A program made the translations under genes and the position numbers. The notes below the pieces were generated by a model, which searched no databases, had not been told where the DNA came from, and was given only the letters and a program-made list of their open reading frames with translations. From NCBI RefSeq assembly GCF_009914755.1, contig NC_060927.1: a stretch of 64,000 nucleotides of DNA, one strand, 5' to 3'. This stretch comes from the human T2T-CHM13v2.0 reference genome, Homo sapiens. Below, piece by piece: positions 1-64,000 of the stretch. Numbering within the stretch: position 1 is the stretch's first letter; every line of letters starts with the position of its first letter.

Positions 1-81
1 ACTGTTCATTGTGCAAGAGACAAAACTAGATATTGGTAAATTCCCTTCTTAGAAACCATTAAGTAATAGTGGAAGCTTTAC

Positions 82-274
82 CAGCTCTATCCAACAGAAC
101 TTTCTGTGATAATGGAAATGCTCTATATCTGTGCTGTCCAATACGCAGCCATCAGCCAGATGTGGCTACTGAGCACTTGAAATGTGTGCCACTGAAGAAC
201 TGATTTTTAAATCTTATTTCAATGAAATTTAAGTAGTCTCATGTGGCTAGAGGTCTCCATATTGCACAGCATAG
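82..274 (+). mobile_element. MER3 (hAT-Charlie MITE)
   Basis: CAGCTCTATCCAACAGAACTTTCTGTGATAATGGAAATG...ATGTGGCTACTGAGCACTTGAAATGTG matches the MER3 consensus. Confidence 0.8.
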
Positions 275-359
275 TTTTAAAACCTGTATTTTCTTATCCC
301 TTTTCATCTACTGTTTCTTAGACAAATGCAACAAAGGGAGTTTGGAATCCCTTTCAATC

Positions 360-537
360 TGCTATGGTCTGAAGGCTTGTGTCTTCCCTAAAATTCATTT
401 GTTGAGATCCTAACCCCCAAGTTGATAGCATTAGGAGGTGGGCCTTTGGGAGGTGATTAGGTCATGAAAGAGCTCATGTTGTTTAAAAGTATCCAGTCTA
501 TGGTAGCTTGTTACAGAAGCCCAAACAGACTAAGACA
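360..537 (+). mobile_element. MLT1A-type MaLR LTR, internally deleted
   Basis: TGCTATGGTCTGAA...GGGAGGTGATTAGGTCATGA start joined directly to the CCAGTCTATGGTA...CAGACTAAGACA end. Confidence 0.75.
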
Positions 538-2325
538 CAACATTTTAATCATTCTGTTACTTCTGAATTATTTCAAATTGTTCTGAGAGACCCTAAAATT
601 GCTTAATCATATAAAAGAGGTATTCAGTGTCATTTGTCAGATTGCCACCAAAATTCTGAGAATTCAGCCAATGAGTTACCAGCAGTACCCTCTCTAAAAG
701 AATAAAATTGGGTGTTGTTTTGAGTAGAATCAATCTTTATTTAGTATAAGCGTAAACACTTTGGTGTGCATTTTTCTTTCCAAGTAGTTGGATAGACCAG
801 GATGTTGGGCTGGATGACTTCTGAAATCCCTGGTAACCACATGGTTTCAGAGTCTACAGATGTCACTGGGTTAATCTTGCTTCCCGTTGTGTTGCATCCT
901 AACCAAAATATCAAAGCACCTCTCCAAAGCCCTCTGGCTCACACCCCAGGGCGGGAAAAAGTCAAGAAAGTTGTAGTCTTTCACCATCAGAAACCTAGAT
1001 TGGCGGGAGGAACAATTAAACAGCTTCAAATCACCTCACCCTTCACATTTTGCTATGGATAGAATTCCCCACTCCTGTCTCCTCCTTCCCACCCCAACAA
1101 ACAAACCCTTTAATTCCCCGGAAGCAGTCCACACATCCCCTAGGCCTCCCCAAGTAAAGTTTCTCAATGTCCCCAAACAGGGGTGGTGTCTGCACCTGGC
1201 AAGCAGGGGCGAGGTCTATCAGTTGGTCTCTCAACCTATCCACACACTCCTGTGCACTCAACCACACAAGTGGGAACAGTGGCTTCAGGACACACAGCCT
1301 TCAGGAAGAGAAGACACCCACAGAGCATGCTCTCCTTAGTCAGAGTGGATGTGGAACCAACCAGTGTCAGCCAGGGTGCCAAGCCAGCCCATTTCTCTAC
1401 GGCCTCCTTTCTCACTGTCCAATGCTCTAACATGCCCTGACTAAAGCCCCTACATGCTTGGGGAGTATAGACGCCATGACAAAGGCGGGGGAGGAGAGTT
1501 AGGGTATATCACTGGTGTCAGCTATCATTGGAAGTTTTGTAAACACAGGCAGGTCCCTCACAGCTAGAAGGGGTGAGGAAGAGCTGCCTCACCTACTCTT
1601 GGGGCTGTCCAGACCCCAGTGGACGGGGGTAAGACAGGGCTCTTACTACCACAAGGCCACAAGTGAATTAATGTGCAATTATCATTCTAAGGGGATGGGG
1701 AAAAAGAAAAAATCCAAAAGACCTGTAATTTGGGCAGCTTCCAGCATGAACATTAATATATACACTCCTCAAAACTCAGTAACTTTTGCTGTTCATTCAA
1801 GACCCCCTATGACTTATAATGAATTTAAAGTCCTGTATTAGCCAATCATATTCCTCCATGACCAAATTTGCATAAGACTTTATCCTAAAATTTGTATTTT
1901 AATTTAGAATTACCTAGCAAGGAAAATAAGCCCTAACCATATGCCAATCTAACCACAGTGTCTTCACACTCTTTACACAGATGAAGATTCACAGGGACCT
2001 ACTGCCATCCTCAGTGTAGCCACCACTGTTTGCTCTCAGTGAGCACAGGGTCAAGTGGAGGAGATGGGAAACCAGGTCATTAGTAAGCGCCAGGAGAGAG
2101 TCAGGCCTGGGGTCCTAGAAGCCCAGAGAAAAGATTTCTAATGCGATGAGTATCATAAACTACTTCAAATACATCTACATATATCTACATTTTCTTGCTT
2201 TTTTATCCATAGATGGAAAAAAAAAGTTGCTGTGCTTTCCATACTGTTAGATGTATAAAATACCAGGAAACACTTCCCTTTATTTTCTCAATTTCCCACT
2301 TGGAGCTAATCAAGAACAGGACACA

Positions 2326-2600
2326 GGCGGGACACGGTGGCTCTCACCTGTAATCCCAGCACTTTGGGAGCCCAAGGAGGGTGGATCACTTGAGGTCGGA
2401 AGTTTGAGACTAGCCTGGCCAACATGGTGAAACCCTGTCTCTACTAAAAATACAAAACATTAGCCAGGCATAGTGGTGTGCACCTGTAATCCCAGCTACT
2501 CAGGAGGCTGAGGCAAGAGAATTGCTTGAACCTGGGAGGCGGAGGTTGCAGTGAGCCAAGATCAGGGCACTGCACTCCAGCCTGGGCGCAGAGTAAGACA
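2326..2600 (+). mobile_element. AluS
   Basis: Full dimeric Alu; tail replaced by a purine microsatellite. Confidence 0.93.
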
Positions 2601-2668
2601 AGAAGAAAGAGAAAGGAAGGGAGGAAGGAAGGGAGGGAGGGAGGGAGGGAGGGAAACAGACAGACAGA
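2601..2668 (+). repeat. (GGAA)n/(GGAG)n/(ACAG)n purine microsatellite derived from the Alu tail
   Basis: Read directly. Confidence 0.85.
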
Positions 2669-2994
2669 ACAAGGGGTCAGAAATGACCCAGACAGAAGGG
2701 CAAGTAGCTGACTGGAAGGAAGATAAAACACAAGAGAGATCCCAGAAATGTTCTAAGAAACAGGTCCCCAACTGAACACTCTCACAGTCACTTTAAAAAT
2801 AAAACAGCCCAAACATAGAATAGGTCTATGGCCAAAGCCTGGTCTTCCTAGTCCCTCCTCACAGAGATGTAAACTGCCCATGAAAACAAAACGTGTACAA
2901 GTTCCGTGCATATGAACGTACAAGAAAAAAAAAAAAGACGGGCAGGACGGACCTCCAAATGGAGTCATGTGTCTCTCTGCATTTTTCCACATTA

Positions 2995-3140
2995 AAAAGT
3001 GCCTGGAGGGATGCACACCCAAATGGTAGCATCAGATTATGTCTGGGGGTGGGGTCTGGGGTGACCTTTTGAAATACTTTTCTATCTTCTGAATGTTTTA
3101 TATGGCATATAGGTAATATTCATAATCTTGAAAAATAATG
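2995..3140 (+). mobile_element. Ancient L1ME-like 3' end fragment
   Basis: GGAGGGATGCACACCCAAATGGTAGCA...GGTGACCTTTT...AAAATAA resembles an L1ME 3'UTR. Confidence 0.45.
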
Positions 3141-4019
3141 CTACTTCCATTATAGAAAAAAAGGCCTTTGCAAGCTGTTAGAGATGAATTGGCACTAAGA
3201 ATACATTTGCAGTGAGGATGGGGAATGCCAGTCAGAAAACAGCCACCTGAACCAAAAAGGCAATCCCCGAGCTCCATCGGGTTTTGAAGCACCACATTCC
3301 ACCTCCCCCGCCATTGTCTAGGTGGCTGCCAAGCGCTACTTGAGGAAGTGATAAGCATCACTGTCTGTCACACATTTATCCTTTAGGGATGAAACATCAA
3401 GGGAGAAGATACTAAAGCCCAACTAGCATCACAGCAGACTCATAAGCTATTATTACACTTCGTGTACAAGTCATCTCCACAAATGAATCCACTTTCCATG
3501 TCCAGAAAAAAAAAATCCAAAAACTATTGAAAATATTGTAAGTTTCCATCAAGTTTGACCCTTAAAAATTTTCTCAGTCAGAATTAAAGCCAATGAAACT
3601 AAAATTTTCTTGTATGAATGTCTTTTAAATGTTCCCTAATCACTTGACTTTTGTTCTTTTTACCCTACTTTTCACAAAGGTCAAAAGTAACTTGAAAACA
3701 GCACTATTCATAAATTTCTCCAACTCCCGAATCCACTCCCAAATATTGACTTTTGTTGATTTTGAATGATCCTACATTCTTTGATGTGGTCACTTGAAAA
3801 TAATAAGGCCTATCTAAAAACAGACTGCTAAACAGACACATAGCCACGAATGGATTAAAAAGCAAAGTTGTTTTCCTTGAGGGATTTGTCAAAGCACCAA
3901 AGGTGGTCAGGAGTCTGAACTTCCAAGCAGCAGCCTTACTGAAAATCAGCACCTGCTACTAAGCCCCCAACTCCGAGGAGTGCTTCACTTCAGCAAATGG
4001 CTTTCACTTCACTCTCTTG

Positions 4020-4172
4020 CTTGAGCTATATGACCTTATGAGACAGATATCATCATTTCAAAGATGAGGAGACAGAGGTTCAGAAAGTACAAAAAAAATG
4101 GTCTAAGCAGGTATGCTCAATACATCATTGGCAGAGCAGGGATTTAAACAGGTCTTCTCACTCTGAACCCCA
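4020..4172 (-). mobile_element. MIR
   Basis: AGATGAGGAGACAGAGGTTCAGAAAG...GGCAGAGCAGGGATTTAAAC MIR core. Confidence 0.65.
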
Positions 4173-4569
4173 CAATATCATTTCTAAACCAGAATGTCAT
4201 GAATTGAAAGATGGATATATCCAATTAATCAGAAGACACTTTTCATTCAAAGTTTACGGGAACCCCCCACCCCGCCAAAATGCTCACCTTGTATAATAAG
4301 CTTACATCCCCCAAAAATGAGTGCAAAAGGCTGATGTAATTTTAAGCAATATCACTTTAAAAACTGTAGAATCAGAATCAATTTAGAAGATTGAGGAAGG
4401 ATTCCTTTGATTACATAAAGATTGCAGACATCCTATTCCAGAGCTGTTTCCTCTGCAATATATGAAAATATGGGGCTCAAGGGGATGGGGGTGAACCTTT
4501 CTATTCAAATTATGCCAATAAACTAGGATGGGAGATGGAAAGAAGAGGGAGCATGCTAAGCAATTTGGG

Positions 4570-4750
4570 CTTTTGTCCCAGCTTAGTCACTTAACAGTTG
4601 TGTAACTTTCAGCCTGTCATTTAGGTTCAGTTGGCCTCCATTTTCTAATTTATAAAAATGGAAGTAATACCACCTACCTCACAGGACCTCTGTGAAGAGT
4701 AACACAATCATGGATGAAGCTCACACTAGTATAAAGTATTAATTATCATT
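4570..4750 (+). mobile_element. MIR
   Basis: CCCAGCTTAGTCACTTAAC...TATAAAAATGG...CTACCTCACAGG. Confidence 0.65.
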
Positions 4751-4805
4751 ACTTCTGCCAACAGGCCAGTTCCTGATTCATCCTCAGTGCTTACTGAATT
4801 CCTAT

Positions 4806-6390
4806 TGAGAGGTGACAGCATGCTGGCAGTCCTCAGAGCCCTCGCCTGCTCTCGGCACCTCCTCTGCCTGGGCTCCCACTTTGGCGGCACTTGAGGAGCC
4901 CTTCAGCCCACCGCTGCACTGTGGGAGCCCCTTTCTGGGCTGGCCAAGGCCAGAGCCGGCTCCCTCAGCTTGCAGGGAGGTGTGGAGGGACAGGCGCAAG
5001 GGGGAACCGGGGCTGCGCACTGCGCTTGCGGGCCAGCTGGAGTTCCAGGTGGGCGTGGGCTTGGAGGGCCCCGCACTCCGAGCAGCCGGCGGGCCTCCCG
5101 GCCCGGGCAGTGAGGGGCTTAGCACCTGGGCCAGTGGCTGCGGAGGGTGTACTGGGTCCCCCAGCAGTCCCGGCCCACTGGCGCTGCCCTCGATTTCTCA
5201 CTGGGCCTTAGCTTTCCCGCGGGGCAGGGCTCCGGACCTGCAGCCCGCCATGCCTGAGCCTCCCACCCCTCCATGGGCTCCTGTGCGGCCCGAGCCTCCC
5301 CGACGAGCGCCGCCCCCTACTCCATAGCACCCAGTCCTATCAACCACCCAAGGGCTGAGGAGTGCGAATGCATGGCGCAGGACTGGCAGGCAGCTCCACC
5401 TGCAGCCCCGGTGCGGGATCCACTGGGTGAAGCCAGCTGGGCTTCTGAGTCTGGTGGGGCCTTGGAGAACCTTTATGTCTAGCGCAGGGATTGTAAATAC
5501 ACCAATTGGCACTCTGTATCTCGTTCAAGGTTTGTAAACACACCAATCAGCACCCTGCGTCTACCTCAGGGTTTGTGAGTGCACCAATCCACACTCTGTA
5601 TTCTAGCTGCTCTGGTGGGGCCTTGGAGAACCTTTATGTCTAGCTCAGGGATTGTAAATACACCAATCAGCACTCTGTATCTAGCTCAAGGTTTGTAAAC
5701 ACACCAATCAGCACCCTGTGTCTAGCTCAGGGTTTGTGAGTACACCAATCGACACTCTGTATCTAGCTGCTCTGGTGAGGCCTTGGAGAACCTGTGTGTC
5801 TATACTCTGTATCTAACTAATCTGATGGGGAGGTGGAGAACCTTTGTGTCTAGCTCAGGGATTGTAAACGCACCAATCAGCGCCCTGTCAAAACAGACCA
5901 CTCAGCTCTACCAATCAGCAGGACGTGGGTGGGGCCAGATAAGAGAATAAAAGCAGGCTGCCCAAACCAGCAGTGGCAACCCGTTCCCGTCCCCTTCTGC
6001 ACTGTAGAAGGTTTGTTCTTTCGCTCTTTGCAATAAATCTTGCTACTGCTCACTCTTTGGGTCCACACTGCTTTTATGAGCTGTAACACTCACCCCTAAG
6101 ATCTGCAGCTTCACTCCTGAAGCCAGCGAGACCACGAGCCCACCGGGAGGAAGGAACAACTCCAGATGCGCCGCCTTAAGAGCTGTAACACTCACTACGA
6201 AGGACTGCAGCTTCCCTCCTGAGCCAGCGAGACTATGAACCCACCAGAAGGAAAAAACTCCGAACACATCCAAACATCAGAAGGAAAAAACTCCAGACAG
6301 GCCACCTTAAAAGCTGTAACACTCACCGCAAGGGTCCACGGCTTCATTCTTGAAGTCAGTGAGACCAAGAACCCACCAATTCCGGACACA
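4806..6390 (+). mobile_element. LTR12C solo LTR (ERV9/HERV9), full length 1585 bp, antisense to OSBPL10
   Basis: Canonical start TGAGAGGTGACAGC and end CCAATTCCGGACACA. CpG-rich 5' U3, tandem U3 enhancer repeats and three U5 repeats. Flanked by CTAT/CTGT (4-bp TSD, 1 mismatch). Confidence 0.95.
5445..5960 (+). promoter_or_regulatory. LTR12C U3 enhancer/promoter: 8 CCAAT (NF-Y) boxes in tandem repeats, GC/CACCC box, GATA site and TATA-like AATAAAA
   Basis: CCAAT at 5502, 5543, 5584, 5663, 5704, 5745, 5873, 5911; GTGGGTGGGG 5925-5934; CAGATAAG 5936-5943; AATAAAA 5946-5952. Confidence 0.75.
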
Positions 6391-6455
6391 CTGTAACACC
6401 ACTTTTCCTATCCTAGAAGTTTCCTAAGACCACCCACTTGATAAAAACTACAAGA

Positions 6456-6730
6456 AGCCAGGCTCAGTGGCTCATGCCTATAATCCCAGCACTTTGGGAG
6501 GGCAAGGCAGGAGGATCGCTTGAGCCCATGAGTTGGAGAACAGCCTGGGCTATGTGGAGAAACCCTGTTTCTACAAAAAATTAGCCGGGGATGATGGTGT
6601 GTGCCTGTGGCCCCAGCTGCTCAGGAGGCTAAGGTGGGAGGATGGATTGAGAGCCTGGGAGGTCAAGGCTGTACCACTGATTGCACCACTGCATGCCAGC
6701 TTGAGCAACAGAATGAGACCCTGTCTCAAA
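6456..6730 (+). mobile_element. AluJ, followed by (CA)n at 6731-6762
   Basis: Diverged dimeric Alu with GGAGGATCGCTTGAGCCC J-type diagnostics. Confidence 0.9.
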
Positions 6731-7444
6731 ACACACACACACACATGCACACGCACACACATGCAAGAAATTCACTCTTGCATTTCTTGCATTTAAGACC
6801 TTCAAAGTCATACACAAGTAGATTCTCATAAGAATGGCTTTATGACTCTCTCTCAACACTTTCTCCATCAATGCTGCTTTAATTTTTATAATGCACTAAA
6901 GGCCGAATGTTTTCTTTTGTTGTTTGTGTTTTCAGGGGAAGTCTGTGTTCTATTCTTCCTGGCAGACCAATCCCATACCCCGGTGACTCCACCTCAAGTA
7001 ACACCGGAAACCACAGGATGAACCTATGTGACATGGAGAAAAGGGAGATTTTGTCTGTTTGTCAGTTTCTGTCCATGCAGAATCAGAAACTTTCCTAGAA
7101 GGGACCCCACCACCCACAGAGGGAAGCACATGGTGGCCCTAGCTGACATCTGTGAGGCTAGATGTCAGAGCAAGGACAAGAAAGCAGGAGACCCAGGTTC
7201 CAGTCTTAGCACCACAGCCTCCTGGTTGGGGCTTCTTTGTGTACAAACCAATGGAGGCTGGGCGAGATAGCCAGACCTCTGGATTTCAAAAGCCAATACG
7301 TGTTTTGTTTTTGTTGTTGTTGTTTTTTTTTTTTTAAGTCTGGGAATTGATTTAGGGTTATTCACACTTTCAATTTTTCCAAGTAAGAATATTAAGAACA
7401 AAAAGTACCATAATTCCACTAAAATAGCTAAAATGTAAAGACAG

Positions 7445-8100
7445 AATCAACTACTGATACACACAACAGCATGGATGAAATTCAAAAGCTTTTTTTTTTT
7501 TTTTTTGAGACATGATCTCACTCTGTCACCCAGGCTGGAGTACAGTGGTGCAATCTCAGTTTGATGTAACCTCTGTCTCCTGGGCTCAAGCAATCCTCCC
7601 ACCTCAGTCTCCTGAGAAGCTGAGACTACAGGTGTGCACCACCATGCCCAGCTAATCTTTTTCATATTTTTTTGGAGACAGGGTTTCGCCATGTTGCCCA
7701 GGCTGGTCTCGAACTCCCAGACTCGAGCAATCTGCCTGCCTCAGCCTCCCAAAGTGCTGGGATTACAGGCGTGAGCCACCACATCCAGCCTCAAAAACTT
7801 TTTTGTAAGTAACAGAAGTCTGTTGTGAAAGGCCATATAATTCTACCTATAGAACATTCTAGAAAAAGCAGAACTATAAATAGGAAACCAATCAGCAGTT
7901 GCCAGTTGCAGAGGGGTCAGCGAGGAGATTGATCATAAAGGGGGTAACGAGGGAACCTGCTGGCAGGGCGGAATTGTGAGTACAGTGGTGGTTACTCGAC
8001 TCTATATATTTGTCAAAACTCATTGAACTTTACACTTAAAAGGAGTTAAATTTTATTGTATGCAAATTATACTCTAATAAACCTCAATTTAAAAAAAATG
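7445..8100 (+). mobile_element. Old L1M (L1MB/ME-type) 3' end, interrupted by an Alu
   Basis: ACACAACAGCATGGATGAA...ATTTGTCAAAACTCATTGAAC...AATAAACCTCAATTTAAAAA. Confidence 0.7.
7490..7790 (-). mobile_element. AluJ
   Basis: Poly-T followed by reverse Alu; TSD TCAAAAGCTTTT/TCAAAAACTTTT. Confidence 0.92.
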
Positions 8101-9049
8101 CAATCAATATTCTACCATATTCTACGATAAAAAGGAAGAATATTTTAACCATCCAAAAGCAAAGCAACATAATTTTTGAAAAAAAGAGTAGTCGTTTATT
8201 TTAAATAAAGTTGTCTTTGGGAATAATTCCCTCCTTGTTTTTCTCATTTCACTCTGGACTGGGGAAAAACTTCATCAGGTAGTGACTAAGGCAGGTCTGG
8301 GTTTTGAAACCACAGGCTGGGTCATCCTTAAAGCCTTTTTCAGCTCTACAGTTCTATGCATCTGGCTATCCTGTAGTTCTTACTAAAATGAGTTTGAATT
8401 ATAGCACCATTTTACCTAATATTTGTTCCAGGGAACACAATGTTATTTTTTTCCCACCCTGAACACGATTTTACGTAAGAGTTTTTAAAAGGCAAAATTC
8501 CAAGCAGCTGTAGGGAAAGTATTCTCTATAGTCTACTGTAAAGGGATCTGATCTGCTGAGAATAAAGAAGAAACACGGTGAAGAGGAGGCTTGGCATATA
8601 TTCCTAATAACCATGATGCAAATTAAGCAGCAGTACTATAGTTAACTAGATATCAAGTTTATATTCACTTTGAGCCCATCCTTGTTTTCACTATTTAACT
8701 TCTGCTTAAGCAGCCTTGAATTTGGTAATGCTGTCACTGAATAATAAGGTCTGTTCACAGTGTTAAAATTATTATTCCCTAGTTGATCATGCTAGCTAGG
8801 ATATAAATGAGTGGTAATAGCACTTTCATCTCCATTTCTCAAATAAGAAATCCTCCAGGCCTAAACTTCTAAATTATTATTTATTTTGATTCTAATATTA
8901 ATAGATTAGTCAGTATTCCTGAAGCTAACCAGAGAATATATCAGGAAATCAAACTCTGCTTCCAAGAATCTTCAAATTCTTTTTTTTTTTTTAACTACCA
9001 TTAGGAAGGCTTTAATTTTTCTTCTCTACAATGATTCATCAAAATATTA

Positions 9050-10180
9050 ATGTACTTAAAGTTGGTTCCCCTACCTCAATTCCCACTCCCAAAATAAATT
9101 CCAGATGAATCAGTGATTTAAATATAATAATTAACCTATAAACTCCTTGAAAACAGTGAAGAATATTTTCATAATTTTGGACCAGAGATGCCCTTTCTAA
9201 ATATGATACAAAACCAAAAGCCAAAAATAAAAATACTCATAAACTTGACTGCAAAAACTTGAATATTCTACAAAGCAAAAATTTTATTCAAACTCAAAAT
9301 ACAAATTGTCTACTAGGAGAAAATATCAACAGTACAAATGACAGGCCAAAAAAAATCCTTTGTACACAAAGAGCTACTGCAAATCAAGAGGAAAAAATGA
9401 GCTTAATAGAAAAACAAGTGAAGGATATAAATTGGCAGTTTGCATTATTTTTAAGAATGGCCAATAAACATTTGAAGACATACTTGGCCCCAGTCATGAT
9501 TTTAGACATGAAAATAAAAATAATGAGGTATCCAATTTTGATCTGTGAGAATGAAGAAACCTGAATGTTAGTAACGCCCGTTAATGAGAGGGGGAAACAA
9601 ACTCTTACAGAACTGGTGGGAGTACAAATAACGGCAACCGTTGTAGAAGACAATTTAGCAACGTCTATGAAAATTTCAAAGACATATTCTAAGATCTAGC
9701 AATTCCACTGGTATAAATTCATCCTACAGATAGACACCTAGAGGTATAAGAATATATATGCACAAAGACGTCACACATTACAGCATTATATGTGACAACA
9801 ACAATAAGGAAACAACTCTAAATTTCCATTAGTAGAAGACTTAAATAAAGCACTGACATCCATTCCCAAAAACACCATCTGGCCAACCAAAAAGGAGTGC
9901 AAGTAAATCCATGTGCCTAATACAAAAAGATCTCCAAAATATATTAAGTAAAAAAAAAAAAAAAAAAAAGGAGAAAACAGTATGCATGTGATCCCCATTT
10001 GTATAAAAACATGTATTTACGTAGATACAGTTATATATACATACACATACCAAGATATACTAAATTTACTAGAAAGATATTCAAGAACTGTTAAGAACAA
10101 CTATCTCTAATGAGCACATAGGGCAATAGGTGGGGATAAGTCCTTCTACTCTTATCCTCTTCTGTTCTGGTTTATAAAAA
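9050..10180 (+). mobile_element. Old L1M ORF2/3'UTR remnant
   Basis: CCCTACCTCA...AAAATAAATTCCAGATG, GATCTAGCAATTCCACT and related L1 ORF2-end motifs. Confidence 0.7.
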
Positions 10181-11299
10181 GTAAAGACACATATAAAAAG
10201 ACAAAAACAAACTGCACTTCCTAGATGTATATAAAGTACCAATTAAATGTTGAGAACTCCTACTATAATTCTTGGAAAATAAAGAAGGCCAATTGGGGGA
10301 AAATGCTTTAGAATGAGGGCTGTACCTACAGTTCCTGAAGATTCGGCTTAGGGCAAGTTAAGCGAGGCATTACAGGTAAGTGCCACTATCCTAAGCAAGT
10401 TAAGGAAAAGGGGATGTTTCTTTAAAAAAAAAAAAAAAAGCATTATGAAGAAATTATTTTAGTTTGTATTTGGAGGCAGAACAGCCAGGTGTATCTAAGT
10501 AAGACATTTCACATGGCCCTGACCCAGAAAGCAGGCAGGTTTTAGCAGATGGAATCATCAGAAGTTTGAAGAATGGATCTTTCTACAGGATGCATGGAAT
10601 ACAGAAAAAGATAGCAGTTGGATACACTAACTATATTTGAACTAATGATAGAAAGGAGTAGCCCTTGGAACATTAATTTTAACAAATATTTATTGCCCTA
10701 GATAAATGCATTTTGAAATTGTTTCCTGTATTTTAATGAATGTAAATCCTCCACAATAATCCATGAAAATGCCCACCTCCTACCTCCTGCACACCTAACA
10801 CAAGATCTCACAAGGTCCCCAGGAGAGAATAAATCATACTTGGATGCCAAATTACCCGAGAACATTTTGATACACTAGGAATGCAGAAGCTCCTTGCAAA
10901 GTACATAAGCAATTCAGGGTCTAGGTTTTATTTAAGGATCGGTGATGGCTACTAGATTTACGAACTGTAAATCTGACAACTCCATCTCCACAATGAAATC
11001 ATCCACTAGAGCTTCTCAATAGACCAATTAACAGCTGCCTAAATTGACAACAGAATGCAAAAGTGTCTTTCCAGATTCGGTTCCCATAGTGTCTGCGTGC
11101 CTGCGTATTCTACCTACAAGAAAATCTTACTACATTTCTCCTGGCTTTAAATTTATGTGCAGCAGGACAAGTAGGAATTCCACTGCAGTGGGCAACTTAA
11201 AAAATAACATGAAAAACACCTTCCCCGAAGAAACAAATAATGGGGCTGAAAGCCAGGCTGGTTATTCGAATGCCTCCTTCCTTTCTCACGGTGACTTAC

Positions 11300-11379
11300 C
11301 TTAGAATTCATTTCCATGTGGTATTTGGCACAAGCTCGAAGCTGAGTCACCCAGAATTGTTTCTCTTTTGCATCAGCAG
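11300..11379 (-). CDS. OSBPL10: OSBPL10 internal coding exon (exon 3, 80 nt), PH-domain C-terminal helix: (A)[26 protein letters not shown]
   Basis: Polypyrimidine acceptor TTTTCTCTATTTTAG|CT and donor AAG|GTAAGT. The phase-1 start completes the GCT codon from exon 2. The conserved PH-domain Trp is present (QFWV). Confidence 0.96.
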
Positions 11380-11770
11380 CTAAAATAGAGAAAACAGAGA
11401 AAGAAATGATTGCAGAGATTGTTCCAAAACACATCCAACTTATTTCTACACCCACCTAAGGGGGTGGGGAGCCTGGGGAGTGAGAGGTAGCAAGAAGGTG
11501 GGGAAGCAAGCACAGATCACAACGTTCTCAAGCGGCCTGTACTTACACCAAAACAGAGACTGCACTGAATCCCACGGAAAATCCTCTCTTGAGCCATATG
11601 AAAAATGGATTCTGAAATACCCGTTATAAGAATAATTTTGCCATTTTTTAGCCTCCTCTGAAAAAAGTCATTTCTATAATACTTATTTAAAAAGAAAGCA
11701 GGCAAGGAACCACATGCTTATTTTCAAATGCCTCTAACCTTGTGTAGCTAATATGAGTATCAAATGGCAC

Positions 11771-12070
11771 TTTTTTTTTTTTTTTTTTGAGACGGAGTCT
11801 CGCTCTGTCGCCCAGGCTGATGTGCAGTGGCGCCAACTCAGCTCACTGCACACTCTGCCTCCTGGGTTCATACCATTCTTCTGCCTCAGCCTCCTCCGTA
11901 GCTGGGACTACAGGCACCCGCTACCATGCCCGGCTATTTTTTTTGTATTTTTTAGTAGAGATGGGGTTTCACTGTGTTAGCCAGGATGGTCTCAATCTCC
12001 TGACCTCATGATCCACCCGCCTTGGTCTACCAAAGTGATGGTATTACAGGCTGAGCCACTGCACCCGGCC
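11771..12070 (-). mobile_element. AluY-like
   Basis: TTAGCCAGGATGGTCTC...CTCATGATCC diagnostics; TSD TCAAATGGCAC/TCAAAGGGCAG. Confidence 0.9.
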
Positions 12071-13680
12071 TCAAAGGGCAGTTTTTCAGGGCCTTTTGCT
12101 ATCTACCAGGGCTGTATTGTGGTGTTATTAACATTTACAAAATAAGCATTCAGTTGAATTACCATTTTAGTATGCTCTCAAAGATTCATACGATTGCAAA
12201 GAGCAAGATACCAAATGCTGCCTTAGAGAGCCTCAAATTTCCCCCAAAGAGATATTAAAGTGCAAGTAGTCATGTTGTATAGTTATGTCCTTCCATCTAT
12301 AACCTATCTCTCAAATAATATATATGAAGTTATTCTCAAATATCATGGGCACACAACAGGTTCTAATGAAATCTAAATCATCAATTTAATCACATAAATA
12401 ACTGCATAAATATAATAATACTAGCTGCATAAATGTTGACTATGAAAAAAAAAAACAACGATTCCCTGGAAATTATATCTGTTTACAAAACTGGGCCTAA
12501 GTGTCATTTGTCCATAAAACCTGACTTCAGCTTGAACTTTCAGGAGAAGAAATCTAGAGTTACCAAATGGGAAATTCGTTGCTTAGTCCTATTTAAGGCA
12601 TGAAGATGGCCCCTACAAATCCCAAATGATTTGTCTGTCAAAAGGCCTGTTACACAAGTCTGATTTACAGTGTGTACCAGGTGTAATGAACTTCCAAAGA
12701 CAAAGGACTTTGCAGAAATTAGGGCCTTTTTCCTTAGTAAACTTGAAGAATTGCCAGTTTGTGGCAATACTATCCAAAGGCTTTGCATCAAAAATACTCC
12801 CAAAAGCTGTGCGTCTCATGATACCATGATCCAACTCCTACTATGTGCAGGTAAGATGTGAAATGAGACACCAACAGCCAGTTGCTTGTGGGACGGGCTA
12901 AGGACAAGCCATAAACATGCAGAAATTTATCCTGACTTTTTTTTATAGTTAAGCTTTAGCTAAATTTAGCAATTGTGATTATTCCATGCAGATCATAAAA
13001 CCTCTATATTTGCTATTAAAATTGCCCTCTAAAAAAAACCTAGGGCTTAATAATCCAAAGGATATTAATGATTCAATGGCAAAACAAGATGGCTCAATTG
13101 TCAAATTAGTTGGATATTTCTTTTGTATGGGTTTGTATCATTTTATAAACCACAGGCAGGGTGGAAAGTGCCATTACGTTTTTCGTCTGCTATTGTTTCT
13201 GCACTGACAATTTATTAAGCAATAAATGGCAAAGCGAAGCCAAGGACCATATAAATCTAGCCAGCTGGAATGCACACTGCATGAATCTCAAGAGAACATG
13301 AATCTTATCACATTCCTGAAAGTTTTTTATCAACTATAGACATTTTTACTTCCGAGGTTTTTGGATTGTTTTATAGATTCTGAAATATGACTTGTATATA
13401 GATAATAAACATTAGCTTATTCCATCTCTTGGGTAGTGAAGCTTGGCAGAAGAATGGTGAAAACTGGGCTGAGAGGTGAGGAATGTAGTCCCTCAGTCTG
13501 ACTTTGCAGAGGCAACTGATCATGGTCACGAACAGATAGCAAGCAGCCGTTTCTTCATACTTAGCTCTTAGTCAAAAGAAAATGTTACATTAAAAAAGGC
13601 AGAATTTTCAACCACCTCTCAATACTTAATACATACTACTTTTCCTCAGGACTTGATAAATAATATAGACTCTGCGTGTC

Positions 13681-13682
<2 letters not shown>

Positions 13683-13720
<38 letters not shown>
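13683..13720. repeat. (TG)19 microsatellite
   Basis: Perfect dinucleotide run. Confidence 0.97.
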
Positions 13721-13721
<1 letters not shown>

Positions 13722-14525
13722 ATGCACTTGTGGGCATTTAGATTTGTTGTTTCATTTCATTATTTTATTAGAAGAAAAGTGGCAGAAGAATCACAGCAAT
13801 GCAACCATGACAGATCCTGGTAGAATGATCTAGCAATCAAATTACACTGCAATTTTATTACAAGTCTGACATTTCTGTGCGATGGATGTGTCTTGAGGGT
13901 GAATACTGGACTCCCTGGAAAGTCATCCTCATTTCCGGGATGCTGGGCAGGTATCCATTTTCTTTTTTTTCTTTATTAAAGCAAAGATATCCATTTTCAA
14001 GAAGCAAAGAGAAGGGAAGAAAGCATACAAAGGGACATTAACTCCATTCCAGTTGGCTTCTCACCAGGCTCTACGACAGTGGATTGAACAAAACTCAAAG
14101 GGGCACTTTACTAAGAAACGGTTCTAGAGAAACTTTGGGGGGAAAACACTAGGACCCTTAAAGGTCTTTTTTTGCCCTTATAGCACAGCCCTCACAGGGC
14201 ACTGTAGTGAAGATTCATACTATTACGTCAAAGAGAATATACTGAGCTAACACTTAAGATCTTCGAAGTCCTAAGGCGCGCTGCTTTGGGAATCACTCAC
14301 CTTTCCTTTGTCCTTAATTCCTCAGTTAATTAGGACAAGTAATTCCTAATGTCAGCTCCATCTCCCCACCCCAGGGATAAGAGAGGCAATGTGTGTCACC
14401 ACAGAGTCCTCCAAACACAGCAAACTGTCAAAGGCAATTTAAAAAAACAAAAAATCAAAAAACAAGAGAGCCATCACCATAGCAACTAGAGGCCTGTCTG
14501 AAAAGTTACTGGGAGAAGAACGCAC

Positions 14526-14701
14526 CTCTCAGTTTAAACATCTCTCCATTAGCAGAGTACACCACCAGCATGTGGGGAGCTTCATCGCTCAGGGACACTA
14601 TGGCTCCAGATAAAGACAGGACTCCTCGAGGCTTCTGGTGTTTGCTTTGCTCATTCACAAAATACTGCAGGATGCCAGCCTCGAAATCCAGTACGAAGTA
14701 C
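14526..14701 (-). CDS. OSBPL10: OSBPL10 internal coding exon (exon 2, 176 nt), PH domain: (R)[58 protein letters not shown]
   Basis: Acceptor TTTCTCTGTGCAG|G (AG at 14703-14702) and donor GAG|GTGCGT (GT at 14525-14524). The exon is 1+174+1 nt. The translation is a PH-domain core recognised as ORP10 and joins in frame with the exon at 11300-11379. Confidence 0.96.
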
Positions 14702-15459
14702 CTGCACAGAGAAACCACAGTACATCATTTTTCTCTCCTACCCTATTCTGCACAGCAAAGCAGAAAAAAGCAAAGTGATCCAGAAGTCAACATCAAGACT
14801 CCACATCCATGAAGCTGGAAACCAAAAGTCCCTCCCAGATGCCCATAGAAGTTAGCCTGAGTAGGGAGAGAGCACTGGATTCTTAAATCAGAGTGGCGCT
14901 CATAATGGGGCACTTGTGGGCAAGGGCCAGGACCACTCAGGATTTGGTGCCATGCCCACACTTCACCCAGTACCCATGGATACCACATTAAACCTCAGAA
15001 TGGCAGAGACTGGCAGAAGCATTGCAACACAGCCTCTTGCAACATGCTCCACATGAATTCACAGGAACAGTTGAAATTCACAAGGCCTCCAGGAGAGGTA
15101 GTTTCACACCCAGAGAGCAGCAGCAAGCTTGGTCTCCAACTTCCTGCCAGTGGCATGGGTACCATAAGGAGCCTGAGCACCTGGCAGCATCTGTCAGGGA
15201 ACTGGAGGTGCTTCTGCAACCATCTGGACACGCTCTAGCAGGCCCATTCACACGAAGGCAAGGAATCCCCCTGCTCTGGGACGTTGAAATGCCACTGAAC
15301 TCTACATCCATGGTAAAAGAAGAAGAACTCCAATTTGCTTAAATCACACAATGAATCTTTGTAGCCAAATATCTGGCCTGTTAATTTTCTCAAGCTATTA
15401 CCTAGGAAGTAGTCAAGACAATTTCCCCTTCTCCACCAGGAGGGAAATGTCTTCACCTG

Positions 15460-16170
15460 AGCCTCAGATTCTTACTGTGGCCTTGAGGCCCGCCCCTGCT
15501 GACTTTTCTACCTTCTCACTTCATCTTCCACTGACACTAGTCTTTTCTCTCTTCCTTCATAGTCACCAAGTTGCCTCCTGCCACAGGACCTTTGCACATG
15601 CTGTTCTTGCTGTCTGGAGCAGTTACTCAAAGTGTGGTCTGCAAATTTTGACGGTCTACAAACTGTTACCAGTCCACCACACCCTTTTGAAACATTTCCT
15701 GCATTTGGCTTTGTTTCAATATCCAAATGCATAGATCAGTTGGACAAGTCTCAACAGTTCAGAAGTTGTCAAACACACGTGGTCCACACAAGCTACATAC
15801 TAGTCATGAACCAATGACAGTGCAATTGGCAGATGGAGTGAAGCAGGTCCTTCACCATAGATAGTTTGAAAAACACTTGCCCAGAATGCTACTCCCCCTG
15901 CCTGGAATATGGTTCCTACCCCTTCTTGCCGTGTCAAGTTCTCCTGACCGGGTCAAATATTCTTTCTTGCAGCACTTTGAAATGCTCCCTCATGGTACTG
16001 GCCCCATTTGAAGTCTACATTTGTGTGATTATCTGATTCAATGACTGGTTTCCCCACTAGACTACACTCTGCGGAAGTGGAAAGTGTTTTCCTCCCCACA
16101 GCGCCCAGCAGTGTGCCTGATAGTTCATTGCTACTCAGTTAGCACTTGTGCAAGGAATGAATAAAGAAAA
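15460..16170 (+). mobile_element. L2 3' fragment interrupted by a hAT-Charlie MER element (~15619-15878)
   Basis: L2 motifs GGACCTTTGCACATGCTGTT and GTGCCTGA...GAATGAATAAA; inner element has CAGTTACTCAAAGTGTGGTC / TTTGAAAAACACT ends. Confidence 0.6.
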
Positions 16171-17238
16171 AAACCTACTAAATCCCACGTTTCTCCATCC
16201 ATGCATCAAAGCACCCGGGTCATACAGTGAACTGATAGAGGCAATGCAACATATTTTACATTTTTTGAGGGATACATGGCGAGACTCAACATACCGTCTG
16301 TACTACCAACTCAGGGACTTTTCACAGTTTTAATATTATATTGCACTACACTCCTTTTGATGCCATCATATTTTTGCAAAGAGTTTCAGCAGGTGCTACG
16401 ATTTAAAAAAAAACATCAACGTAGAACAGGAAAAGAGAACAGCAATGTCCAGTATGATTCCAAGGTTTGAGAAGCTGTGCAGTACCCACAGGTACACACA
16501 TCCCATTAATAAGTAATTGTGGTTATTTAAGAAACTAAAATATTTTTCTTTCAATTGATATTATTTTTTCAAATAGCTACTGAGTTGTTTAGACATAAAT
16601 ATGTATGAGGTTGTTTGGAACTAACCACTTAAAAAATGAATCTGTTAGATACTTATTTTAACCTAGAAGCACCAACAACCAGCAAAGTTCACAAACCTCT
16701 AAATTATTCTCACAATAACCCAACAGAATAGATGTTATCCCCACATTATACGTATCCTGAGACTTGAAGGAATTTAAAATCCAAGTTCAACTCTTCTGTG
16801 TCCAAAGTTCAGGCTCGGGTCCACTCCAGCAAACTGAAACTCCTTGATTCTCACTCAAGTCCTTCCTTGTAACTTCTCCATATCACTTCTCCAGGACCTA
16901 TTTACATACTTCATTCTCCAAATCTCCCTGTTCCAACAGAGATAATGAAGCTGAAAGCTCCTTTGCCTGGCAGTAGAGGTCCCTACTTATGGCCCCGGCA
17001 AGGGAGCAAGTCGCAGCCATCTCATTAGCACATGACTGCCCGGGTGGCAGTCCTCCAAAGCTCCAATTCCTCTAAGAAATCGTCCACTTTGAATTATTTT
17101 TAATATTTCAGATGGTCTGGCCAAGACTACTATCTATTTTACTCTTCTTCCCTCTCATCTCTCAAGTCATTCTAATAACGGTATTTCTGGTTCTCATGAA
17201 CAGCGTGGATAAACGAAGACGCAAAAATGTGTCAGAAC

Positions 17239-17399
17239 CAGGGCTATTCAAAGTGTGATCCCCAAGCCGGCAGTAACAACATTGCCTGGGATCTTGTTAG
17301 AAATGGAAAATCTTGGGCCCCACCCAAGCCCTGCTGAATCAGAAACTGTTTTAACAAGCTTCCAGGTAATCTGCTGCAGGTGAAGTGTGAAAATCACTG
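17239..17399. mobile_element. MER5A (hAT-Charlie)
   Basis: CAAAGTGTGATCCCC...CTTGTTAGAAATG...GAATCAGAAACT...AATCACTG. Confidence 0.8.
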
Positions 17400-17404
17400 G
17401 CGTA

Positions 17405-17735
17405 AACTACCATCAACAAATCCCTTTCCTCCTCTTCCAGAGAAGCCACATCCAGAACATATTTCTCAGCCTTCCCTGCACTTAGGGTGTGGCTTTTTGA
17501 GCTTTAGCCAATAGAATGTGAGCAGAAGTGTGCACACACGCACACACACACACACACGCACTGGAATGGAGACAACCTACAGCACAACTTGGGAGAGCCT
17601 GGGTCCCTGAAACACCACCTGGAAGAGCATCACCTGCTGAGCAACACCCACATCAGACCACTATATTAATAAGAAAGAAACTTTAACTAGGCCACGGGGA
17701 TCAGTATCTGTTATAGCAGCTGCTAGCCTTACATT
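17405..17735 (+). mobile_element. MLT1J/K-type MaLR LTR remnant with internal (CA)n
   Basis: ATTTCTCAGCCTTCCCTGCA...GCCAATAGAATGTGAGCAGAAGTG...GCCTGGGTCCCTGA. Confidence 0.6.
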
Positions 17736-18005
17736 AACAAAGACATAAAAAACCCTTTTTATTTGTATTTTCAGATCCTTCTACTTGAAATTTGCCCCTA
17801 TTCTTTAATGTGGGGCAAAAACCAAACTCCCTCAATGAGAGAAGAACCAGGGTAACTTCTGAGCAGCAAATGGTCAAATTATTTAAGTGCTGACTGCCTT
17901 GAGGAGTGTCTTCCACTTGACCTATATTTAATGTCATTCTGACTGCGGCTGTGCAGACAATGCTCATGGCAAGTTAGAACATGAACAATCATCCTTTCAA
18001 GCTGA

Positions 18006-18694
<689 letters not shown>

Positions 18695-20019
18695 ACATGC
18701 CACTCTTACACAAAGGTAAGTAGAAAAGGAAGGGGATAAACTTTCAATGAAAAGGCAAAGTAACATGTCCTCAGTTTCCCCATCTACTCTATGCCATTGA
18801 CTGGAATGAAGCAAAGGCTTAACTTTTCTCTCCTTACCGCTCCTACCAACTTATCCACAGAGAACCTGCCAGCTTGCCAGCTTTTCTCTCTCCTAGAGGC
18901 AGCTTCCCAAATGCATCCTGTTCAAACAAATAACTATATAATTGAAGAGGACATTATTTAGGAGCTGGTATAAAGAAATGAATTGAACGCTGTTTTATTT
19001 TTTCAGTAAGTATGACAGAATAACCAACTGATGTCACATTATATAGGATATAGGGACACATTAATGATTTTTCACATTAACTATTTCAAACTGACATCTT
19101 TAACTTTCTGCCTCAGATGAAAAAAAAGAACATGTTTCCACTGCTTTCTAAAATAGTTTCAATGCAAATGCACAGGTTTGAATCATGTGTACTAAGGAGA
19201 GTTATCAATAATTTACTCCTCTTCTAAAGACAGTTAAAATTTTTATATTTGGAAGGGACTGATGGGACACTATCTGATTAAAAATTCCAACAGACTAGAA
19301 AAAAATTGCAACAGACTCAACAAGTGTTCTTTCAGCATGGCCTCTAACAGTTAAGTCAGCTTGTGTCATATATGGATAAGCACTGTCCATATAGCATTAA
19401 GAATTCCTGTGGGTCACATTCCCTGGTAGGAAAGAAATTAAATTTGGTTTCCCACAGGGTCATGGCTTTGTCAGGTACTGCTGTTAGGAGCACGCAGCTA
19501 TATCTCAAAGTCACAGCTTTCATTCTAAATGGAAAAGTAAACCGTATTTCTGGATCGGGCTTCATTAAACCAAGTGAAATTGTCAGATAAAATCCTGAAA
19601 CATTCTTAAAGATCTTCCCTTCTAGAGAACAGAATAAGGCAAATCTAATTCCTACGTTCTGGGGTTTATTAATTAACTTCTTGAAGCTACAGTGTGCAAC
19701 TTGACTGCTGTGTTGGTGAACTTAATTGTACCCAGAGAGAACATACTTTCTTTGCTATGTTAAAAATAACATCAATAAAAGAGGAAAAAAAAATCAAAGC
19801 ATGTGCTGCAGGGAGAAAGGGAAAATGAGGGAAGAAAGCGAACAAACCCATGAGGAAAGCCATCTTAATTCTCACCAGGCTAGCTTCTTGGTGAAACCCT
19901 TGCTCAATCCCAAAGCTGGGAGATAGGGCAAGTGTAGGCCCCTTCCTGGGAAGGGCTGAGGACAAGCCATTGCCTACTAACATCCTTCAGATATATCCAT
20001 TGTTTCCAAAAGAAGCACA

Positions 20020-20330
20020 AATGCACACATATATACCCTCATATACACTTATATATGTGACACACTCACACTGATGCCCACAAACATACATGCATCTCAC
20101 ACACACTATACATATAAACACACTCACACAGGTACTTGCATTCATGCTTACACATGTTCACACTCACATACTCACAAACTCATGCACACTTGCACAACTG
20201 GAGGCACCAAGAGTGTGACACACTCACACATTCATAACCACCCATGCACTCACCCTTGAAGGTGCATTTGCATATTCACACTCACCTGCACATGTTCTCA
20301 CTCGTTCACACCCACACACTGCACTGCCCT
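20020..20330. repeat. Degenerate CA-rich low-complexity tract
   Basis: Repeated CACAC/CATAC/CACTCAC units over ~300 bp. Confidence 0.8.
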
Positions 20331-20571
20331 TACCCACTCACTGTGCCTTGCCAGTCTTGCATCTCTGAGACATCATCTGTCTGCACAGGTACCCATTTCA
20401 TTGCTGCCTCTACACCCCCATCTACCCGACATAGTTTCATTAAGGTTCAACTTTAGGATCTAAAAGCTGACAAAAGCATACATGTTTCCTTTGTCGGGGA
20501 AGGAACTGGGCCTAGGATTTCACCAACAACCCTTAGCCAAACCCCAGGCAAGAAGAGAAATAGAAAGGAGA

Positions 20572-20900
<329 letters not shown>

Positions 20901-21533
20901 GAAAGGAGAAGGAGATGGGGGGTGGGGGGCTGCAGTGGGAAACAGCTCACTCATGCTGACAGCCAGAAGTTAGAGCCAAACTACAAGAGAATTACAAACA
21001 TGCATGAAAAAAATCTTTCTTTGAAGCACTCTGCTAGACAGGCTGGTTCTAACAAAAAGCAAAATCATTTCATCTAAATTTAAAAGTGAAAATTAAAACA
21101 ACAAGCATAAAGGGCCCAAGAAGGGGAGGTTATGGCCCTCTCTTTAATGACTGAGCAGCATACCTTACATAGCCACATTACTGCTATTACCAAGAGGGGC
21201 TCAGGCTCCTCTTAGTCCTGGTGAGGATCAGTCCCTCACTGCCACACAAGATGGTCAAGTCCAGGGCCATGAAGGCCCCTTACCTACCCAGGCCCACCTT
21301 CTGCCACGTGAAAGAGGAATGAGCACCAAGCTCCTAGCTGACCGCAGCTTCATGGAGAGGGTGGACCTCCCTGCTGAGATCTGCCTCGCCTTCCTCAGGC
21401 CTCTATCTTCTGAGACGCATCTGCTCCAAACTGCTGGACTGCATGAACGGGGCCTGTGAACAGACTTCTGCACCCTGTCTCGTCCTGACCAATGGCAACT
21501 ATGCCATGTTCTTCAGCTTAAGACCCTTCTCCT

Positions 21534-21829
21534 GGCCGGATGCGGTGGATCACGCCTGTAATCCCAGCACTTTGGGAGGCTGAGGCGGGCGGATCACGAG
21601 GTCAGGAGTTCGAGACCAGCCTGGCCAATATGGTGAAACCTCGTCTCTACTAAAAATACAAAAATTAGCTGGGCATGGTGGCATGCACCTGTACTCCCAG
21701 CTACTCGGGAGGCTGAGGCAGAAGAATCGCTGGAACCCAGGAGGCAGGGCTGCAGTGAGCCGAGGTCATGCCACTGCACTCCAGCCTGGGTGACAGAGTG
21801 AGACTCCATCTCAAAAAAAAAAAAGAAAA
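21534..21829 (+). mobile_element. AluS (Sg-like)
   Basis: GGATCACGAGGTCAGGAGTTCGAGA; TSD ACCCTTCTCC. Confidence 0.93.
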
Positions 21830-22924
21830 CCCTTCTCCATGTGGGATAGTTACTACCTGACTCTTCCAGAGTTGCAGTCAACAGACACCCCCACGAACAC
21901 ACTAATGGCAGAGACTGAGACCCTCCCTACCCTCAGCATCTCCCCACCCCCACATGGTTCCCACTAAAAGATTTGCCTGGTACAAGGTCCAAGCTGGAAG
22001 GAGCAGTTCTTTCCAGCAATGTACACACTGATTCTTGAGGTTTCAGTAGCCTTCCAGGTCCCTCCTGTGCACAAACATCTAAAGCTTCACCATCTCTGAG
22101 ATCAACAAGTACCTTGTTTATAAAACTTCCAATCTACTACTTACAGAAAAACTCAGGAAAAGTCAGCAAAATAAAGCACACTCAGTATGTGAAGTGGGGG
22201 GCCAAACTATGGATGCATTTTCCCGAGTGTCCCATATGTTTTTAAAATTAATATCATCTGGTAATCATTTGTTGAACCCTTCTCATCTCCAGAGATCAAC
22301 AGACTAAAGTCAGCAAAAAGTTTCCTCCTTGGAGCTACCAGTGTCACATAGGAGGTATCTACACATCTCCAGGTGGGGCTGTAATGCCTTAATCATTGCG
22401 GTGAAGGAAAGAAAGCATAATATATAACCCCAAAATATGCTCAACCTAGAGGGTAGAAAGAAAAGAAACTTTCTTCCTTCCCTATAGTAGTCTTGTCATC
22501 TTAGAAGAGTTTATACTCAAAAACCTTAAGAGGTTTAGAAGAAAATAGTAAGTTTTCTAGAATTTCTCTCATGATAACCAAACTTCCTGGAAGTAAGACA
22601 CTGGATCCTACAGCCAAAACCTTACAACAGGTTCCAAGGCACAGCACCTGCAGGCAAACTCAATCCCAACCAAACTTTAAAATCTGGAATCTTCTTAACT
22701 CTTGGAATTTGTGGCAATGACTAGAGAAATGCAGTGGTCTTCTTACATCTCTCAGCTACTTGTCTGTGACCAGAGTCCCACCACTGCCACCATCACCATC
22801 CTCCCAAACCACCAAGATGTAGAGATTCCAACACACCCCAGGTGGTACTAAATTGTCAGAGGGTCCTCAGGCTCATCACCAAGCCAGGAACAAATATAGT
22901 CTATTACATAAGAATTATATTAGA

Positions 22925-24828
<1,904 letters not shown>

Positions 24829-26090
24829 TGTTTCTTAAAGTTTGGTCCAGTTGCTCTCTGCTTCTCAATCAGTTGAAAAGCTTGTTGAAAATGTGGATTC
24901 TGACTCTCAACCTACACCTAGAGGATCTTTGTGAAGGTCAGGAAGTCGGAAATGTGAATTTCAAGAAGTTTTCCAAGTGATTCAGAAGCACCCTCAAGTA
25001 CAAAAAACAGTGCAAAATCAGAGTCAAAATAAAACCTTCCGTTATTCATCACCCTGTTTTCCATCTGGTATGCCAAGCATTTCTCTCAATCATTCATTCA
25101 AACACCTGAGCACCCACACACCCATATAACCAAGATGAATGTTATTTAAGCATTAGCCAACCTCATTTTGTCTTAGTCAAAAACAGCCAAACCCCAGCTT
25201 TCCTAAATCACAGCAGCCCAGACAGTGGATTTCTTGGTTTTGTCACTCTGGAAGTGTTTTTGAGAAAGGTTTAAAGACATTGTTTGAAATCACCTGGCAT
25301 CGAGTTCCTGCATAATGGGATCATCACCTGGCATTATGAAGGTGCTCACTTGAGCAGAGGGGCTCCAGGGGCCAGGCTGAGTGAAGCACCTCAAGATTAA
25401 GAGCCACCAGCCTGAGAGGCTGCTGCTTTGGAGACCTCATAAAGCACCAGAATAAGTCAAAGTGAACTTTTAACTCAAGATTTGATGCACTGAGCTTGGA
25501 TTTGATCTATGATGAGACTCGATCTGCTTTTAAAGACTAGTTGATTTAAGCCCGAAAGAACTGAGACCTGTCTTATGAGAATTAATATAGGCTTTCACAA
25601 TATTGCCTCATTTCCCTCTGAACTATTAACTCTTGAGTTTCTGGTGTCTTTAGGTGAAAATTTCGATACCAATCTGCGTCTTAATGCTCACAAATTATAT
25701 CTTATTCTTGATACTGACGATGTTGGAACTTACCTGGAAATGAGCTAAGTCCTGATTCACGTCTCTGCTTTGTACTATAACACACCCATCCTGAAAGTCA
25801 CGCTGAAAAAATTCTGATACTAGCTAAAGCCCTGGGGTAAAAGTGGGTGAGCAACCCCAGTTTAGTACCCACCAAGAGCAAGAGAGATGGGAGCTGTCCT
25901 GTGGAGGCCAGGAGAAGCAAACCCAATCATCAACAAGCCCCATGGCTCAGCTTTTTCCCTAAACATCAACTAAGTCTCTAAATTCCACCGTCCCTGAATT
26001 CAAAGTGTCCTTTACTTTTTCTCTAGGGGCAACAAAGCATAGAGGAAGGTAGTGTGATTCGGCAGTCAGAGACCTAATTATGCCCTAGGC

Positions 26091-26272
26091 CAGGGGTTTT
26101 CAGACTTTGCCCACATCAGAATCACCTGGAAGTTGGTTAAAACACAGCTTCCTGGGCCCCTCCCCCAGAGCTTATGATTCAGGAGGTCGGGGTGGAGCAG
26201 GAGAATTTGATTTCTAACAAGTTCCCAGGTGATGCTGATGCTGCTGGTAGGACCACACTTTGGGAACCACTT
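26091..26272. mobile_element. MER5A
   Basis: CATCAGAATCACCTGGA...CTAACAAGTTCCCAGGTGATGCTGATGCTGCTGG...ACCACACTTTGGGAACCAC. Confidence 0.85.
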
Positions 26273-26764
26273 GTTTTCATTTTTGTGACCTCGGGCAAGT
26301 TCTTTATCCACTCTAAGACTTGATTTCCACATTTGCAAAAACAAAAAGCTGGCTAATTCGCTCTTGCAGTCCATCCCACCGTCTCTGTGCCCAAAGGTCT
26401 GCCTGCTTATAAAACAAGAATTTCCAAATGTTCATATCACATTCCTAAATGCAGACAGTAAATCAGATCTGATGCTGATGCTCATATTGCATTGTATCAG
26501 CAGTTTACTACAATGCCAACAAGACAGAACTTGAGAGCTTGTGTTTGCCATTTTTGGGGGGTGCCAGTGCCACGGAAATATTATTTGGCAGGGGCTCACA
26601 CTCAGCTGTCAGTGTGGTCAACTGTACATAGGTTCTGTGATATGAATAAAGCACTCTGGATAAGTTTATTCAGGTAATGGTTAAAGAGAAGAGAATCCAT
26701 ATAAAAGCTCAACAATGTTTTGAAGAGGGTAGCTCCAAGTCCCCAAACTAAGTTTTATTTGTAA

Positions 26765-27347
26765 GAATTCACTCATTTGTTTTCGGAAAAATTTTTACTA
26801 TCTGCTATGAGCCAGGTATTGTGCTAAGGATACATGTGGTATGGGTGACAAAGCCCCTATTCTAACGGGGGAGGGAAGCAGAGAATAAAATATTCACTAA
26901 AATGAGTGCCAAACTCTGGCTGTGATTGTGTGTTGTAATAGAAGTGAGTCAATTAGTAGAATTTGACTTACTAGGGCCTGTCTGGAGACGGAGGAACTGA
27001 GATCTGAGGTGTGAAGAAATGGACTCGGGGAAGAGGAGAGGAGAGAGTTCCAAGCAGAGGAAGGAGCACGTGTATGGCCCTGAGGACGGAGTGGGGAGAG
27101 GGAATGGAGAAAAACCAGTGTGTTTGGAGCAGAGAGAAGGAAAGAATGTGTGTTATCAGATGGGGCTAAAGACGTAGGCAATGCAAACCATGCTGCGCCT
27201 ACAAGGCGTGGCGGGACTTTATCCTAACATCAACCAGCGGCAGGGACAGAACCAGAACTACTTTGTAGAAAGAGAATTCTAGCTCCAAAGTAGGGAAAGG
27301 CCAGGAAAGAAGCCAGGTGGGAGCAGAGGGAGCAGAAAGGCGGCTGC
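26765..27347 (-). mobile_element. L2 (left part)
   Basis: ATTCACTCATT...CTATGAGCCAGGTATTGTGCTAAG is the reverse L2 3' end. Confidence 0.65.
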
Positions 27348-28912
27348 AGAGACTCGCTTTCTCTCAACGTGACGACTGGGGAGACTAACACATTCTCTCC
27401 CCAAAAAAGTCAACTATAAAACTGGACAAAACTGTCAAAAGCAACCATTTCAGAACAGTAGAAACTGACCAAACTTTGATAAGAACAAGCAGAGCTTGGG
27501 GATCATGCCTGGGCTGTCCCCAGCCTCCTCCTAGCAATGCTGACCGGTAGTTCGACTGGGGCAGCAGGGTTCTGCTGCCTGAGGGAGAGGGAGAGGGCGA
27601 GGGTGAGGGCAATTGCTCACATGATTCGGATCATCATCAGGTAAAGTGGCAATTGCAGGCAGATGCAGTGGGAAGACCAGGGGCTCCACTGGCCTGAGGT
27701 TGCTGCCCAGTTTGGAGCAAGCCACGGACCAGCAGACTAGCCAGGGATTTAATTGGGAATTTCAGGAGGTGAGAAAACCATGGGGCTAAACTTTTCATGT
27801 ATCTGTTAACCGGTGGTTGAGCACAACTGCAGCAGAGACCAGAGCAGGCCCACGGCACCCATACATCCTTGGTCAACAGAGCCTATGCTCAGGCACAGGG
27901 AAGAGCGATAAAAAGTAAGAGCCAGGAAGGACACGGAAACAGCCTGAAATGTTAATGTGCTCCCTCCTAACAAGCAGATAGAGGGGCAGAGTCAAAGCCT
28001 TTCTGGCTAAAGCACAATCTCTGGCCAATCTTTGACTAAATACCAAGTATATACATGCAAAATATACAAAGAACCCTTACACCTCAAAACTAAGAGAAGC
28101 AACCCATTCAAGAAATGCAAAATATTTCATTTCACCAAAGAAGACATTTCACCAAAGAAGATACATGAATGGTTAATAAATACATGAAAAGATGCACATG
28201 ATTAGTCTTTAGAAAAATGCAAATTAAAACCACAATGAGATTCCAGTTCACACCCACTAGAACAGCTATAATTAAAAAGACAATGACAAATGGTAAGGAT
28301 ATGGAGAAACTGGAACCTTTCCACACTCTTGGTAGGAATGTGAAATAGAACATCTGCTTGTGAAAATAAACTTAACCTACAACACATCAGTTTCACTCCT
28401 AAGAATCTACTAAACAGAAATTAAAACAAATGTCTACACCAAAGACTTACATGCGAATGTTAAAGCAGTATTATTCATAGTAGCCAGAAACTGGAAATAA
28501 TTTAAATGTTAACTGGTGAATGGATAAAGAAAATGTGGCATATCCATCCCATGGCATACTATTCAGCAATAAAAGTACAACATGGATGAACCTCAAAAAC
28601 ATTATGCTAAAGGAGCCAGATGAAAAACACTACAAATTGTATCATTCTATTTATATAAAACGTCCAGCAAAGGGAAACAGAGAGACAAAAAGATAAGTGG
28701 TTGTCTGGGGCTAAGGGTGGGAGCAGGATTAGCTGCAAACTGCTTACAGGGATTATTTTATTTTTTTAAAAAAATGTTGGTGTTAGAAATATTCTCAAAC
28801 TGAATTGTGGTGATAGTTACAAAACTATATAAATTTACTAAAAGTAACTCAATTGTATACTTACAATGAGTGAATTTTATAATGTTTAAATTATACCTTA
28901 ATACAAGTGATA
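27348..28912 (+). mobile_element. Old L1M: putative 5'UTR part joined to an L1MB-type 3' end
   Basis: CAACTATAAAACTGGACAAAA...CAACCATTTCAG (L1M 5' end-like); 28040-28905 is a typical L1MB ORF2-end/3'UTR. Confidence 0.65.
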
Positions 28913-29350
28913 TCTACAGTGATCCTGGCAATAGCCTAGACCAAGGTGGTGATGGCAGAGTTTCAGTTGACAAGATTTGATGAGGCAGGAATTCAGTTTT
29001 GGGAATGCTGCATTTGAAATACCTTACTCCAAGAAATGTCACTTAGCCGTTGGATGGATGAATCTGGAGCCCAGGAGCGGTCGGAGTTGGAGATGTGAAT
29101 TTGCAAATCATCTGCAAATAAGTAGAAATTGAGGCCACAGGCATAGATGAGATTGCCCAGAAAGAGGAACAAGGAGGACAAGGGGAGGCAGGAAGGAACG
29201 GGCCTGGGACCAAGACTTGAGGAATTCTAACATTAAACAGGGAAAAGAACAGAGAAAACAAGGCAGAGAGGAAAACCAGAAGCACAGAAAGGACAGAGTG
29301 ACCATGTCAAATGCTGACAAAGTGTCAGTAAGAACTGAAACATCCTATTT
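28913..29350 (-). mobile_element. L2 (right part)
   Basis: GAATCTGGAGCCCAGGAG...TTGGAGATGTGAATTTG...GATGAGATTGCCCAG. Confidence 0.7.
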
Positions 29351-29625
29351 GTGACCATACACTCATCTGTTTATTTCTAGATTCATGGATTCCCATGGCC
29401 CTAATTTATTGTCAAGCAAATCCGTTTTTGTTTTGTTGTTGTTGATGCAGCAAGCCCAAGAGAAAGGAAAAGAACTTCTCTTCCAAACACGTATTGCCTA
29501 AATCCACCAGCTATTTTCCAACATCCTCATTCCATTTTTACTGGGAGGAGTGGAAACATTATTGGGTTGAAGCCAGGATCTGAATTTCAGCTCTGCCACT
29601 GATTGATTAGCGGTCTGAAACCAGG

Positions 29626-30510
29626 TGTGGCAGAGACAGACTACTACCCACTAAATACCTATTTCCCTTCTCTCTCAAGAGAACGCTAGTTTTTAGTCGG
29701 ACACAACATGCTATGCCGGAATATCTTTCCCAGCCTTCCTTTCACTTAGATGTGATCAATTGACTAAGTTCTAACTAATGAGGAAAAATGCTGTCGTATT
29801 ACCTTCCCTCCCTCCTCCACTTGCTTTTTAGAAGATGAATGCAATGGCTGAAATTCCATGCCACACTCTAGGGATGGTGAAGCAGAAAGCTGGAAGGAGC
29901 ATGGGTCTCTGATTTCTGTGGAATCCCCAAACCAACCCGGAAAAGCTACCTCCAAACTGCTTTTATGTGACAGAACATAAATGCTGCATATTAGAATTCT
30001 CTGCGGCCTTTTTTTTTTTTTTTTTTAGACGGAGTCTCACTCTGTCGCCCAGGCTGGAGTGCAGTGGTGTGATCTCGGTTCACTGCTAGCTGTCTCCCGG
30101 GTTGACGCCATTCTCCTACCTCAGCCTCCCGAGTAGCTGGGATTACAGGCACCCGTCACCACGCCCGGCTAATTTTTTTTTTTGTATTTTTAGTAGAGAT
30201 GGGGGTTTCACCATGTTAGCCAGGATGGTCTTGATCTCCTGACCTCATGATCTGCCCGCCTCAGCCTCCCAAAGTGCTGGGATTACAGACATGAGCCACC
30301 GCACCCAGCCCAGACTTTTTTTAAACAATCCCAATCCCCCACATACACTTGGACCAATTAACTCAGAATCTCTGGGGATGAAACTCAGGCAGTGGTAGTT
30401 TTTTAAAGCTCCTCAGGTGGTTACAATTGCAGTCAACGTGGAGAATCTGTGATGGACTCCAACTTTATGTAACTCCATTACTCACAGCTGAACACAATTC
30501 CTAACTGATA
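29626..30510 (+). mobile_element. MLT1J-type MaLR LTR containing a MER5-type element and an AluY
   Basis: TGTGGCAGAGACAGAC start, TTTCCCAGCCTTCCTT core, ...AATTCCTAACTGATA end. Confidence 0.65.
30009..30310 (-). mobile_element. AluY
   Basis: ACGCCATTCTCC and TTAGCCAGGATGGTCTTGATCTCC diagnostics. Confidence 0.92.
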
Positions 30511-32548
30511 ATCCAAGCTGTTTGACTCTTCCTGTGCCAATGTGAACATCTTTAAAACAGGGGATTATAATGCTTACTGCTCCCACAAATATTTAGTAAC
30601 TGAGGATACACTGGTAAGTGACTCAGTGTTCCTGCCTTCAAGAAACGTACAGATATGTTGTCTAAAAATTTACATGAATGGGCAAGAGCAACAAACTATA
30701 TAAATTCTACAGTTATTTGTGGGAAGCATAATCAAAACCCAGGAGAAATAGCAAGGATGGGAAATACATCACCATATTAAAGGAAGGTGAAATCTAATTC
30801 CCTGTTTCAGCAATGCACTCAGTAATTGCTGAGAATAGTTCAACACTGCTGCTATATCCTCAATGCACACACCTATACACACACACAGTACTAGAAATTA
30901 TGCCTAGTATATTCTACATGTCTTAATTTATGATAATTAAAAACAATGCCACATTAATTCCAAGAAACTCAACTCCAAGAATTGTATGACAGTTGTATGA
31001 ATGAAACATTCACCATTGATAATAAAGCTTTCAAAATACAGAATCCTTCAGAAATTCACGTGTTGCCATCACACTAAAACCATCACACTTTGTAGAGGAA
31101 AGAGTTATTGCATCACTTTTCAGACTTCACAGAAAAACAATAATTACTCCTCAAAAGACTGTGTAAGATTATATCCCTTAGGGGGATCAAATGTTCCAGG
31201 TGCTTAGATCCATATTCCACAGAATCTAATCAAATAAAAAATGACATTTATTTTCTGCAAAGGATGGTACAGTTTCTTGACAAATCTATGAATTTTGGAT
31301 CACTGCTTCCAACTCTGGACAATGTGGAGAACGTGCCCATCTCCAGCTCCCTCCTTGGAATCCAGTTGTGGAGACGCCACACAAAATAAAGGGAGCTGAA
31401 GAGCAGAGAGCCGTGCAGAGCAGAAGTGGTTCCCGATTGCAGGGACAGTCCAGGACAATCGGACATTAAGGGCCACAGAGCAGAGGCAGATTCAAGGAGG
31501 CTCCTCTAGCTGGGCCATCCACATCATTGTCATGGGCAGATAAGCAGAAGCACCAGCTGGAAGGGCTGCTGTGAAATCAGGGCAGTGCCTGCCTTAGAGG
31601 GGGTCACCTCTGGGAAGAAGAATGGTGGGCCAGCCAGCTCCTGCCTATGCCTCTTCCCTACTCAGCACCTTTCCACAGGCCACAGGAGGCAGAGTTAGCA
31701 AAGCCTAGGGCCAGTCCTTGGAGGGAGGGGAGGAAAGGCAGGGAGTTAAGGGTCCCTGGTTACACTTCAGTCCAAAGGGCACCTTCTCTCGCCATGTCAT
31801 CTCATCTAGGGAGGACAGGTAGTGCCTGAGCTACTGTCATTCACCCCCTGGTAGAAAACTTAGGCAAGACAGCTAAGCATCACAAAGCACTAAAAGGTCC
31901 ATGCCAGAGGCAGAAAGAACCAGAAATCAGAGAAACATCTACACTATAAAAGGAAGAAAAAAGAATGGAATGACTTAGACAGAAGAAGCAGACCTAATAG
32001 AAAACAAAGAACTAAAACTTAAAACAAAACAAATACCATAGTTAGCCTCAGCAAACCAGCGGAGGCTACTGGAAATGCAAGTAGAAACGAGCAGTTAGAA
32101 ACCACTGATTGAAAATATGGGGTTTGAAAAAGAAGAGCTTTGCTAAGGGCACTCACAGGACTGGTAGAAGAGCAGAGTGTGGTGGAAAAACGAACTGGTG
32201 AGCTGGAAGATTAATCAAGGCACTCTCTCAGAAGGCATCAGGACTGGATTTTTAAAATGAAAAGAAAATGTGATAAAACAGAAGTGTTAACATCCTTCCA
32301 CAGCGGTTCCACAGAACGAACAAGGAATGAAAAGAAGCGAAAATATCTAAAGAAACAAGGACCAAGTATTCACCACAATTAAAGAAAGATACGACATTTC
32401 AGATTGAAAGATCTCACTTAGTGCCAAACAGGTTAGATGAGAAAAAGCCACATGTAGATTCATTATAGTAAAATTTAAAATCAAAGAAAGAAAAATCTAA
32501 AAGCTACCAGAGAAAAAAGGCAGAAAACCTTTAGAGAAACAAACATCA

Positions 32549-32964
<416 letters not shown>

Positions 32965-33019
32965 TTAGTCTGGGAAGATCTTGTTGACATTTTAAGTGTG
33001 TAGGAAATATAGATACATT

Positions 33020-33290
33020 GGTCAACAGATACAAAGTTTTAGTTAGACAGGAGGAATAAGTTTTTGAGATCTATCGCATAGCAGGGTGACTATAGTTAGT
33101 AATAATCCATTATATATTTTAAAATAGCTAGGAGTAAATTTCAAATGCCTCACCACAAAAAAAGATAAGTGAGGTGAGAGATATGTTAATTAGCTTGATT
33201 TAACCACTCCACATTGTATACATGTATCAAAACATCACATTACACCCTATAAATGTATACAACTGTGATTTGTCCATTGAAAATATTTTT
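33020..33290 (+). mobile_element. L1MA 3'UTR fragment
   Basis: ATACAAAGTTTTAGTTAGACAGGAGGAATAAG...ATATGTTAATTAGCTTGATTT. Confidence 0.8.
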
Positions 33291-33304
33291 TAAAAACACT
33301 CTCA

Positions 33305-33475
<171 letters not shown>

Positions 33476-33768
33476 TAAGAATGAAATAAATATCTTTACA
33501 AATATACAAAACAGATATACAGATATACGGAAACATAATTTACCACTAAGGGACCTGCATTTAAGGAGCTTTTAAGGTTCTTTGGGATAATAAAAATAAT
33601 CCCACAAAGAAGTCTTGTTTGCAAAAAGAAATGATGAATAAATAAAATGGTAAACAAAGGCAAATCTAAACAATATAAGTCTACATAAAATAATAAAGAT
33701 GTTTAACTTATGGATTCTTTTTAAGGACAGAACTAAAGTTTGACATAGGAGGGTATCATTAAAATTAA

Positions 33769-34122
<354 letters not shown>

Positions 34123-34450
34123 AACTTCAAACCTTTTAAAGCTTAATATGGATGGTAAAGTTTCAAGGGAAACCAATAGAAAATATAGTGCATAAATTCC
34201 AAAAGAGTAAGAAGAAAAAAATAGAATATAAACAAAAGAATAAAAATGCAATATATCCTCCAAAAATACAAGATGGGGTGGGGTGGAAAGAAGAAACATA
34301 GAAAAAGCTGGACAGATAAAAATCAGTGGTTACAATGGCACAAACATGTCCAAACGTATTAATCACAAATGATATAAATGAATTAAACTTGCCAGTTAAA
34401 CAACAGATACTGCAAATTAAACAGATGTTTTAAAAAATCTGAACACCATG

Positions 34451-34753
34451 CATGTAATCTCAGCACTTTGAGAGGCCGAGGTGAGAGAACCACTGGAACC
34501 CAGGAGCTTGAGACCAGCCTGGGCAAACAGGAGAGCCTATCTCTTTAAAAAATAAAGAGAAAAGAAAGAAAGAAAAATTCAGCCAGGTGCAGTGGTTCAT
34601 GCCAATAATCCCAGCACTTTGAAAGGCTGAGGCAGGAGAATTGCTTAAAGTCAGGAGTTTAAGACCAGCTTGGGCAACAGAGTGAGACCCCACCTCTACA
34701 AAAAAAATTTTTTTAATTAGCTGAGTATGATGGCACACACCTGTGGTCCCAGC
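34451..34753 (+). mobile_element. Alu monomer plus 3'-truncated AluJ in tandem
   Basis: Two left-arm-like units followed by a partial right arm. Confidence 0.8.
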
Positions 34754-34906
34754 ATAGAAAATATTCTACAGAAAATAACTACAATTAAAAGCACCTTAGT
34801 AATATACTGGATTAAGCTGTTTTTACTTTTATGAAACCAACTTTGCAGAAGATTAAGCTGTTTTTAAAACTGCATATTTATTTACAAACATGGTTAGAAA
34901 ATAAAA

Positions 34907-35208
34907 CTTTTTTTTTTTTTTTTTTAAGACAGGGTCTGGCTCTGTCACCCAGGCTGGGGTGCAGTGGTGAGATCAAGGCTCACTGCAGCCTTGACTTCCC
35001 AGGCTCAAGTGATCCTCACCTCAACTTCCCCAGTAGCTGGGACTACAGGCACACGCCACCATGCCAGGCTAATTTTTGTGGGTTTTGTTTTTTTGTTTTT
35101 CATTTGTAGAGATGGGGTTTCAACATGTTGCCCAGGCTGGTCTCGAACTCCTCAGCTCAAGAGATCCACTCACCTTGGCCTCCCAAAGTGCTGCCACCGC
35201 ACCCAGCC
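34907..35208 (-). mobile_element. AluJ
   Basis: Reverse Alu with CTCACTGCAGCCTTGAC. Confidence 0.9.
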
Positions 35209-36049
35209 GAGAATGAAACTTTTAAAAAACAAACCATTTACCATATCATTGCCCCTTCTTGTTCTGCAGCCCTGTTCCTGATAAAAGCTCCAACCCTTGG
35301 TCCCTTGGCTGTGCCCACTATGACTAATTTCTCACTATTTGTCTCCTATTAAACCCCTGGCCTCTCCTCAGACAAGACCCATTGTTCCCCAAGACCTCTC
35401 TTCACATTTCTCCCCTTCTCAGGCTTGTCCTACAAGAGGAAAATTACATGATTTAGGGGCCAAAGGCACTGCAGTCAGTTGTTGTAACAGCAATTACTTT
35501 GTCTTTATTCTAGAAGGGAGTTTTAGATATTTATTTTGTACTTTTGCCATTCCACTGATTGCATCAATGTTAGATTTTCAATTCAATTAACTCTTTGGAT
35601 GTTATAGGTATTGAGGAGGATCACTTTTTCTGTTTCTGATTTCCTTTTCCTGCCTTACTGCAAAGCACAGAATGTTCTGAAATGAGTGAGCAGGAAACTT
35701 TGTATTACTCTTGTCTTACATGGAAACATTTCTAAGTATTTTTACCATTAAGTATGATGTTAGCTGTTGGTTTCAGATAGTCTTCATTATAATAAGGAAA
35801 AATCCATTTCTAATTTATTAAAGTGTTAATGAAAAATAAATTTGATTAAGGGAAGCTGGGAAAATGCTGTGAGAACACTCTATCTCTGCAACTCTACTGT
35901 AAATCTAAAAATATTTCAAAACAAGACATTAAACGAAAATAGATGTTGACTTTTATGTAATGTCTTTTCAGCATCTATTGAAGAGACCATATGAATTTTG
36001 GATACACATTTTAAATCCTGTAGTCAAAGCATAAACTTTTCTTGCTGAT

Positions 36050-36647
36050 CTCCCCACATCCATTCTCACTCACTTCTAATCATCTCCCTCTACTCGACAT
36101 AAAGGTTTTTCAAACAAATGTAAATGAGATCCCCTTGCACTCCTAATTAAAATCCTTCAATGGCTTCCATTGCATTCAAGACAAAATCCAAAATCCTTAA
36201 GTGTGCCTACAGGTCTTACATGATGTAGCTCAGCTCACCTCTGCAGTCTGCTCATTCCGCCTGCTCTGGCCACAGTGGCCATCTTCCCAATGCCCCCACT
36301 TTCCTGCCTCAGAACACTCACCTATCCTGATCCCACTGTCTGGAAGTCTCTTCCCTACTCTTGGTCTGGCTACTTCTTACTTGTGCTTTCAGATCCCAGC
36401 TGAAAAAGGCCTGCCCTTGAGCAAAGTCTTCCCTTTCTCATACCAGATTCCCTGTCACTCTGCCCCATAGCACACTGCCTCCCTCGCATTTCTCACAAGT
36501 CATCACTGTGTCCTTATTTGTGGGATTATTTGTTAACATCCACACATTCACTAGACTGCATGTCCTTCAGGGCGGAACCACATCAGGATTCTTCACTGCT
36601 GGCTGCTCGGTATCTAGCACAAATGCCTGGTACAAAAAGGGCATTTA
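36050..36647 (+). mobile_element. L2
   Basis: AAATCCTTCAATGGCTTCCATTGC...AAAATCCAAAATCCTTA...CACTAGACTG...ATGCCTGGTACA. Confidence 0.75.
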
Positions 36648-36930
36648 GGCCAATCGCACCTGTAATCCCAGCACTTTGGGAAGCCAAGGCGGGCGGACTG
36701 CCTGAGCTCAGGAGTTCAAGATCAGCCTGGGCAATACGGTAAAACCCCATCTCTAGTAAAAATCAGCTAGGTATGGTGCCGCGCACCTGTGGTCCCAGCT
36801 ACTTGGAAGGCTGAGACAGGAGAACTACTTTAACCTAGGAGGCAGAGGTTGTAGTGAGCCAAGATTGCACCACTGCACTCCAGCCTGGGCAACAGTGAGG
36901 CTCTGTCTCCAAAAAACAAAAGCACCAAAC
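36648..36930 (+). mobile_element. AluS/J
   Basis: Dimeric Alu; TSD AAAAAGGGCATTTA. Confidence 0.9.
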
Positions 36931-37091
36931 AAAAAAGGGCATTTAATAAGTATTTATAATACTGCATGATTTTGCACAGGTCACTTAACCTCTCAGTGCC
37001 TGTTTCCGGTCTGTAAAATGGGGCTAAGAAGATCTCACTTCACAGAGTTGTGCTAAGGTTTAAACAAGCTAATGCACATATAGCACCTTAA

Positions 37092-37708
<617 letters not shown>

Positions 37709-38190
37709 CCTGCTAGTCTTAATGTAGCCCCTAAGTCAGTGGCCAGCAGGCACCTGTTTCACCCTGCTCACCCTTCTATGGAGTCTGATTCCAAAGAGAG
37801 CAGTGAGGAAGAACAGCCAGCTCAACAATGCAGAAAGCTGAAAGCATGGAGAAAGACAGAGGATTTATTCATTCTTGCACTTTTCTGACATTGCCAGTCC
37901 CATGCCCTTCCTTCCTCCTTCATCCCTGCTATAGTCCAAAAGACACAGGATAAACAAGAGGCCACAGCAAATAGCATTTGCACAGTCTTTCTTACATTTA
38001 TTCATTCAAAAGATATACTAAGCACTAAGTACCAAGCACTATTCTAGGTGCCAGGAATACAACAGTGGGAAAACATAACAAAAATTCATGCCTTCACCTC
38101 AAGGACCCTTTATAGAGAATAGAGAAGGCAGAGAAACTAATAATTGCTAATATTTCCCTAACCTTATGATGGAGGCATTATTATAATCCC

Positions 38191-38630
<440 letters not shown>

Positions 38631-40227
38631 TAACTACTGCATTATTCTGCCCTTTTCTGAAAAATAAGAGTATATAAAATCTTCTACCTCAGAGCAAAGG
38701 GTCTCAACTTTGAAGCTTTTTGTTAAAGCAGGGTGACGGGGTTGCGGGGATGGGAGGGAAACACTTGTCAGGACATGTCAAATATTCAACAGGAAGTCAA
38801 GGTGGATTTCTACTAAATCCAGTGAACACAGGTTTCCAGGAATCACCTCCTCAAAGGATTCTGTGGGCAGCTAAAACCTAGGAGAGGGGAAGGAGAGAAG
38901 ATGAATGGGGAAAATCCAAACTATAATACTACCGCCCTAAAAGTTCTCACAAGGGCTGACAGGTCCCAGCCAGGATGGAGCCCACATTCTGCCTCTTCCG
39001 GCCACTCTGGACAGCTGGCTCCCTCCCTCTCCCCTGCTTCTTCCTTGCCCACTTTAATCCACCTCTCACACCCAGGCTTAGTTTTATTGCTTGATTACCT
39101 TTCCCACGCATGAGATCCCACGCCTCCCAGACTGGCAGGAAACCAGAGCCCTCAGCAGAGGCATCAAAGCCACCCAGTTGGCGGATATCAGGGCTGAGGA
39201 GAAGAGACTGCAGCAGGCAGGCCAATTCATCCCAGGCACTAAGGCACCAAGAAGCCAAAATGATATCTGGGCAACCAGACCAGGCTGCCACAAAGGGCTC
39301 CTGGAAAACAGGCACATTTTCAAAACAAAATCCACTTGTGGGCTAGCTCTACCTGGCATTTAATTAACCTGAAAGGGTTGGATGTACCAAAAAAGCCACC
39401 AAAAATAAAATTAAAATCTCAACTGTTCCTCCAACACATGCTCCCAAGCCTCCACACAACATGATCCAGCGTGACCACAACATCCACAGAGTAAAAACAC
39501 AAAACCCAGGGTCACTCAGATCCTCCTAGGGTGACTCTGGGGCCACACAGTTTACTCTCTGGGAACACATAATCCCAAACAGAGGATAGAGCGGGCTGAA
39601 ATTGCCATAAACTCTGACTCTCCACAGACTCAAAGGCAACCTGAATCAAAATCATTTCCAATCTGGGTCTGAACCTGTCAAAATCTGTGTCTACAGAGAT
39701 AGCTGGTGTTTGGCCAGCGAGTTCAAATCAAGGTGGAACTTTCCCAACTTTCTGGGAGAGGAGAGCATCAGTTATGAGGCAGAGCTGAGGTTTTCTCCAA
39801 GGAATTTTTCTTAAACTGGAGGCAGCTACAAGCATCTGCCTATAGGCTGCCACCGGAATATAAAACAAAAGTATAAGCAACAAAGGAATCGAGTAATAGA
39901 AGTATCTACCTCACAGGACTTCAATGAGGGTGAAGTAAGTTATTTGTAAAATGCTTAAAATAGTATCTGGCACACAGGAAGTATAATATGTCTGTCAAAT
40001 ATTAATAACATAAATGAAGGAAATACCAATTACTCTGAACAAAATCACTGTCTTGCCTACATAGAAAGCTTAATTTTTCAGGGGCATGAGTTTGTGATCA
40101 CATTCTGCATAAATACATATGAGCTGTGATTTCCTAGTCCTCAAGTCACACGATGATATCAAACTTGTCAATATGTCAAAGAGCACATGGCATTCCACAA
40201 AGAGCTCTATGTCAAGGAACCTGGTGA

Positions 40228-40557
<330 letters not shown>

Positions 40558-42157
40558 TAGACAAGATTAAGGCCTAGTGAGAGAGGAGGACAAAGATTAA
40601 TAAACATCACTGAATTCTAAGCATTGACTATGATATTATTCAAATCTGTCTTGAAATATCCATCATACCACTCTAGAAAAAAAAATATAAGACTTCTTAG
40701 CAAGACAATAAAACATTCCCTGACAAAAAAAAACCTATCACTTGATTAATTATTCTATTCCCATCACCTCAAAGAAGGAAAAAAAAAAAAAGTGTGTTCT
40801 CCTCAGATGAACAAATATATATTCAGATCCAGCCTGAATTTTGAGCAACAGTCACCACATTCAACCTTATTAATCTACTCTCCTGTAGAAGGAATATGAG
40901 TTTGGGGAGTGTCTCCTGCTAAGTTTCTTCGATTCCACAAACAACACCATAGTCAGTGTCCATCACTTCAGTTGGCTCTGCTGCCATTTCAATTTGCCAA
41001 GCAAGAACAAACAAAGCAATCTATTTCACGATCAGGGAACCAAAAAACTAACCCCTTTTCACTTTGTTCTTCACCAACCCCACAACTACCTCTTAAATTA
41101 TTTTTCACAAAGTATATATAACCCACTTCAACTCTCCCACAAGCAGACTAGAGCCAAAAAAAACTGGGAAATCCTTTGGCCTCCTACTGTTATTATCAAT
41201 AATATTATGAGTATCTCTGCCAATTAAACTAGAAATTCCTTTGACATTATATCACTCGATTAAACATAGCTCTGGGCTTGGCATAGTGTTGTGCATATGG
41301 AGGAAGTTTGCCCTAACAGATCCAGGGCAAAAGATCATTAAATAGAAATGTATCCTTTCATTATCATCCTCCCTATCTATTATCACTACCAGCACATAAA
41401 GCTCTTTAAAGCCAAAACTACTCTCCATAACCAGGGACATTTTGGGTACTTTATGAATATATACAGCTAGCAAAATGACCAATTCCCAATCAATCAGGAT
41501 TTGATGAATTAGGTCCATGTTGATGAATTAATCTTCAGGCCATCCTGACCCTCTAATCCTCCTCCCACACTGGCTACTCCTCTCCTCTGAGCAGGAAGAA
41601 AAGGTGAGAACCAAATCTGCCAAGCATGGTGGACCACTAGTGGATTGGATTCAAATTTCAAGATAAAAGAGGTTGTACCTGGTGATAACAACTATGTTTT
41701 TAGATCATCCATGGCTAACAGAAAACTCACTGAAGTAAAACTTGATTTTGAAAAACTGTCACTGAAGTCACTGAAGACAGCCTGCCTGTGAAACCCATTT
41801 CTGTAGAAGGTTTTATGTTAAGAGAACTTTTATGGCTCTAGAAAGCAGATCATTTCTCCAGCCTTCGGGAGCAGTGAAATTACACAGTCTGCCTCTGAAT
41901 TATTGATGTCATAATTTATTGAAAGGTCTCCCTTAGGTCATAGGTCACACCCCAGATGCAATGATGCACAGATACACAGATGCACAGACCCATCACAAGG
42001 TCTGTGACCAGGGAGTAAAAGCAATAGCAAGCCAATGGCTTTTGAGGATCTGCTATATGCAAAGGCCCCATGGTATCAGACCAAAAAAGAACTCTAGGTC
42101 GGACCAACACACAGAGCTTCCAGCATACTCATCTGATTATCTTATTTTGTCGTCTTA

Positions 42158-42534
<377 letters not shown>

Positions 42535-42629
42535 AAGTGATCTCTCCATTGTCTCATAACTAGTTCATATAAGGACCAGGACCAGATACTTGAATTTTTG
42601 GTCTATAGTTTATTTTATTAAATTATGAG

Positions 42630-43270
42630 GTTCCCTATTCAATACTTGTTGATATTCACTGCCAAAGACTCCTCTAGATGTTGGGAATAGAACAATCCGT
42701 GAAACAGATAAGCATTCCTGCCCTTGTGGAACTGATATTCTAGGGGTGGGAAATAAATTATAAACATATACACAAACATAGTAAGTGTCCATAAGTGGCT
42801 TAGAGAAAAATAAAACAGGCTACAGTGTTGGAGGCTGGGAAAAGGCTGCGGTGGAGGAGCAGTTCTAACTTCACTGGGTCAGGGAAGGCCTGTCTGTAAG
42901 GTGACTCTGAGCAAAGACTGGAAGGAAGAGGGTAAAGCATGGTGGCGGTAAAAATAACTGTGTTTCAGGCAATAAATACAGACTCTGAGGTGGGAGCAGG
43001 CTTGGTGTGCTGGAGAAACAGCCAGTGCAACACGGGTGGAGTGAACAAGGGGGAAGTGATGGGAGATGAAGGGAACCAGAGCCAGATCACACAGAACCTT
43101 GCAGGCATGATAGGGACTGGGGGGTTGATTCCAGATATAAAGGGAGACCCCAGGAGGGCTCTGAGCAAAGACATGACACTAGCAGCTCACTCTAGAATGA
43201 TGCTTGGGTGGGTGGAGAAAGGGGGATCCACTAAGAGCTTAGTATAATTGTCTAGGCAGAGATTTATGTG
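42630..43270 (-). mobile_element. L2
   Basis: CATTCCTGCCCTTGTGGAACTGATATTCTAG...GGTCAGGGAAGGCCT...GCCAGATCACACAGAACCTTG. Confidence 0.7.
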
Positions 43271-44710
43271 AGCACAGAACCTGTGCAGATTGGTCACATG
43301 GAAAAGTTTACCTTTTAATTTTTTCCAACACAACTGGAAGAGCCACCCCCTTCTCTTGCACCTGCAGCCTGATAACTTGTTGCTCTACCAGCTGATCTAG
43401 AGGCAAGATGGCCAGCCCAGGACAATGGTGCCAGGTGTTTTTTGCCACGTAAATGCCCTAATTGTGTCGGATGTAGTTCACTAGTGAGGATGAGGTTAAG
43501 GAAACTACTGGACAGGAAAAAACATCATTGACTTTGGTTTCCTATTACTTCAGGATGTTTGCTTGCCTTTAAACATTCTGTGATTCCCTGGGTTGTGTCG
43601 GCCAATTCCCTGATATAACAGTCCATTTCCATAGGCCAGGATATTTTTTAAGTACCTGGAGATATTGATCTCCTACAGATGATGGCAGCACTTTCAGGCA
43701 ATGAGATGGAAAGAGGAGATGAGCGGCTCCCCCTGGGGAACTGCAAGTAGCATTGTTTTATTTGGCTTTCACTTAACTAGTGATTAGTAACCAATTGGAA
43801 ACCTTGAAATCATTTCTACAGGAAGCAGAGCCAGGTCAAGGGCCTTCTGAAAACATTAACTTTAGGTCACTGGAGAGAAGTATCATTTAGCTAAGAAGTG
43901 TCTTAGAATAAAATGCTAAAACATAGCTAGCATTCGTCAGAATTCTTAATGACTGTGTTAAGTCTTTTTACTTTATCCATAGCCTGAGCTAAGGGAAAAC
44001 TACCTAGAGGTTAATGAGCAAAGTAAAGAACTTGAGAGCTGACATTACCTTTCAGATGGCTGGCCTTGGCCCTCCAGTGGTCTCTCAAAGCTATATTTCT
44101 GTAACACTCTCCTTTCTACTGGAACTGTTAAGGCCATCGGTAATTTTATCACCAAGACCTATAGTTTCTAAATAATGACCTCCACCAAAATATATTAGCA
44201 TTCAACCAGAATACCAATATGATTTGGTTTCTGGTCTTCTGCCTTTCATTCTCTGAGGCTGTCTCTTAAGGCACCTGAAGATTAGTTTTGGGAAAGGGAG
44301 CTGGCATAACGGAAAATGAAAGATTCCATTAACTCCATGACTCTTGTGGCTAATGAAAGCTATTGCTGGTAGGGCTCAACGTTTAAAAAAAAAAAGAAAG
44401 AAAGGGGGAGAGAAGGAACTTCTCACTAAATTGCCATCTCTCAGCAAATGATTTCATTAGCAAAAAAGTGCAAATGAACATTTCCACAGTAACTCACCAA
44501 GTCAGTACGGCCACTTGGACACCCCAACGATTTCACTTCCCTCCATTTCAGATCAAGCGAGTGCACTGTGACTGACATAACCCTCAGCGACCACATCAGC
44601 TTTTCTTTCCAGGGCCGTTCTTCACATCCCATGGGAAACACATGCGACTTTGCCTTTAGGAACCCACATGAATCTACTAGAATGGCCCCCACTCTGAGTA
44701 GCAGCTTTGA

Positions 44711-45157
<447 letters not shown>

Positions 45158-45231
45158 ATCTCCTGGCCTTTAAACAGGAGGGACATGGGGTTCAGTAAAG
45201 GACAACCTATTGGCAGAATTCAGAGTCAGGG

Positions 45232-45610
<379 letters not shown>

Positions 45611-46029
45611 TCAAAGGCTGTACTGACATACCCTCAAGCTTCCAGAGTAAAATTTAACAAATGGCGCCGCTTCCTTTAACCAAATCCATGAGTCTCCCAA
45701 ACTTACAAATATTTATAGCATACTTAAATTAATTTCCTAATAAACTACTTCATGAATTAAAGGACCCCCTACTTCCTTTACTCAAATCATTATGTAACCC
45801 AGCAGGCTGTCTTCTCAAGCATGGTCCAGAATAAAAGAACATTGTCTTCTGCCACACCTGGGCTGTTGCTTTGATTCTTTTCATCTCCACAGCCCAGCCT
45901 TTCAGGACACCAGGGCAGGGTTCCATATTAAATGCGACACCCACAGAGTACTCAGATAAGTCCATCCTGCTTCAGACCCTGTTTGAGGGGGAACTTAAAG
46001 AAGACACAGGGCCAGGGGTGCTCAGGGCC

Positions 46030-46225
46030 TACAGAGTTGCCAAACTTTTTCTGGAAAAGGGGAAAAAGTCAATATTTTAGCTTCAGTAGGCCATTGCAGT
46101 CTCTGTTCCAACTACTCAACTTCAACTCTGCTGATACCACACAAAAGTAGCCACAGACCAGAGTAAACAAATGGGCATGACTGTGTCCCAACGAAACTTT
46201 ATGTATAAAGAAAACAGTGGGATGG
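46030..46225 (+). mobile_element. MER58A
   Basis: GCCAAACTTTTTCTG...CAACTACTCAACT...GTAAACAAATGGGCATGACTGTGTCCCAA. Confidence 0.75.
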
Positions 46226-46387
46226 TTAATCTTAAAGCTACTCTCATGGGGGTGGAGGAGTGGAATGGGAAGTGGCCGCTGGTGGTTCTGAGCATTTTGT
46301 CCCTTTCTCAGAAATCTCCAGATACCCTCAGGGGAATGGCGAAACACCACTAAGCTTGGGGTAATACCTTCAACATTCCCTCTACAA

Positions 46388-46615
46388 CAGGGGTGTCCAA
46401 TCTTTTTACTTCCCTGGACCACATTGGAAGAAGAAGAATTGTCTTGGGCCACACATAAAATATACTAACACTAACAATAGCTGATGGACTTTAAAAAAAA
46501 ATCTCAAAAAAAAAAAAACTCATGTTTTAAGAAAAGTTTACAAATTTGTTTTGGGCTGCATTCAAAGCTGTCCTGGGCCACAGGCAGAGCACAAGCTGAA
46601 GGCTGGACAAGCTCA
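46388..46615 (+). mobile_element. MER30 (hAT-Charlie)
   Basis: CAGGGGTGTCCAATCTTTT...GGAAGAAGAAGAATTGTCTTGGGCCACAC; 8-bp TSD CTCTACAA/CACTACAA. Confidence 0.88.
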
Positions 46616-46992
46616 CACTACAACTTTCTTTCACCTCCTTTCGGAAGGAAAGTGGCCTCAAGCAGGGAACATGCAAAAGTTAGTCATTCTCCTTCCATAA
46701 GTCTAGCTATATTATGAAAGAGGTCAACTTGGGTTGGCAAGTCTTGCTTATGAATAACAGTCTCAACTAACTAGTACAGGCAGGTGCTGGAAGGTCAGGC
46801 CCCAACAGGAAATTTCCCCTAATCCTCCATGCAGACAAGCATTGATTAAAAATGGTAATTTTGATGGTTGCAAAACAATGTGAATGTACTTAATGCCACG
46901 GTACAGTATGCCGAAAAAAACAGTTAAAATGATAAATTTTGTTATGTATATTTTACCATAATAAAACAATGTTTAAATCAAAAAAAAAAATT

Positions 46993-47289
<297 letters not shown>

Positions 47290-48069
47290 TTAAGGCAAAA
47301 TAGTGATAGTCACGGGGTCGGGGGGCGGACATTAGTAAAGTTGAGGAAGTACTGGTTATTGAGAAGTTCCAAATGGCAGAAACAAGCAGTGTTTTCTAAA
47401 CTCTTAGAATGAAATGGTAAGTTAAGGCACCCAAGAAGCTCTCGCCCTCTTATAAGGCCAAAAATCAACTTCATCATCAACATTTCCTCTTGAAGCCTTG
47501 AAGTATTTTGAGCATGTCTCTCCTTTGATGCTAGAGTTTCAGCTAGACTACAATGCGCCTTCACTACAATGGAAACCCTCAATAAAGCTGTCGTAGAGTG
47601 ATAGAATTTCGGCACTGAAAGGGACCTTGGAAGATACACTACCCAGCAGCTCTGAGCCTTTTCCTGCCACAGCAGGCATGATGGATGGAGCTCACAAGCA
47701 TGATGGATGCAGCAGGATCCACTCCCATGGCCTGCTCAATCCATTTCCTTCTCTGCTGCTCAAGAAAGTACTGCAGAAGGTGAGCAAGGGTGGCATTATT
47801 ATATGAATAACCTTGAGTCCAGCCTAGTTGTATTGTTAAGTAAGGCATTAGCAAGCTTAGAGATCTTATTTGTGTTTGTACATACACACACACATATACC
47901 CACACACCCGCATATATAACAGCATAAGAACTGATTTATAATACAATCTAACTGGAATTTCTAAAATGCCATTTGGGGTTGATATATAATAGACTCTGTG
48001 CTTTTAATTTATACCAAGTAAATGAGGGGACTATAATACCACCCCTGGAGACCCTGTAGGCTTTTGTAA

Positions 48070-48427
<358 letters not shown>

Positions 48428-48785
48428 CAAGTACTAGTTTTATAAACCTAAATAGGAGAAAAGCAAAATCAAACTATTCAACCTCTTTGTGCATGTATTA
48501 ATTCAGGCTACCTTAGACTACTGTAGACCACAGGCTAACTCAGAAACAATTAGAAAACTGACTAACCAAGGTGAACACAACAAAATATATGTATATAAAA
48601 CTCTGAAATAAAGATATTGTTACTGACAAGAAGCGTTTTTTCAGTGCCCAAATGTGCAATATGCAATTCTATGCCCCGATTCTGTCATATCTCTAACCCA
48701 CCAAAATCTAGGAGAATGGGAGAACTCTCATATTCTCGGAGAACCAAGAACTAACCAGAGGCTATAACCACCATTTCTTCCTTCT

Positions 48786-49100
48786 TTATTTTTTGATTGT
48801 TTGTTTGCATGTTTGTTTTTGAGACGGAGTCTTGCTCTGTTGCCCAAGCTGGAGTGCAGTGGCACAATCTCAGCTCACTGAAACCTCTGCCTCCTGGGTT
48901 CAAGTGATTCTCCTGTGTCAGCTCCCAAGTGTTGGGATTATAGGCACCCGCCACCACACCAGGCTAATTTTTGTATTTTTAGTAGAGACAGGGTTTCTCC
49001 ATGTTAGCCAGGCTGGTCTCGAACTCCTGACCTCAAGTGATCCACCCACCTCGGCCTCCCAAAGTGCTGGGATTACAGGCATGAGCCACTGCACCCAGCC
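48786..49100 (-). mobile_element. AluS
   Basis: Reverse Alu; TSD TCTTCCTT. Confidence 0.92.
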
Positions 49101-49153
49101 TCTTCCTTTCATTTTTAAGACGGTCCTAACCAAGATCAGTTATCTCCCTAGAA

Positions 49154-49425
49154 TAGCATTTCCCGAAAAGTGTTCAGAGGTATTGGTGAATAAAAGAGTG
49201 CTATCGCCAACTAAGTTTGGGAAACTGAGCCAAAATACATCTCTACCAAGTATCAATTTCTTTACTGTGTGACTTATCAGAGTCTGTAAATATGCTTGTA
49301 TTCATTATGCAGCTCCAGAAGGATATGGCAGCAGGCAGTGTTTCCCAACCTTACTAACCACAGCACTCTTTTTGTCAGTATATCTCATGTGACTAGCATT
49401 CCATGGAACCCACTTTGGGAAATGT
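49154..49425. mobile_element. Old hAT-Charlie MER element (subfamily uncertain)
   Basis: Terminal inverted repeats AGCATTTCCC / GGGAAATGT. Confidence 0.55.
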
Positions 49426-49589
49426 CACAGCAAAAATATATCCAAGATGGGACTCTGATTTCCCAGTATATGGAATTATTTGAGCCCGAGACTCTGGATT
49501 TTAGTATCAAATTTTCCTAGTTACCGCAAATGAGGTGTTCTAAATATGAAGACTAGAACTAGAACTCACTTGACCCACTACAAATGCCC

Positions 49590-49785
49590 AACTAGTCATT
49601 AGCCATGTGCAACTATTTAACTTAAAATGATTATAAAATTAAATAAAATAAAAAATTCAATCCCTCAGTCATGCTGATCACATTTCAAGCACTCAATAGC
49701 CACATGTGGCTACTGGCTACCATATTGGACAACATACCTATATATCATTGCCATCACTGCTGAAGGTTCCATTGAACAGCATTAC
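49590..49785 (-). mobile_element. MER3/MER33
   Basis: CACATTTCAAGCACTCAATAGCCACATGTGGCTACTGGCTACCATATTGGACA. Confidence 0.8.
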
Positions 49786-49829
49786 ACTAGAGTATAAGCT
49801 CCCTGTGTTTACGGGGATGTGTCTATTGT

Positions 49830-49990
49830 GTTTTGTTTTGTTTGGTTTTGTTTTTTCCCTTTGAGACAGAGTCTCACTCTGTCGCCCAAGCTCCGTGCTG
49901 GAGTGCAGTGGCACAATCAGAGCTCACTGTAACCTTGAACTCCTGGCCTCAAAGCACAGGTATTACAGGTGTGAACCACTACCATGCCTG
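49830..49990 (-). mobile_element. Alu monomer fragment (FLAM-like)
   Basis: GAGACAGAGTCTCACTCTGTCGCCCA...TATTACAGGTGTGAACCAC. Confidence 0.75.
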
Positions 49991-50193
49991 TTGTCTTCTA
50001 TCGTATCCTCATCTGCATCCAGTGCACTGCTTTGAACACATTTTTTTTTTTAATAAATAGCCATTGAATGGTAACAGGGGGGAAAAAAAACCATTACCAT
50101 GAATAAAATTTCCTCTTATTGGTGGTTTCCTGGAGTTGTTCCCTTCCACTTCGCCTCCCAACTCCTGTCCTCAAATTCTCTGGTGACCTTCAG

Positions 50194-51026
<833 letters not shown>

Positions 51027-52445
51027 TTAATGTACAATAAGTATGCATGTATTTATTTTGATACTGATCAAATTCTATCCAAAAGGCTATAGCACACAAA
51101 CATGGATGCACTGATACTGGCTTCTACATTCTAGAACCCAAAATAAGTTAACATGCAGAAATCAATGTGCATATTTTGTACAGCTTCCTACTCACCTATT
51201 TCCCCAATTCTAAAGTCACGTAAAATGTTCCTTCTTGGTTTGTCTTCCTAATTGGGTGATTTGGCAAGTGTAGAGTGAGTGGCCACCCCACTGCCTCTAA
51301 AAACAGAGGAGTCAAGTGTAACAACAGGTTGGTTATAAGCATTATGATGCCTTTGTTCTCATGAGCAGTCAGAAGTAAAATATCTGACACCTTTTTTCAT
51401 GCACCAAACCTCACTCTAAATTGACTCTTAGTCTTTTATCACCCACCCCCACAAATGATCATTTTCCACAGTCCATGGCTCACCAATGAGTAAGCTAATC
51501 AATACAGTAAAAATGTAAATGTTTGTTCCACTCAGTACTCTTAAATATTGGAGTGGACACTTTCAAAATCACCTTTCCCTGATAACATAAAAGCTCTCTA
51601 AATCCCTGATTAATTACTTCTCAGGCACCTGTTAATCTCCCTCGCTGTTTCCAATTAACAAAATCAAAACCAACAGGTTTTAACATTCTTGCCAAAAAGA
51701 CCAATTGTGTTGATTCATCCACCTGGCCCTCTCCTGAAAATGGTTGCTTATCTCTGCTTTCCATCTTTAACTGTTTAATAAATGTTTTTATTGTAAGCCG
51801 GGACTCCTATTAAGATATGCAGACTAAATATATCTCTTTTGTTCTAATATTTAGATTTCAAAAAATCGATTTCAAGCCTCTCCAAAAGCATTTCTTCTAA
51901 ATAATGTGAGGCTGTGCCTCCTTGCATTACTTTACTTCCCTTGTGCACATCAATAATGAGATTCCAGGAGGAGGTCAATAGGACACTGGAGAATAAGACA
52001 AGACAAAGTCGGTGTCACAGCCGGGGTTCAGCATCCCACCGGTGCCCACACTAGGCCCCACACAAGAAATTACACGACAGTTACAGCGTTCATGTGAGGT
52101 GGGGCCAAGGGCCTTGGCAAAGGAATTTCAGTGTCCAACTCCACCAGGAGTCCCAACCAAATGAGAAAGTAATTCAATCTTTACAGTCTTTATAGTGAAA
52201 AGCTATTAACGAGGTGTCTTTTGCTATGTTGTGAAAAATGAAAAGAATAAATCCTTACTGCTTGACTAGAGAAAAAAAGTACATTCAAGAGCCTCTGTTA
52301 ATTTACATGATGGGTAGTTTAGCACACCTGGCTGCAGACAAGTGCAACCTATGCAAATAGGTAACCCCCAGCTGAAAGACTACAGACACCCAAACCTCCT
52401 ACTCACAAGTATGCTTTGTTTTTATCAAGCAACCAGCTTTTGAGA

Positions 52446-52503
52446 GTCTCTCTGAACCTATTCTGGTTCTGGAGGCTGCCTGATTTAAAACACAAAAAGA
52501 GAA
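52446..52503 (+). mobile_element. Micro-retrocopy: 41-nt ERV1-LTR (MER57-like) R-region fragment plus A-tail, flanked by a 19-bp TSD
   Basis: GTCTCTCTGAACCTATTCTGGTTCTGGAGGCTGCCTGATTT + AAAACACAAAAAGAGAA, flanked by AAGCAACCAGCTTTTGAGA (52427-52445) and AAGAAACTAGCTGTTGAGA (52504-52522), 16/19 identical. Confidence 0.65.
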
Positions 52504-53205
52504 AAGAAACTAGCTGTTGAGATAGGAAGGAGCACCTTGGAAGGTACAAACTGATCTAGTATGCTGACAATCAATCAATCAATACCTCAAAACATGTAAC
52601 CTTGACTGGACTAACGCACTCTTTTTTCCTCTTGGCTTCCAGTAGGATTACTGCACTAATTCCCAAGAGCTGCTGAAGTATGAGGCTGACTTTGCTCCTC
52701 GGTTTTGTTATCAGCCTTAGTTAAGGTGTTTGAGAGAAACAGATACTTAAAATGTGTGATTACAGTTTAAAACATCAAGGGACTCTGATTAAATCTTTAA
52801 GTGGTGCTAACAGCCTTAATAACTTTAATTTGTTAAATTTAGAAACTAAGTGAGGTTAATCAATGAATAAGTGAAACCATTTTTGACATGAAAATTACTA
52901 CTTTATAAATAAAAATTTATCTACAAGTTGAGCTTAAAGTTCAAGAAATACTAGGTTTTAAAATTTACTATTTTAATAAACTAATAATTGAAAAAGAACA
53001 ACTTACTATAAATATCATTCCAAACAAAAGCCCTCCTCAGTTATTAAAAACACAATGACAATTCACTTAACCTTTATGCCAGTATTTTAAACTTTCTCTT
53101 TTGCTTTAAAAAATAGTAATAATGACAAAGTTAAAAGACAGCAAGACAAGTCCCTGAAAGTGAAACAAAAACATCTAGAAGACACACACTGGAGTTGTTT
53201 TTTCT

Positions 53206-53360
53206 TTTCTTTTTTTTTTTTTTAAAGAGACAGGGTCTCATTCTGTTGCCCAGGCCAGAGTACAGTGGTATGATCATAGCTCACTGTAGCCTCGAACTCC
53301 TGGGCTCAAACGATCCTCCTGCCTCAGCCTCCTGAGGAGTGAGCTACCATGCCTGGCTCC
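53206..53360 (-). mobile_element. Alu monomer (FLAM/AluJ)
   Basis: Poly-T followed by a single reverse arm. Confidence 0.85.
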
Positions 53361-55495
53361 AGAGCAGTTTTGTGTCTAAAGAGTTTGGAATGGAAAATCA
53401 CCTCAGAAAGGAAAAGGGTTAATGAGATAGTAAGGCGGTCATCACTGGGACCACTGCTGACCAAACAGGAAACAAATGAAAGTAAGCAAGTCACTGGCCC
53501 CACTACCTCCAGCCCAAGCCTATAAGGATAGGAAAGCAAAGTCAGTGTATGGGGTAGACCAGGTGAGACCATGGCAACAGGGGCCCACATACCCCATTTC
53601 CTGTGCCATGTGGAATGCAGGCCCACTACTGCTAGACCATCTATTAATAAATCTTCCAAAAAATTTCAGACAGTGGTAATTTGTACATATTCAGATGTTT
53701 AAGGGAAAGCATTTGATTTTTAAATCATGGCAACTAGTGATGGAAAACATTTGCACAAGCAAAACAAAACACATATGCAGGCCACAAATAGCCCATCCAA
53801 AGCCCATTTGTGGTTTCGATCTACAAGATAAAGTCAAACTTCACAGCATGAGGCACTCACAGCCTGGATCTCACCTGCCTACCAACTGCCCCCAGTCACA
53901 CCCTATGTCAAACATCCTGCAACTCCTGAAGATGATTCCAAATGCTGGGCTTTTGCTCATACTGTACCTTCTACCCAGAATGCCCTGCCCAGACCACCTG
54001 GAAAGATCGCCTCTTTCATGGACTGTGTCCTCCTGCCCTCAGGTAGACTCAACCACTCCTTTCTTTGCCTCTTACACAGATTTCTATCATGACCTTTATA
54101 ATGCTTTAGTATTAATGTAAATAAGTCTGACATATCAAATCCACTTAGAACAGCACTCCGCAGAGGAAAAGACCAAATTTAAAACATAGATAAATTCCCT
54201 ATGACTTATTTATTGCAAGTAACAGAAACTAATTTGGTTGCTTGAGGATACATCGGGGTGACTTACTGAATGAGGCTCAAGGCATCTCACAGGAGCCAAG
54301 GAAGGTGGCCAGGTCTTAGGAAGGGCTGGAGCAAAGACTGGAAATCCAACCAACAGAGAGGAAGTGTTTTCTCCCTCTGGTTCCAATCTCTGTTTTTCCA
54401 GAAATGAACATAGTGGTTTCAGTTCCCAAGATGACACCTTCTAGAATTCCAGGAATGTGCTCATCCCAACCGGCTATCTCATCAATTCAAATTTCTAAGT
54501 GAGGATCTGATTTGTCTCTTTCACCCAATCATATCACCAGAGTTAATAAACATCATTACCAAAGGTCCAGGGAGGCAGTTCACAGAGCAGGAGGAATGGC
54601 TTCCAGAATGTGCCTCCAAAACTGTTTGCTGAGTAAATAGCAATCACTATCCTGGGCTGAGGAAAACAGGAAGTACAACACAGGCACTGCAAATCTATCC
54701 ACCAAATCAGGCTTTACAGGAAGACTAGAATGAAAGCACTTTTTTATTAGAGGATAATGGCACTAATAGTGCAGACTGTGAAACATGGACGTGTTGTTAA
54801 GATAATGCATTTTAGCTTTCATAACTATCTTCTACTTTATTCCAAAGAGAAGTCCAACTTTCTGTGCCCTCCAGAGGAGCAGAATAATAGAATAATGACT
54901 ATGAGTTCTGACTGGCCAGCCATTGTCAGTGGGTGCTCAAGAGATTCAAGTGTAAAGAATTTAAAATGCAGAAGATGGAAAAGGTAAAACTATAAAGACA
55001 TTATAAAGATCAGGGGTTGCTAGTGGTTTAGGGGAGGAAGGGAGGAATAAGCAGGTGAAGCATTGGGAATTTTTAGGATGGTGAAAATATTCTGTATGAT
55101 ACTGTATTGGTGGATATGTGACATGCATTTGTCAAAATTCATAGAACTGTCCAACACAAAGAGTGAACCTGGATATATGCAAATTTGAAAAGAAGAATCA
55201 TTTAGGAAGTCAGGGGATCCTAGGAAAGAACCCAGCCTGTGACAAAAGAATCTAATTGTATTACAAATGTAGGAAACAACCTTACTGAAGGAGGTAGGAG
55301 AAAGAGTAACCTAAGTGACTTTGCAAGTGAGTGGCATCTGTAAGAGTAAAGGCAAAAGGAACAGCACATAAGAATTGTACTCTAGCTGATAAAGTTGCTT
55401 CCCATGGGGATGCAGGTTACCAATGCTGCTACTGCTACACATGTGTACTGGAACTAAACAATTAAGTAGATGGATGGTAGATGGTAGAGGCCAAG

Positions 55496-55917
55496 TGATA
55501 TGGTTTGGATATCAGTCCCTTCCAAATCTCATGTTGGAATGTGATCCAAAATGTTGGAAGTGGGGCCTGGTGGGAGGTGCCTGGGTCGTGGGAGGGAGGC
55601 AGATCCCTCATGAATGGCTTGGGACCATTTTCTTGGTGATGAGTGAGTTTTCACTCTATTTATTAGTTCACACCAAGAGTTGGTTGCTTAAAGAAGCCTG
55701 GCTTCTCTCTTGTTCCCTCTCTCACCATGTGATCCACTAGCTCCCCCTTCACCTTCCACCATGATTGGAAGCTTCCTGAAGCCAACACCAGAAGCAGATA
55801 CCGGCACTATGTTTTATGTGTAGCCTGCAGAACCATGAGCCAAATAAAACTCTATTATTTAAAATAAATTACCCAGTCTCAGGTATTCCATTATAGCAAC
55901 ACAAATGGACTAATACT
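55496..55917 (+). mobile_element. MSTB-type MaLR solo LTR
   Basis: TGATATGGTTTGG...CAGATCCCTCATGAATGGCTT...ATGGACTAATAC; perfect 5-bp TSD CCAAG. Confidence 0.88.
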
Positions 55918-57216
55918 CCAAGTTTCTCACTATTGAAGTGGGGGTGAACGATAAACTAGAGGAGGAATCTAGATTAATCCATGTGCTAATAGGCTAGGGT
56001 TCAGATATCAACATGTTAAACATAAGTCAAACTCATGATAAACTTAATATAGATACACATGGTTACACATAGAAATATTTTAAAATATGTGTATATATAC
56101 ACCTTAGTACACACATGTACTTTTTTTATGTCAGCTAAGAGGACCTAAAAAAATGATAACCCCATGGCAACAAGTATACCTAGTGCCCACATCTTGGTTT
56201 GTAATACCATTCTCCAATAAAAGGAGTCAGGTTCCTTGGAAAAATGGCTGATTCTAAGACTGGGGCAGGAAATAACACAAGATGGGTCTAGAGCATCTTG
56301 TAGTACCAGGAAGTAAGGAAGTGCTCAAACCCACAATGATGGGGGTATGTCAAAGTGATGCAGGAGCCAAGTGAAAGAGCCTCCGATGGCCAACAAAAAT
56401 GGAAACATTTGAGCAACAAAATAAAGTAACATGGGTCTATAATCCAGAGTAAAAAATAAATATGCATGATTCCATACTGATATGAATAATGATTAAGTTA
56501 CTCAATAAATGGAGAAGAGACAAATCTCCCAGGCATCAGAACTGCAAATAAATGATGTAAAACCATTCCCTCAAGAAGGAGGAGTTTAACTCCCTACTCT
56601 TTAAACACTAGGTTGAGCATAGGGACTTTCTTTTGCGGAGCACAGTATGAAAAGGACAGGAGAGGAGAGAAACTTCACAGGGGAAAAACCTGAAATATAC
56701 TACTTCTAGCCAGGTGATTAAGGTCAACAGCAACAATTACAAATCATGTTGATAGTATGTACCCTTGATATGATGTGATAAAAATGCCACTTTCCCTCTG
56801 TGATCTTCCTCTGAAAACACATAACCCTCATCTCATCAAGAGAAAAACATCAGACAAATTCCAATAAGGACTATCCTACAATACACCTGACTAGTAGTCC
56901 TCAAAACTGTCAAGGTCATCAAAAACAACGGAATTGTGAGAAACTGTCATCGCAGTCAAGAGGAGCCTAAGGGGCAGAAATGACAACTAAATGTAATACG
57001 GTATCCTGGAAGGGATCCTAGAACAGAAAAGGAACATTGGATAAAAAGTAAAGAAATCTAGGTAAACTATACACTTCAGTTAATAATGAGGTGTAATATC
57101 GGTTATTAATGGTAATGTAACCACATAAACGTAAAATGTTAATAATAGAGAAACTGTGGGAGTTGGGGGGAGTATGTGAGAACTCTCTATTATCCAATCA
57201 GTTCTTCTATAAACCT

Positions 57217-57529
<313 letters not shown>

Positions 57530-58302
57530 CTAAAAACAATAATAAAGTCTATTAATTTTTTTTAAAAAACTGGAAGGAAAGAGAAGAAAGGCAGGACAAG
57601 GATTTAGCGCTGTCACTTTTCAGAGATGGCTACAGTGATCTGTTCCCCCGGCTGGCTTCTTATGTGGCTCCGTCTTGCAGGGGTGGGATTCTTCATCTCC
57701 ACACTGCACACCAATCTGGCCAAACCTGCCTTAATTCTAAAATGTAGCTGCTGGCACTCAGCAACAATAACCTTCTAGAGCACAAAACGGAAGCTATTTT
57801 TAAGTGATACCAGGAATTTCTAGAAACATTTTAAGCAATTGATTGTGAGGGCTTCACAGTGTTTAAAAAAATCACTTGGAGCTTTAAAGGAGCAACTAAA
57901 AGATGAAAGAAAACGCTCATCTGAACACTTCACAAAGAAAGAACAAGGGGCAAGGTCCAGGACCATAAATGACCAAACAGCATTCTTCATTTATGTGAAC
58001 TGGTTTCCCAGGGTAACCACTCTCCTCTTATTGAAGAGTCTCTGAAGGCAAGTAGCCAAATCCTACAAAAAGCTGAGCTATCCAGACTGGTGGAGGAAAG
58101 GGGTGGGGAGCTAAACCACCAATTTGGTTAATTAACATTGTCCCTGGTTAACATATGGCTGTTGTCCCTGGTTCTCTCTCCAAAGGTCCAGTCCCCACCC
58201 AAATACCAGGTACAGCTTGATGCTAATCAGAGTGAAAGTTGTCAGTTTGAAAGGGAGTAAACAAACATGGTCATTAAATGAGAAGGCACCAGAGGATCGT
58301 AA

Positions 58303-58695
<393 letters not shown>

Positions 58696-58816
58696 AAAGA
58701 CCAGTATGATCTACTTGTATTTTTAAAAGCCAAAAATATTCTTAAGTACACAAATTCATGTTATTTATAATAGCTTACTTTTCTGAAAATGCTTGAAATT
58801 GGAATATATTTGTCAA

Positions 58817-59132
58817 GGCCATGTGTGGTGGTTCAAGCCTGTAATCCCAGCACTTTAGGAGGCTGAGGTGGGTGGATCAGAAGGTCGGGAGTTCAAGACC
58901 AGCCTGGCCAACATAGTGAAACCCTGTCTTTACTAAAAATACAAGAAAATTAGTGGGCATAGTGGCAGGCGCCTGGAATCCCAGCTACTTGGGAGGCTGA
59001 GGCAAGGAGAATTGCTTGAACCTGGGAGGTGGAGGTTGCAGTGAGCTGAGATCATGCCACTGCACTCCAGCCCAGGTGACAGTGCAAGACTTCATCTAAA
59101 AAAAAAAAAGAAAGAAAGAAAAGAAAAAAAGA
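58817..59132 (+). mobile_element. AluS
   Basis: TSD AATATATTTGTC. Confidence 0.92.
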
Positions 59133-59544
59133 AATATATTTGTCTCTTACGGCATTGACTCTGGAGTGGAAAAGGAAAGGGACTCTGGAGTGGAAAAGAG
59201 TACGTGGTCCATGGCCATCTAGAGGGGAGAGAGCCCCACCACAGAGCCCGGGTCCAGCCACCCAGCCTCTCCGGGCAGCACCTTCCTTGTGAGGTATCAA
59301 ATCCAGAGAGTAGATTCAAGACTTCCTGGAAGACAGAAAAGCCAAGTTCTAGAGCTTTATCCCTCTCAGGTAAAATCCTGGATAACAAAATCTCTCCCGT
59401 AAAATTGAAAACACAAGCCCAATTTGGAACAAATAGATGCACTAAAATCAGCATAATTTGGTCCATTCCTGAAACTATCTTAATCGGAGTAAAGATATGA
59501 AAAATACTTGAGTGACTTGACTTGAATATTGAATTCAGTTGGAT

Positions 59545-59772
59545 GAGGGATTGGCAAACTTTTTCTACAAAGGCCCAGACAGTCATTTTAGGCATCACAA
59601 GCCATATGGTATTTGTCAGAACTATCCAGCTCTGCTGTTGTACCACTAAGGCAGCTATACACAATACATAGATGAATAACTGTGGCTGTGTTCCAATAAA
59701 ACTTTATTTACAAAAACAAGCAGCAGACTAGAGGCTAGATTTCGCCCACAGAATATCCTTTGCCAAGTCCTG
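59545..59772 (+). mobile_element. MER58A
   Basis: TTGGCAAACTTTTTCTACAAAGGCCCAGA...GGCTGTGTTCCAATAAAACTTTATTTACAAAAACA. Confidence 0.85.
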
Positions 59773-60379
59773 AGATAATTTCATCTTTTCTTTTCAACTA
59801 AAATAGTAGCCATTCATTCAAATTTCAGTAACAGAGCAAAATCTCACTCATTCACAAGTCAAGAACAAAGTGAAAATGAATAGAAGTCTCCTTTATGCAT
59901 TTCACAAAGAAACTCAGTTGAAAGTAACACAGTTGTGAACAGCACCTGGCTGTCACCAAAAAAACTCAGCCAAGGAGAAACTCCTGGGGACCTATTTCCT
60001 CTAAGTAGTAGTACTTGGGAGCAGCATTCAACATATAGAACAGACTGGAACTTCTCAAGGGCCAGAAAAGCCCATTTTCTCTGTCTCTCTCTTCCTAACA
60101 CACTCCCTTGCCCGGGAGGTTTTAGTTGGCTCCTAGGCTGTCCAGGACAAGTTCCACTTTCATCATATGGCATACAAGACCCTCCACGACCCTCCACAAT
60201 AGGTCCTAACCTTATCTCCAGCCATCCTCCACATCCCTTCCCACTCCCTAAAGTACTCTGACAATATAAGACAACTCACTGCACCTTAAACACATCACTT
60301 GCCCACAAACTTTTGACTCCCCAGGACTACCAGAGTGACTGTTAAATTCATCATGCAAAGCATTTTTTTTTTTTTTTGA

Positions 60380-60718
<339 letters not shown>

Positions 60719-61141
60719 TTATGCCGGGACAAGAAGAATATCCCAAAGCAAACCATAATGTAGAGTCCTTTAGCCTTAATTCACAATGACTTTTCTGTTA
60801 TGAAGGCCACTGCAGTTCACTCTGGTGAATTCCTACTGATCCATCGAGACCCAGGTCAAGTATTCCTTCCTTTCCTGTTCTTTGGCTGATATCTTTATAG
60901 TAAAAGTAACCACTCTCTTATCTTTATATCTATTATAGGCTTTGTCACATAGTATAAAGTATTGTATTTCTAGTTCTAGTACACATGTACGTTTCCTTTG
61001 AGGACAGGGATGTTTCCTCTGTATACTTGGTTTTGCACTGGAGTTGGCTTATCAATTGTGCTCAACAAATGTTTATTCATTTTCTTATAATAACATAAAC
61101 AGTCAATTCGCCCTCAAAATCACTCTTTATAAAGCATAAAC

Positions 61142-61357
61142 CGGTGGTTCTCAACCATGGGTGATTTTGCCCCCCCAGAGGATAGCTGCAATGTCTGGAA
61201 AGATTTTTTATTGTTATAACCAGAGAAGATGCCATTACCATCTACTGGGGAGAGGTCAGGGATGCTGCTGAGCAGTCTACAATATACAGGCTAGTTCTCC
61301 CACAACAAAGAATTATCTAGCCCCAAATGCCAATAGTGCTGGGGTTGAGAAGCCGTG
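61142..61357 (+). mobile_element. MER20 (hAT-Charlie)
   Basis: GTGGTTCTCAACC...GGTGATTTTGCCCCCC...CACAACAAAGAATTATC...GGTTGAGAAGCC; TSD GCATAAAC/GAATAAAC. Confidence 0.88.
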
Positions 61358-61688
61358 GAATAAACCAAAAACTTCACCTCGCTTCCTCATGAGATTACTA
61401 TAAATTCTGGAATATGGAGACAGGAAATCACAAAAATTTGCAGCACATATGCCATAAGCATATTCAGAAAGCCACCACACTTCAGGAGTTGGTGTAACAT
61501 AAGACAAGTAAAAATGGCACAGGCTTGCTGTGGACGCCTGAACTGGTCTGAAAAGCTGTGTAGGTACACAGGGCTACACAGGGTGCTTTGAATGTTATTC
61601 TCATGCAGAGGTTATTACTTTGACATATGAATGACACAGCACCTATGCAGCAGAAGTAGTAACACAGTTGCACTTCCTCAGCCACCTA

Positions 61689-62094
<406 letters not shown>

Positions 62095-63370
62095 TCATTA
62101 CAAAAGTTGAATCTGAAACATTTTCAATTACCATGAAAAACAAGCGTCACTATTATATGTAAAAGAAACTCTGGAATATTTGGAGGTTATTTTCAACCAC
62201 ATCATATCATAAAAGTAATTGCTAAAGAAAAACTGAGTCATCAACTATTTAACTGTTTCCATTAGAACACATCTTTTAAGCTAGCTTCCCTAGTACAAGA
62301 AATCTCCACTCTTCAACCCTTGCTTGGTAAATTTTCCAGATAACTGACTCAAAAACGGATCACACACTTCTCTGTCTTCGTAAACTGAACAACCTATGTC
62401 AGATTTATCTTTTCTGGATGCCCAGAGTCATCTTAACTATTTTTTAAATTGTACTATACTGATATAAAAGGAACAGAGGCTTGTCCCTTCACTAAATGGC
62501 CCTAAGTGGCCTTGGTTTTAAAGGTCCTGATATAATTTTCAGGGTCACCCAATAAACAGCAGCTATTATTCCTTGTTGCAATCAGTATATCTACCGCTGG
62601 CCTTCATGCCAGCTCCTTCTCATTTGGCTTTTCCAGAAATCTAGTATAATAACCAGGAACACCTTATCTAAAACATGCGTAAAGAGGCTGAGTGAATAAT
62701 TGTGGGGTTCTACCAGGCACAGAGTCTGTAGCCCGTGAATCTTCACATCTTTGTATGTTAACACTATGGAGCTCTTCTTCTCCACCCCCACCTACTAGCC
62801 CTTGTAGTCGGGAACAGGGAGGCTGCCATACAGGTAAGGAGTAAGAAATAAAAAAGGCCCGAAAAGGATAGGTTGCATGGAGAGAATGAGGAACAAGAAG
62901 TGAGAGAAAATTCAGTGTGAACCACGACCAGTAAAAATAAGGTCATTAAACTCCCGAGGGTGAAGTTCAGGTTAGTTACATTTACAACAATTACTTTCTA
63001 CTCCTAAAGGACAAATACCTTTAAGAAAAATAATGGAGATTTGCGGATGGTATTTAAAACTCTACAGAAAATGAGCACTTAGGTCCCTATACAACTTTAA
63101 TTCGGAGGTATTGATCTTTTTAAAAAATGGCAACACATAACCAAAACATCCTGTCCATTTGGCATCTACCTTAACCTGCCTGGAAAAAAACAATCCACTA
63201 ATTGACAGTTTCAAGAATGACTCATACATCAAGGTGACTTTTAAAAGTTTATCTGCATGCTCCAAAACAGTAATTATTGTGTGTGCTACCCCCAAGTATC
63301 CTACTCTTGATTCGGAGGACACAGACCCTACCATCTACCTCAGACTTGCACAATTAACAATGCCAAGAAT

Positions 63371-63661
63371 GGCCGGGCGCAGAGCGGCTCCTGCCTGTAA
63401 TCCCAGCACTTTGGGAGGCCGAGGCAGGCGGGTTACTTGAGGTCAGGTGTTCAAGACCAGTCTGGCCAACATGCTGAAAACCCTGTCTCTACTAAAAATA
63501 TAAAAATCAGCCGGGCATGGTGGTGCATGCCTGTCTGTAGTCCTAGCTACTCAGGAGGCTGAGACAGGAGAATCATTTGAACCTGGGAGACAGAGGTTGC
63601 CGCCACTGCACTCCAGTCTGGGCGACAGTGAGACTTGTCTCCAAAAAAAAAAAAAAAAAAA
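63371..63661 (+). mobile_element. AluS with a small right-arm deletion
   Basis: TSD ATGCC(A/C)AGAAT; GAGGTTGC joined directly to CGCCACTGC. Confidence 0.92.
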
Positions 63662-64000
63662 GAATGCCCAGAATGTATATTTATACCCTTTAAACCCCAA
63701 CTGGACTAGAAGTTTAACTTGAAGCTACCAAAAGGTGTTGACAGGGAAAGACAGAAATATAAAAATCACAATCCAAAGTCAATCTATTATTAGGTCTAGG
63801 TTTATTAAATATTGATAGCATTTGATAAAAGAGCTGACTTGCACAATAGCATCGCAGAGACATCCAACTCTCAACTACCTCATTCCCAAGCCTGCATCTC
63901 CTTCACACCAGCTAGAATTAAAAAGGAAACATCCAGCTAGGATTAAAAATAAATCTTTTAGATGGTAGGTCATACATCATTGCCATAGGCACTCTAAAGG

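What the first reader, a model, noticed from the sequence alone, without database searches (positions are those of the whole stretch)
52427..52522. L1-retroposed copy of a tiny TAR-like RNA from an endogenous retrovirus LTR, a possible undescribed class of micro-retrocopies
Seen in the sequence: a 41-nt insert (52446-52486, GTCTCTCTGAACCTATTCTGGTTCTGGAGGCTGCCTGATTT) is followed by a decayed A-tail (52487-52503). It is bracketed by a 19-bp direct repeat (16/19 identical), which is the signature of L1 target-primed reverse transcription. The insert folds into a stem-bulge-stem-loop: AGUCUCU pairs with GGAGGCU (7 bp including G-U), then an internal loop, then GAACC/GGUUC (5 bp) closing a 6-nt UAUUCU loop. 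From memory of ERV1 MER4-group (MER57-like) LTR consensus sequences, this segment starts about 30 nt after the LTR TATA box, i.e. near the transcription start. It ends before the LTR's own ATTAAA poly(A) signal. LTRs integrate with 4-6-bp TSDs and no A-tail, so this is not an LTR integration or a simple deletion remnant. Inference: an ancient ERV made short promoter-proximal hairpin RNAs, analogous to the abortive HIV-1 TAR transcripts, which were oligoadenylated and captured by L1. If this recurs genome-wide, it would be a fossil record of pausing or attenuation control in an extinct retrovirus. I do not know of a published description, but I cannot exclude one.
Basis: partly seen in the sequence, partly recalled or inferred. 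Interest (0 to 1): 0.8.

Follow-up and report, generated by a model that had tools for sequence, protein, structure and literature searches.

The report
L1-copied 43-nt retroviral LTR start RNA
This is one of at least 45 tailed, duplication-flanked copies in the human genome of only the first ~40 bases (a hairpin) transcribed from an ancient retrovirus promoter, so the virus once made a very short RNA that the LINE-1 machinery copied back into DNA.

Summary
Window 52444-52486 is a 43-nt unit, followed by an A-rich tail (52487-52503) and flanked by a 16/19 direct repeat (52427-52445 / 52504-52522). It folds into the described hairpin (-16.2 kcal/mol, z -3.7).

The unit matches the first ~43 nt downstream of the TATA-predicted start site of an abundant gammaretrovirus-like (ERV1) LTR. 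I examined all 100 listed genomic matches to its first 26 nt. Of these, 35 are stand-alone copies like this one, 64 sit inside whole LTRs, and 1 is an L1-type retrocopy of the entire ERV RNA. That retrocopy starts at the same base but is polyadenylated at about +80, after the LTR's ATTAAA-type signal.

In all I saw 45 stand-alone copies:
- Their LTR homology ends between +27 and +50 (mode +42).
- 42 of 45 align from +1 to +3.
- They carry A-tails and significant target-site duplications.
- They carry extra non-LTR purines at the 5' junction.

How the short RNA arose is inferred: promoter-proximal termination, then adenylation or template switching. The LTR family name and empty orthologous sites could not be tested. 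Seven literature searches found no description.

The parts
52427..52445 (+). Upstream copy of the target-site duplication (AAGCAACCAGCTTTTGAGA). Its last 2 nt overlap the first 2 nt of the retrocopy body (junction microhomology).
   Evidence: 19 nt, 16/19 with 52504-52522; score 10; best in-locus control 8.
52444..52486 (+). Retrocopy body: positions +1 to +43 of the R region of an ERV1-type LTR, counted from the TATA-predicted transcription start.
   Evidence: the same unit stands alone or inside LTRs elsewhere. (best natural LTR reference L009, LTR positions 2-42). (TATA-like box at -31 in LTR copies).
52445..52477 (+). Predicted RNA hairpin: 7-bp stem, internal loop, 5-bp stem GAACC/GGTTC, 6-nt loop.
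   Evidence: MFE -16.2, z -3.72. (44 of 45 stand-alone and 74 of 89 LTR-side copies fold as one long hairpin). (apical-stem variants GAGCC/GGCTC and GAATC/GATTC keep the pairing).
52487..52503 (+). Decayed A-rich tail (AAAACACAAAAAGAGAA).
   Evidence: The same position holds A-tails in the other stand-alone copies.
52504..52522 (+). Downstream copy of the target-site duplication (AAGAAACTAGCTGTTGAGA).

Best explanation
Window 52444-52503 is a LINE-1-made (target-primed reverse transcription) retrocopy of a very short RNA, about 40-43 nt. The RNA began at the transcription start site of a gammaretrovirus-like (ERV1) LTR and comprised the 5'-terminal R-region hairpin plus about 9 more bases. It ended about 20 nt before the LTR's ATTAAA-type signal and about 38 nt before the site where the full-length viral RNA was polyadenylated. 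It is one member of a family of at least 45 such copies, probably of the order of 100.

Shown here: the copy's anatomy, the family, the shared 5' and 3' ends, the start site, the true poly(A) site, the ERV1 nature of the parent, and more than one source LTR subfamily.

Inferred:
- The RNA was a capped RNA polymerase II product that stopped, or was cut or trimmed, just past the hairpin. This resembles the short TAR-containing transcripts of HIV-1.
- It acquired an A-tail, or was reached by template switching from a poly(A) template.
- L1 ORF2p then inserted it.

The copy lacks the U3 promoter, so it is a dead-on-arrival pseudogene. It lies in an OSBPL10 intron, on the opposite strand to the gene, with no sign of function.
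For: **Anatomy.**

**Family size.** The 5' 26-mer has 386 matches at <=3 mismatches and the 3' 25-mer has 376. The reversed-pattern control gives 0 for both.

**Classes.** All 100 listed 5'-anchored places were read:
- 35 stand-alone tailed copies
- 64 LTR-embedded copies
- 1 retrocopy of the whole ERV RNA

**Ends.**
- Homology of all 45 stand-alone copies to natural LTR copies ends at LTR +27 to +50 (mode +42, 10 copies; 26 of 45 at +36 to +42). None reaches the signal at +62.
- 33 of 45 align from +1 and 42 of 45 from +1 to +3.

**Target-site duplications.**
- Score >=10 in 14 of 45 against 4 of 270 controls.
- Of the 17 with score >=9, 11 begin with AA (read). This fits the L1 endonuclease target.

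**Start site.**
- The TATA-like box has its first A at -31 in 39 of the 55 LTR copies that retain it.
- Locus L058/L082-L083 is an L1-type retrocopy of the full ERV RNA. It has no U3 upstream and starts at the same GAG. It contains gag/pol and ends U3-R...CTCTGTTAAA followed by an A-rich tail and a duplication, GAATAGATGA / GAATAATAGATGA. This fixes both the start site and the normal poly(A) site at about +80.

**Parent element.** Gag_MA 9e-17, Gag_p30 2e-56, RNase H and integrase domains.

**5' junction.**
- Position -2 is a purine in 42 of 45 stand-alone copies against 9 of 89 LTR-side copies.
- Position -1 is G in 37 of 45 against 47 of 89.
- These bases are therefore non-LTR additions. Extra G is the known mark of reverse transcription up to a cap (recalled knowledge).

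**No longer parent element.** Upstream flanks of stand-alone copies share only Alu-type repeats at differing offsets. Only the L004/L006 pair, a segmental duplicate, is colinear up to the copy.

**Several sources.** Start variants GAGCC, GAGTG and GAGTCA, and apical-stem variants, occur in both classes.

**Hairpin.** It is retained, with two double-sided stem changes between subfamilies.
Against: - No call shows the RNA itself, its cap, the polymerase that made it, or how its 3' end and A-tail arose.
- No empty orthologous site could be examined.
- The 5'-anchored sample cannot detect 5'-truncated copies. The 3'-anchored sample that could detect them held only 4 stand-alone copies among 30 places.
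- 31 of 45 copies have no duplication scoring >=10. Some of these have later Alu insertions in the tail; others are decayed.
- The extra 5' purines could partly reflect microhomology with the target rather than a cap. In L030 and in the window copy they lie within the duplication.
- Copy number beyond the 45 seen is an extrapolation.
- Stand-alone copies are rarer in the 3'-anchored sample (4 of 30). The production rate therefore differs between LTR subfamilies and is not a uniform property of the family.
Confidence: 0.8

Rival explanations
1. The A-tail was never on the RNA. A short non-adenylated 5' LTR RNA was picked up when L1 reverse transcriptase, having started on the poly(A) of another template such as L1, Alu or an mRNA, jumped to the 3' end of the short RNA. 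This is the mechanism proposed for U6 and other small-RNA pseudogenes and chimeras. It is a rival only for the tailing step.
For: The LTR sequence just after +43 is not A-rich, so internal priming is unlikely and some external source of A is needed. PMC13174262 (section 17 read) describes template switching and RNA ligation as routes by which small RNAs (U6, Y, tRNA, 7SL, 7SK, 28S) join L1 insertions.
Against: None of the 45 copies shows a fragment of L1, Alu or another RNA between body and tail inside the duplication. Where an Alu follows, as in L032, it has its own duplication. This does not exclude a jump made within the poly(A) itself.
Confidence: 0.3
2. The short RNA was an RNA polymerase III product. 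The TATA-like box at -31 would act as a type-3 (U6-like) promoter, and transcription would stop at the T-run at +41 to +43.
For: Many stand-alone copies end in TT or TTT before the A-tail (ATT or ATTT; window copy GATTT). Most known small-RNA retropseudogene families come from Pol III transcripts (recalled).
Against: - Nearly all LTR-embedded copies read have only 2-3 T at +41 to +43; one (L037) has a run of five.
- 3' ends spread from +27 to +50 and several end before the T-run, for example L055, L062, L067 and L132.
- The same start base is used by the polyadenylated full-length ERV RNA, a Pol II product.
- Extra 5' G/A bases suggest a cap.
- No PSE-like element was looked for with a model.
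Confidence: 0.07
3. The 42-43 nt are the whole R region. The RNAs would be R-only transcripts, or ends of viral RNA, cleaved and polyadenylated at the virus's normal poly(A) site, with CATAAA in U3 as the signal brought near by the hairpin, as in HTLV-type LTRs.
For: CATAAA is a recognised weak poly(A) hexamer (recalled). The hairpin could shorten the distance to +42.
Against: - The one L1-made retrocopy of the full-length ERV RNA is tailed at about +80, about 15 nt after the LTR's ATTAAA-type signal, which reads AATGAAA in that copy. It is not tailed at +42.
- 0 of the 64 LTR-embedded copies in the 5'-anchored sample carry U3 followed by a tail at +42.
- A signal upstream of the start site would not be in an RNA that begins at +1.
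Confidence: 0.03
4. It is a self-propagating or single-master mini-retroposon. All copies would descend from one locus in which the LTR start was joined to an encoded A-run.
For: Stand-alone copies are enriched for one 5' variant (GAGTCTCTCTG with ...GGTTCAGG...) and are rarer in the 3'-anchored sample of another subfamily (4 of 30).
Against: - Variants GAGCC, GAGTG and GAGTCA, and apical stems GAACC/GGTTC and GAGCC/GGCTC, all occur among stand-alone copies and also among LTR copies.
- 3' ends are spread over about 20 nt.
- A 43-nt unit has no room for, and shows no, internal promoter.
Confidence: 0.05
5. It is an ordinary decayed LTR fragment or deletion remnant, with a chance direct repeat.
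For: The 16/19 repeat alone is only modestly above in-locus controls.
Against: - The flanks have no LTR homology.
- Dozens of copies have the same start, end, tail and duplications.
Confidence: 0.02

Closest known systems
L1-made processed pseudogenes of full-length endogenous retrovirus RNA (HERV-W type; PMC5016936, seen as search listing and abstract only)
   Same: An ERV transcript that starts at the LTR start site is copied by L1, giving a poly(A) tail and long target-site duplications instead of the 4-6-bp retroviral ones. One such full-length copy of this very ERV exists (L058/L082-L083).
   Different: Only the first ~43 nt of R are copied. The 3' end is not the viral poly(A) site but lies about 38 nt upstream of it.
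Small-RNA retropseudogenes and L1 chimeras (U6, Y RNA, 7SK, 7SL, tRNA, snoRNA, microRNA precursors; PMC13174262 section 17 read; PMC7692494 listing and abstract only)
   Same: A short structured RNA, A-tailed or reached by template switching, is inserted by L1 with duplications, giving tens to hundreds of dead copies.
   Different: The source is not a cellular RNA gene but the promoter-proximal piece of a retroviral LTR transcript, probably Pol II-made and capped. At ~43 nt it is shorter than those RNAs (sizes recalled). PMC13174262 does not list LTR RNA among the small RNAs in the section read, and a term search of its text found no ERV mention.
HIV-1 TAR-containing short transcripts (PMC7824405, passages read)
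   Same: A hairpin forms at the very 5' end of R. Polymerase that initiates in the LTR yields short transcripts ending soon after the hairpin unless elongation is rescued.
   Different: This is a gammaretrovirus-like ERV with no known transactivator. The RNA is about 43 nt, whereas the review says HIV-1 transcripts pause after about 70 nt. Its existence is inferred from DNA fossils only. No functional analogy was tested.
R-region stem-loop of murine gammaretroviruses (recalled from the literature; no paper read here)
   Same: A conserved hairpin at the 5' end of R in a gamma-type LTR. Here the pairing is kept across subfamilies through double-sided changes.
   Different: No sequence similarity was tested. 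That element is described as a post-transcriptional enhancer, not as a source of short RNAs.

Membership tests
L1-mediated (TPRT) retrocopy / retropseudogene | A-rich tail directly after the 3' end of the copied RNA | tested here: met
   Window 52487-52503. The other stand-alone copies carry A-rich tails at the same place, though a few are short or degraded, e.g. L030, L031, L032, L076.
L1-mediated (TPRT) retrocopy / retropseudogene | Target-site duplication of roughly 7-20 bp flanking body plus tail | tested here: met
   Window 16/19. Family: score >=10 in 14 of 45 against 4 of 270 mismatched controls.
L1-mediated (TPRT) retrocopy / retropseudogene | Insertion at an L1-endonuclease-type target (duplication starting in A-rich sequence) | tested here: met
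   11 of the 17 duplications with score >=9 begin with AA, including the window's AAGC... (read). Several copies lie at Alu A-tails. No formal background test was run.
L1-mediated (TPRT) retrocopy / retropseudogene | Empty orthologous site with one duplication copy in a lineage that predates the insertion | not testable with these tools
   Only the human assembly is held; no other mammal genome is available.
Solo LTR or LTR fragment left by retroviral integration or recombination | U3-R-U5 with TG...CA ends and a 4-6-bp duplication, or flanks that continue the LTR | tested here: not met
   Only +1 to +43 of R is present. Upstream and downstream flanks have no LTR homology, and the duplication is 19 bp.
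ERV1 (gammaretrovirus-like) origin of the parent LTR | Internal region with gamma-type gag (MA p15, CA p30) and pol, next to the LTR and a primer-binding site | tested here: met
   L082 open frames hit Gag_MA 9e-17, Gag_p30 2.2e-56, RT_RNaseH_2 and rve. An 18-mer starting TGG follows the LTR end in L028, L058 and L061, and a mutated form (TTGG...) follows it in L018. The Repbase/Dfam family name was not testable.
TAR-type promoter-proximal short transcript | Hairpin beginning at or next to +1 of R | tested here: met
   (prediction and conservation only).
TAR-type promoter-proximal short transcript | Short RNAs made by paused or terminated Pol II, relieved by a transactivator | not testable with these tools
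   No transcript data are available. The short RNA's existence is inferred from 45 DNA copies whose homology ends at +27 to +50.
Pol III small-RNA pseudogene (U6 / Y / 7SK type) | Source gene ends in a run of at least 4 T | tested here: not met
   Nearly all LTR copies read show 2-3 T at +41 to +43; one (L037) has a run of five. 3' ends are spread and some lie before the T-run.
Known Rfam RNA family | Match to a curated covariance model | tested here: not met
   Window 52300-52650 gave only a chance OmrA-B hit, E 0.72, 17.4 bits against a gathering score of 40.

The most novel reading that the evidence does not exclude
An extinct gammaretrovirus-like ERV produced abundant ~40-nt capped hairpin RNAs by promoter-proximal termination at its LTR, a TAR-like attenuation step outside the lentiviruses. 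L1 fossilised about a hundred of them. If so, they would be an undescribed class of micro-retrocopies and among the shortest L1 passengers known, and retrocopy ends could be read as a palaeo-record of nascent-RNA 3' ends at ancient promoters.
Probability: 0.35. Interest if true: 0.8.

Novelty: new variant of a known kind. Interest (0 to 1): 0.66.

Why it matters
- The copies map, base by base and from DNA alone, the start site of an ERV promoter that has been dead for tens of millions of years. They also reveal a discrete short transcript from that promoter.
- They show that L1 can mobilise RNAs of only ~40 nt that are not classical small-RNA genes.
- They add an overlooked source of about 100 hairpin-bearing fragments that repeat annotation would probably file as LTR fragments (my assumption; not checked).
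- If the short RNA reflects hairpin-linked pausing or termination, promoter-proximal control of retroviral transcription would be older and wider than the lentiviral Tat/TAR system.
- The window copy itself has no evident function.

Tried and rejected
- **Rfam.** A scan of 52300-52650 found no known RNA family.
- **Literature.** Seven searches found no description of short LTR-start retrocopies. One search was used only to find the HERV classification paper.
  - PMC13174262, a catalogue of L1 chimeras, was checked by term search and by reading section 17. It names no LTR RNA.
  - The library lacks most subscription papers, Repbase/Dfam notes and closed supplements. Absence there is weak evidence.
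- **Family name.** PMC4724089 was searched for a Leu primer site and for MER4/MER57.
- **Splice donor at +43/+44.** Rejected. Positions +43 to +48 differ among LTR copies (TGTG, CACA, CGCA, CATG and others) and no GT is conserved.
- **The 43 nt as the whole of R.** Rejected by the full-length retrocopy tailed at about +80.
- **The copies as the 3' end of a longer retroposon.** Rejected by flank comparison.
- **Micro-copies in sister LTR subfamilies.** I hand-picked 20 places with recurrent variant 3' strings from the list. All 20 were LTR-embedded.
- **R-only (~80-nt) tailed copies.** I saw none among the 100 5'-anchored places.
- **Classifier errors.** The automatic classifier mislabelled L049 and L079 (chance motif hits), and L030, L031, L032 and L076 (short tails). 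I reclassified these by eye as stand-alone copies.
Full report
**1. The observation**

- A 19-nt direct repeat, 52427-52445 and 52504-52522, matches at 16 of 19 positions.
- Between the repeats lie the insert and a 17-nt A-rich stretch (52487-52503).
- RNA folding of 52445-52486 gives exactly the described shape: a 7-bp stem with G-U pairs, a small internal loop, the 5-bp stem GAACC/GGUUC and a 6-nt loop.
- The MFE is -16.2 kcal/mol against -7.97 +/- 2.21 for 200 dinucleotide shuffles (z -3.72).

**2. What the insert matches**

A search of the window's own assembly with 52380-52560 returned 40 scored matches of 105 candidates. Almost all begin at query position 64-65, which is window 52443-52444.

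Printing the flanks showed two kinds of match.
- In the first kind, the unit is embedded in a longer repeat. A box of the type CCATAAAT lies about 30 nt upstream. About 65 further conserved bases lie downstream, with AATTAAA, and the repeat ends ...TTTTAACA. This is an LTR with U3, R and U5.
- In the second kind, the unit stands alone. It begins at the same GAGTCTCTCTG, ends near ...GCCTGATT(T), is followed by an A-rich tail, and the whole is flanked by direct repeats.

The window copy is of the second kind. Those two bases are shared with the upstream repeat.

**3. How common it is**

Pattern counts in the genome, at up to 3 mismatches:

| Pattern | Matches | Reversed-pattern control |
|---|---|---|
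| 34-mer | 48 | 0 |
| 3' 25-mer | 376 | 0 |
| 5' 26-mer | 386 | 0 |

Only the first 100 places of each list are printed.

I fetched and read all 100 printed places of the 5' 26-mer list. These are 66 places with 0-1 mismatch and 34 with 2 mismatches.

| Mismatches | Places | Stand-alone tailed | LTR-embedded | Whole-ERV retrocopy |
|---|---|---|---|---|
| 0-1 | 66 | 26 | 39 | 1 |
| 2 | 34 | 9 | 25 | 0 |
| All | 100 | 35 | 64 | 1 |

- Four of the LTR-embedded places are segmental duplicates (L110-L113).
- The script classifier was corrected by eye for six loci; these are listed under Tried and rejected.
- I also read all 30 places with 0-1 mismatch on the 3' 25-mer list. Four are stand-alone and 26 are LTR-embedded.
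- With the first 30 loci, I saw 45 stand-alone copies in all. L004 and L006 are a segmental duplicate. L069 holds two copies in inverted orientation.
- Extrapolating 26-39% to 386 matches suggests about 100 copies. This is an estimate, not a count.

**4. Shared ends**

Each stand-alone copy was aligned locally to 87 of the 89 LTR-side copies (L061 and L135 left out) and scored against the best one.
- 33 of 45 align from LTR position +1 and 42 of 45 from +1 to +3. The other three have 5' mismatches, not truncations.
- All 45 alignments end between +27 and +50. The mode is +42 (10 copies), and 26 of 45 end at +36 to +42.
- A second group ends at +44 to +50. Part of this group is overshoot of the alignment into the A-tail.
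- None reaches the poly(A) signal.
- The 5'-anchored sample cannot reveal 5'-truncated copies. The four stand-alone copies in the 3'-anchored sample are all full length, but four is a small number.

**5. L1 hallmarks**

A duplication finder compared each copy's own flanks with mismatched flank pairs from other loci.

| Score | Stand-alone copies | Mismatched controls |
|---|---|---|
| >=10 | 14 of 45 | 4 of 270 |
| >=12 | 7 of 45 | 0 of 270 |

- The window copy scores 10.
- Of the 17 duplications with score >=9, 11 start with AA (read).
- Those 17 duplications differ at 15 of 238 positions (my sum). This figure is biased low by selection, but it indicates insertions tens of millions of years old.
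- Several tails carry later Alu insertions (L022, L031, L032, L043, L069, L074), which hides their downstream duplication.
- Upstream flanks share only Alu-type repeats at differing offsets and orientations. Only L004/L006 are colinear up to the copy. The unit is therefore not the tail of a longer retroposon.

**6. Mapping on the LTR**

Among the 89 LTR-side copies:
- 55 keep an NATAAA box within 45 nt upstream, and in 39 of those its first A is at -31.
- 54 keep A(T/A)TAAA downstream, starting at +62 or +63 in 45.

The LTR ends about +107. In L028, L058 and L061 it is followed by an 18-mer starting TGG, which looks like a primer-binding site; L018 has a mutated form.

**7. Locus L058, the key independent check**

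- Here the unit has no U3 upstream but continues through U5, the primer-binding site and the leader.
- About 16 kb downstream, after later insertions, lies a 3' LTR piece.
- This piece runs from U3 through R to ...GCTCAATGAAACTCTGTTAAA. An A-rich tail and a copy of the upstream flank follow it (GAATAGATGA against GAATAATAGATGA).
- L058 is therefore an L1-made retrocopy of the full-length viral RNA.
- It shows that transcription started at the same GAG as in the short copies.
- It also shows that the normal poly(A) site is at about +80, roughly 15 nt after the signal.
- Open-frame pieces between the two ends hit Gag_MA (9e-17), Gag_p30 (2.2e-56), RT_RNaseH_2 and integrase. The parent is thus gammaretrovirus-like (ERV1).

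**8. The 5' junction**

| Position before GAG | Stand-alone copies | LTR-side copies |
|---|---|---|
| -2 is a purine | 42 of 45 (G 28, A 14) | 9 of 89 (mostly C or T) |
| -1 is G | 37 of 45 | 47 of 89 |

- In copies with clear duplications, 0 to 4 such bases lie between the duplication and GAG.
- These bases are not LTR sequence and not random target sequence.
- They fit untemplated addition when the reverse transcriptase reaches a capped 5' end (recalled knowledge of extra G at full-length L1 and pseudogene 5' ends), or microhomology-guided joining.
- Either way, the cDNA regularly ended at one RNA 5' end.

**9. The hairpin**

| Class | Single long hairpin in +1..+36 | Mean MFE | Mean MFE of shuffles |
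|---|---|---|---|
| Stand-alone | 44 of 45 | -14.5 | -6.5 |
| LTR-side | 74 of 89 | -12.5 | -6.4 |

Figures are; the pair table is.

Across 154 copies, including 20 hand-picked sister-subfamily LTRs, the apical stem reads:
- GAACC/GGTTC in 76 copies
- GAGCC/GGCTC in 4 copies
- GAATC/GATTC in 4 copies

The last two are double-sided changes that keep the pairing. They mark subfamilies, so they represent few events. Even so, they argue that the hairpin mattered to the replicating virus.

**10. Mechanism**

Shown: L1-type insertion of a discrete RNA that spans LTR +1 to about +36-50.

Inferred steps:
- A capped Pol II transcript stopped, or was cut or trimmed, a few bases past the hairpin.
- It gained an A-tail through nuclear surveillance adenylation, or the L1 enzyme jumped to its 3' end from a poly(A) template.
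- It was then inserted.

HIV-1 offers the nearest functional picture. In HIV-1, polymerase initiating in the LTR yields short TAR-containing transcripts unless Tat acts (PMC7824405, passages read).

Rivals considered:
- **Pol III.** Disfavoured. Nearly all LTR copies read lack a run of 4 T at +41 to +43 (L037 is the exception), the 3' ends are spread, the polyadenylated full-length RNA uses the same start, and the 5' extras suggest a cap.
- **The unit as the whole of R.** Rejected by L058.
- **A single master locus.** Disfavoured. Start variants (GAGCC, GAGTG, GAGTCA) and stem variants occur in both classes.
- Production was nonetheless uneven among subfamilies: 4 of 30 in the 3'-anchored sample, and 0 of 20 in the hand-picked sister subfamilies.

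**11. Comparison and novelty**

L1-made retrocopies of small RNAs are known, and so are those of full-length HERV RNA:
- PMC13174262, section 17 read.
- PMC7692494, listing and abstract only.
- PMC5016936, listing and abstract only.

New here is the source: the promoter-proximal ~43 nt of an LTR transcript.
- Seven searches of the paper library found no description.
- Rfam has no family for it.
- Repbase/Dfam curators' notes, subscription papers and closed supplements could not be seen. A prior mention cannot be excluded.

**12. Limits**

- No repeat library, so no family name.
- No other mammal genome, so no empty-site test and no dating by phylogeny.
- No transcript data.
- The window copy lies in an OSBPL10 intron on the opposite strand (hub annotation) and shows no sign of function.

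Noticed in passing
L058 and L082+L083 (G000:C6:87678894 to about 87695120): An L1-type processed retrocopy of a whole ERV1 RNA. It starts at the LTR start site without U3, holds degraded gag/pol (Gag_MA, Gag_p30, RNase H, integrase hits), and ends U3-R at about +80 with an A-rich tail and a duplication of roughly 10 bp. At about 16 kb it is long, so later insertions are likely inside it.
   Followed up: partly
L018, L028, L058, L061, just after the LTR end (about +108 from the start site): An 18-mer starting TGG (in L028: TGGTGTCAGAAATGGGAT) follows the LTR and looks like a primer-binding site; L018 carries a mutated form. From memory it resembles the complement of the 3' end of a leucine tRNA. 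I did not test this, and it did not help to name the ERV family.
   Followed up: no
L069 (G000:C12:101445083-101445780): Two stand-alone copies in inverted orientation about 650 bp apart. Each is followed by a short A-run and an Alu, with similar flanks. This looks like an inverted local duplication rather than two insertions.
   Followed up: no
L004 and L006 (G000:C15:42735923 and 42770599): The same stand-alone copy with the same flanks appears twice, about 35 kb apart and on opposite strands. It is an inverted segmental duplication, counted as two places in the tallies.
   Followed up: partly
L110-L113 (G000:C1:121.0, 142.9, 144.3, 148.8 Mb): One LTR copy, followed by a (TG)n run that replaces its U5 end, is present four times in pericentromeric chromosome 1 segmental duplications.
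   Followed up: no
L109 (G000:C1:92898842) and L114 (G000:C1:217620682): L109 has an unusually long, pure A-tail (about 31 A, then CAAA repeats) for so old a family. L114 carries an internal insertion or duplication of about 17 nt within the 3' arm of the hairpin.
   Followed up: no
L136-L155 (sister LTR subfamilies): Related LTR subfamilies have different U3 ends (for example a CTATAAAAG-type box) and variant hairpin arms. In the 20 hand-picked places they are all ordinary LTR copies without stand-alone derivatives. Short-RNA retrocopies therefore seem tied to particular subfamilies.
   Followed up: partly
window 52502-52592, minus strand: A weak Rfam match to the bacterial sRNA family OmrA-B (17.4 bits against a gathering score of 40, E 0.72). 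It is a chance hit.
   Followed up: yes
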